Shown in pieces: positions 1-64,000 of a stretch of 64,000 nt of DNA. Positions within the stretch are counted from its first letter, which is position 1. Every line of letters begins with the position of its first letter. The stretch is from the NCBI GenBank assembly GCA_964016885.1, contig OZ024744.1, positions 44,640,001 through 44,704,000 of the forward strand, read 5' to 3'. The notes beneath the pieces were generated by a model, which ran no database searches, was not told where the DNA came from, and worked only from the letters and a program-made list of their open reading frames with translations. The translations under genes and the position numbers were made by a program. This DNA comes from Eledone cirrhosa (Eukaryota).

Positions 1-190
1 GGCACCAACTCTCTGTCGCCAAAGAAATTAAGGTAGGGTGATAAGAAGGACAGAGAATGATAAGGGATTTGGGTCAGAGGGGCAGCTTGGGGTCAGAAAA
101 GCAGTTGGCGTCAGAAGGCCTGGGAAAATTTTTTTTTTTTTTTAAACGAAGCACCGAAGGGCTGGATTGTAATAGAGTGTCACATCAAAT

Positions 191-730
191 ATGGCTGGAC
201 GAGTGTATGGTCGCGTTACCTTAGTTGAAGATATTTTGGATACCAATGCTATTGTTAATCGTTTTGAAACAATGTATACACTGTTCCCGGCGATACACGG
301 TGACACGTTGTGTATGTTACAGTGGTTGGCGAGTCGGCGTCTGTTGGCGAACAGTGTGAATTGTCCTGTCTGCAATGAGGCGTGCACATTGAGAAGATAT
401 TCTGAGGGGATTGATAAATGGAGATGGCGATGCGCCCGCGACAAATTTAGTCAATCGGTGCGACGGAATTCTTTATTTTATCGAAGCCGTGTTCGACTCG
501 AACACCTTATTGGCATTATCTATATGTGGTGCTACGATCATGCCCAAACTGAGATGATGAGAGAAACAGGACTTAGCAAGCCGACAATAATAGACTGGTG
601 TAATTTCCTTAGAGAAATCTGTGAGCAGTATTTGGAGGGGAATCCTCAACAGCTTAGAGGATTCGATGAGAAGGGTGCCAACAAGTTTGGCGAGATGATC
701 AACTGTATTTCAGCTATTTATAGGGTGTAA
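191..730 (+). mobile_element. Merlin/IS1595(ISXO2)-like transposase, internally deleted (no DDE core)
   Basis: Zn-ribbon CPVC...WRWRC, 'SVRRNSLF..SR' and HTH 'TIIDWCNFLREIC'. The ORF then jumps in frame to a C-terminal-like 'FGEMINCISAIYRV' where the VEIDES/DDE region is expected. Confidence 0.7.
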
Positions 731-1389
731 TAAGGATTTTCATAAGGTACGTCAATTTATATTTTATATGCAACAAACGTATAACTATGTAGTTATTTAA
801 AAAAAAAAAAAATTATTTCTTTCAACACACAATGTCATTATTTAAAAAAAAATTTTCCGTACACACAATACACAAAAAAAGAAAAAAAAAAAAATATCAC
901 GTACACGTAATACTAATTAACACCATCAACAAAATTCACTTTCACTATTGAGACCTGTTGTAAAAAAACAAATTCACAATCCAAATTGAAAATAATGACG
1001 TACGTAACTGTCGTCAAAAATTAGTTTCACTTTTGCGACCGGCCGTTTTGACGTATGCCTTTAAAATCTATACTTTTGATATTTTTTTGAATGATATAAA
1101 ATTGATAAACACTCTGTAGATACATTGATATACATACACATATATACACACACAAATATATGCACAAACAACTCTGCGTTAAAGGTGTACAGGAAATAAA
1201 CACACAAATCAATCCATTCAATGAATAAACAATAAGAAGAATAAAGAATCATTATCATTTGAATAAGAATCACTTCAAGGCAACACAAACTTGATAAATG
1301 TTTTCTAAATATACTTGTTAGTGTTAGGTGTTACTAATAAATATAATGATAAATTTTATATTAACAAAATATAATTAATAAATACTCTC

Positions 1390-2160
1390 TGTATATTAAT
1401 ACAGAGTGTATTAATATAAACTATATACTAAGCAAGTCGTTCTTTCTACAATTGATGATGCAATATTTATATCACAACTATATATATCTTGTTTAACAAC
1501 TACGTTGAATGAAACTTTAGTTGTATCATGATGAGGGTCGTGTACCAGTAATATATACGACAGAATGTCGTACACTATCCTTAAACATGAGCCCAGAGTT
1601 GTCATGTCTTTCTTTTCCTCTCCTTAAATATTACATTTAAACTCTGCTTTGCAAAGTCACCTCGTTTCCAGCCATGGTCCATTCCATAACAGTGTTACAT
1701 CAAAGAACTGTCATTTGAAAGAAAAAGTTTCAATCTTAATATAATTTCTCCTGAATCTGCATTATCAAAATAGATTAAAAAAATATCATCTTTATTTTAC
1801 TGTAAATTTTCACAACTGTCTGTCTAATAGTAAAGGTATAAACTTTTAATTAACAAACATGTTTTTAGATATTTTCTGCTAAATCATTACATTATTTTAA
1901 GAGTTAAGGACATCACTTAACATTTTCTTCACAACACGCCCGGTTCATCTTCATTCTTCTCTCTGTTTATGTATCATGTGAATTCTTCAGAAGAAAGGTA
2001 TTATTCTTCTTTCCTATCTATTTTAAAATGTCTTTCATAATCACATCCAATCTAGTCTTTTCTACAAATTTGAAACTTCTGTTGTGGTATGCAGTGTTTC
2101 CCATCCCAAATGCATCAATCATGTTATTTTGACTCTTATAAAGCTTCCCTACGAAGTGAG
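1390..2160 (-). pseudogene. Highly degenerate Penelope-like (Neptune-type?) RT/GIY-YIG relic
   Basis: Minus-strand remnants resembling G.AMG, FLDV and an 'SC..NI..I.C...LVY' GIY-YIG start; many stops and frameshifts. Confidence 0.35.
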
Positions 2161-5100
2161 TGAATAATAATAATAATATTATTTCTAATAATGATTTCTT
2201 TATTGGCCACAAGGGCTGACATCAAGAAAAACATTACAGATGGCACAGTACGGTACAGGACGGTACGATATGGGTTTTGTGCGTGTAAAGATTTTTATTA
2301 TTTATATAAGAAAAGAAAAAGAAAAAGACATATATATATAAACAATAAAAGTGAAAGTTGAAACAATGAAAAATACCCCAATAGGGGGGAAACTTCCGAG
2401 GGTTACTCGTGGCGAAAACCACATAAAAGACTACGGCCACCCTGACCACCAGGGCAAGCGCCCTCACTCAATTTTTCCATTTCTCAAACTACAGGCGTAT
2501 ATTAAGAGTGGTCCCGTTCACTCGGACCCTTCTCGCTCCATTCACCCACCTTTCAACAAACTTGCTAGAAGGCAGCACTTGCCTCTCCACCCTGATTTTC
2601 CTCTTCAAGTGAAACTTGAAAAAGTTAATTAGGGATTCGTCGAAGAGGAAAGTCGTTAACCCTTTCAACCTTGTCCACCACACAATCACTTTCGCCATGG
2701 CCACCAGGCAGATAAAAACCGCCTGCCCTTCCTCCTCGGAGGAAGACGGCGAGACCATCTGCACAATGGACTTAGTCGATAACCGGATCAGTCCCACACG
2801 CGACAGCAACTGTTCGACATAGCTCCACAAGTCAGCAATTCTCGAACACTGAACGAGTGCGTGCACGACGGTTTCGTTGCTCTGCGCGCATGTCCGACAG
2901 GCTTAGCTGACGGCTCTTCCGTACCTGTAGAGCTTATCTCGAACCGGCAACGCTCAACGGTAGCACTGCCAGGCCAGGGATTTTTGGAAATTATCCATAG
3001 GCCCTCAGCTGTAAGTTCTCCGGAAGAGAGCAAACAGCTGATCTTCTTCGTCGCCCAGGATTTGTCCGAGAACGTCGTCGCTCTTCCCCTCCACTAGTCC
3101 TCTATATAACGCCGTGGTGGATGTTCCACCGATACTGGTGCCCAGCTGACAGAAGGCGGTGTGCGCCTGGAGATATTCCAGTTTCCAAGCGCTATCCCTC
3201 GGTCTTTTTCTGACCCAGGACTGCAGCTCCATCAAGGAGACGAGCTGTGGGAAAACGTGCCTGGCGAACGGCGACCACACCTGTTCACTATCAAGGAAGC
3301 ACCAGAGATGTCGCAGCCCCAGCGCATGTTTGCGCATCATCAGTCATGGCATGCCCAGTCCTCCACGCAACGGGTGTTGACAGCAGATTGATCGTCTGAC
3401 CATGGGAGCGCGCCCCTTCCACAAAAAAGCGGAAGAGCAGGCGCTCCATTTTGGTGAGAGTTGGGCCGGGGCAAGGGACGACGGTGAGGCGGTAGCAGAT
3501 GACGGATGCGATGTACGCATTTGCCACCTCCGCCCGGCCTTTCAGGGACAGCTTCCTCTCGGCCCATTTCTGGGCGAGGGAGGCCACCCTGCACGTCACT
3601 TCGCTCCAGTTTTTCTCCATCTGGAGGTCCGGTCCGCACCAGACCCCGAGCAATTTAACCGGTCCGTCCGTCCAACGCCCCCACGACGCTGTCGGACGGC
3701 ATGGACTTTCCTCTCCAGGTGCCGAATTGCAAGCCCACCGACTCTTCCTGGTTTATCTTTCCTCCTGTCACCGCTTCGTATTCCTTGAGAGCGGTACCGA
3801 GCAACTGGACGTGTCTGGCGCTCGACACCAGCATGGTGACGTCGTCGGCGTAAGCCGACTCGGATTCCCGCATACTAGTTTGCGTGGGACGCCACTCATC
3901 ACCCCCAGTTTGTGAAGTAACGGCTCGAGAGCCAATACGTAAAAGAGACAGGAGAGGGGACAATCTTGGCGGACCGAGCGCATAATGCTGAACGGCTGCG
4001 ACAGGTGACCGTTCACCCTCACAATTGAGCAGATGCCGCTGTACATCGCAGCGATCCAACCCCTGAAAACGGGCCCGAAACCGGCTGCCTCGAGGACCGC
4101 CGCCAGGTACCGATGGTCGACCCTATCGAATGCTTTGGATTGATCCAAGTTGATCAGGGCCCCACTTGTACCAGGTTCCTTAACCACCCTCTCTATGATG
4201 TATCGCATGAGGTGGTGGTTGTCGTGTATGGATCTGTCCGGAATGGTGCTTGTCTGCGCCTCTCCGCCAGACCCTTGACGAAAAGCGCCAACCTCGTTGC
4301 TAACACCTTAGCCAAAATCTTGAACTCTGCGTTTAGCAGGGTTATGGGCCTGAAGTTATCGATAATACCTCCCTTGTTCGGGTCTTTTCTCATCAGCGCC
4401 ACCGCTCCCCGGCTCACAAAACTGAGAATACTCCCCTTCTGCTGCCAGTTGCAGTAGACGTCTGCCAAGAGGTCACCGAACAAGTCTGGCATAAATGCAT
4501 AAATCTTGTAGGGCAGACCCTCCAAACCTGGCGATTTACTCCTCGTGCAGTTAGCCATCGCTTCCCGTATTTCACCGGCTGTTATTGGCTTTTCGCAACA
4601 CTGTGCTGCGGTCGTCGAGAGCTGAAGCAGTCCGTCGATGTATGCACTGAAGTCCATGCCCCGATCCGGGCCCCCGCCGCTCCCGAACAGATCAGCAAAG
4701 TGCTGCTGAAAAGCTTCACACATCTGATAGGGTTCGGGCCCGTTTTGGTCAGATAAAGACCGAATTGTGGGTTTGTTGCCACTTTGGACCTCTGCAACCC
4801 GGGCCCATTGGATGGCTTTTGTCCCCTCGTGTTTCAGAGCACGCGCTCTAGCTCTGACAACGCAATCTTCGTGTTTTGCGCTGAGGAATTGGTCGAGTGC
4901 CAATCTCGCCGCAAGCACGTCGGTTGCGATGCCTGTCCTAAGCGCCTCTTCTAGCTTTCTGACTAGCTCTCCCTCTACTCTATTTTCCTCTATACCTAGT
5001 CCTTTGCTAAACCTAATCGACTCTACTTTAATTTCCCTTTTCAGGGCGAACCACCAACTGTTGTTGACGACCGCTCCCGTCAACGCCCGCTTAACTAATA

Positions 5101-6985
5101 CGTTAATCCGGTCTCTGTAGGCTTTGCGCGGCGGGAAAAACGCGTTCAGCTTCCAGTTACCTACTCCTTGTCTATGAAGTCTGTCTATGTCGATCTCACA
5201 GATCACAAATTTGTGGTCTGTGTAGTCGACTATTTTAAATTGTGGACAACTTATACTAGCCTTATCTAGTTCTGTGCAGAATACCCTATCGAGATACGAT
5301 CTGGATAATCCGATGCGGTTTGTCCATGTCCATATTGGCACATTCGGGTGATCCAGTCGATAGCTGTCAGACAGTTCAAAACGTCTGAGCAGGTTGGTGA
5401 GGCTCTTGCACCCTCCTCCCCTATCCACTAGCCCTACACAATCCCAGCGTGCATCCAAGATACCGTTCCAGTCGCCCACTAACACTAAAGAGCGGGACGT
5501 TCCAAGAAAGGTCTCTAGACGTCTAAAGAAATCTGACCGTATTGCCCCTGTCGGGGCATAGACGGCTACTAGCCTGAAAGCGTTGCCTTCGGTGCCGGTC
5601 ACGTCCAGCACCACCTACTTACCTTCTGGGTCTAGGAAGATGGCCCGTATGGCGAGATCCAAGCCTCTCCGAAAAAGGACGGCAACCCCTCCCCCCAATC
5701 CTGGACGGCGGGGAGATGCGTATACATCGTAGCCGCCGAAGATCGGTGCGTAGGCTCGTGCATCGGAGATTCTGGTCTCGCTGATGGCCACCACATCTAT
5801 GTTTAGTGACCCGAGGTTGTTGACCAGGTGACCCTGCTTCCAAGATGACCCCAGGCCACGTGCATTTATACTGCCTAGTCTGAGTACGGCCATGTTGGAT
5901 GAGAAACGGGGCAAGTGAGAAAGGATCACCTACCTTGATCGTGTGGTGAAGGGACAGTAGAACCGTCCCTTTGGCTGGTCATGGGTGTTTCCAAGAGGAT
6001 GTCAGTGTATATCCTCTTGGTAACCAACCACCTGAAGTCTCCAACTGCGTTGGGGAATTTTTTTTTTTAAAGTTTGTACTGTTCTATTTTGATATCAATG
6101 ATGCTTAATTTTGTCGGGAGAGTTCTTGGTGTTGGTGGGGTGTAGTAGTTTTTTTCTGTGATGTCTGTGTGCTGCTTTATATGTTGTATGAGTTCTTTAT
6201 TTGCCATGTTTATGGCTGTGTACTTTTGGGGGGCAGGGGTGATTTTGTTGCTGTTTGGTGTGTGTGTTTTGTTTTGTTTGCGCTGTTGGTGTTTTTGGTG
6301 ATGCTTGTGGTGGTGTGGTTGTTGTTGGCGGTGGTGCTTGTGGTGGTTATAGTGGTGGTGTTGCTGCAAGTTTCCTCGCAGCCTTTACCCTTTTTTGTGT
6401 GCCTTCGCAGACCGTTTGTCACTTCACTCCCGCCTCAAACTCCATGTCGTATTCCGTGGCCTCTGGGAAGGGTATGTGCGCCACGGCTGTCGGTGGTGGT
6501 AGTGGAGCCCTCTCCGGTAATTGTGTTGCTGGTGCAGCTACTGCAAATGTAGCTATTGGTGTTGCCGCCACTGATGCTGCTGCTTTAGTTGTCCGTGGCC
6601 TTGGTACGGGTGCCACAGACGTTGCCCTCCTACTCACCGTGGAAGGGGCCCTTGCATTTGTTGCCTGCCCTGCTCTTGGTAGCAGCAGACCAGGTATTGG
6701 AAAGAGAGGGACCTTCTTCTTCGCTGTCTTCTTCATGCAAAAGGCCCTGAGGTGACCATTTGACCGACAGAGAGAACATTTAGGCCGTCTTCCTTCGACG
6801 CTTATAGGGAGTTGGAGTCCTTCCTCAACGTCTATGATATCGGGGATAGCGTCGATACATTCCTGGTCAGTTTGTATAAGCATTTGCATGTCTATACTTG
6901 ACCAGTTCTCTCTCCCTATTTTCTCTACTTGCAGCATGGTCGTCTTGTCCTCGATTCCAGCAAGGACAGACGCGGCCAGCCAAGG
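2160..6985 (-). mobile_element. Tx1/L1-clade LINE with partial ORF1 and frameshifted ORF2 (APE-RT)
   Basis: ORF1 zinc knuckle CSLCRSNGHLRAFC (6419-6937). APE motifs INARGL, LVGDWNG, SYLDRVF, TDHKFV. RT motifs LDQSKAFDRVDH, RQDCPLS, YADD. AATAAA and (TTA)n tail near 2160-2205. Confidence 0.9.
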
Positions 6986-8167
6986 TATGCTCTTTCACTG
7001 TTTGTGGAAGGGACGCGCTCCGATGGTCAGCCGTTCCATCTTCTGTCAACACCCGCTACGTGGAGGGCTGGGCACCGTGGCTGATGTTGCGCAGACATGC
7101 GCTGAGGCTACGACATCTCCACCTCTTCCTCGACGGTGATCAGGTGTGGTCGCCGTTTGCTAGACGCGTCTTTCCCCAGCTCGTCTCCTTGACAGAACTG
7201 CAGTCCTGGGTCAAGCGAAAACCGAGAGGTAGCGCTTGGAGACTGGAATGTCTTGAGGCGCTCACAACCCTCGACATGTCGGGCAATGTGATCGGTGGAA
7301 ACTCCACCCTGGCGTTCTATAGAGGATTAGTGGAGGGGAAGAGCGACGACGTACTTGGGGAATCTCTAGGCGTCGACGAAAATCAACTAACCAATCTCTT
7401 CGGAAGGACTTTCGGGCCGGGGCCTATGGACAACTTCCAGAAATCCCTGGCCTGGCATTGCTACCGAGGAGCTTTACCAGCTCGGGATAAAGTCTACAGG
7501 TGCCGTCAGTCGGGCATGTCCGAGATGCGCTCAAGCCGACGAAACCGTACTGCACGCACTCGTCCAGTGTCCGAGCATTGCTGACTTGTGGGTTTATGTC
7601 GCGTGCAGAACGGATCCGGCTATCAGCTGAGTCCATCGTAAAGATTGCCCCGCCCTCTTCCTTTTGTCGGGAAGGGCAGGCAGTTTTATCTGTCTGGTGG
7701 TCATGGCGAAATAGATAGTATGGTGGACGCGTCTGAAAGGGCTGAAGACGAGCACTTACCTCTTCGGTGATGCCCTGATTAACTTTTTCAAATTTCATTT
7801 GAAAAGGAAAATCAGGGTAGAGAGGGAAGTGCTCTCTTCCCAACATTTTGTTGAAAGGTGGGTGAGAGAGGCAAGAATGGCCCGAGTGAATGGGCCTACT
7901 CTGAGTATGTGTCTGTAAATTAAAGGTGGAAAACTGGGAGAGGGCACTTGCCCTGGAGGTCAGGGTCACGGTGGCTTTTTTAATGGGCTTTCTCCACGAT
8001 GGCCCTCGGAATTCTCCCCCCTATTGGGGAATTTTTCATTCTTTTTTTGTTGCATCCTCTGTTTTTGTTTTTTTACACGCAGAAATGACCATTTGTACCG
8101 TCCTGTATTGTCCTGTACTGTCCTTAATGTCTCACTTTGTGTAAACCCTTGTGGTTAATAAATAAAG

Positions 8168-8212
<45 letters not shown>

Positions 8213-8220
8213 CATTATTG
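6985..8220 (+). mobile_element. 3' fragment of a related Tx1 LINE subfamily
   Basis: WSPFARRVFPQL / LQSWVKRKP / FQKSLAW matches the ORF2 C-terminus of the neighbouring copies; ends in AATAAA + (TTA)n at 8160-8220. Confidence 0.85.
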
Positions 8221-11200
8221 TTCTTTGAGTCTCAGTTATTGATGTTATTTAACTGGAAAGTTTGTTGAAATAAATATCATGCCACTACCTGCCGCCTCAG
8301 ATATTCAGGACGTATCGGAGGATTCTTGCTGTTCCCAGCAAGCATGCCTTTTGAAATGTTCCAATTTTCTTTAACCATCCTTGGAAACTCTTTGAGATAG
8401 TACCTAGTGCGCCTATAACAATCGAGACCTCTTTCACCTCATGGCAGTTCCAAATCCTTTTTACCTCCCACTTTAAGTCCTGGTATCGGTTAATTTTCTC
8501 CCTCTCCTTCTCTTGCATTCTTGTGTCGAATGGGCAGGTTACATCCACAATCAGGCACGATCTTTTTTCTTTGTCCAAAACCACCAGGTCAGGTCTATTG
8601 TTTTCCAGTTTCTTGTCCGTCTGTATCCTAAAATCCCACAGCACCTTCGCCTGATCGTTTTCTATCACCGACTCTGGCCTATGCTCATACCATTTCTCAG
8701 AATGTGGTAAATTGTTTACTTTGCATAGGTGCCAGTGGATCACCCTGCCCATCACATCATGTCTCCAGCCCTTATAGTGGGTCTGGGCTAGGTGTTTACA
8801 CTCGGATACAATGTGAGCCACAGTCCCCCCTTCTCCACAGATCCTACACAGTGGGCTAGCCTCCTCCTTGTAAATATGGTGTTTCACCCACTTCGTTTTG
8901 AGTGCCTGCTCTTGCGCAGCCATTAACATTCCTTCTGTAGCCTTTTTAATGTCTCCTCTTTTTAACCGGTTCCATGTCTGTGGATCTCTAAATTCAGTTT
9001 TCTCAAAGAAGGTACTATGAAGGGATTTTTCCTGAAGGTTGCTCTTCCTCCTTGTTGTTATTTACTCGTTGGACATCCCCTGGTCTATTGTTCTCTCCTT
9101 CAGTACAATTCTGAGCATTGGCTCCCTACTGTCTGTCACGTATTTGTGCAGGTTGTTTTTCACCATCTGAACACAGTCCTCTATGCTGATAAGACCTCTT
9201 CCACCTTCAGATCTCTTTAAGTAGAGTCTATTGATATCACTACTCTTGTGGAACATGTTGTAGATATTCAATAGCTTCCTAGTCTTCCTATCCATTTCTT
9301 TTTGTTCAGCAACATTCTATTTCAGAATTCCCGCACTGCACCTAATAATAGACATAGCTTGGAAATTCATTGCACTTATGGCATTCCTATTATTTAGATG
9401 TGAGTTTAATACGTTCCTTACTCTCCTAATATACTAAGATCTTATCAATTCCTTCATTTTTTTGTTGTGGATGTCATCTGCCTCCAGAACACCTCAATAT
9501 GTGTATCCCTCTTCAGTGTCAATTTCCTTTATCATCTCACCTGGATTCCGTTGCTTCTGCTCAATTTACCCCTCTTCATCACAAGGACTCCACACTTACT
9601 AATACCAAATTGCATACATATATCACCGCTGAAAATACGGACATTGTCAACAAGCACATCCAACTCCTTCTCACGCTTCCCAAAGAGCTTAAGATCGTCC
9701 ATGAAGAAGAGGTGGTTGATGGTAGGCTCTCCTTTTCCCAACTTGTATCCTGCTCACACTTGTCGCAGGGGTATCAGGGCAAGGACAAACAACAGAGAGG
9801 ACAGACAATCTCAGCGGAAGATACCTCTCTTGATCTTCACGCCTCCCAAGGATTCTCCAGCTGATGTTAACTCTGTTTTCCAGGACTTCATACTTTTGCT
9901 CAACAACTCTCTGATGTTATCTGCCACCCTGAAGATCTCTAGGCTTTTGGTGATCCAAGAATGAGGCACCATGTCAAATGCCTTTTTGTAGTCTATCCAT
10001 TCCAAGGCAAGACCAATGTGTCTCCTCCTGCAATTCCTCATTACCATCTTATCAATAAGTAACTGGTCCTTTGCACCACGGGACTTCTTTCGGCATCCTT
10101 TCTGTTCGTCCGGTAACAAGTTGTTTGTGTGAATGTAATGGTATATTTCCTCAGACATAATGCTTGTCAACAGTTTCCACATTACGGAGACATGTGATAG
10201 GTCTATAGTTGGTAACATCATTACCCTTGATTCGGCCTTTCATTATCAGAACTGTGGTACCTTTTATCAACCACTCTGGTACCTCACCTGACATCAAGCA
10301 GTCATTGAATATGGTTGTCAGTTTCGGGTGGAGGGATGTTATATTTTTAATCCAAATACCCCTGCAGACCATCTGGGCCTGGAGATTTCCAGTTGGTTAG
10401 TTTTTTGGCCTGCCCCTTAAGAGTTTCAACTGTGATACTCAAATCAGTTTGTTTGTGTGCCTGTTCACTAATCTCCTTTTGTACTGTCTCAATCTACACT
10501 GCCTGGTCATTATGTTTAACATCCTGCTCCCATATTCCTCTCCAGAATGTTTTAGCTTGTTCCGCCTCAGGGATCAAGTCGTTGCCTCTTTCTTTCCCTT
10601 TAAGCTGTCCAAACAACATCTTCTGGTTGATGTCAAACATGCTGTTCTGTTTATACTGACTGACTCTGCTCTCGTATCGCCTAATTTTTGCACTCTTTGC
10701 TACAATGCGTTGCATCAGTTCCTCTATGATAATATTTAGCTTTTTCCTCCTAGTTTTGTATTTTATTTCCAGTCTATTTTTAGTGTCTATGTTTTTTAGT
10801 GTCCCATTCAGTAGGGACTCAAGCTTTCCAATGTCATTTCTCATTTCCCTGATTTGACTATTCAGTCGTTTCTTCCACCAAGGTTCTGATCTTTCTTGTT
10901 TGTTGTTTCCTCTCGTTTTTATGCCAAGTAATTTCCTCGCCGCATTTGCTGTTGCTTTGAGGATATTGTTGCACTGGTGAAGGCTCCTCGCCTAGAGGTA
11001 TGGGATGACTTTGTTTACCTTAGCTGTTGTTTCTTTTAACTTTTTCCTGTCTACAAATCTTAGGTTCATAGGTTTCCCACTATCATTGTTCAATTCATCA
11101 ACCACTAAGTTTAGGATATCAACCAAATCTTGTCCTAGCCCGTCAGCATTCATCTCCTCAATGGCCGTATCTTTGTTCCAGGTCATGCATTCTAGCATAG

Positions 11201-11880
11201 TTACGTCCCTTTACTGAGTTCAAATCCCGCCGAGATTAACTTTGCCTTTCATCCTTACGGGGTCGACAAAATAAAGTACCAGTAATGCACTGGGTAATTG
11301 CTGGCCTTGTGCCTAAAGTAGAAACAATTATTTATTTCAGCATTCAGATCATTGTCTGCTTCGGATGGTTCCTCCGTTCTCTCAACCTCTTCACCTTCAT
11401 TTCCCACTGGCTCGTTTGCCTGGCATACTCCACTCTCCATTTCCAACCTAATCTCTCTGCTCAGTTCCTCCAGTTCCAGCTCGTTTATCCACCCATTAGT
11501 TCTTATTACCCGAGCCTGCCCGGCCAATTTTTGTTCATCTAATTTAAATAGACCAATCTCGTTCCAGATGTTATGCATCCGTTTCCTATAGCCTTTCTCC
11601 TTGGGGTTACTCTTCTGGTAACATTGCATAACAGTTCTATTCAATTCTTTCGTCCAGTTGGTTCTGGTCCCTTTCCTTCTTCTTCCTCCGACATAAGCAG
11701 TATTTGGTTGACTGCCAGGTCCCTGCTGCTGAGCCATGGAGCACCTGCTGGGTGAGAGTCTGTCACATGACATTCCAGTCTCCACTTCACCGTTATTCGA
11801 ACTGTTTAGGTTCGACATTTAAACACACTTATCGAGGATTGGTGAATGTATGGTTACATAACCACCGGTGATTTTAGCGT
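8220..11880 (-). mobile_element. Near-full-length R4/Dong-clade non-LTR retrotransposon (RT + RLE), frameshifted
   Basis: N-terminal 'WTKELN...GYRKRMHNIW'. RT motifs YRPITCL, WIDYKKAFDMVPH, HLFFMDDLKL. CCHC 'CRICGE..TVAHIVSEC'. RLE 'RPDLV...IVDVTCP...KINRY'. Confidence 0.9.
11183..11338 (+). mobile_element. tRNA-derived SINE (5'-truncated) nested in the R4 element
   Basis: B-box GAGTTCAAATCCC plus core GCCTTTCATCCTTACGGGGTCGA.AAAATAAAGTACCAG shared with the other copies. Confidence 0.85.
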
Positions 11881-12185
11881 CGCACTATCACGCTGTAGAC
11901 GTACATAAATAAACAAACAAACAAATAGGTAACCCCCCCCCCCCCCCCAAAAAAAAAAGAATAAGCATAAGTTTCATTGTAATGTAATCTTAGAATGTCT
12001 GACTTAGTTTTTTTTTTTTTTCCTTCTCTGTCTCTCTGTTTGTTTTTCTTTTTACGTTTTTCGTTGCTGCTGTGCTGTTTTGGTTTTGATATTTCGTTTT
12101 CTGATTTTTTGACCGGGTCATCAAATCAGTCTATTTATATCTTTTGATGCCTTCCTCTTTTAGTGGGGACACTACGATGCCTGTC

Positions 12186-12425
12186 TTAGCAGGAGGTAGT
12201 GGGAGAGAATAGCGGCGGTAGCGATAATGAGGCAGTTGTGGTGGTGGTGTTGTTGCTGAGCTAGTAGTACTTAACAGGAGGTAGTGGGAGAGAATAGCGG
12301 CGGTAGCGATAATGAGGCAGTGGTGGTGGTGGTGCTATGCTAGTAGTACTTAGCAGGAGGTAGTGGGAGAGAATAGCGGCGGTAGCGATAATGAAGCAGT
12401 GGTGGTGGTGATGTGATCGTAGTAC
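12186..12425. repeat. Three tandem ~80-85 bp units
   Basis: TTA(G/A)CAGGAGGTAGTGGGAGAGAATAGCGGCGGTAGCGATAATGA recurs at about 12186, 12270 and 12350. Confidence 0.9.
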
Positions 12426-12493
12426 TGTAGTGATGGTGTTGAAGTTGAAGTAGAAATAGAAGTTGAGGTAACTTGACTAGAGTTTATTATTAA

Positions 12494-15400
12494 AAGAAAA
12501 TTCCCCAACGCAGTTGGAGACTTCAGAGGGTCGGTCACCAAGAGGATATACACTGACATCCTCTTGGAAACACCCATGACCAGCCAAAGGGACGGTTCTA
12601 CTTTCTCTTCACCACATGATCAAGGTAAGTGACGCTTTCTCACTTGCCTCGTTTCTCATCCAACATGGCCGTACTCAGAATAGACAGTATAAATGCACGT
12701 GGCCTGAGGTCATCTTGGAAGCAGGGTCACCTGCTCAACTACCTCAGATTACTAAACATAGCTGTGGTGGCCATCAGTGAAACCAGAATCTCCGAAGCAC
12801 AAGCCTTCGCACCGATCTTCGGCGGCTACGATGTATACGTATCTCCCAGCCGTCCAGGATTGGGGGGGAGGGGTTGCCGTCCATTTTCGGAGAGGCTTGG
12901 GTCTCGCGATACGGGCCATCTTCCTAGACCCAGAAGGTAAGTCGGTGGTGCTGGACGTGACCGACAGCGAAGCCAATGCTTTCAGGCTAGTAGCCGTCTA
13001 CGCCCCAGCAGTGGCAATACGGCCAGATTTCTTCAGACGTCTAGAGACCTTTCTTGGAACGTCCCGCTCTTTAGCGTTAGTGGGCGACTGGAACGGTATC
13101 TTGGATGCCCGCTGGGATTGTGTGGGGCTAGTGGATAGGGGAGGAGGGTGCAAGAACCTCGCCAACCTGCTCAGACGTTTTGCACTGTCTGACAGGTATC
13201 GACTGGATCACCTGAATGTGCCAATGCGGACATGGACAAACCGTATCGGGTCATCCAGATCGGATCTCGATAGGGTATTCTGCAGGGAACTAGATAAGGC
13301 TAGTATAAGTTGTCTACAATTTAAAATAGTCGACTACACAGACCACAAATTTGTGATTTGTGAGATCGACATAGTCAGACTTCATAGACAAGGGCCTGGT
13401 TACTGGAAGGTGAACGCGTCTTTCCCGGCGCGCAAAGCCTACAGAGGCCGGATTAGCGTATTAGTTAAGCGGGAGTTTACGGGAGCGGTCGTCGCACTGA
13501 AAAGGGCAATTAAAGTAGAATCGATTAGATTTAGCAAAGGACTAGGTATAGAGGAAAACAAAATAGAGGGAGAGCTAGTCAGAAAGCTAGAAGAGGCGTT
13601 TAGGACAGGCATCGCAACAGACGTGCTTGCGGCGAGATTGGCACTCGACAATTCTTCAACGCAAAACATGAAGGCTGCGTTGTCAGAGCTAGAGCGCGTG
13701 CTCTGAAACACGAGGGGACAAAAGCCGTCCAATGGGCCCGGGTGGCGGAGGCGCGACGTGGCAACAAAGCCACAATTCAGTCTTTGTCTGACCAAAACGG
13801 GTGCGTGATGCTCAAACCCGAGCGGATGTGTGAAGCTTTTCAGCAGCACTTTGCTGAACTGTTCGGGAGCGGCGGGGGCCCGGATCGGGGCATGGACTTC
13901 AGTGCATACCTCGACGGACTGCCTCGGCTCTCGACGACCGCAGCACAGTGTTGCGAAAAGCCAATAACAGCTGGTGAAATACGGGAAGCGATGGCTAACT
14001 GCACAAGGGGTAAATCACCAGGTTTGGATGGTCTGCCCTACAAGCTTTATGCATTTATGCCAGACTTGTTCGGTGACCTCTTGGCAGACGTCTACTGCAA
14101 CTGGCAGCAGAACGGAAGCATTCCCAGTTTTGTGAGCCGGGGAGCAGTGGCGCTGCTGAGAACAGACCCGAACAAGGGAGATGTTATCGATAATTTCAGG
14201 CCCATAACCCTGCTAAACGCAGAGTTCAAGATTTTGGCCAAGGTGTTAGCAACGAGGTTGGCTCTTGTCGTTGGTGGTCTGGTGGGAGAGGCGCAGACAT
14301 GCGCCATTCCGGACAGATCCAGACACGACAACCTCCACCTCATGCGATACATCATAGAGAGGGCGGCTAAGGAACCTGGTAAAGGTGGGGGCCCTGATCA
14401 ACTTGGATCAATCCAAAGCATTCGATAGTGTCGACCATCGGTACCTGGCGGCGGTCCTCGAGGCAGCCGGTTTCGGGCTCGTTTTCAGGGGTTGGATCAC
14501 AGCAATGTACAACGTCATCTACACAGCTGTGAGGGTGAACGGTCACCTGTCGCAGCCGTTCAGCATTATGCGCTCAGTCCGCCAGGATTGTCCCCTCTCC
14601 TGCCTATTGTATGTATTGGTTCTCGAGCCGTTACTGCACAAACTGGGGGCGATGAGGGGCGTCCCACTCGAACTAGGATGAGGGATATCCGAGTCGGCTT
14701 ACGCTGACTTGTAACTCGGCACTTGGAGAGGCAAGTCCATGCCGTCCGACAGCGTCGTGGGTCGATGGACGGACGGACCGGTTAAATTGCTCGAGGTTGC
14801 GTTCGGACCTGACCTCCAGATGGCGACAAACTGGAACGAGGTGACGAGGAGGGTGGCCTCCCTCACCCAGAAATGGACCGAGAGAAAGCTGTCCCTGAAA
14901 GGCCGGGCGGAGGTGGCGGATACGTACATCGCATCCGTAATCTGATACCGCCTCACCGTCGTCCCTTGCTCCAGCCCAACTCTCACCAAAATGGGCGTCT
15001 CCTCTTCCGCTTTTTGTGGAAGGGACGCGCTCCCATGGTCAGACGATCCATCTTCTGTCAACACCCGTTGCCTGGAGGACTGGGCATGCCATGGCTGATG
15101 ATGCGCAAACATGCGCTGAGGCTGCGACATCTCTGGTGCTTCCTTGATGGTGAACAGGTGTGGTCGCCGTTCGCCAGGCACGTTTTCCCACAGCTCGTCT
15201 CCTTGATGGAGCTGCAGTCCTGGGTCAGAAAAAGACCGAGGGATAGCGCTTGGAAACTGGAATGTCTCCAGGCGCTCACTGACCTCTGCCAGCTGGGCAC
15301 CAGTATCGGTGGAACATCCACCTCGGCGTTCTATAGAGGACTAGTGGAGGGGAAGAGCGACGATATTCTCGGAGAGATCCTGGGCGTCGAAGATCAGCTG

Positions 15401-16236
15401 TTTGCTCTCTTCCGGAGAACTTTCAGCCCGGGGCCTATGGATTACTTCCAAAAATCCCTGGCCTGGCAGTGCTACCGGGGAGCGCTGCTGGTTTTGAGAT
15501 AAGCTCTACAGGCACGGAAGTGACGTCAGCCGAGCCTGTCCGAGATACGCGCAGAGCGACGAAACCGTCGTGCACGCACTCGTTCAGTGTCCGAGCATTG
15601 CTGACTTGTGGAGCTATGTCGAACAGTTGCTGTCGCGTGTGGGACTGATCCGGTTGTCGACTGAGTCCATTGTGCAGATGGTCTCGCCGTCTTCCTTCGG
15701 TTTTCATCTGCCTGGTGGCCATGGCGAAAGAGATTGTGTGGTGGACAAGGTTAAAAGGGTTAAAGACAGACACTTTCCTCTTCGGGGAATCTCCGATTAA
15801 CTTTTTCAAGTTTCACTTGAAGAGGAAAATCAGGGTGGAGAGGCAAGTGCTGCCTTCTAGCAAGTTTGTTGAAAGGTGGGTGAATGTAGCGAGAATGGAC
15901 GAGTGAACGGGACCACTCTGAATATACGTCTGTAGTTTGAGAAATGGAAAAATTGAGAGAGGGCGCTTGCCGTGGTGGTCAGGGTGGCCGTGGTCTTTTG
16001 TGTGGTTTTCGCCACGAGTAACCCTCGGAGGTTTCCCCCTACTGGGGAATTTCTCATTGTTTCAATTTTCATTTTTATTGTTTATATATATATATGTTTC
16101 TATGTCCTTTTTTTTCTTTTCTTATATAAATAATAAAAATATTTACACGCACAAAACCCACATCGTACCGTCCTGTACCGTCCTGTGCCGTCTGTAATGT
16201 TTTTCTTGATATCAGTCCTTGTGTCCAATAAAGAAA

Positions 16237-16288
<52 letters not shown>

Positions 16289-16290
16289 AG
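12494..16290 (+). mobile_element. Tx1/L1-clade LINE ORF2 copy, inverted relative to 2160-6060
   Basis: Same APE/RT motifs, a deletion just after YAD (~14708), a matching 3' UTR and a (TTA)n tail at 16240-16287. Confidence 0.9.
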
Positions 16291-17160
16291 TTGCATTTAT
16301 CTTGCTTTATGTTCATACCAGTTATCACCAAGTCACACCAGTGACCTCAAGAGACAACAAGGTCCGCCATGTTCAAGAAAGAACATACATACTCACACAT
16401 GCATCTTTAGTGTTTAGACTTGTGATGTACTTATATTGACAGAATCTTCCTTAGTATATGGGCAGTTCCCATTAGTACTATCTTTTGTATTTCTCCTATA
16501 CGCGGGTTTCCTGGGATTTGCGATAAGTAATCATTAGACCCCTTAGGTATCATTCCCAGAGCGCCCACAACCACTGGTATTGTTTTAGTTCTCAATTTCC
16601 ACATTTTTCCAATTTCTATCTTCAGGTCCTTATACTTGCTCAATTTTTCAAATGTTTTTATAGATACATTCTTGTCTATTGGAACGGACATATCAATTAG
16701 CAGGCATACCCTCTTTTTAAAGTCCTTCAATATTATATCAGGTCTATTTGCATCTATTTTTCGGTCTGTTTGGATGCTAAAGTTCCACAAGATTGAGATG
16801 TGATCTTTTTCAAGTATGGGAGGTGGTTGATGCTCCCACCAATTCTTTTGATGGGGCAGGTCAAAATGCTTACACATTATCCAATGTATGTATTGTGCAG
16901 CTCTGTCATGCCTGTTTAGGTATTCGGTTGGAGCTATAGGACTGCACATTGAAATTATATGGTCAATGGTCTCTGGTTGTTTTTTACATACACGGCATAA
17001 TGGGCTGCACCCATTTTTTATTATGTTGGCTTGGTAATTTTTTGTTGGCAGACCCTGATCTTGTGCTGATATAATCAGTCCTTCAGTCTCCGATTTCAGT
17101 CCAGAGGAGGCCAACCACTGATAGGTTAAAGTTTTGTCAACATCAGGATTGTTAGCTCGT
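16290..17160 (-). mobile_element. R4/Dong-clade retrotransposon 3' fragment (CCHC + RLE)
   Basis: ORF 16431-17114: CRVCKKQPETIDHIISMC, RPDIIL, LIDMSVP, KLSKY, IPVVVGALG. Confidence 0.88.
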
Positions 17161-18599
17161 TCAACACCTAACCTAGCTAGCCATATCGCATTCAGTAACC
17201 ATCATAAACTAATACAGTATAACTCCCACACCGCGGTACCCCCCCCCCCCCCGCTCAAATACACCACACCTCTACACCAATACTTGCTCTAGTAGCATAC
17301 ATCCCCCATCTAATCCTTCTAGCACGGACCAACCGCATAGTTTAAACAACCCTACACTCACTAACCGCAGAAGTAACTGCAACTGCCGTTACCCTAATGT
17401 ATGCCCACTAAATGGACAATGCCTTACACCCAATATAGTTTATAGGTGCACAGTTAAAACAGCATCGCATACCAGCTCCTATATTGGCTCGACCTCTAAC
17501 CCTTTTAAGGTATGCTATAACGCTCACTCATTTTCCTTCCGAGACCCTAGCAATAGATGTTCGATATCTCTAGCTAGGCTCATTAAAAACCTTAAATTAA
17601 CCAACATTGAACACTCACTAACATGGGATATCTTGGTTAGAGCCCAACCGTTCAATGGACGAAGAAACTCTTGTGATCTCTGTCTTGCCGAAGCCTATTA
17701 CATAACTCTATCACGACCTCTACCGATTAATGATAGAAGGGAGGTAACTATTAGCTGTCAACATCGAAGGGCTAATTCCTTCGCCAACAGAATATTTGAC
17801 CCAACATATTCATCTATACCCACTTTTTCTTATAGCTAACATGTTAAATAGTTATACCTAACTTAGATAATTATAAGTTACCTCCCTTACATTGTCTTTC
17901 ATTTAAACTCATTAGCACTTCTTAAATATTAACCACCTACAATATCTAATTTCTCGAGGAGTTACTTCTCCTGAAACCACCCTCTAATTAGTAAGATAAA
18001 TATGTCCTTTGGCGGCCATCTTTTTACCCATAGGCAGATCTTACATAATGCAGCCTCGACAGAAGAATATTGCTCGCTTATGGCAGACAATAGATAGACC
18101 CAGGACACCATAGTGAAATAGCAATATATGGAACATCACATTCATGTAACCATCTTTCTTTACCTTAATTTATATTCCTTTTGAAGTACCGATGAAATGC
18201 TCCAATTTTACCTAAGTTAATTATCTTCAACTGAACCAGATCAATAATGATCTATAATCATTTAATGCAGAAACATTATATGGAGTAGCGAAACAATTGT
18301 AAACGGACATTATTAGTATTATTATTATTATTCTTTACATTCCTTACAGTAAACTACAACTTGGTTGACAATCTTTAAATAATGTCTTCCTTGTGAAATT
18401 TGTGGTCTTGTTTTGCTTAACTAATGAATATTTCCAGCTCTGTGCACCTAACCTCGGCATGAACCCAGCCACCTAGCTGCCTTCCACTGCATATTGCACA
18501 TTGTGCCCATGCCTTTACGCTTTGGCTTCTAGCTAATTCACCAATCTCTCTTCTCCTCTCCTATCTCCATCTCTCTCGTTAAGATTGGTTACTTTTGAG

Positions 18600-18600
<1 letters not shown>
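17160..18600 (+). mobile_element. Naiad-type Penelope 3' fragment (linker + GIY-YIG + 3' UTR)
   Basis: Frame from ~17376 reads CNCRYPNVCPLNGQC..NIVY...YIG..FK...CDLC..E...CQH (CxCx5C linker). Followed by an HHR-like motif and (TA)n. Confidence 0.8.
18189..18301 (+). ncRNA. Hammerhead-like motif (CCGAUGA core, long loop II)
   Basis: CCGATGA, TGCTCCA...TGGAGTA stem II, GAAAC-AATT-GTA. Stem I pairs poorly. Confidence 0.5.
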
Positions 18601-18646
<46 letters not shown>

Positions 18647-18769
18647 GGAGGTGAGTTTTATTGTAGTACAATAAAGCAATGCAGATATCGGATAAGAAGC
18701 ACTCTACAGTTTGTAGGACTGGAGTATACATAATATATAAGATCAAAAGATGGTTAAAAGAGTTCCATG

Positions 18770-18840
18770 TATTTTATTATGCGCATTTCAAAAACAAATA
18801 TCATCATGCAATAACATTTGTGTTTTCATCAGATAAAATA
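18770..18840 (-). ncRNA. Type I hammerhead ribozyme (family A)
   Basis: Reverse complement: TATTTTAT-CTGATGA-stem II-GAAA-TGCGC-ATA-ATAAAATA. 8-bp stem I; palindromic ATGCGCAT stem III. Confidence 0.85.
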
Positions 18841-20690
18841 GGAAGACATTGTGGATAGTGCAGTTTTAAATCAACATATGAAAAGTAGTTTTAGATTGAT
18901 GTGTGATATTGGGGGAAATAAAATTTGAGGGTGGGTGGGGAGGTTGGAAAGGATGAAAAAGAGGAGGAGATGAGAGTAAAAAGTGGAGGGGGAGGAGTAT
19001 AATGAGGAAGGATGAGATAGGAGGAGAGATGGGTGATAGAGAGAGAGAGATAGCTTTTATAACTAAGAAAAATATATTGTTTTACATAGAGAGGTTGAAA
19101 AACCGTTGGAAAATAATGTATAAATTAAAAGAATTTGAAAATTAACGAAGAGAAAAATAATGTAAAGTTAGGGTTTGTATATTGAAGGGTTTAATAATAT
19201 GTGCGATGAAAAGAAATTGTTAATATGTATTAAGAATAATATTTAAGGGTTTAATAATATGTGCGATGAAAAGAAAATGTTAATATGTATTAAGAATAAT
19301 ATTTAAGGATTTAATAATATGTGCGATGGAAAGAAAATGTTGATATGTATTATTAAAAAAACAAAAGTAATGTAAGTAAGGATATATTGTGAGATATAAG
19401 TTAGATGAAAGTGAGAAAAAAATAATGAATAGAGGATGAATAATCTAACGTAAAAAAAAAAATGTTTATGTTTACGAAGGATTTTTTCAAGGTGATATAA
19501 AGTAAGAATATATTGTATTGTGTAATAATTGTTTCTATGTTAGGCACAGTGAGAAAAGGTACAGATTAGGGGTTAGAAATTAAAAGAAAAAGAAAAGGAA
19601 AAGGAAGAAAGAGAAGTGATAAATAGGAGTGATATAGAATGAGTAACAAGTACTATATAATGTATAATAAATAACTTTGAAATAAGGTAGAAAGATGGGT
19701 ATATTTTTAAAGAAGTATATATATATATATATATGTGCCTTTGAGAAAAGGATTCTGAATTGATAAAGTTTAGAATTCAGAATCCTTTTCTCAAAGGCAC
19801 ATATATAAATATATATACTTCTTTAAAAATATACCCATCTTTCTACCTTATTTCAAAGTTATTTATTATACATTATATAATACTTGTTACTCATTCTATA
19901 TCACTCCTATTTATCACTTCCCTTTCTTCCTTTTCCTTTTCTTTTCTTTTTCTTTTAATTTCTAACCCCTAATCTGTACCTTTTCTCACTGTGCCTAACA
20001 TAGAAACAATTATTACACAATACAATATATTCTTACTTTATATCACCTTGAAAAAATCCTTCGTAAACATAAACATTTTTTTTTTTACGTTAGATTATTC
20101 ATCCTCTATTCATTATTTTTTTCTCACTTTCATCTAACTTATATCTCACAATATATCCTTACTTACATTACTTTTGTTTTTTTAATAATACGAATCAACA
20201 TTTTCTTTCCATCGCACATATTATTAAATCCTTAAATATTATTCTTAATACATATTAACATTTTCTTTTCATCGCACATATTATTAAACCCTTCAATATA
20301 CAAACCTTAACTTTACATTATTTTTCTCTTCGTTAATTTTCAAATTCTTTTAATTTATACATTATTTTCCAACGATTTTTCAACCTCTCTATGTAAAACA
20401 ATATATTTTTCTCAGTTATCCTAAACGGACGGTAGTCCGTTTAGTAATATTGTTGTGGTCGTGTTTTCGTTGGCAATCGTCTGTTTACTACAGTACAGCG
20501 CGGCTCTACTTTATTTAACTGAGATAAAACTTATATGAGCATGAACAGTAGATCATTACGCTTCTTTTGGCTTAAAAATTTAGAAATTTGGTCCAGCGGA
20601 AAAAAGTTTATAATCAAAGTTTGCTGATAAATCTTGTGTTCAAGTGAGTGAGTAGTAAGCGTGACGCTAGGGGAGGTAATCCAGAAATGA

Positions 20691-20876
20691 CGACGTTTGG
20701 AAAAGTTTAATTACTGCATGAAAGAAATGATTCAAAAATTGAACTTGCCCAATCTTCACAACATTGAAAATTGGTCAAAATTTGACAAATCTGACTTCAA
20801 ACCAGATATGATTCATTTGAACAATGTTGGAAATCTTAAACTGACACAAATTTTTGCCAATGTTTTTGCCACCTGA
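20691..20876 (+). pseudogene. C-terminal fragment of an SGNH/GDSL hydrolase-like domain
   Basis: Manual translation RRLEKFNYCMKEMIQKLNLPNLHNIENWSKFDKSDFKPDMIHLNNVGNLKLTQIFANVFAT*, with a DxxH block-V-like motif and AATAAA downstream. Confidence 0.6.
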
Positions 20877-21056
20877 TCCTTGTTCTATGGCTGACTGACT
20901 AATTTTGTGACTTAATAAAATGTCATCATACTAGTAATGCACAATGGTCATTTTTAAATTTAAATTTTATTAAATAGTTGTTGCTTGCATTGCCTTAAAA
21001 TAGTAACAAGAATGTACACATACTTTTTAAAAATACATCATTATCAGTCAAATCAG

Positions 21057-21416
21057 TCAAATGTCACTAAAAGCCAGGTGGTCGATAACAACTTCTATAA
21101 GATTAGTTACATGCTCACACATTGGATCACCTCTCATCAATGGCATTGGGTGTCTGAAATAATCGTGGAGATAACTGATGAAGTCACAAATGAAGTGATG
21201 GTCTTCCAGTGTGAACAACTCCCTATATCCATTGATATATGTGATGGCTTCCGATTCATAGGTGCATTGTATGAGGAATTCCATGCATCCGATTTTCAGT
21301 GATTCAATGGGCATTTTATCACAGATGATAAGGTATTTGACCACGTTTTGCTTTGTAAGTAAATTGGAGAGAATCACTGCAGTCAAAGTCATTTCTTTGC
21401 ATGGGTTTTTGTCCAT
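21057..21416 (-). CDS. 119-aa ORF with BACK-domain-like segment
   Basis: 'LTKQNVVKYLIICDKMPIESLKIGCMEFL...ITYINGYREL' resembles the BTB-BACK consensus. A pyrimidine tract + AG lies just before the ATG. Confidence 0.45.
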   Translation of the reverse strand: MDKNPCKEMTLTAVILSNLLTKQNVVKYLIICDKMPIESLKIGCMEFLIQCTYESEAITYINGYRELFTLEDHHFICDFISYLHDYFRHPMPLMRGDPMCEHVTNLIEVVIDHLAFSDI

Positions 21417-21690
21417 TCTAAAAAGTTAAAATGATAAAGTATTACTACTATATAACTTACATCTATTGTTGTAACACCATTGAAATGCACAAGTTTCACC
21501 AATTCACTATTATGCACAAATCATCTCAAATGCATTCATGATTTACTAGCTTTGTCATTAAGCCAGTTGCCTCAACTAGATTGTAATTATACTCAAAAGA
21601 ACTTTAAAATGTCAATCACTTGTCAGTAATTCACTATGATCATTTAATTATTAGATAGTTGTTGCTTGCATTGCCTTAAAAAATAGTAGA

Positions 21691-22780
21691 CCAGATAGAA
21701 AAATGCGTACAGCAAAAAAAAGTAATATTGTTGGAATATAAACCTTTAAAAATACAGGACAAGAAACTAAAATAAAACTTTAAAAGAATAGGACAAGAAA
21801 CTAAGATAAAACTTTAAAAGAATAGGACAAGAAACTAAGATAAAACTTTAAAGAATTGGACAAGAAATAAAAAAATTTACAATAATATTAGTGGCAAATA
21901 TTTTTTATTCGTTTCCTGTGCTATGCCCCAGTATCTTCTTGATTAGTGCATAATAATTGTCATGTCTCATTATGCGTTGCCCTGAGCGGTTGGTTCTGAT
22001 TAGGATTGGTTGGCTGAGCAGTTCTGCTCCGTCAGAATGACCATTGCAAGAAGAATTGGCCGATGCAGCTGCAGGTCTCCTCCAAGAATGTACTTCTGGT
22101 CCCGCAACACCAGACGAAGATGGAGAAGACGACCGGGACAAGATGTCGACTCTGACCACCGACTGCGGCACCTCCCTCAACCACCGGTCCTCCCTCCCTC
22201 TGTCCCGTCATCCCTCCAGTCCTCCTGCTCCCCCTTCCTGTACCAGAAAGCTGTGGCACGCATTCATCTGGACTGTCGGACTTGAACTCAAGGACAAGAT
22301 GCAAGGAGAAGATGGACGGGTTGGTCAAGATCAAGGATGAGCGGGACGACAAGACCGTCCGCTGTTGCTCAAGATCTGTGCTCATGGGCCCATGGGTCCA
22401 TTCACATTATGCATGACACATGAGGCGTGTCGCCGAATAATGAAATAGGGGTATGGTTATGGCCCAATTGGTGTTCAAACCAGGATCAAATGATCCCCCG
22501 GTCTGACGACGACCTCTGAATGTGGTACCCAGAGCCTATGAATGTGGAATTCGATTTTTTACCAATAAAAATTTTGCCACTAATATTATTGTAAAATTTT
22601 TTATTTCTTGTCCAATTCTTTAAAGTTTTATCTTAGTTTCTTTTCCTATTCTTTTAAAGTTTTATCTTAGATTCTTGTCCTATTCTTTTAAAGTTTTATT
22701 TTAGTTTCTTGTCCTGTATTTTTAAAGGTTTATATTCCAACAATATTACTTTTTTTTGCTGTACGCATTTTTCTATCTGG
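21691..22780. repeat. ~215-bp inverted repeats (21691-21909 / 22563-22780) containing 34-bp tandem units, around a GC-rich core
   Basis: CCAGATAGAAAAATGCGTACAGC... versus ...GCTGTACGCATTTTTCTATCTGG; unit AATAGGACAAGAAACTAAGATAAAACTTTAAAAG. Confidence 0.9.
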
Positions 22781-23012
22781 TAAAAGCTATCTCTCTCTCT
22801 ATCACCCATCTCTCCTCCTATCTCATCCTTCCTCATTATACTCCTCCTCTCCAGTTTTTACTCTCATCTCCTCCTCTTTTTCATCCTTTCCACCCCACCC
22901 CCCTCAACATTTTTTTTCCCCAATATCACACATCAATCTAAAACTACTTTTCATATGTTGATTTAAAACTACACTATCCACAAGTGTTTTTAACCTTCAT
23001 ATCATGTCTTCC

Positions 23013-23083
23013 TATTTTATCTGATGAAAACACAAATGTTATTGCATGATGATGTTTGTTTTTGAAATGCGCATAATAAAATA
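23013..23083 (+). ncRNA. Type I hammerhead ribozyme (family A)
   Basis: TATTTTAT CTGATGA AAACACAAATGTTATT...GATGATGTTTGTTTTT GAAA TGCGC ATA ATAAAATA. Confidence 0.85.
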
Positions 23084-23113
23084 CATGGAACTCTTTTAAC
23101 CATCTTTTGATCT

Positions 23114-23415
<302 letters not shown>

Positions 23416-24344
23416 CAAATATGTTCCAAATATATGATTCCCAATGTTGATTTCTGATATAGACAGTTCAGAAAATTTGATTAAATAAATCCCATTACTG
23501 CTACATTATCTTAGTTACTTCGAAGGAATATGGTCAAAGTCAAACTTGGCGAGATTTGAACTCATATGAAGATTCAGAACAAATACCACGATGATATTTT
23601 ATCTGACGCTCTACTAATTCTGATAATTTACCAACTTTATATTATTCATAATACTGAAGAGCAAGTAGTAAGAAACTCTCTGGAGTGCTGGATAGCAGAA
23701 CGTCTTCAGAGAAGAAATACCCCCGCCCCCAGGCGAGTGTTTTGGCCCTTAACAATTTAAGGGTGCCGGGCCACATCTAGGGTACCAATCTACTGTCACT
23801 TTTAGTCTCTTGCTTATCGCACTGCTGTGTATTTAAACAGTATGGAGATTGTGTTGAGTTCTACTTGTAACTCCTCTCCTTTGCCATTACTTTCAAACTT
23901 ATATTTTTACACTTTCTTAGGTTTGGAAAACTAACGTTGGTAGTCATCGTAACGGGGAGACGTCACCGCTGCCACCAACATTACAACAACGACTCACTCA
24001 CAATTACCTTCCATAACATATGTTAAAATACAAATATAATACCCTCAAATTGTAAGGAGGTTGATTTTGTTCCTCCTCGAACAGTTCCCACTGGAACCCT
24101 TTTCCCCGTCTGAAATTGCCTTTAAGAATTTGGTTCTGTTCTTCCTTGAGTTTGAGAGTTGTTCATGAGATTGTAGGGAGCATTCACCATATAAACTCTG
24201 TCTATAGAAGTCCGTAGATTTTTGTTTACATTTTCCAAAACTCTACAGTAATGATTGTACAGTTTTGTAAAATGTAAACACAAATCTACGGACTTTTTGT
24301 GCGTTCGAAAAGATGAACTTATTGAGGTAATTATTTATAAGATA

Positions 24345-24388
24345 TTGATTCCAATGAGACCCACAAGGCCGAAACAATTGTAAATCAA
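24345..24388 (+). ncRNA. Minimal hammerhead motif, degenerate core (CCAAUGA)
   Basis: TTGATT CCAATGA GACC-CACAA-GGCC GAAAC AATT GTA AATCAA; 6-bp stem I. Confidence 0.6.
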
Positions 24389-24534
24389 ATTATGATTTAA
24401 ATAGGTGTTTGGTAACATATTTTAATGAATAATTTGTTCTATGTGTAAATAACCAAACACAGTAGGGGTTGATATAATTTTATTTTTTGTTAATTATATA
24501 TAACCGTGTGTACAGATTATTATAATAATTATCG

Positions 24535-25310
24535 ATCTTCGAGTCTACTCACCTCGAGCCGCTGATTTCTGTCCTTCGAGGTAATGTTTTACCTAACACA
24601 GTTTCGACAATATTTTGCTTTTTTAACAGCTTCCTAACGCCGAGTTTTTCCTTTTTCCTACGAATTCTAATACATTCGCCTTTCGGAAGTCGATATTCCA
24701 GTTAATTTTGTTTACACCTTCTCATAGTTATTCAAGGCCTCTATCGTCGATTGATACCATGCTGAAGGTGCGTTGTCTTTTCTTTCATTTTCGTCTGTTC
24801 TCTTTTCTCTCTTACTGCTCCTATTCTTTCTCTCCCTCCCTGTCACTTTTGACTTCTTTCTTCCCTTCTCCCTTCTACAGGCCACTTCTGGTTACAGTGC
24901 CATTGTTCTTCCTTTCTCGCGACGATTTGAGGTCCATTGGACACACTCCATTTTCTCTCTCTGCCCTGTCCCAACACAAACAGTATACCAACGAAGATAT
25001 TTATTTCTCCGCTGTTAAGAGCCACCTATTCTTCGCAGGAATTTCAGTTTAATCGTTGAAACTGCAGGTTGTCTGAAATCTGATGAGTATATTTAAATGT
25101 TTGTGATCTCTTCTCAGCCATTCTATTTCTTCCTTCCTATCAATTCTTCGAGTCAACTCACTTCTAGCCGCTAATTTCTATCCTTCGAGGTAATATTTTA
25201 CCCAACGCCGCTTCGACGACATTTTGCTATTTTAACATCTTCCGTACGCCGAAGTTTTCCATTTTCCTACGAATTCTAATACACTTGCCTTTCAAAACTC
25301 GATATTCGAA
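24535..25310. repeat. Diverged ~170-bp direct repeats (24535-24700 / 25145-25310)
   Basis: TCTTCGAGTC.ACTCAC.TC.AGCCGCT.ATTTCT.TCCTTCGAGGTAAT...TTCCTACGAATTCTAATACA in both copies. Confidence 0.85.
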
Positions 25311-26182
25311 TTTATATATATATATGCTTTAGAATTTTTGTTCGCCTTTTGCATATATATATCATATTATATTTAAGCGAAAACAAAAACAAAAACACAT
25401 TTAGGGAATTTAAACCAGACAGGCAAAACTAAGTTAGTTTCACTTAAACATTTCAATGAATGAATGAAATAAATACATAAGATATTACTCAGAGAAGCTA
25501 CATTACATATTAAATTATAAGCGAAAAGAAACTCTCTTTATGGGACTATAAACCAGACAGACAGAATTAAGTTAGTCTCATTTATATACACATCTCCCGA
25601 CCATGGTTCCGAACGCAGAAGAAACAACAAATTACTGGAATAACCAATATTGGAAGAATCCGTGATACTCTTAAGGGGAGTTGTTCTTCAAACTATAAAG
25701 CTATATCGATAATGAAAGTATACATACCTTTCCATTGTCGATACCGTATGCTGCCCAAAACACGTTGTGTTGTTGAATTATTAAATAATCATGTCTCTAG
25801 TACATTTGGACTATGCGAGAGGCTTATACTGATGCTAGAAATAGTTGCAAAAACCCGAAGGTGTAAGATTAATTATATGAAGAGTTTTCCAATGCATAGC
25901 GAAATGAACAGACCTCCTTTTTCTCGAACACAATGTTTTCGTTTTTGCCAGAGCACACTCTCCTTTCTCTTATTATTTCTTCTTTAAGTTCTCATTATAC
26001 TTTTCTATGAAAGACTAGCCTCCGAAACGTTAAATGTTTCTATCATATTATGCGTGAAACTAATATATATTCATCTTCTGTTGTGTTTTATTTCGTTTAC
26101 TTTTCACACATACACAACATATATATATATATATTATGAAAGTAAAACAAAGAAGCCTTCAATACATCAAAAGTCTTTATTA

Positions 26183-26220
26183 GCCAACAATATTTCGTCC
26201 TATTAAGGACTCATCGGGGC
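26183..26220 (-). ncRNA. Minimal hammerhead ribozyme (CCGAUGA core)
   Basis: Reverse complement: GCC CCGATGA GTCCT-TAAT-AGGAC GAAA TATT GTT GGC. Confidence 0.75.
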
Positions 26221-26960
26221 AATTAAAACAACAAGAAGTATTATCGGCCAATACAAGCCGAAAACTCCGAAGAATATGGAGTGTACATACACTAAAGTAT
26301 TGCAAGATTATGGATAAAAATATAATAAAAATCACTAAGGAGGTGTATAACATTTAGAACCATATTACAAATATAGTCCAAAGCAAAAAAAACCTAGAGC
26401 TAAACAAAGGTGGTTATATAGAGCGGGAATTATATATAATGCTATATAATATAAGATAATATACTTGTAACAATATTAAAATTACAATAAAAATTAAAAG
26501 GTACAATATACATATGTATATATATACGCACACGTACGCACATATACACATACATCAATACACATATCCATCTTTAACAGCACAAATTAAACCTTATTAA
26601 GAGTTTAAATATAAATAAGCATGATAGGAATAAAAATAATAATGATAATAATAATACGTATATCTAATATACATGAGGTAATAATATGATATGATTATAA
26701 GTAGCACATATAATATATAATAAACTATACAATTATATACTATATAATATAATATAATAGATAATCTCCGGTTAATTTACACAAACAATATAGATGTCAC
26801 AATAATACTATAATAATAATATAATAACATATATAATATATAATATATAATGGCATGCAAGTTAACAAATCAATTCATATAGAGTTACAGAGTAGGTGAG
26901 AAAATAATAGACGACAGCAGATCTACTGGAGGTAGAAATAGTAAGAGACTTAATGCAATT

Positions 26961-27854
26961 TTGGCTGATTCTAATAATGCGGTTTTAACTAATCCTTGTA
27001 GTAACCCTAGTCTTAATAGTGGGATATTAGATAATGGTAGAGTCGGTAAGGATAAAAATAGAAGGAGACTAAATACTTATTTTAACCCGCCATATAATCA
27101 GGAAGTATTAACTAATGTCACTAGGTCTTTCTTTTCTATCTTAGAGAAAAATTTCCCCCCTTATCATAAATACCATAGTAGTTTTAATAAAAATGTTATT
27201 AAACTTTCATTCTCTACAACCCCTAATATTAGTTCTCATTTAGCTAGCACTAACAATAGGAAAATTAGGGATGGATTCTCCTCTCTACATACTACTAGTC
27301 TGAACAGATCTGGAAATGCCTTACCACCAGAACAGACTTTATCTAATAGCAATCCTACGTGTAATGCATCACTACTTCAGCCAACCAATAGCACCCGGAA
27401 GTGTAACTGTAGAGTGAGTGCTAACTGCCCTTTAAACGGTAACTGCCTCTCTAAGAACATCGTCTATGCTTGCGTAGTTATAACTAATTCCTCTAATAGA
27501 ACTTATATAAGCTCTACATCTAACACTTTTAAGACTAGGTTTAATTCTCATATCTCTAATTTCAAACATGTTAAGTTTAAGAATTCTACTTCTTTAGCAC
27601 ACTATATCTGGGATCTTAAGGGGGCTAATATACCATATAGCCTTAATTGGCGTTTAGTAGCACGCTCTAATAACCTTTCTACACATACTAAATTTTGTAA
27701 TCTCTCTATCCTCGAGACACACTCTATAATTTTCTCTAGCGAATCCTTACTTAATAGAAAGTCTGAGATATTCTCTTCTTGCCCCCACGCTATTTCTAAT
27801 TTTTACTTTTATTATAAACCTAAAGGTTCTAGTAGTATAAATTGTATCCATTAG
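26961..27854 (+). mobile_element. Naiad-type Penelope thumb/linker/GIY-YIG fragment
   Basis: YFNPPYN..V.TNV, KNFPP.HKY, CNCRVSANCPLNGNC, NIVY, FKTRFNSH, LNRKSEIFSSCPH. Confidence 0.85.
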
Positions 27855-28079
27855 CTGATATATTCCATTACTTATTTTTTGGTTTAGGTTCTTTTTGTTT
27901 ACCACCATTATTATCATCATTATTATCATTGGTTTTTGACAACTCTTTATTCTAGCTCTCATAATCTTTTGGCTACTATACCATATCTTTCTTCTTACGC
28001 ATTAAATTTTCACTATTAACACCTTATGAGTATATATCTGATTATATATTTTACATTATTTCATTTTATTTCATTTTAT

Positions 28080-29390
28080 TTTATTAAAATAAAATGAAAT
28101 AAATGAAATAATAAATTAAGGATGAATAATCTAGCGTCAAAAAATGTGTACGAAGAAGGAGAGGGAGTTAATATGTATTGAGATTAAAAAGTTTGATGAT
28201 AGAGAGAAAAAAATAATAATTGCGGATGAATATTCTAACGTCAAAAAAATTGTGTGTATGTTTACAAGTATTATGGAAATTTGAAAATTAACGAAGAGAA
28301 AAAATTATTAAGGTTTGTGTATTGAAGGATTTGAGAAAAATAAGGTTTGTATATTGAAGGAATTGATAATATGTGCGAAGAAAGAGTTAATATGTATTAA
28401 AAAATTATTAAGGTTTGTGTATTGAAGGATTTGAGAAAAATAGTGTGAAGTTAAGGTTTGTATATTGAAGGAATTGATAATATGTGCGAAGAAAGAGTTA
28501 ATATGTATTAAGAATGAGTTAGATGATGGGGAGAAAAAAAAATAATAAATTAAGGATGAATAATCTAGCGTCCTTAATTTATTATTTTTTTTCTCCCCAT
28601 CACGTAACTCATTCTTAATACATATTAACTCTTTCTTCGCACATATTATCAATTCCATCAATATACAAACCTTAACTTCACATTATTTTTCTCAAATCCT
28701 TCAATACACAAACCTTAATAATTTTTTCTCTTCGTTAATTTTCAAATTTCCATAATACTTGTAAACATACACACAATTTTTTTTTTGACGTTAGAATATT
28801 CATCCGCAATTATTATTATTTTCTCTCTATCATCAAACCTTTTAATCTCAATACATATTAACTCCCTCTCCTTCTTCGTACATATTTTTCCCTTCGTTAA
28901 TTTTCAAATTCTTTTAATTTATACATTATCTTCCAACGGTTTTCAACCTCTCTATGTAAAACAATATATCTTTTCTCAGTTATAAAAACTATCGCTTTCT
29001 CTCTATCACCCATCTCTCCCTCTCCACCTTCACTCTCATCTCCTCCCCTTTTTTCATCCTTTCCACCCCCCCCCCCTCTCTAAATAAAATATTTTTCCCA
29101 ATATCACACATCAATCTAAAATTACTTTTCATATGTTGATTTAAAACTGCACTATCCACAAGTGTTTTTTAGCCTTCATATCATGTTCTCCTGTTTTATC
29201 TGATGAAAACACAAATATTATTGCATGATGATGTTTGTTTTTGAAATGCGCATAATAAAATACATGGAACTCCTTTAACCATCTTTTGATCTTATATATT
29301 ATGTATACTCCAGTCCTACAAACTGTAGAGTGCTTCTTATCCGATATCTGCATTGCTTTATTGTACTATAATAAAACTCACCTCCTACAT
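28080..29390. mobile_element. Second family-A fold-back (asymmetric; HHR on right arm only)
   Basis: Palindrome centred at ~28558-28570. The right arm ends ...CTCACCTCCTACA(TA)n, the same terminus as 18642 on the opposite strand. Confidence 0.8.
29192..29262 (+). ncRNA. Type I hammerhead ribozyme (family A)
   Basis: TGTTTTAT CTGATGA ... GAAA TGCGC ATA ATAAAATA. Confidence 0.85.
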
Positions 29391-29817
29391 TATATATATA
29401 TATATATATATATTTCTTTATTTATATATATATAGTTATGTAATAAACAACATAAGGCAATTATTCCATTTACCAGTGGTTTCTTAAAAGCAAAAGATTT
29501 TGCTACAACTATTGAGCTTTGACAGTGGTCCCACTCGTGTATACTGTTGAAGATGAAGAGAAAGACTGTAAAAACTAGCTTATCTTTATAATTTAAAATT
29601 GATACACACTACGATACTTTTTGCCTTATGACAGCTGGTTTTCACGCCGTAACATTAGATACATTATATACCCCCCACCTAAGTAATGTCAGGGTCTCCT
29701 TAAATAGTTTATTGATAGCATTGTTGTAATAATTGTTGTTGTTATTGTTCTAATTGAATGCCATAACTACTCCATATTTTATTTTATTTTATTGCCTGTG
29801 TATTTTCTTCATTCTCG

Positions 29818-29930
29818 CATGCTCCGAAGATCTGACTAGTTATAATTCTGTATTGGCGATCGAGTGACGCAAAATTAGGCGGATAGCGATCTCTAGACAT
29901 ACCAGTTCAGTGAAACAAATGTACGCTATG
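29818..29930 (+). ncRNA. Hammerhead-like motif (CCGAAGA core, long loop II)
   Basis: CCGAAGA-TCTGACT...AGTTCAGT-GAAAC-AAAT-GTA; imperfect stem I. Confidence 0.5.
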
Positions 29931-30150
29931 TGATTAAAAACTTTTTGTATAGCAAACCATGTAAACCTTCTTTCCTGATTTATTATTACTCCAAGTGTTT
30001 ACAACATAGGAATTACAGCATACCCGCAGCATCACTATGAAAACGCCTTGTTGAGTCAAACCAAGCCAAGCGTTAATATCATCCACTACCTGGAATACCA
30101 TAACTGGACTTCACCTAAGTGGACTGCATTTAACTATTATTTGTTAATCC

Positions 30151-30231
<81 letters not shown>

Positions 30232-30396
30232 TACACATATACATACACTCATACATACACACACACACATATATACACACATATATGTGTATATAAATAC
30301 ACACAAACACATACATATACACATATATACATACATAAATATCAACACATCCATACATATACATACATATATACAACCACACACACATATACATAC

Positions 30397-30447
<51 letters not shown>

Positions 30448-30451
<4 letters not shown>

Positions 30452-30840
30452 ATACTTTGGGAGGGTCATGTTGCCAATAAGAAACACACGCACCAGAGAA
30501 AAAAAAAAGAAAAAATGAACACAAACACACACAGACACCCGGATGTGGCGCATGCGCAAACTGAGCACGCAACCCACACACAAACAAAATGGCGTAGGAT
30601 AGAAGAAAGGAAAGGCACAGAAACGAAGAAAGAAATCCCCAGTCACTGAAGAGGTCACAGAGTGTGTGACGAAAGAACTATGACTATATATATATAAACA
30701 ACTATCTGGTTGTGGAACCAACCAACCAACCAGAAATTTATAAATTTGTAAATTTATAAATATATATTAAATTAAATTGAAGTGAAAGCAACTGGTGCGT
30801 GTGTTTCTTATTGGCAACATGACCCTCCCAAAGTATAACA
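30448..30840. mobile_element. 393-bp TGT...ACA element with perfect 49-bp TIRs (Ginger-like MITE or unusual solo LTR)
   Basis: TIRs at 30448-30496 and 30792-30840; ATAT on both flanks (possible 4-bp TSD). Confidence 0.7.
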
Positions 30841-30896
30841 ATATCGGTTTCAACACACGATTTCAGATAAAGAATCTTGCTAAACAAATTCAGAAA

Positions 30897-30899
<3 letters not shown>

Positions 30900-30933
<34 letters not shown>

Positions 30934-31757
30934 TAGATACATATACATATATATATATGTGTACAAGCATACACATACACAAACATAACCATACACACAT
31001 ACATATACATGCATACATACATGCACACAATCATACATATATACACACGTACATACATACACATACATAAATGCACTCCTCTACATATTCACACACGCAA
31101 ATAAATATAAGAAACAAAATATATATATGTATGTGTATATAATTACATATACATATCTGTGTGTATATGTGTGTGTATAATTGTATACGTGTGCGTGTGC
31201 GTGTTTTTGCATGTATTTGTGTATGCGTATGTATATGTTTATGTATTTGTATATGTATATTTATGTGTGAGAGTGTGTGTATGTGTTTACTATTTCGTAC
31301 GTATGTATACGTGCATTTGTGTGTATTACTTACCACGCGTGTCTCTCCAGTTTCATTTCATTTATTGATTTATTGATAATTTATCTGAGTGTCCCGAATC
31401 TTCCATATCGAACTTATCGGTTATTTGGTTGATTGTAGACATATTCTACGTGTGACGGTATTTAACGATAGTTATAGCTCTAATTTATTTGAATTATAGA
31501 GCCCTTTGCCGCTCATCTCGAATTTTGTTTATCGTGAACTCGTGCGCCGATTTTTCGATACTCGATTATTCTACTATATATATATATATATATATATTTT
31601 GTTTCTTATATTTATTTGCGTGTGTGAATATGTAGAGGAGTGCATTTATGTATGTGTATGTATGTACATGTGTATATATGTATGATTGTGTGCATGTATG
31701 CATGTATATGTATGTGTGTATGGTTACGTTTGTGTATGTGTATGCTTGTACACATAT

Positions 31758-31849
<92 letters not shown>

Positions 31850-32012
31850 ATGTGTGTATGTATATGTATTTATATTTATGTTTCTATGTGTATGTATGTG
31901 TGTATATATGTGTATGTGGTTGTATATATGTATGTGTATGTATGGATGTGTCGCTATTTATGTATGTATATATGTGTGTGTGTGTATGTATGAGTGTATG
32001 TATATGTGTATA

Positions 32013-32056
<44 letters not shown>

Positions 32057-32073
32057 TATATATATATATATAT

Positions 32074-32142
<69 letters not shown>

Positions 32143-32466
32143 CGTGTGTATGTATGCTTTTGTGTGTGAGTGTGCGTGTTTTTTATGTGTGTGTGTTTGC
32201 ATGTGTAGTTTTATTTTATTTTTCCTTTCCTTCTTCCTTCTCCAGCCTCACTTTCATATAGATTGCATTTTTGTTTTTAAAATCCAAATTCAATAAACAG
32301 ACCAGGATTTATTCATTCTGAGGATTGAAAGCAAAATCTTTTGCTTTTAAGAAACCCCTGGTAAATGGAATAATTGCCTTATGTTGTTTATTACATAACT
32401 ATTAAGCTCTGTTACCTACATAGAGCACTCTCTTTTCCTGGACTTTTCCGACGGAATTACTTCATT

Positions 32467-32470
<4 letters not shown>
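30900..32470. mobile_element. Microsatellite-rich HHR element, family B, partly folded back
   Basis: 30900-31120 is the reverse complement of ~31590-31800. The plus arm runs to the HHR at 32309 and is homologous to 56200-56960 (minus). Confidence 0.7.
32309..32373 (+). ncRNA. Type I hammerhead ribozyme (family B)
   Basis: TTATTCATT CTGAGGA TTGAAAGCAAAA-TC-TTTTGCTTTTAA GAAA CC-CCT-GG TA AATGGAATAA. Confidence 0.85.
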
Positions 32471-32520
<50 letters not shown>

Positions 32521-32649
32521 AAAGTTTTATATAAAATTGTTGGGTTACAACAAGTAAATATTTTATAACTGATATAAAGCACTCGACAAGTTTTGGAGTC
32601 GATATACGATATTAAACAAATGGAAACTATATTTATAAAACCATATTTA

Positions 32650-32713
32650 TTTCATTATACATATTTCGGGGATACCATATTAAAAATATGGCATGCCTTC
32701 TTCAGATAAAATA
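32650..32713 (-). ncRNA. Hammerhead motif (family C)
   Basis: Reverse complement: CTGAAGA, 10-bp stem ATGCCATATT/AATATGGTAT, GAAA TAT GTA. Weak stem I. Confidence 0.65.
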
Positions 32714-33472
32714 CAATATATAAACAGTTTTATAAATAATTTTGACGTACCATAAATATTGACCAACCATTGTTGAGCAAAATTATTTTCACACATTATA
32801 TATCTATGTCTCATTCATGAATATTGATATTTACATTATATTACCCAATTCATATTAATTGATAATTCAAATTGATAGGACATAACGTAAAGATGTAAAT
32901 CTATCATCCCTCTCTCTAGATATAGCTCTTTCTTCTGCTCCCTCTTTATATATGATGAAATCTATGTATCGGTTGTTTTAACTTTGCCTCTCGAGTTTCT
33001 CTCTTGTTTCTCTCTCATTTCTCTCCTATTTCTCTCACCTCCCCATATATAATTATTATTATTTGGGCTACCTCTATTCTTCCCCCCACCTCTATCTTTC
33101 TCTCTCTCTGTTTTCTCTTCATTTCTTATTTTCTCTCCGTCTCCTCCCCAACTGCCCTTAATACTATAACTAAATAATTACAGTACACCCTCCCTCCTAA
33201 ATCTCTCAATTTGTATGATGAATTATTATTATTCATCTGTTGCCTCAGCTGCCTCTATTTTTTCACCTCCTCACTATCTCTCTCTCCCCTATCTCTCTCT
33301 ATTTCTCTCTGTTTTTCTTTACATACATTTCTTCTTTTTCTCTGTCTTTCTTTTTAACTGTGCTTAACACTTTATATTTGTAAACATCTCACTACCAAAC
33401 CAACTTTTTTACATAACGGTTGGTCAGTATTTATGGTACGTCAAAATTATTTATAAAACTGTTTATATATTG

Positions 33473-33538
33473 TATTTTATCTGAAGAAGGCATGCCATAT
33501 TTTTAATATGGTATCCCCGAAATATGTATAATGAAATA
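33473..33538 (+). ncRNA. Hammerhead motif (family C)
   Basis: Mirror copy of 32650-32713. Confidence 0.65.
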
Positions 33539-33578
33539 AATATGGTTTTATAAATATAGTTTCCATTTGTTTAATATC

Positions 33579-33617
<39 letters not shown>

Positions 33618-33746
33618 TAGGAAAAGAATCAGAACCCCGACGGCTAAGCTCCGGCCGTTTCGACAAGTAGATCCGAACTAATCCACTCTACTACCCTAGT
33701 ACTCTGGTGCGCTATGGTCCACCTGGTTTCTTACCACACTTTCTTT

Positions 33747-33855
<109 letters not shown>

Positions 33856-34254
33856 ATATATATATATATATTCAATTAGAAAGTGAACAACACAATATAT
33901 AACTACCCCATTACCAAATGTTTCAGGGTCCTAGACAATATTGACATACGTCTAGTTCGTTCAACAGATAAAAAAATTATAAATATATGAAAATACGAAA
34001 TGAAATTGAAAATCTATTAGGATTGAAAGTGAAACTGAAAAATATAACGGAAATACGTAATAAGGAATATATGTAAACATTATATAAAGATTATATAGAA
34101 AATTATAAAAATTAGGAAGCCTATGTGTAGATACATACACGTATACATATACACGCATTCAGATATAAGTAAAAATGTATGTATATATATATATACACGA
34201 CAAATACATATATGCGTGCACATACATATATATGAAACAAACACATACGTATAA

Positions 34255-34920
34255 ACACAAACCACTCCAGTCACATCACATTAGTCTATAATGTCTGGAC
34301 ACAAACCACTCCAGTCACATCACATCAGTCTATCAGTGTGTAGACACAACTCCAACAAGTTCATATTAGTCTGTCACGTTCTGGACTCCAACCACAATCT
34401 CATTAGACATTTCATGTCTCAACACAAACCACTCCAATTGCAATCTCATTAGTCTGTCAATGGCAGAAAACCAACCAAATACGTATTAGTATGTCAAATT
34501 ATGGACACAAACCACATCAACACAGACTTATTAGATTGTAAATCAATGAAACAAAATCAAATCACATCAGACTGTTAAGTTCTGAACACCAACCAAAATC
34601 CCATTAGTCTGTCAGGTTATGGACACCACCTAGATCACATAAGTCTGTCAATGTCATAACACCAACAACAATCACATTAGACACGGACAAAACACCAACC
34701 ACATCACATTAGCCTGTAACGTTCTGAACACCAACTAGATCATATAAGTCTGTCAAGGTCAACATACTAACCACATTGCATAAGTCTGTCAAGGACAAAA
34801 CAACAACCACATCACAGAAGATTTTCAATGTCATAACAGCAACCTCAATCACATTAGATAGTCTCAGTCAGAACACCAACCACATCACATTAGCCTGACA
34901 AGTTCTGAACAAAAACAATA
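34255..34920. repeat. Diverged ~39-bp minisatellite
   Basis: Recurring CACCAACCACATCACATTAGTCTGTCAA-like units. Confidence 0.85.
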
Positions 34921-35444
34921 CCAATTTCATTATACGACATCAAAGGGTTTAAAAACTTCCATCCCTTATAAATTGATTTAAAGAAGTAAGAATATTTTTC
35001 CTTTCTCTAACCCTAACTTTTAAGATCATAGCGTCTATTTTTGCGGTTGAATGGTTATTGTTTATGATGCTAAAAAAATTGAATTGAATCAATAAACACC
35101 GTACTGTTTAGATAGTTGCTACAGTTTCATATAAGTAAATGTTGGATCTGCCATTGGCTAGCAAACTTTTAAACATAAACCTATATTTTCTGTAAACTTT
35201 CAAAGTTTATATATTAATGAAAATATTTTCTGTTGACCGGAGTTCAGTAGAGAAGCATACAACTGAAATATAAGTAAGTTGCATACTATTGTATTTATTC
35301 TTTGATTTTAAGTGTAGTTTTCTGTAATTCTCTTATAAATCATTTGTGATTTAGAGTCACCAACATCACGTTAGTTTTATTTATGTGACACCAGTATGTT
35401 TTTTTGGTGTTTATTTTGTTGAAGCTACACTGATTAAGGGTGAG

Positions 35445-36390
35445 ACCAACTCACAACAGAGAGTTACTCTGCCACATCTGGTAACACACAACATAGAGAG
35501 TTACTTTATCACATTTGTTAACACACAACAGAGAGAGTAACACTGTCTTATCTGGTAACTCACAACATAGAGAGTTACTCTGCCACATCTGGTAACACAC
35601 AACAGAGAGAGTTATTCTGTTACATCTGCCATCTCACAACAGAGAGAGTAACTCTGTTATATCTGCCATCTCACAACAAAGAGTGTTACTCTATCGCATC
35701 TGCCAATTTACAATATAGAGAGGTACATCTCCTCTGCCAACTCACAACAAAGAGAGGTACAACATCACATCCACCAACTCACAAGAAAGAGAATCACATC
35801 TTATATACAACTAACAACAAAGAGAGATACCGCATCACATCCAACAACTCACAACAAAAGAGACACAACATCCACCATAAAACAACAATGAGACACATAG
35901 CATCACATCCACTAACTCACAACAAAGTGAGGTACCACATCACATCCACTATCTCACAACAAAGAGAGACACAGCATCACATCCACAAACTAACAACAAA
36001 GAGATGTACCACATCACATCCACCAACTTACAACAAACATAATCACATCACATCTACCAACTCACAACAAAGAGAGACACAGCATAACGTCCACCAACTC
36101 AAAACAAAGTGAGGTAAACATTCACCTCCACCATCTCACAAGAGAATCACATCTCATATATTAACTCACAATAAAGAGAAGTACCACATCACAACTTCCA
36201 ACTCACAATAAAGAGAAGTACCGCATCACATCCACCAACTTACAACAAAAAGAGCCACATCATCACATCCACCATCTCACAACAAAGAGAATCACATCTC
36301 ATATATTAACTCATAATAAAGAGAGGTACCACATCACAACTTCCAAATTACAAACAAGAGAGGTACAACATCCCATCTGCTAACTCACCA
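35445..36390. repeat. Diverged ~36-38-bp minisatellite
   Basis: Recurring CACATC(C/T)..CAACTCACAACA(A/G)AGAGAG units. Confidence 0.85.
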
Positions 36391-36634
36391 CTTATTGCTA
36401 TAGTAATAATAGAAATAATTAATTTGATAATGATACCAGTAATTAATATGTCCTCACATATCCTAAAGGTAGTAATAATAAATTGAAATTGGTGAAGTCT
36501 AGAATGAAGCCCAACAATCTCTTACTGTGTCTAGTGAAAGGTTTTGCTTGAAGTGAAACAGACTGTAAAAACTGTAATGTATTACTGGAAGTTATTTTAT
36601 AGAAACCTGTATGTATTGAGTACAACATGTATCA

Positions 36635-36821
36635 GGGCGTTGGCAGTATCGGTAGAGAGTCGGACGCCATGCTTTCCAGCATAGAGTTACGCCCCTTTAT
36701 GGTCTGAGTTCAAATCCCGCCGCGGTTAACTTTGCTTTCATCCTTACATGGTCGATAAAATAAAGTACCAGTAATGCACTGGGATAATTGCTGGCCTTGT
36801 GCCAATAGTAGAAACAATTAT
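36635..36821 (+). mobile_element. tRNA-derived SINE
   Basis: A-box TGGCAGTATCGGTAG, B-box GAGTTCAAATCCC, conserved core, GAAACAATTATT end. Confidence 0.88.
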
Positions 36822-36855
36822 TGAAACTGATTCAACTGACATGAGAGGTGGATAA

Positions 36856-38830
36856 CACCGTGTAACAAAAAAAAAAAATGTTTTTCTCTGTTCCTGGCTT
36901 GTAATCACTTTTTTGTGTTGCTTAAGTCCCAAATAAATAAAAAAGTGCTATTAAACAGTTAAAAGTTTGGGTTTGTAAAAACTCTAAGCTATTCACTAGA
37001 ATTATTTGTATGCTGGATTTTACGTTGTATGTAAGTTTAATTGTCTTATGTTAAATGATTCTTTGTATATATGTTTCAGTTTAATTTAAAATAATAAAAT
37101 AAAGAATAATACCTAAAGAAAATTATAAAAGTGCATTAAAGTATAAAATTGTTAAAAAGTGGACTAAAGAGATTTATTGATACTGGATTTTCGCACCCTG
37201 AATAAGGGGTAAGTTGTGTTTTAAGCACGAATTTTCATTAATATGATTAGTGTTCTTTTGTATTATTTAATTATGTATTTCTCTTTCCAATATTTATTTT
37301 GTATTGCATATCAAATTTATTTTCCTAGACAAGTATTCTGATGAAGAGGAGGAGATGGATGCTGAGGACTTGGATTACCTGCCTGAGGTACCAGAAAAAG
37401 TTCTTCACTTCCCAAACCAAAAAGAAGTCAATGACTTGGTCAGGGATATGGGTTTGACCAAGTCCAATGCAGGATGAAGCAGTGGAACTTGTTCAAGGAG
37501 GAAGTGCAGGTGACAAGTCAGAGAAGTTGACACGAACCTTTGTCAGGCTTTTACACTCTTAGGGATTGCCTCTGCTTCTGTCGTGACGTGCCTGGAGTGT
37601 TTGACGTTATTGGGGTGCTGTTTGTGCGCAAGGAGTGGCGACTATTTATAGACAGCTCCACCACAAGTTTGAAGGCTGTCCTCCTCCACAATGGAATTAA
37701 GTTGCCGACACTGCCCCTAGCTCATTCAGTCTGCCTGAAGGAAGATTACTACAGTGTGAAAGTCCTCTTGGAAGCTCTGCAATACAACCAGTACAATTGG
37801 GAAATCATTGGAGACTTCAAGATGGTGGCTTTCCTGCTTGGACTCCAAGGAAGCTTTATCAAATTCCAATGCTTGCTCTGCCTTTGGGACAGCAGAGCCA
37901 CTTCTGACCACTACAAAAGAAAGAACTGGGAGCAGCGAACAGAATTTGTAGTTGGGACCCGGAACGTCATGTGGGAGCCACTCGTTGATCCCAAGATTGT
38001 GCTCATGCCGCCACTGCACATTAAGTTGGGGTTGATGAAGCAGTTTGTGAAGGCTCTCAACCAAGAATAAACCACATTTAAGTACCTTCTTGAGTTCTTC
38101 CCCAAGTTATCTGTGGCCAAAATCAATGGTGGAATTTTTGTTGGACCTCAGATAAAGAAGGTGTTTGAGTCTACCGATTTCTCCAATAAGCTCAATAGGA
38201 TTGAGAGAACAGCATGGAACTGTTTCAAGGCAGTTGTTAAGGGCTTCCTGGGCAACTACAGAGCTGAAAACTACCAGCAACTGGTGCAGGATCTGATAAA
38301 GGCTTTTGGCGCCATGGGATGCAGGATGACTCTTAAACTCCATATGCTCACCTGGAAAAATTCAAGGACAATATGGGCGCCTACTCAGAAGAACAAGGCG
38401 AACGACTCCACCAAGATGTGAATGAGATAGAGCGGAGGTATCAGGGCCACTACAATGAAAAAATGATGGGGGACTATATCTGGGGCTAGTGTGGGAATGC
38501 GACCTGGGCTACAACCGCAAATCCAGGAAATCCTGTCATTTCTGACGTGTATAAGTTGCTTTATAAGTGTTATTTGTTTTTACTTGTTTGCTTTTGATAA
38601 GCTTGTGTAATAAAATAAATATATACTCTGTTGATTTAATTATATGAACTGATAAATTTTTTTTTAAATGTGTTTTTTCTTGAAAAATATGAACATTTTG
38701 AAATATCAAACTCCTGACCACAAACCCAAACTTCTGATTAAATAATAGTGTTTTTTTTAAATAATAATGGGATATAACAAACCAGTAAATGACACTTAGA
38801 ACCGGGGAACAAAAAATATGTTACACGATG
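36856..38830 (+). mobile_element. Chapaev3-like (CMC) DNA transposon with disrupted transposase
   Basis: TIR CACCGTGTAACA / TGTTACACGATG with 3-bp TAA TSD. Transposase ~37330-38540: NDLVRDMGL, WRLFIDSS..SLKAVLLHNG, GDFKMV, CLLCLWDSR, PPLHIKLGLMKQFVKAL, GIFVGPQI. Confidence 0.8.
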
Positions 38831-38912
38831 TAATTGGTAGAATCATTAGTGTTGTATGAAATAGGTATATGTATACACACACACACGCACACACACGCAC
38901 ACACACGCACAC

Positions 38913-38999
<87 letters not shown>

Positions 39000-39139
39000 G
39001 TATATATATATATACAGTATATATATATATATATAAATGTAATCTGAGTTTTTCGATTATTGATAATAATATTCGATTCGTTTGTAATTATGCAAACAGC
39101 CTTTTAGAAAATATATATTTTCCCTAACGCTGACAGTTG

Positions 39140-39258
<119 letters not shown>

Positions 39259-39366
39259 TTCCTCTCTCTCTCTGTAGAAATATACGAATGTATGAAAAAG
39301 GAAATAGGAAAACTGCTCAATCTAGAAAAGAGCTGAAATATTATATCATTTATTTATGTTAAACAA

Positions 39367-39455
39367 AAGCGCAACCTAATGTTTCAAGGCCCAATATTAA
39401 CCACACCTCCAAAATATAAGAGAGATCAAAATTGTGACCTAATCTTCAGACACTT
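39367..39455 (-). ncRNA. Type I hammerhead motif 3' of a decayed Naiad PLE
   Basis: Reverse complement: AAGTGT CTGAAGA TTAGGTC...GGCCTT GAAA C-ATTAG-GTT GCGCTT. Confidence 0.65.
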
Positions 39456-39759
39456 ATATCAGTTTATAAGATAACCTTATAAGTAATGGGGACTGATACG
39501 CTAGTTTACGAAACTCCCTAATATAACAAATTGAAATATCTCCAAGTTGTAAATTTGAAATAGCGAAATCTTACCGGTGTTGTTATTCGCGGTCTATAGC
39601 AGAAATATGATATTATGTCGTGGTATATATTATTGAGATGGTAATTTTTACTAAGGTATGAGATAGAGAAGTATAGAATAGTATTATGTACCCTTGAAAA
39701 TTTGAAAAAAAGAAAGATAAACAGAAGATAATATGAAAATATGTAAATCAAATTAAGAT

Positions 39760-41300
39760 GGTTGAAAATGAGTAGAATTTTTTTTAGTATTTCCTCTTAG
39801 CAAGCAGTTGGCTTTTAAGAGAGGCGCATCCTCTACAGATTTCGCTTTTCAGTTCAAATAGTTATTATTCGGAGATGAAAACCATGTAATATTCTAAATT
39901 TCTCATTAAGACAGAGACGTCATTTCATGGTACAATTGGTTTAAGGAAGTATCTTTCAAGTATCTTCTAAGTAATCTTATGTGGGACATCTAACTATTTT
40001 AATTGCCTGACTTTTTTGCCAGGGCTGTACTGGTTCTCATATCAGGATTTCTGAAGAAGAGGGGATGCGAGTAAAAACGTCGTTTGAAACGATCTTGCAC
40101 CATACCGTCGTATTTTTCGCTAACTTCAGAATTTTCCGTCGTGCCGTGTGTAATCTCTGCCTCATACACAATGGATTTGATTGGGATACCTTGATGAAAT
40201 TACAATTGAATATTTTACTGTATTTATGTTGTTTTGGAAAATGTCTATCTATAAAATCTAAAAACTACTTACCTACACTAGTCGTGACTTTAAAGGAAAG
40301 TGGGGGGTATTAACAAGATAACTTTTAATTTTCTGTTAGCATTGTTAGTATGGTTGTGCTGGAAATGATGGGGTGTGTACTTAATTTTGTTCTAAACACC
40401 ACAATCTATGAGGGCCCGATTGTAGTACGGCGCAGCCTTATCGAAAATAACCCGAGTTTCTGATAGATATGAGATACTAGGACTACTATTTGAAACTAGG
40501 TTTTTAAAAACACCAGGGAAGGCATGAAGCTTTATTGATATAATTCAATTTTACATTAATTTTATGGTATGGTTTATACGAAGCTGTGGTTAGGTCTAAG
40601 TTTACACCAAAGAAGTTTGCCTCAGTAAGATTCGTATCTACCGTAATTTTAAATCCTAGTGCACGCGAAGTGACAAATTTATAATGAATCTGCCCATAGC
40701 TTGTCTGTTACAATCATAAGAAAACGAAATTTTATCGTTACTTTATAGACTAATGGAGTGGATGGGGAATATAGATTTTGAGAATGAATAGCACTGTCAT
40801 AGGACCCCAAGAAGACGTCAAAAGTATCATCAGTGTTAGAATGTGTTACCCAACAATGTGTTACCATTACTAAATAGAAGGGTTCAACGGTCATGGAATA
40901 TAAGTTCGTATTCCATGTCGCTGGTGTATACAAAAGAACGAGCAAAATCTAAAGTGTTATTAAGAAGGGTCCTAGAAATAGAGGGATAAAAATCTATAAT
41001 ATTAAACTATATGAGTTTGGTGCTGTTCTTAAAGGGGATTTCGGTGAATCATGAGATGAGATATATTGTTTTATTCTGCAGTGAGAGATTGGTGATTTTG
41101 ATAATATAACTATTGATGTTTCTTAAAACGTTTTTACTAGCTAGTCCTAACTTTGACTTTGCAGGGTTTATTAATCTATAGCTATATAGATATTAGGTCG
41201 GGCCACACGGCTGAGTTCCTGCCGGTTCAACTTCTAATTCCAGGCATGTGATAAAACTACCTGCTGTGAAATAGCCATCTCGTCACAGGCGTGCTTAAGG
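39760..41300 (-). pseudogene. Degenerate Naiad-type Penelope (RT + GIY-YIG), absent from the ORF track
   Basis: Minus-strand remnants FDV..GSYDSA, FKITVDTNLTEANF..VNLDL.TASYKPYHK, FDKAAPYYNRAL, KSIVYEAEIT, collinear with ORF 58521-59693. Confidence 0.8.
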
Positions 41301-41569
41301 TGATTGACGTTTCAGTAAATAGATCAGTGGCCATGAGCAGAGCTTAATGTGTTTCGTCCCACAAGAGATTCAAGATAATATGAAAATAATTTACCTTTTC
41401 CCTCATTTTGTGCGTTTTCACCAGATAAGTAATTAGCACTCCATTTCCTTCATTAAGTACAGAGAGATGAATATAACCACAAGGATATGGTCCGAATGTT
41501 GAAGAGCCGAACTCCCACTGTCATCGCCTCCATCTCTCTCGCATCCCCATCTCTCTGTATGGTGAACAA

Positions 41570-41926
41570 ATGGGGTCCCACGTGCTGGCCGCCCTACAGG
41601 CCCGACGAACAGGATGGAGAAGGCGTTTTTCAGGGAGGATGGTAAGGGAGATACGCTGGAAGAGCCATTCCAACTCGCGAGGCTCACATCTGCGGCTGGC
41701 CAGCTCAGCGCCTATGGTGGTGAGTAGGGAGGTAACCCTAGGGCCAAGGGCACGACACGAACCTCTCAGAGAGCGACCGGTACTTAGAGAGCTTGGCTTC
41801 CTCAGCCCGACGTGCAGCAGAACCTGGGTTAGTCGCAGACTGCACTAGGTTGCCGCTGGTGAAAGTGTCGGTGCAAGTAGCATCCCAGATGAGGGGTTTG
41901 CCACCGCGGAAGAGGAAGTTGGTCAT
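41570..41926 (-). pseudogene. CRE-clade RLE retrotransposon 3' fragment
   Basis: PLIWDATCTDTF...GSAARRAEEAKLSKYRSL and an LFQRIS....NAFSIL-like end. Confidence 0.7.
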
Positions 41927-42429
41927 ACCGAGAAAAGGATAATAAATTGTTTTTAAAAAAAAAATGTTTCAGTGTGTTGGGTATGCGTGTGTGCGTGCGT
42001 GTTCTTGCACCTTTGTGTCTGTATGTGTGTGCGTGTGTGTGTGAGTGTGTTATCGATGTAGGTATGGATGTGAAATATTACAGTATTGAAGTAGTGAGGA
42101 AAATCTAGCTGAGCTGAAGAATTTTCAAGGGAAAACAGAATGTATGGTTTGTGATGAGTCATCTCGATTTATTTAGGAGTGTGTGTGTGATAGTGTGTGT
42201 GTGTGTGGTGTGTGTGTGGGGGAGGTGTGTGTGTGTGTGTGTTATGGTCGACATCACGGCAGTTGGAGATGTCAAAGAATATAGTCCTCTCACTCACAGA
42301 TCCTACATCAGTACTGACGCTAGCTAAAAAATCACGTAGACTCCCAGATGTACAACCACACAGTTACACTCGTACATATTTTATATGCTTGTCAACAAAA
42401 GTACCTGTTTTTAGTACCTCAAATGATCA

Positions 42430-43430
42430 CTGACCTTCTTGTCGGTATTGTAATTGTTGTTCTTTCGAGTGTGTCTCTTTGTCATACTTGTTGCAGGTTC
42501 TAGTAGTGAATGTTGTTTTGCTAAAACTTATCTGTGCTTTGTTTTACGGGGATATGTGTACATTTTTCTGTCAGTTCCTGGTAATAAGGTTAAATTTCGG
42601 GTACCCAGCGAGATATTAAACAGAACTCGTCAAAGGCCGAAGTCACTCACAAGAATCAATGACCATCCAATATACCCTATATTGATCTTTGGTTGTCCTT
42701 CTCACAGCAGGTTATATCTTGAGTTGATGCAGTACCAGAGTCTTTAAAATGTTTGACAATAAACATGATGGTTCTTATTCAAGTGTTCCTATAGCATAAC
42801 CATGCACTGTTCCTATGCTACCAAAGATAGAAAAGTTGTGGCTGGTCATACACAAGCCTTCTCCATAGTATATGCATCATCAGTAGGTTATACAATACGT
42901 TTAGTAACCAGTTCCTCACAGCATCAAACAACAACAGACCCATAAAGAATAAATGGCAAGAGGACAGGTAAAATATGTTAGTGGAAGTCTCTAGTAGGTA
43001 CTCTACATCGTTTCGAACTTTGAGTGATGGCCGTTCTACTACAGCCTATGAGAACTTGTGTTGTCTGTGTCCTCAAATGTTGACAAAGTAAGTGGTTTTA
43101 GACATAGTACTGCTTCCACCCTATCTGAAGAGTGAGAAAGGCAGAGTTATACATTGCTTACTTACTTCACAAACTTGGCAGTCAGCTACATCTGTCTGGT
43201 TCTCTAGTATCTCTCCTAGGAATATACGAGACTTTAGTGACACGTCAGAGATAGCTATCTACCAGGAGACTAAGCTATACTACTGGACACTAAATAACCA
43301 CAATATATGATTAAGTTATATCTGTATATCCTGGAGAGGAGATGGGCTCCACCAGGTTTTAAATACTGTCCTAGTAAAGTCATATGTTAATACGGCACCC
43401 CTATGCCCCTCTCGGGAGTTAAAGGATCCT
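42430..43430 (+). pseudogene. Very degenerate LINE 3' part (RTE-like)
   Basis: A VLL..YE.W-like remnant (~43030) and an RTE-like 3' end CCCCTATGCCCCTCTCGGGAGTTAAAGGA. Confidence 0.35.
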
Positions 43431-43825
43431 ATCCTACATATATCTGTATATATAAAGTTTAAAGGTAACTGTCACTGAGTAAATGTACCAAATATATGGT
43501 TTTCTCTGTAAATTGAATAAATGATATATAACCTCACTCAGGATACTACTATAATTGGGTATATAACACCCTCTGATACGTATTTCCTTGTGGTTATTTA
43601 GATGGTGGTCTTGCTGTCTTATGAGAGTCTAACTAAATCTAGATTAAATATATTTAACATTTATTTAATTGACATGAAACACATATACTTAGTATGTTTA
43701 CATACCAAGATACTAAAAATATATAAATGTATATACCACATTTACTTAATCTCAGTTAATTCTATACTTTATATCTCATATAGTATTGTATCATAACTAA
43801 ACATTTATGTTTTTATTTTTAAGAT

Positions 43826-44162
43826 ATGGAAAAGTTATTTCAATGTACGTGCATGAATCAAAGAAAAATAATGTTTATATTCATATGTCTAATGCTGGCA
43901 ATAGCTAGAACCGAATATTTTACTCAGAAATTTATCAAGTTACCAGGTGGTAAAAATATAGTACTTGATAGTGGAGCTGAACATGTGCTTCCACCAGTAA
44001 GCACTCCTAGTCGGATAGTTTGTACACAATATTGTGCATCTCTAGTGGATTGCAGTTTTTTTACATTTCACGATAAACAGTGTGAAGTATTTCATGATTG
44101 GAAAGATAAAGTAACTGTAGAGGACAGCACCACACCATGGACATACTATAAAGAATATAAGG
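43826..44162 (+). CDS. Host gene coding exon: signal peptide + PAN/Apple-like domain
   Basis: Acceptor TTTTTAAG|AT at 43823/4. Hydrophobic MFIFICLMLAIA; 'SRIVCTQYCASLVDCSFFTFHDKQCEVF' (C-x3-C-x5-C...C). Donor G|GTAAGT, phase 1. Confidence 0.8.
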
Positions 44163-44191
44163 GTAAGTTACTTTACTATTGATATCTCATC

Positions 44192-44586
44192 ACGGTGGAT
44201 TGGCAGTATCGGTAGAGGGTCGCACGCCATGCTTTGACGCATAGTTACGGACTTGCCATTCTGATTTCAAATCCCGCCAAGGTTAACTTTGCCTTTCATC
44301 CTTACGGGGTCGATAAAATAAAGTACCAGTAATACACTGGGGTAATAGCTGGTCTTGTGCCAAAAGTAGAAACAATTATTATTATGAGGGTGGTGGATTG
44401 GTAGTATCGGTAGAGAGTCAAATACCATGCTTTGCAGCATAGAGTTACGGCTCTTTACGGTCTGAGTTCAAATCCCGCCGAGGGTAACTTTGCCTTTCAT
44501 CCTTACGAGGTCGATAAAATAAATTACCAGTAATGCACTGGAGTAATTGCTGGCTTTGTTCCAAAACTAGAAACAATTATTATTAT
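44192..44586 (+). mobile_element. Two tandem tRNA-SINE copies (intronic)
   Basis: 44192-44383 and 44389-44586, each with A/B boxes and (ATT)n tails. Confidence 0.88.
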
Positions 44587-44949
44587 TTGTTTCTCAATTT
44601 ACCACGTATAATTTGCTCCATAAGATTTGTTGATTTCCCTTGTTTGTTACAAACTGTAAATTGGGCACCATACATTGCCCCCAGAAAAGGCAACCCCATT
44701 TGGATCTTAGAGCCAAATTTTGAAATTATATTTGCAATTTACGCCAACAGTGAAAGCGAGAAACTGCAAGAAAAAGAAAACATGCGACATTTTGTCGACA
44801 ACAACTAGAAAACAAAAGAAAATAAACCATTGTCACCACCACCGCCACCACAATCACCAACTCAAATACAGAGACCAACACAAAACAACAACAACAGTGG
44901 CAGCAGTAACAAAAGCAACATCAATATAATTTACATAAAAGTTGACAAA

Positions 44950-45270
44950 ATTCATACATGCTGCGACACGTTGTCGAGCGGCAAACTGGCACGTTCGGCT
45001 ACCAGCCCATGCTTTGCTGCCCACCAGGCTGAAGAGAGCAAACTGTCCAGGTATCGGCCACTCTCAAATAGGTTTGTAGTTGAACCTGTAGCAGTGGGGG
45101 TCTTCCAGCGTTCTTGTACCCGGACCACACCCCTGATCACTGATAGGTGTGTGTGTGGGGGGGGGGGTGACAGCAGGTGCGAGCTGCGCGAGGTTGAGTG
45201 GCTGTTCCAGCGCGTCTCTTTCAGGGTCCCCAGGGGCAATATATTCTCCATATTGTCGCATGGAACCATG
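44950..45270 (+). pseudogene. CRE-clade RLE fragment
   Basis: TCCDTL...AAHQAEESKLSRYRPL..F..EPVAV...WLFQRVSF..PRGNIFSIL. Confidence 0.7.
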
Positions 45271-46629
45271 AGGTATAGGGTAAGATAGTTGGAGGTGGAG
45301 GATACTCATTCTGATGTCACATATATATACATTTAAAAATGAATGCAGATTTATCAAAGACGTATAGCGACCCGGCGTGTGACCCCTTCCAATAAAACAC
45401 AACACAGATGATCTCTCAAAATCAGTCGTTACCTTAGCAAGTGCAACAAAAAACAAAACGGAAACAATAACTGTCAACGAATATAAGATAAGGGAAGCTA
45501 AGCAGGTGTTAACGAGAAGTCGCATAATCAGGCTCACATCTCCATCCGATGAGCTGGAAAAGGTAAGATGTTGTACACTTACATACCGTTAATTTTGACT
45601 GAAGTAACCCTAGAGGGAACGCACAACTGAGTCACAGATCCAAAAGGTTTTCAATTGCATAAAACTCTTCGCTCGAGGCCGGAGATTTGGGACGGTAGAC
45701 GTATTTTTGAAAACTCAAGAGGAAGCCAGACAACACTCGCTGGTACCACTGAGGAGTGAAGAACTGTCTCTGTCACCGACGTAAATATCAGAAAGAACCA
45801 GGTACCGCATATAATAGCTATTCCATGGCTAGTGGCAGCTGTCCACATGGACGTTGAGGATAGCACACACATTATAGAAGTGAAAATAAATCAAACTGGT
45901 CAGGATCGGGGATGGATCTACTTATTCAAATGAATCGAGAAAATACTGAAGCCAAACTCGATATAATAGACAATGTGGACGGAACCCACCTCCGCCTGAC
46001 CGTTGTGGACAGAAGTCCAAAGTGCACACACGTGATTCAAAAACCCACTTCAAGACTTTCTGCCCATAACAGGCAACGAAGGAAACAAAGACACCACCCC
46101 CACCCAGCATTCTAAATCAATATTTCAAGAGAAAGTCATCAAAACAACCAGTGGCCACAATCAGCTCACCAACATCTACACCAACACCAACACTAAAAAT
46201 AACAACACGAGGAAGAACAGAACATGCTAAAAATCACAACTGTCCGAGCTGCTCTCAGAGTGACGAAACCGTCCAGCATGCAATCGTCCAGTATCCATGT
46301 ATTGCTGACATGTAGATTTACATCGAACACCTACTGTTACGGGACGTAACCGGCTATCAGATGAGTCCACTGTGAAGATTGACCCACCGCCTTCCTTTAT
46401 CCGAGAAAAATATGCAGCATCAACAGTACCAACAACAACAACTGTACCTATAACAATAATAACAACAGCTGAAACATCAACAACAAAAGCAGTTGAGATA
46501 ACAACAGCGCTATCAGCACCACAATTGACACAACAACAGATATCATAAGCACCAGCATCGTCATCCAGCCTCCGCAACAACAGTAAATACTAAGCCAACA
46601 AAAAGACACAACCTTCACAAATTATAGAG

Positions 46630-48280
46630 TCATAAACACAAGGCTACCTATTCAACGACCCCAGGTCACTGAATATAAGTGTGGTGACCATAAAAGACAC
46701 CAAATTTCCGCCGCTTGAGCCTTCGCACTCATTTATGGGTGCTGCAAGGTGTACACATCTCCAAGCCGTCCAGAATCTGGAGGATAAGTCACTTGTTGTT
46801 TCGGAAAGGCTTGGATCTCACGAAAAGGACAAACTTCCAGGACGCAGAAGGTAAGATGGTGGTACTAAATGTGACCAGCAGTGAACGGTATGCCTTTAAG
46901 CTTGTCTATACCCCGACAGGGGCCGAATATCTAGATTTCACCAGGCTCCGTGAGACGTTTCTCGGAACTTATTTCTCTTTAGTGTTAGTGCGCGATTGGA
47001 GCGGTATCTTAGACGCAGCTTTGGACTGTGATGATGTAGCAGAAAGGGGTGTAAAAGCCTCAGGCAGGTACCGAATGGATTTCTTGAATGTGCCAATAGA
47101 TTGGTGAATTAATTAAGCAGGCTTTCACAACAATTGGTGGTTTTCCCTAAAAAGGGCGATTAGTGTACAATCGATTAGATTTAGTAAAGGAGAAGTGATT
47201 GCGGAAACTAGACTAGAGGGTGAGCTAGTTAAAAAAACAAGAAGAAGCGTTAAGGAAATGTGACAAAACTCACGTGCTATTAACGAGATTACCTCCTGAA
47301 CAATCTTTCAATGCAATGGCATCAAGAAATCGCTAACGAGGACATGGGCTCTTAGACAGGAGAGGACGAAAGTCGTTCAATAGACTCGAGCAGCAGAGGC
47401 ACAAGGTAGCAAAAGAGCCAGAATGCGGTGTTTGGAACAACATGAGGGTCGCATCGTACTCAATCCCAAGTAGATTTGTGCGAATTTTCAGCAACACTGT
47501 TCGGGAGCCGTGGTGGGCTGGATCACAGAATGGACCTTGACAGCCTACCTGGCTTTCAGCCATGGAGGCGGAGTATTGGGAAAGCTAATAACAACCACTA
47601 AGATACGGGAGTCAACATAACTGTACGGGGGGTACGTCATTGTGTAAGCATAGTTTGCCCTAAGTGTTATACGCCTACATGCCAAGTCATGTCTGCTGAC
47701 CTCTGTCAGACGTCTACTGCAAATGGCACGATTGCCAGTTCTGTGGGTACATTTTCAAGGTTGTATCACGTTATTTGTGTCGAACATCAAACACATTGAG
47801 ATGATCAGCATCACTCTGATGGAGTGCGAAGTGGTATCAAAGAATTCCACGTTAGCGTGCTATAGGGGACTAGTGATGGGTAAGTGAGACGATATTCTCG
47901 TAGAAATTTTGGGCCTCAACGAACTCGAATTAATTAGAACTTTTGAGTCGGAGTCTATGGACAATTACTAGAAATCCCTGGTTTGGAACGCTACCAGGGA
48001 ACTCTACCGTTTCGAAACATATTCCATAGGCATGGAAGTGCTGCTAGACGGACTTGTCCACGATGCGCGCTGAGCAATGAAGCCGTTCTGTACACACTCG
48101 CCCAGTGTCCGTGCATTAATGTTTTCTGCAGTTTTGTCGAACAGATATGTTCTCATGTACAGGATCTGACTATCGGTCGATTCATCGTGAGGATCACCCC
48201 GCCGCCTTCTTCTGGCCTGGATAGACAGGAGGTTTCCCTGTGTAAGATGTCAATGGCAAAAAAGGTTTACTCAGTTTTTT
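46630..48280 (+). pseudogene. Old, heavily deleted Tx1-type LINE
   Basis: DAEGKMVVLNVT, ETFLGT..SLVLV.DWSGILDA and RTCPRC....EAVLY.LAQCP, homologous to the younger Tx1 copies. Confidence 0.75.
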
Positions 48281-48947
48281 CAAACACTTTTTGATTGGAC
48301 TATTAGTTTTATTGTTTATTGTATATTTTAATATACTGTTTGTTACTAAATCGACCAGAATCTCAAGGAATTGATCAGCTTTTTTCCTTTTCCTGCCATT
48401 CCAGATAGTAATGTATTTTTACTCTTTATGATGTATATACACTGTTTTAGTCAAAATGTAGAAAACAGCACTATGACTACATCACATGGAAAATTAAAAT
48501 ATTTGATACTACAAATTTTCAGAAGAATATGTCCTCTAGTAAAGATAGCATAAACATTTGAATTAACGGCTCTGTTGTGAGACATTTTGTACAAAATCAT
48601 TTCAATGTTCTGAAAGTTAAAAGGGAATAGTTGGGGTTTTCTGGCAGTGGTGTTAAACCAGCCAATTAATTAGGATTAGGAGTGGTTCCTCCGTGAACAT
48701 CCACACAGTTTCTGTCTTCACAATTTCCCTCACAATATTAGGGTTGATTTGATGTTTTCGTAGAAGGTACTTCCTGACATTATTGCAATGTGAGATCAAA
48801 CTAAAAACCATGTGAAAAAGGATCTAATAAGCACGTTGCAAGGTTTCTAATTAATCACTTTAATGTTTTTACTTTAACAATTGAAAAATATGAATATCAA
48901 TTATACTTAATAAATAAATACATTTTCCATGACAATTTTTTATACAG

Positions 48948-49123
48948 GTTGGTATAGAACATTTATGTTGAAATCATATACTTTTGTTATCTTCGGATTT
49001 GCCTACAAAGCATTGGTACCTCGATATCACTATATTGGAAACGCCAGCTGTGTGGTGGAGACATGTCCACATTTTTATCGAAGTTCTCTAATAGATTCTT
49101 GGAAGAAACTACCTATAGTAGAG
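48948..49123 (+). CDS. Host gene next exon (phase 1 to phase 0)
   Basis: TTTTTATACAG|GT acceptor joins the previous exon as G|GT (Gly). 176 nt open: GWYRTFMLK...CVVETCPHFYRSSLIDSWKKLPIVE. Donor GAG|GTAAGG. Confidence 0.7.
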
Positions 49124-49131
49124 GTAAGGTT

Positions 49132-49164
<33 letters not shown>

Positions 49165-49295
49165 CTTTTCCATAACTTTGACTAACAACACATCATTTAT
49201 CTCGTATATTTCCACTTTTCTTTCTTTTCTTACTCTCATCTCTCTCTCTATATATATATATAACAGCTAATAACACACACACATATATAAATATA

Positions 49296-49505
49296 TATTG
49301 TTTCTACTTTTGGCACAAGGCCAGCAATTACCCAGCAATTACCCAGTGTTTAACAGTGCATTACTGGTACTTTATTTTATCGACCCCGTAAGGATGAAAG
49401 GCAAAGTCAACCTCGGCGGGATTTGAACTCAGACCGTAAAGGGACGTAACTATGCTGGAAAGCATGGCATCCGATCCTCTACCGATACTGCCAATCCACC
49501 GCCAC
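49296..49505 (-). mobile_element. tRNA-derived SINE
   Basis: Reverse complement of the same SINE family. Confidence 0.88.
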
Positions 49506-49805
49506 TATTATATATATATAATAGTTAGTAACATGTGCTTACACCGTATTTGACTATATAAGTTCGTCTGTTAGTTGGGATTTAAAAAAAAACCCTCTGA
49601 ATGTGAAAAAGGATGAGCAGTGCCGTACATAGGACACGAACCCACACCCTTGGTCTACCTGACAAATGTTAACCAAGTGTTAACCATTCCACCCACAATT
49701 TAATCCACTCAATTAAAAACTATGATCATATATATATATATATATATAATGTGTATATATATATATACATATATATATAAACGGTGATGATGATGATGAT
49801 GATGA

Positions 49806-49865
<60 letters not shown>

Positions 49866-49869
<4 letters not shown>

Positions 49870-52800
49870 ACAGGGAGAAAGAGACGATTATGAGGAAGAA
49901 AAATTTTTTTATCCTTCATTTTGTCTCTCTCTCTCTCTTTTCTGGGTTAGAAAAGGATTAAAACGAAATGTTTTACTCTGTGTGAAGTGTTAAGGTCTTA
50001 GATGATTTATTTATTATTTAACGATGGCATTTATTTATCTATTTATATATTTAATTATTGTCTATTACCGGTTTCAGCATTTATATGCATTATCAAATGA
50101 TAGTGAAATGTATTAGTGTGGTGTCGCACATGTTAAACAGAAGGTGCAGAAAGAATAATGTTATATACAAACAAGGTTTAAGAAGTGAAAGTGAAAAGGA
50201 ACAAGGAAAAAAAAACGTGCATAATGTGGAACGTAAAAAGTCAATGTGGAAGAAAAGTTAATGTTATTTACAAGCACAGTCATTGAAGTTAAGCAGTTCA
50301 AAATGTGTTAATATCGCAAGAGTGTTTAGTTGAACCATGGTTCCGTGAAGGGGGCAAATGGTGGACTGTGGTTTGATATGATTTCCCTTTTTAGAGAGTT
50401 AATATGCAGGGGAAGCAATTCTTGCTGGGTGATATTTAATTTATTTAAGAAAAAGGATTAGGTAGGGTGTGAGGGAGGTAACTCTTGTAAATATTTGATG
50501 GTTTGTTGCAGTTTTAGAAAGGTCCGAATTTCAGAGCATTGAGTAGTGGTTGAAATTTATTAATGAAATGTGTTTCCTTATTGGTGCGTTGGATGAAAGT
50601 AGCGTTGTCTATGAATTTGTAAATGGAGAAAATTTTAAAGTTTGGAAGTTGGTTGAGAGCACAATTGGCGATATGTTCACTAAATGCAATCTTTCTGTAT
50701 TCCTGTATTTTAATTTGTGATTTATGGACGGTCATACTTTGACGGAGGCTGTTTTTTGTCTGTCCTATATAGTGCTCTAGACAACCTGAGCAGGTCAAAA
50801 CATAGATAAGGTTTTCAGATGCACATGTACAGTTGTGTTTAACTGTGAAACGTTGTCCTTCTTTAAAATGGAATGTTGAACCTTCTATTAGATTTATGCA
50901 TATGCCACAGTTGGGCCTTCCGCATTCTGTTACTGTAGGGTTTATTGTGAAGGTTTGTTGGATTTTGGCTTGTGTGAGGATGTTTTTTATGGATTTGGGT
51001 TGTCTTTTGCTCTTTATGATGTTGTGGGTTTGGAGGATATTGTTCATTCTTGGGTCTCTTTTTAGTAAAGGAATTTCTGGAGGATGGTATCGAATGTCTC
51101 ATTGTTGAGGGGGTTGTGTGTGGAGATGTATGGTAGAGTTTTTTGTTGCGGTTCACTCCTGGGTTTGGGGTGTCTGAGTTCCTGGATGTCTAGTTTTAGG
51201 GCACGTTGGAATCCATTGGTGATTAGGGATTGTGGGTAGTTTCTGCTGATAAGTGTGTTTTTTAATTCTTCTAGTCGTGTGTAGCCTGTGTATTTATCTG
51301 AAACTATTGTGCAGATCCTTCTGGCTAGGTTATAAGGAATTGCCATTTTGGTGTGTCTAGGGTGGCACGAGTTGAATGGAAGTTATTGTTTGGAGTCTGT
51401 GGGTTTGTAGTATATGTCTGTTTCTATTTTGTTGCTTGTTTTCTTGATGAAGATGTCGCAGAAAGGGAGTTGTTCATGGCTGTAATCCATTGTGAATTGT
51501 AAGTTTGTGTTGAGTCCATTCAGAAAGTATGAAAGTGGCATGAAAGTACAGATAGACTGTTTGAAACAGTCTATCTGTACTTTCATGCCAGAGGATGAAG
51601 CAGTCGTCCAGATATCTCTTCCAGTTCTTTTCTATGTGTTAGTAGAAGTGGTTGCCGTATTTGTCTAGAACTTTGCGGTAGACAGTGGTTTCCAAATATC
51701 CCATGACAATGTTGGCGTATGAGGGGGCCACTCTCGTGCCCATGGCAGTCCCAGATTTCTGTCTGTAGTATTTGGCATTGCATTCGAAGAAATTGTTTTC
51801 CAAGATGAATTTGAGTCCCTCCAACACAAATTCTTTAGGGATGCGCTGTGGGAGTTCACTAGGGAAAATTTCCATCCAGAATTGTATTGTCTCTATACCT
51901 AGGTTGTGTGGGATAGTGGAATATAAATTGATGACATCAAAGGTTACTAGTAGGGTATGTTCGTTATTGAGTGTTGTTGGGAGGTGGTTGAGCATGTCAA
52001 AGTCGTCCCTTATGAAGCTTTTTATATGTTTTAGGAAATGTTTAAGGAGAATATCTAGGAAGTTGCTTAGGCGGTGGGTTTCACATGTGGTGCATGCTAT
52101 TATGGGTCTTAATTTAAGGTCATCAGGAGGGGCTATATTGATATAAACGTCTGTGGCTTGCTTGCAGGCCCTGCCTATTACTTCGCTTTTGTGTGTCTTG
52201 GGGATACAGTAGAAGAGGCTGGTTCTGCTTTTGAAATTGGTGATGTAGTTGTATTCCTTGTCTGTAAGGCCTTCTTTGTAAAGGGTTGTTAGGGATTTTA
52301 GGTTTCTCATTATTTTCTGTTGTGTGTAGTGTTGGACCTTTTCATAATATGTTTGGTTTTCTAGATAAGGATTACTGCACTCCCTTTATCTGCCCCTTTG
52401 ATTGTTAGGGTTTTGTCGTTTTTTAGACTGTTAAGACCATTCCATTCTTTTTTGCTTAGGTTAGGTTTTTGTTTATGTCTGTGTAGGTGGTGGAATGGGT
52501 AATTAGTAATGTGTTCGCAGAATTGATCGAGGAACTTGTTCTTGCCTTTTGGTGGGGTGTAGTTGCTTCTATTTCTGGCTATTGAGTCATCCTCATTGTA
52601 TTTGTTGTATAGTTGTTCGCTGAGTCTTAGTTTTCTACAGAATTCTGCAATATCTTCCTTCATTTAGGGGTAGTTTGGTTGTTGGGGAGTTGGTGTAAAT
52701 TTTAGACCTTTGGAGAGTATGTTGATTTGGTCTGTTGTTAATTCTTTGGAGGTTAAATTGACAATTTTTATTGTATTTTGTGTCTCCTGTGTGTTTTGTG

Positions 52801-55800
52801 TTATCTTGTAATCCTGTGTCTGTGTGCTGTGTCTAAAAAATGATTACGGAAGTTGTGATGGCTGTTGAAGTTTGGATGTTTCTTATAGTTGTGTTGGCTC
52901 CTGCTGTTGTTGTAAGATGGTGTGTAGCTGTGGTGGTTGTTGAGTTTAGGTTGTATCGTGTCGTTTTATTGAGCCCTGCTGATGTTGTTGTAGGGTGTGT
53001 AGATTTGAAGGACGTAGTTATAGGGTGTGAAGTTGTGGTGGTTGTTGAAGTTGGGTTGTAACGTGTGGTTGTGTTGAGCACTGCTGTTGTTGTAGGGTGT
53101 GTAGACTTGGTGGTAGTTGTAGTAGGGTTGTCTTGTGTGTTCATATTGAATCCTGTTGTTGCTGTTATATGGTGTGTAGCTATGGTGGTTGTAGTGGTTA
53201 GGGTGTCTCGTGTGGTTGTATTGTCCCCTGCTGGTGTTGTTATAGTAGGGTGTGGTAAGTGGCGGAGGGTAGATTAGGGTTTCCTTATAGCTGGTGTGTG
53301 GTTGTGAGGCCCTGTGTGACATGTGTGGTAGTTGTGTATTTTGGGTTCTATGTTGGAAGTAATGATGGTTGTGGGTTTGTTGTGTGGGGATATTAGGGGG
53401 GTTGTAAGTGTGTGTGTGTGGGGGGGGGGGGGGGGTTATGGTTTCTCCTGGTTGGAGGGAAGTTGTAGTATCTATCTTGTAGCTGATGTTTCTCTATTAC
53501 TATATTTGTTGCTTGGGAGTCCGTGTGATAGTTGTGTGGAGCGTGTAGGAGGGTGTAGGAGGGTGTACGACGTATCCCCAAGTAATAGGAAGGGCCTGCA
53601 AGCAAGCCACAGACGTTTACATCAATATAGCCCCTCCTGATGACGTTAAATTAAGACCCATAATAGCAGGCACTACATGTGAAACACACCGCCTAGGCAA
53701 CCTTCTAGATATTCTGCTTAAACCTTTCCTAAAACACATAAAAAGCTTCATAAGGGACGACCTTGACATGCTCAACCACCTCCCAACAACACTCAATAAT
53801 GGACATACCCTACTAGTAACCTTTGATGTCATCAATATATATTCCAATATCCCACACAACCTAGGTATAGAGGCAATACAATTCTGGATGAAAAGCTTCC
53901 CCAGTGAACTTCCACAGCGCATCCCTAAAGAATTTGTGTTGGAGGGACTCAAATTCATCTTGGAAAATAATTTCTTCGAATTCAATGCCAAATACTACAG
54001 ACAGAAATCTGGGACTGCCATGGGCACAAAAGTGGCCCCCTCATACGCCAACCTTGTCATGGGATACTTGGAAACCATTCTCTACCGCAAAGCTCTAAAC
54101 AAATACGGCAACCACTTCAACCAACACATAGAAAAGAACTGGACGAGATATCTGGACGACTGCTTCATCCTCTGGCATGAAAGTATAGATAGACTGTTTC
54201 AAACAGTCTATCTGTACTTTCATGCCACTTTCATACTTTCTGAATGGACTCAACACAAACTTACAATTCACAATGGATGACAGCCCTTTCTTCGATATCC
54301 TCAACAAGAAAACAAGCAACAAAATAGAAACAGACATATACTACAAACCCACAGACTCCAAATAATACCTTCCATTGAACTCGTGCCACCCTAGACACAC
54401 CAAATTGGCAATTCCTTATAACCTAGCCAGAAGGATCTGCACAATAGTTTCAGATAAATACACAGGCTACACACGACAAGAAGAATTAAAAAACACCCTT
54501 ATCAGAAGAAACTACCCACCATCCCTCTTAACCAACGGATTCCAACGTGCCCTAAAACTAGACATCCAGGAACTCAGACACCCCAAACCCAGGAGTGAAC
54601 CGCAACAAAAAACTCTACCATATATCTCCACACACAACCCCCTCAACAATGAGGCATTCGATACCATCCTCCAGAACATTCCTTTACTAAAAAGAGACCC
54701 AAGAATGAACAATATCCTCCAAACACACAACATCATAAAGAGCAAAAGACAACCCAAATCCATAAAAAACATCCTCACACAAGCCAAAATCCAACAAACC
54801 TTCACAATAAACCCTACAGTAACAAAATGCGGAAGGCCCAACTGTGGCATATGCATAATTCTAATAGAAGGTTCAACATTCCATTTTAAACAAGGACAAC
54901 GTTTCACAGTTAAACACAACTGTACATGTACATCTGAAAACCTTATCTATGTTTTGACTTGCTAGAGCACTATATAGGACAGACAAAAAACAGCCTCCGT
55001 CAACGACTGACCGTCCATAAATCACAAATTAAAATACAGGAATACAGAAAGATTGCATTTAGTGAACATATCGCCAATTGTGCTCTCAACCAACTTCCAA
55101 ACTTTAAATTTTTCCCCATTTACAAATTCATAGACAACGCTACTTTCATCCAACGCACCAATAAGGAAACACATTTCATTAATAAATTTCAACCACTACT
55201 CAATGCCCTGAAATTTGGACCTTTCTAAAACTGCAATAAACCATCAAATATTTACAAGAGTTACCTCCCTCACACCCTACCTAATCCTTTTTCTTGAATA
55301 AATTAAATATCACCCAGCAAGAATTGCTTCCCCTGCATATTAACTCTCTAAAAAGGGAAATCATATCAAACCACAGTCCACCATTTGCCCCTTCACGGAA
55401 CCATGGTTCAACTAAACACTCTTGCGATATTAACACATTTTGAACTGCTTAACTTCAATGACTGTGCTTGTAAATAACATTAACTTTTCTTCCACACTGA
55501 TTTTTTACGTTCCACATTATGCACGTTTTTTTTTCCTTGTTCCTTTTCACTTTCACTTCTTAAACCTTGTTTGTATATAACATTATTCTTTCTGCACCTT
55601 CTGTTTAACATGTGCGACACCACACTAATACATTTCACTATCATTTGATAATGCATATAAATGCAGAAACCGGTAATAGACAATAATTAAATATATAAAT
55701 AGATAAATAAATGCCATCGTTAAATAATAAATAAATCAACTAATACCTTAACACTTCACACAGAGTAAAACATTCTGTTTTAATCATTGTCTAATCCAGA

Positions 55801-55880
55801 TAAGAGAGAGAGAGAGAGACAAAAAAAAAGGAAAACATATATATTTTTCTTCCTCACAACGTCTCTTTGTCCCTATTTTC
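49866..55880. mobile_element. Neptune-type Penelope in tail-out inverted arrangement (minus arm 49866-53590, plus arm 53590-55880)
   Basis: RT LVTFDVIN.YS.IPH, GTAMG..VAPSYAN, YLDD; linker CGRPNCGIC (Cx4Cx2C); GIY-YIG LIYVLTC...HYIGQT. The plus arm mirrors 49866-52172; (TA)n on both outer sides. Confidence 0.9.
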
Positions 55881-55915
55881 ATATATATATATCCTAACTC
55901 GTGTGCCTCCGCTCC

Positions 55916-56059
<144 letters not shown>

Positions 56060-56060
56060 C

Positions 56061-56156
<96 letters not shown>

Positions 56157-56157
56157 G

Positions 56158-56195
<38 letters not shown>

Positions 56196-56299
56196 AATGA
56201 AGTAATTCCATCGGAAAAGTCCATGAAAAAAGAGTGCTCTATGTAGGCAACAGAGCTTAATATTATTATTATTATGTAATAAACAACATAAGGCAATTA

Positions 56300-56359
56300 T
56301 TCCATTTACCAGTGGTTTCTTAAAAGCAAAAGGTTTTGCTTTCAATCATCAGAACGGAA
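56300..56359 (-). ncRNA. Canonical type I hammerhead ribozyme (family B)
   Basis: Reverse complement: TTCCGTT CTGATGA TTGAAAGCAAAA-CC-TTTTGCTTTTAA GAAA CC-ACT-GG TA AATGGAA; 7-bp stem I, GUA site. Confidence 0.9.
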
Positions 56360-57017
56360 AAAGCTGGTATGTTTATTGAATTTGGATTACAAAACCAAAA
56401 ATGCAATCTATATGAAAGTGAGGCTGGAGAAGGGAGAAGGAAAGGAAAAATAAAATAAAACAACGCATGCACACACACATACAAAAAAACCCCAAAAGCA
56501 TACTTACACACACATACATATATACATATATATATGTACGCATACATATATACATATACACATATATATAAAACGTACACTTACCTACACAAACACATAT
56601 ATACACACATATACACATACATACATTAATACATATACACACACGCACACACACACACACATACACACACACACACACACACAAACACACACACGCGCGC
56701 ACATATCCACACACATATATATATGTACATATATATATATATATATATATACATATATATACACATATACACACATACACATACACACACATACACATGT
56801 GTGTGTACAAGCATACACATACACAAACATAGCCACACACACACACATATATATACACATACATACATTCACACGAACATACAAAACGTACATACATACA
56901 CATACATGAATGCACTCCTCTACATATTCACACACGCAAATAAATATAAGAAAAAAAAATATATATATATATATACGATATTAAATAAATGGAAACTATA
57001 TTTATAAAACCATATTT

Positions 57018-57082
57018 ATTTCATTATATATATTTCAGGGATATCATATTAAAAATATGTTATGCCTTCCTCAGACAAAATA
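57018..57082 (-). ncRNA. Hammerhead motif (family C variant)
   Basis: Reverse complement: CTGAGGA AGGCATAACATATT...AATATGATATCCCT GAAA TAT ATA. Confidence 0.6.
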
Positions 57083-57492
57083 CAATATAAACAGTCTTAT
57101 AAATAGATAGATTCGACATACCTTTCAACATCGACTTCAATTTGAAAAGTTGAATTGGTAGTAAATATACTCCAAATACTTGTTGAGTGCTTTTATATCA
57201 GTTATAAATATTTACTCGTTGTTAACCCAACAATTTAAATAAAACTTTGCATATATATATATATATATTTTAAAAATTTTTGACAGCGATACATGACCCA
57301 GCTAACAGGACAGACACGCGTGGTAAGTAATACACACAAAAAAAGCACGTATACATACGTACGAAATAGTAAACACATACACACTCTCATACATAAATAT
57401 ACATAAACAAATACAAAAACACATACATACACATACATACACAAACACGCACACGTATACATATTAAACACACACACATATGTATATGTAAT

Positions 57493-57648
<156 letters not shown>

Positions 57649-57905
57649 CACATATACACACACATATATATATATATATATACAAAAATATAAACGCACA
57701 CACACACACACACACACACATACACACGCATATACGTAAACACACATATATACATACATAGCTAAACAATTATACACATGCAAATACGTATATATCAAAA
57801 ACACGCACAACCAAAAACAAATACACACACACATACACACACACACACACACACCCAACCACACACACACATACACAAAAAAAAATTATAAACACACACA
57901 TATAC

Positions 57906-57988
<83 letters not shown>

Positions 57989-58146
57989 CACACACATACA
58001 CACATACGTACATATACACATGTGCATACACATATACACACACATATACATGTATGTATGTGTAAAACTCAGTATTAGAAAAGACAAATGAACCTTACAT
58101 AAACGTATATATAGTAGTAAGGTAATAAAGCAATATAAGGCAATTA

Positions 58147-58206
58147 TTCCATTCACCAGAGGTTTCTTAAAAGCAAAAAATGTTTCCTTCAGTCTTCAGA
58201 ATGAAA
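58147..58206 (-). ncRNA. Hammerhead motif (family B-related, GUG triplet)
   Basis: Mirror of 60075-60134. Confidence 0.7.
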
Positions 58207-58288
58207 AAAAGTGAAAAAAACCTGGTTTATCCACATACATATACACACACAAATATACATATATATACACATACACAAACACACACAT

Positions 58289-58347
<59 letters not shown>

Positions 58348-58520
58348 TATATATACATACACATATACATATATATATATATATATATACACATATATAT
58401 ATACACACAAAAATACATACACATACACATAGGTATGTGAAGGGCAAAACAAAAAGAATATATGGGGGGGGGGGCTAAGAGGAGGTAAACATATAAGGGG
58501 AGGTAGAGAGAAAAAAAGAT

Positions 58521-59693
58521 GTGTGCGACTTAGTAGGATTATTCCTTCTCCACACACTCAAAGAGAAATTTCCGTCCCATAATATCGGTTTATACCGTGA
58601 TGACGGATTAGCAGTTTCTCATACCACCAACGGCCATAATCTTGATAAATTCCGTAAAGATTTAATTAGTACTTTTGCTAATCTTAACCTTAAAATTACT
58701 ATAGATACGAACCTTACTAATGCTAACTTTCTTGATATTAATCTTGATCTACTTACTGCCTCTTTTAAACCCTATCATAAACCTAATGAAAATCTTAGGT
58801 ATATACACAAAGAGTCTTGCCATCCCCCTATAGTTTTTAATAATCTTATTTCTAACATTAGCCGTAGGATTTCTACCCTATCTTCGTCTATAGACATTTT
58901 TAATAAAGCCGCCCCTTATTATAATAAAGCCCTTAAGAACAGCGGTTTTACAGAAAATATTTCTTATTTACCTACCCCCCCCCCCCCTAAAACTAACCAT
59001 AATAACAGGAAAAGGAAGATTATTTGGTTCACACCCCCCTTCTCTCTAAATGTCAAAACTAATGTAGGAAGGAAATTCCTTGAACTATTAGACAAACATT
59101 TTCCTCCTATTCATAGATATTATAAGATTTTTAATAGGAATGTAGTTAAGATCAGCTACTCTTGTTGCCCATCCATGAAGTCCAAAATCACCAGTTCAAA
59201 CCGTACGAGGATAAATCGAGGATGCAGTTGCAGGAAGCCGGATGAATGCCCATTACAGGGTAAATGTAACACAAAATCTGTCGTTTATGAGGCTAAGATA
59301 ACGCCAGTTATCAACAACCAGCCAGCCAGGAGTGAGCGATATGTCGGTATGACCCAGGACAGGTTTAAAACCAGATTTTACTCACATGTCGCTTCTTTTA
59401 AGCACTCTGATAAACGAACATCAACGGCCCTCGCAAGTAAGGTATGGGATCTCAAGGATAGTAATATCCCGTACTCTATTGATTGGTCTTTATTAGACCA
59501 TTCGAGAGAGTACCAAAGGGGCACAAAGAATTGTTCTTTGTGTACCACAGAAAAGTATAGGATTTTGCTAAACTTGAGAGCCACTTCCGCTTGCCTTAAC
59601 TCAAAGACTGAGATCTTCAGATGCTGTCCTCATCTGAAATCGCATCTGATCTGTAACTGGATTGACACTCCTATGATAAATCAACCGCCTTGA
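58521..59693 (+). CDS. Penelope (Naiad-type) RT C-terminal half + GIY-YIG endonuclease, uninterrupted 390 aa
   Basis: GLYRDDGL, NFLDINLDL, WFTPPFS, CSCRKPDECP (CxCx5C), VVYEA...YVG, FKTRFYSH, CSLC..EK, LNSKTEI...CPH. Confidence 0.88.
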   Translation: MCDLVGLFLLHTLKEKFPSHNIGLYRDDGLAVSHTTNGHNLDKFRKDLISTFANLNLKITIDTNLTNANFLDINLDLLTASFKPYHKPNENLRYIHKESCHPPIVFNNLISNISRRISTLSSSIDIFNKAAPYYNKALKNSGFTENISYLPTPPPPKTNHNNRKRKIIWFTPPFSLNVKTNVGRKFLELLDKHFPPIHRYYKIFNRNVVKISYSCCPSMKSKITSSNRTRINRGCSCRKPDECPLQGKCNTKSVVYEAKITPVINNQPARSERYVGMTQDRFKTRFYSHVASFKHSDKRTSTALASKVWDLKDSNIPYSIDWSLLDHSREYQRGTKNCSLCTTEKYRILLNLRATSACLNSKTEIFRCCPHLKSHLICNWIDTPMINQPP

Positions 59694-59931
59694 ACTCCTT
59701 TCCTACTCTTTACTTCTGCTACGGTTTTTATTTTGCTGATTCTACCTTCTGTACTCTTGTATATTTAAAATTTTTTTTCTCTCTTACCTCCCCATATATT
59801 TTTACCTCCTCTTAGCCCCCCCCCTATATTCTTTTTGTTTTGCCCTTCACATACCTATGTGTATGTGTATGTATTTTTGTGTGTATATATATGTGTGTAT
59901 ATATATATATATGTATATGTGTATGTATATA

Positions 59932-59986
<55 letters not shown>

Positions 59987-60074
59987 ATGTGTGTGTTTGT
60001 GTATGTGTATATATATGTATATTTGTGTGTGTATATGTATGTATATGTGGATAAACCAGTTTTTTTAAACTTTT

Positions 60075-60134
60075 TTTCATTCTGAAGACTGAAGCAAACA
60101 TTTTTTGCTTTTAAGAAACCTCTGGTGAATGGAA
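60075..60134 (+). ncRNA. Hammerhead motif (family B-related, GUG triplet)
   Basis: TTTCATT CTGAAGA CTGAAGCAAA...TTTGCTTTTAA GAAA CC-TCT-GG TG AATGGAA. Confidence 0.7.
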
Positions 60135-60300
60135 TAATTGCCTTATGTTGCTTTATTACCTTACTACTATATATACGTTTATGTAAGGTTCATTTGTCTT
60201 TTCTAATACTGAGTTTTACACATACACACATGTATATGTGTGTGTGTATGTGTATGCACATGTGTATATGTACGTATGTGTGTATGTGTGTGTATGTATA

Positions 60301-60337
<37 letters not shown>

Positions 60338-60597
60338 GTATATGTATGTATGAATGTATGTATATGTGTGTGTGTGTTTATAAAATTTTTTTTGTATGTA
60401 TGTGTGTGTGTGGTTGTGTGTGTGTGTGTGTGTGTATGTGTGTGTGTATTTGTTTTTGGTTGTGCGTGTTTTTGATATATACGTATTTGCATGTGTATAA
60501 TTGCTTAGCTATGTATGTATATATGTGTGTTTACGTATATGCGTGTGTGTGTGTGTGTGTGTGTGTGCGTTTATATTTTTGTATATATATATATATA

Positions 60598-60685
<88 letters not shown>

Positions 60686-60741
60686 TAAAAAAATAATGAA
60701 TAAAACAATGAAACAGTTCCTTATATTAAACAAAAAAAGTT

Positions 60742-60900
60742 CATTATTTAACGATCGTTTGTAGGACATATATGTGTTAGAATTGGTATGCATATTCAAG
60801 AGATCTATGTACAAAATTATACAAAATTATACAAAATTATACAAATTATCAAATATAATATACATACCAACACATACATATGCCGTCTTCAGAAATAATG
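60742..60900 (-). ncRNA. Hammerhead motif with very long stem II, G12 apparently lost
   Basis: Reverse complement: CATTATTT CTGAAGA [long hairpin] TAC-AAA-CGATCG-TT AAATAATG. 8-bp stem I; palindromic AACGATCGTT. Confidence 0.6.
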
Positions 60901-61238
60901 AAATATATTTATTGATAATAACAATTCAAAATTACAGGTCTGTTTGGGAACAGAGTTCAAATTGACCAATGAAATACACAAACATATATCAAGAAAATAC
61001 AGTTAGGTGTGTGTATATATGTAAGTAACTTCGTCCACAGATATGCATAAAAATATATGTTCACATGCATACGCATGTCGAAAAAATGTATGTGAATACA
61101 AAAATTCAGGGCTAATGTCTCTGTATGTTTATAATCTACAGATAAAATACACATACGCGTATAAACATATATAGATTCATATATACACATTCACACACAC
61201 ACACGCGCATATACACATAAACATATACATACCCACGA

Positions 61239-61270
<32 letters not shown>

Positions 61271-61525
61271 GAATATATTAATATTATAACTATATGGATA
61301 TTTAGGCGCACACATAAACACTGCCACATATATTTATACATCCAGATGCAGAAGTGGGTAAGGGGGTCAGTAATTACTAAGGGTGTCACAGAACTGCCTA
61401 TTTATAAAATGTATCTATAAATTTAGAAATAAAAAGAAATATATTTAAAAAAATATAAACAAGTAAAATATATACTCATACATAAAATACACACCGATAT
61501 ACATATATATATATATACATATACA

Positions 61526-61612
<87 letters not shown>

Positions 61613-61995
61613 ATATATACACACATACATACATACATACATACATAGAGACACATACATATACATATATAAATACATAGACACACATACAAACACACAT
61701 ATATATATACATATATTCACAACACACATACATATATACACATATATGTACACACACATACACACACATATATATATATATACACACACACACATACATA
61801 TACGTATATATACACACGCATACACATATACATGTATGTATATACACATACAACCACACGCTCACACAACTAAGACATACATAAATAAAGAGATATACAT
61901 ACACACATATACACACACATATATATATATATATATACATATACATACACATAAATATATATATACACACACACACACACATATATACATACACT

Positions 61996-62043
<48 letters not shown>

Positions 62044-62253
62044 CACACATATATATAAGTATATATAAAATAAATAAATAAATAAATACACACAGTCAGA
62101 CAATTATGCACACATATATATATATACATACACACATCTCTACAAATATATATACACACATACACACACACACATACATATATACATACACACATACATA
62201 TATATATAGACATATATATACACACATATATATACATATATATACACATATAT

Positions 62254-62288
<35 letters not shown>

Positions 62289-62289
62289 C

Positions 62290-62934
62290 AATCATAGACA
62301 CTTATTTACATGCGCACATATGTATTTTTATACTCACATATAAACACCCAAACTACTTACATACTTACATACACATACATTCATCCACGCTTACAAATAC
62401 AAATAATTATAGGGGGGGGGGAGGGGATTAAAATTATTAGTGGGAAATAGTAAATATAGGTTTCAAGGAACATAGAATATTAATCTGCATTTAGATCATA
62501 ATATATGTTTACATAGTAGTTTCAGTATTAGGAAATGTAAGAAAGAAGGCAAAATTATGCATTTTAATATAAGTAGACTATTAATTAAAGGTTAACTAAA
62601 TTAAAATTAGTTAATATATTGATTTCTAAGGTGTATACTACTTAGGTTTATAATATATGAAGCGGAATTTTGAAGTTAAACAGTAGTAGAGTATTAATTA
62701 TATCATAACTAAATTAAAATATTAACATTATGGTATCAATATTAGGAAATGAATTTAGTAATAGGGAAAACCAAATCAAGTATTTCATGGGTAGTATAAT
62801 ATAAATTATAGGTTAACTAAATTAAAAATTATATATTAATTTCTATAGTATATGTTAATTAGGTTTATAATAATTAAAGCAGATTTTGTATTTTATCTCT
62901 CGTAGAATATAATTATAGGTTAACAAAAATTAAA

Positions 62935-63015
<81 letters not shown>

Positions 63016-63918
63016 ATTGTAAAGAATATATTAATTAGGTATATATTTAAAAATTTATCTCAGTTTATGATTACATGATATTCTGCAATTCATCTGTATT
63101 GGAATTTTAATTTTAAGCTAATTAAATTAAAATTATAGGTTAACTAAATTAAAATTAATTTATAAATAAATGTCTAAATTGTACATTAATTAGGTTTATA
63201 ATATTAAAAAATATTTCTCTGTTATTGATTACACGATATTTTGTTATATTTCAACTGTAAAGGAATTTTAATAAAAGGTTAAATAAACTAAAATTAATCT
63301 ATAAATTAATTTACAAAGTATATATTAATTATGTTAATAATATTTAAGAGTTTTTCACAATTTATGATTACACAAGATTTTTTAAAACCTCATCTGTATT
63401 AGAATTTTAATTAAATTAAATTTATAGGTTAACTACATTTAAATTAAATTATATATTAATTTCTAAAATATATATTATTAATTAGGTTTATAATATTTAA
63501 ATGTTTTTCTCAGTTTATGATTACACGATATATTTAATTCCTGTCGCTTATTTTTCAAATATTATAAACCTAAGTAGTATACACCTTAGAAATCAATATA
63601 TTAACTAATTTTAATTTAGTTAACCTTTAATTAATAGTCTACTTATATTAAAATGCATAATTTTGCCTTCTTTCTTACATTTCCTAATACTGAAACTACT
63701 ATGTAAACATATATTATGATCTAAATGCAGATTAATATTCTATGTTCCTTGAAACCTATATTTACTATTTCCCACTAATAATTTTAATCCCCCCCCCCTA
63801 TAATTATTTGTATTTGTAAGCGTGGATGAATGTATGTGTATGTAAGTAGGTATGTATGTTTGGGTGTTTATATGTGAGTATAAAAATACATATGTGCGCA
63901 TGTAAATAAGTGTCTATG

Positions 63919-63965
<47 letters not shown>

Positions 63966-64000
63966 ATATATGTGTTTATATATGTATATATATGTGTGTA
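62290..64000. repeat. Fold-back: arms 62290-62655 / 63561-64000+ around AT-rich diverged tandem units
   Basis: CAATCATAGACACTTATTTACATGCGCAC... is mirrored at ~63895-63922; the core has recurring AATTATAGGTTAACTAAATTAAAA. Confidence 0.85.

What the first reader, a model, noticed from the sequence alone, without database searches (positions are those of the whole stretch)
20419..22780. Helitron-like insertion with boundaries fixed by the palindrome, carrying SGNH- and BACK-like cargo
Seen: the uninterrupted opposite arm gives the empty site, so the insert is TC...CTGG between A and T with no TSD. It has a terminal hairpin CTAAACGGAC-GGTA-GTCCGTTTAG (20421-20444) and a 13-bp subterminal inverted repeat AGTAATATTGTTG (20443-20455 / 22738-22750). 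Cargo is a convergent SGNH C-terminus (+) and BACK-like ORF (-). Known: TC/CTRR and A|T insertion are Helitron hallmarks, while sub-TIRs are Helentron-like. The strong hairpin at the TC end is atypical, so this may be an undescribed rolling-circle variant.
Basis: partly seen in the sequence, partly recalled or inferred. Interest (0 to 1): 0.7.

Follow-up and report, generated by a model that had tools for sequence, protein, structure and literature searches.

The report
Rolling-circle transposon with fold-back tail
This is a short, gene-less copy of a rolling-circle jumping gene (Helitron2 type) whose tail is a pair of near-identical mirror-image arms, a layout also found in distant relatives from another host, where the arms look as if they are likely re-copied from each other at each jump, which would show how this untested group of transposons finishes its ends.

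Summary
The insertion is real: 2,362 bp, TC...CTGG, between A and T, no duplication; 63/64 copies have A before and 64/64 T after. It is a non-autonomous deletion derivative of a Helitron2-type (HLE2) family whose RepHel (DUF6570, HUH, PIF1, UCH; no endonuclease) lies between the same ends. A hairpin at the TC end, sub-terminal repeats, A|T target and SGNH cargo each have precedent (FoHeli, HLE2-reverse, proto-Helentron, texim); 'BACK-like' found no support. Three diverged families here have it, arms 98-99% identical within an element. A distant OTU-type family in another host has the same layout: arms 0.8% apart within copies versus 8.3% between, mirrored indels, outer arm stopping at different places, once 860 bp long. 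Best model: nicking starts at A^TC; the displaced strand folds back and likely re-copies its outer arm (about 50%); rival: terminator plus gene conversion. Not found in my literature searches. The scan earlier noted SGNH cargo in Helitrons of this genome, not this fold-back.

The parts
20419..22780 (+). Whole non-autonomous HLE2 element (family A), inserted between A20418 and T22781
20419..20420 (+). 5' TC; inferred nick/start site
   Evidence: A|TC in 20/20 copies and 44/51 interior-selected copies; same in families B, C and in G001
20421..20444 (+). 5' hairpin, 10-bp stem, 4-nt loop
   Evidence: fold z -4.5; compensatory double change in family B; same loop in G001 and in two metagenome loci
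20443..20455 (+). 5' asymmetric terminal inverted repeat (13 bp)
20419..20693 (+). 5' module shared (96-99%) with RepHel-bearing long copies; a deletion joint follows at 20693/20694, where a 3.6-kb subfamily has about 1.2-1.5 kb more (RepHel start and first SGNH exon)
20694..20876 (+). 3' half of the last exon of an SGNH-hydrolase-like gene (DxxH block), no start; remnant
20916..21005 (+). Older (76%) direct copy of the sequence that precedes the internal arm
21057..21425 (-). 122-aa open frame of unknown origin; 'BACK-like' not supported
21668..21689 (+). Motif just upstream of the internal arm, conserved in families A, B and C
   Evidence: 1765 genome matches to the junction pattern against 8 for the control
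21690..21905 (-). Internal arm: inverted copy of the 3' end including the end motif and the following T; holds the 13-bp repeat in 5' orientation (21721-21733), an opposed repeat-like motif (21880-21892) and 34-bp tandem units
21906..22566 (.). Spacer between the arms (about 660 bp, GC-richer, no Pfam or Rfam hit); inverted in 1 of 84 copies
22567..22780 (+). Terminal arm: repeat-like motif (22579-22591), 34-bp tandem units, 3' inverted repeat (22738-22750), CTGG end; no local 3' hairpin
   Evidence: (z -0.3)
19050..19070 (-). Empty site in the opposite arm of the host palindrome (break at 19059/19060); host sequence, not part of the element

Best explanation
The stretch is a young, high-copy, non-autonomous deletion derivative of a Helitron2-type (HLE2) rolling-circle transposon, and its 3' end is a fold-back of two 216-bp mirror arms that is likely rebuilt by self-primed copying during transposition. 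Shown: the ends, the A|T target without duplication, the RepHel-bearing parent with the same ends, the fold-back in three families of this genome and in a distant family of another host, and arms far more alike within an element than between families or copies. Inferred from Helraiser chemistry (PMC4778049): a RepHel supplied in trans nicks at A^TC at the hairpin end, stays bound to the 5' T and displaces the + strand 5' to 3'. Inferred from the copies: the displaced strand folds arm on arm; its 3' end primes copying of the internal arm, which renews the outer arm; in this genome the copy is cut exactly at CTRG^T, whose template the internal arm carries, whereas in the other host it stops at variable places; the end is then joined to a target T. 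Identity as an HLE2 derivative about 95%; start at the TC end about 75%; re-copying at transposition about 50%.
For: Parent: 15 of 20 long loci fetched around DUF6570 hits or left ends match the window element's ends (7 of the 20 were picked because of a known end or SGNH match); RepHel domains Helitron_like_N, DUF6570, REP, PIF1, UCH, HUH and YxxxYxxK motifs; tree puts families A-C together and apart from the genome's Helitron1-like proteins (quick tree). Fold-back: arms 98.2% (A), 98.4% (B), 99.1% (C) identical within an element, about 90-92% between A and B, only short motifs with C; family-specific end (CTGG or CTAG) mirrored in the internal arm; four variants of three A copies are in both arms, no column differs in majority base between arms, within-copy 1.55% versus 1.84% between, p about 1e-4 by permutation, copies not independent. 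One copy (L072) runs 83 nt past CTGG along the reverse complement of the internal flank. Other host (G001): A|TC, hairpin with the same loop, then a 15-bp repeat; 22 of 26 5' ends keep A|TC while the copies diverge from each other after 70-1500 bp; 14 fold-backs, arms 98.2-100% identical (7 at 100%), outer arm ending at different template positions; in 10 related copies 0.8% within versus 8.3% between, 77 mirrored non-majority bases versus 13 one-arm, indels mirrored; L347 arms 860 bp, 100%. A third group (L246, L252) has 304- and 211-bp arms 99-100% identical with an opposed motif pair inside.
Against: In family A the 34-bp unit is lost independently in the two arms (internal short with terminal full in 13 of the length classes listed, the reverse in 7, both short in 5; several breakpoints), and 0 of 54 copies have exactly identical arms: strict re-copying as the last step is not shown here, and the star-like family (0.8% from majority) cannot tell re-copying from inheritance of identical arms. 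One inverted spacer (L160, 1 of 84) shows that arms can recombine, which also homogenises. No head-to-tail end junction was found in the genome for A/B or C or among listed read joints. No intact family-A RepHel among 54 DUF6570 matches; family B has a stop or frameshifts. In G001, L289 and five of sixteen fetched regions show 5' ends without a fold-back; 78 or more of the 86 outside loci show no such repeat, most being too short downstream. G001 arms could be made more alike by assembly polishing (not testable here). The third group's ends were not fixed.
Confidence: 0.6

Rival explanations
1. Same HLE2 derivative, but the long stem only acts as the stop signal in place of the missing 3' hairpin (pausing the helicase so that CTRG^T is cut); the arms are kept alike by ordinary gene conversion and flipping between close inverted repeats, not by copying at each jump.
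For: No local 3' hairpin in A, B or C although Helraiser uses one as terminator (PMC4778049 passages); arm duplex far stronger than the 13-bp pair; inverted spacer in L160; independent unit loss in family A arms.
Against: 0 of 54 family A copies have identical arms and within-copy distance is about twice the distance to the majority, as if arms decay freely after insertion; conversion alone does not explain outer arms that run 83 nt (L072) or about 660 nt (L347) beyond the usual end along the internal template.
Confidence: 0.3
2. The fold-back is a frozen accident: one element once inserted into another in opposite orientation (the self-insertion route drawn for FoHeli), and the inner end was carried along without function.
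For: Self-insertion is proposed for composite FoHelis (PMC5148889 passage, section 16); families A and B often carry duplicated 5' ends.
Against: Arms stay 98-99% identical inside three families whose RepHels differ by up to 40% and in a 33-36% identical family of another host; the upstream junction motif is conserved.
Confidence: 0.06
3. The arm-spacer-arm unit is a separate fold-back (TIR) element that landed at the end of a Helitron.
For: It looks like a 1.09-kb element with long TIRs; L350 in G001 has both arms joined to host-like DNA.
Against: 20 of 20 right-end copies continue left of the internal arm into the element body; the arms carry the repeat that matches each family's own 5' end; no TSD.
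Confidence: 0.04

Closest known systems
HLE2-reverse / FoHeli3-5 of Fusarium oxysporum (PMC5148889 section 6 read; PMC11417382 section 24 read)
   Same: [quoted passage not shown]
   Different: FoHeli3-5 start TGCCT and end CTCCTGT, target preference not established; no long inverted copy of the 3' end is described in the parts read; fungal host; here UCH domain and animal host.
Proto-Helentron of Phytophthora infestans (PMC4067079 section 11; PMC11417382 section 24)
   Same: HLE2 protein without endonuclease, CTAG end, A|T insertion without TSD, short TIRs, 5' stem-loop.
   Different: Starts TT, not TC; the stem-loop lies 3.6 kb from the left repeat; reported only in Phytophthora; no fold-back described in the parts read.
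HINE / DINE-1 (non-autonomous Helentrons; PMC4067079 and PMC7492417 passages)
   Same: Read on the minus strand the element has the HINE plan: one module with subTIR plus partner repeat, tandem repeats, other module with subTIR then palindrome; no TSD.
   Different: HINEs insert at T|T and their parents carry an AP endonuclease; here A|T, no endonuclease, and the subTIR-plus-partner module is present twice in mirror image.
Helitron1 / Helraiser (PMC4778049 passages)
   Same: 5' TC, 3' CTRR, A|T target, no TSD, HUH Y2 RepHel.
   Different: Helitron1 has a hairpin 11 nt before CTRR and no inverted repeats; protein belongs to the other clade (DUF6570 present).
HLE2 subgroups c/d with UCH (PMC11417382 section 23)
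   Same: DUF6570 plus C-terminal UCH domain.
   Different: Their ends are not described in the parts read; placement in c or d was not tested (no reference sequences).
texim SGNH genes in fish Helitrons (PMC4021074 abstract and section 7)
   Same: Spliced SGNH-hydrolase gene carried by a Helitron.
   Different: Here only a remnant, downstream of RepHel; no sequence link to texim was found (no hit).

Membership tests
HLE2 (Helitron2/Helentron clade) | Parent encodes RepHel with HUH, two tyrosines and PIF1 helicase | tested here: met
HLE2 (Helitron2/Helentron clade) | DUF6570 marker domain | tested here: met
   E 4.5e-18 in family B, 9e-18 in family C; hits inside family A long copies
HLE2 (Helitron2/Helentron clade) | Short asymmetric terminal inverted repeats | tested here: met
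   13 bp in A and B, 10 bp in C
HLE2 (Helitron2/Helentron clade) | Groups apart from Helitron1 in a Rep tree | tested here: met
   quick tree, 100 support; outgroup are own-genome PF14214 hits taken as Helitron1-like by their RGL motif, no named references
HLE2 (Helitron2/Helentron clade) | Usual T|T target | tested here: not met
   A|T in 63/64 and 64/64; known exception: proto-Helentron
Helitron2 as defined by Bao and Jurka | Hairpins at both ends | tested here: not met
   5' hairpin strong, no 3' hairpin in A, B, C
Helentron (strict) | AP endonuclease fused to RepHel | tested here: not met
   no Exo_endo_phos hit; UCH instead
Helitron1 (HLE1) | 5' TC, 3' CTRR, A|T, no TSD | tested here: met
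Helitron1 (HLE1) | 3' subterminal hairpin, no inverted repeats, HLE1-type protein | tested here: not met
HLE2-reverse | Stem-loop 5' of the left repeat relative to the RepHel gene, none at 3' | tested here: met
   RepHel on the same strand as TC-hairpin in all long copies
HLE2-reverse | Same tree branch as FoHeli3-5 | not tested
   no FoHeli sequences were in hand
Proto-Helentron | 5' TT start | tested here: not met
   TC
Fold-back/MITE of a DDE transposon | Solo TIR-bounded units with TSD | tested here: not met
   20/20 right-end copies extend past the internal arm; no TSD
SGNH hydrolase | Blocks I-V | tested here: inconclusive
   blocks II, III, V seen in the 3.6-kb subfamily, block I not seen (block names recalled); Pfam below cut-off
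BACK domain | Profile or fold match | tested here: not met
   model too poor for a fold search
Rolling-circle transposon | Circle or head-to-tail intermediate | tested here: inconclusive
   no exact junction in the genome or in listed read joints of reduced-representation DNA runs

The most novel reading that the evidence does not exclude
A widespread HLE2 lineage, with a protease domain (UCH or OTU) at the end of RepHel, builds its 3' end by self-primed fold-back synthesis at every transposition: the outer arm is a fresh copy of the internal arm, cut at CTRG^T in some families and left ragged in others. This would be a hairpin-primed way of finishing (and perhaps making the second strand of) a Helitron, unlike the hairpin-terminator model, and arm divergence would date each insertion as LTR pairs do.
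Probability: 0.45. Interest if true: 0.82.

Novelty: new variant of a known kind. Interest (0 to 1): 0.62.

Why it matters
The Helitron mechanism tested in cells is that of a Helitron1; for HLE2 the roles of the two ends and of the short repeats are proposals (PMC3627910 suggests that the two short repeats pair). Here the fixed TC-hairpin end and ragged far end point to the start site, and the 216-bp arm would out-compete the 13-bp pairing, so the standing proposal becomes testable. Family C has several apparently intact 2230-aa copies over 99% alike, a ready candidate for the first HLE2 assay. About 1,800 such fold-backs lie in this genome; they can flip, delete, or form long hairpin RNA. Detectors that look for 11-18-bp TIRs with T|T, or for a 3' hairpin, would likely misclassify these elements.

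Tried and rejected
BACK identity: Pfam, Atlas, word search, PDB, phmmer on representatives, single-sequence model: nothing; no fold search on a pLDDT-40 model. SGNH relatives: word search and PDB gave no useful hit. Head-to-tail junctions: one unrelated match for A/B, none for C. Expression: no RNA holder listed, so untested. Rfam: no match. My first idea that the element should be read as an ordinary HINE on the minus strand with a T|T target was dropped (A|T; RepHel on the + strand). L080 looked like a read-through but has an ordinary flank. Inverted repeats L244/L246 at 15-16 kb, L220-L223, L249 and L290 were set aside as unrelated repeats or not end-linked. The careful tree did not finish; the quick tree is used. 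A check of the G001 fold-back against reads is left open. Literature: no paper describing a long 3' fold-back in Helitrons appeared in the listings of searches (open-access library only; Repbase entries and the 2015 Thomas and Pritham review could not be seen; of the HELIANO supplement only term hits were seen, figures not). Searches: listings only, apart from the papers named as read.
Full report
1. Observation. The window holds TC at 20419, a 10-bp-stem hairpin at 20421-20444, a 13-bp repeat at 20443-20455 with its inverse at 22738-22750, and CTGG at 22777-22780. The hairpin folds better than all 200 shuffles; the 3' end has no such hairpin. Two other copies of the host repeat in the window give the empty A|T site, and raw reads show the exact joint skipping 2362 bases.

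2. Copies. The left end has 684 and the right end 1153 candidates in the genome (lower bounds; the right query also hits the internal arm). All 20 left junctions shown were A|TCC; 19 right junctions could be read, all followed by T, 18 ending CTGG. To avoid picking by ends I fetched 60 copies by their SGNH interior: 44 of 51 left ends read ATC, 48 of 52 right ends CTGGT. Over 100 loci, 64 had both ends: A before in 63, T after in 64; long flank matches occur only where microsatellites are involved, and among the 30 other copies none exceeds 6 bp. Copies are about 0.8% from the majority, with a star-like tree: a recent burst. Of 107 loci, 79 have a complete right end; the rest stop in the terminal arm (8), internal arm (8, one being the inverted copy), spacer (4), body (7, five being the long variant seen in a short window) or at the locus edge.

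3. Parent. Copies that share only the first 284 bp continue into RepHel sequence. DUF6570, which HELIANO gives as the HLE2 marker (PMC11417382 section 23), has 54 matches in the genome. Of 20 long loci fetched, 15 match the window element's ends. Family A long copies (5-10 kb, 92-99% to the window) have broken RepHel frames. Family B (11.2 kb, 77% at the left end) has the same hairpin with a compensatory double change and ends CTAG (the two changes co-occur in the same read counts). Family C (12.9 kb, intact 2230-aa frame) starts A|TC plus a 19-bp-stem hairpin and ends CTAG|T. The proteins carry Helitron_like_N, DUF6570, REP, PIF1 and UCH, and no AP endonuclease; B and C are 60% identical over Rep. 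RepHel is on the TC strand. A quick tree groups A-C (99) away from the genome's Helitron1-like proteins (100).

4. Cargo. A 3.6-kb subfamily keeps 1.2-1.5 kb deleted in the window copy, with the RepHel start and an upstream SGNH exon before a short GT-AG intron. The SGNH call rests on motifs and a sub-threshold Pfam hit. The 122-aa minus frame has a pattern that resembles the BTB/BACK boundary by my recall, but no search supports it.

5. The fold-back. All three families have it; arms are 98.2, 98.4 and 99.1% identical inside an element but about 90% between A and B and only motif-level with C, and the family's own end motif is mirrored. The junction before the internal arm is conserved, 1765 matches against 8 control. 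Each arm holds the family's short repeat plus an opposed partner. All 20 right-end copies run on past the internal arm, so the unit does not travel alone. In 54 family A copies the within-copy arm distance is 1.55% against 1.84% between copies, with 22 mirrored and 157 one-arm variants; 34-bp units are lost independently and no copy has identical arms. One spacer of 84 is inverted. One copy reads 83 nt past the end along the internal template. Contigs of two other organisms cover both arm-spacer joints, so the structure is no artefact of this assembly.

6. Other hosts. Relatives with UCH occur in an insect, a nematode and metagenomes. Of 86 outside loci, most end too soon; L287, L288, L291, L246 and L252 have 170-300-bp arms at 99-100% with 540-760-bp spacers downstream of RepHel. 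L287-L291 (bin G001, OTU instead of UCH; eukaryote-like DNA) start A|TC, hairpin with the same four-base loop, then a 15-bp repeat. Of 30 repeat matches examined out of 76, 26 are 5' ends, 22 with A|TC, and they lose likeness to each other at many different distances. Sixteen further regions gave 11 more fold-backs; for 8 elements both the A|TC end and the fold-back were seen. In all 14, arms are 98.2-100% identical; the outer arm stops at different points of the same template, and each joint can be read as followed by T, unambiguously in three. In 10 related copies arms differ 0.8% within and 8.3% between copies, with mirrored insertions and deletions; one pair of arms is 860 bp and identical. 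L289 and five regions show 5' ends without a fold-back. In the third group the arms also hold an opposed motif pair, and two loci have the same kind of TC-hairpin, but ends were not fixed. Tree support joining G001 with the UCH clade is only 84.

7. Mechanism. For Helraiser the TC end is essential and nicked, the 3' hairpin is a terminator, and circles form (PMC4778049 passages). The same A|TC junction, fixed while the far end is ragged, marks the hairpin end as the likely start (inferred). With no 3' hairpin, the arm duplex (predicted -226 against -12 kcal/mol for the short repeats) is the dominant structure of the displaced strand, with the end motif and its T at the base of the stem. Mirrored private changes, variable outer ends and over-long arms are most simply explained by fold-back priming and copying (inferred, about 50%). 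A terminator role with conversion (30%) explains the inversion and family A's discordant units but not the over-long arms. No circle junction was found.

8. Known and new. Read: PMC5148889 (passages, section 6), PMC11417382 (passages, sections 23-24, supplement term hits), PMC4067079 (passages, section 11), PMC3627910, PMC13085455, PMC4778049, PMC7492417, PMC8788227, PMC13282606, PMC12273014, PMC12001565 (passages), PMC4021074 (abstract, section 7). The 5' hairpin, short asymmetric repeats, CTAG with A|T, UCH and SGNH cargo each have precedent; the exact set TC, CTRG, A|T in an animal HLE2 and the concerted 3' fold-back did not appear in what I read or in searches. Earlier scan notes mention SGNH genes in Helitrons of this genome and one-off fold-backs elsewhere (unchecked AI notes); sequence look-ups found nothing. 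Verdict: new variant of a known kind, interest 0.62.

Noticed in passing
G000 L126/L128/L130 (for example C14:27654741-27667681): Family C: 12.9-kb HLE2 with an uninterrupted 2230-aa RepHel-UCH frame, copies over 99% alike; five 2230-aa and two 2245-aa frames. Likely the most recently active autonomous member.
   Followed up: partly
L293-L300; L108, L112, L144: Family B copies often carry two to four stacked 5' ends; some family A copies also repeat the 5' module, as described for FoHeli.
   Followed up: partly
L197 (C1:74305500-74315000): A family A right end is followed after TA by the 5' end of a family C element.
   Followed up: no
L301-L302 (C1:52.92-52.94 Mb): Three tandem 5.49-kb units each holding a family C fold-back with a shortened spacer.
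   Followed up: partly
L117:5570-6184: Spacer of the family B fold-back holds a 205-aa frame with a Cys/His pattern like a PHD finger (recalled resemblance; no Pfam support); Cys-rich repeats follow the RepHel stop.
   Followed up: partly
G001 (L287-L291, L343-L358); P0001: Contigs in a bin labelled as a bacterium have 0-22% long-ORF cover and many transposon copies, so they are likely eukaryotic host DNA; a Helitron protein is likewise labelled bacterial.
   Followed up: partly
L350:10713-11687: A G001 fold-back with both arms joined to host-like DNA; unexplained.
   Followed up: no
L345, L346: Two G001 loci have back-to-back 5' ends about 1.2 kb apart with the same flanks.
   Followed up: no
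L151, L156, L157, L191, L195, L066, L077: Family A copies often break at the inner end of the internal arm (element positions 1456-1472), near the repeat-like motif.
   Followed up: partly
runs X5, X6: Two other organisms hold 52% and 39% of the sampled words, with both ends and the arms: the family is shared among related hosts or moved between them.
   Followed up: partly
window 16431-17201 (-) and 17213-17839 (+): End of a LINE-like frame (weak zf-RVT, E 0.0035) and a frame that looks like a Penelope GIY-YIG end (recalled; no Pfam hit).
   Followed up: partly
window 2.9-15.4 kb, 18.6-23.1 kb, 49.9-55.8 kb, 57.6-60.7 kb, 62.4-63.8 kb: Several other long inverted pairs of host repeats; 37-bp tandem array at 35.4-36.4 kb.
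   Followed up: no
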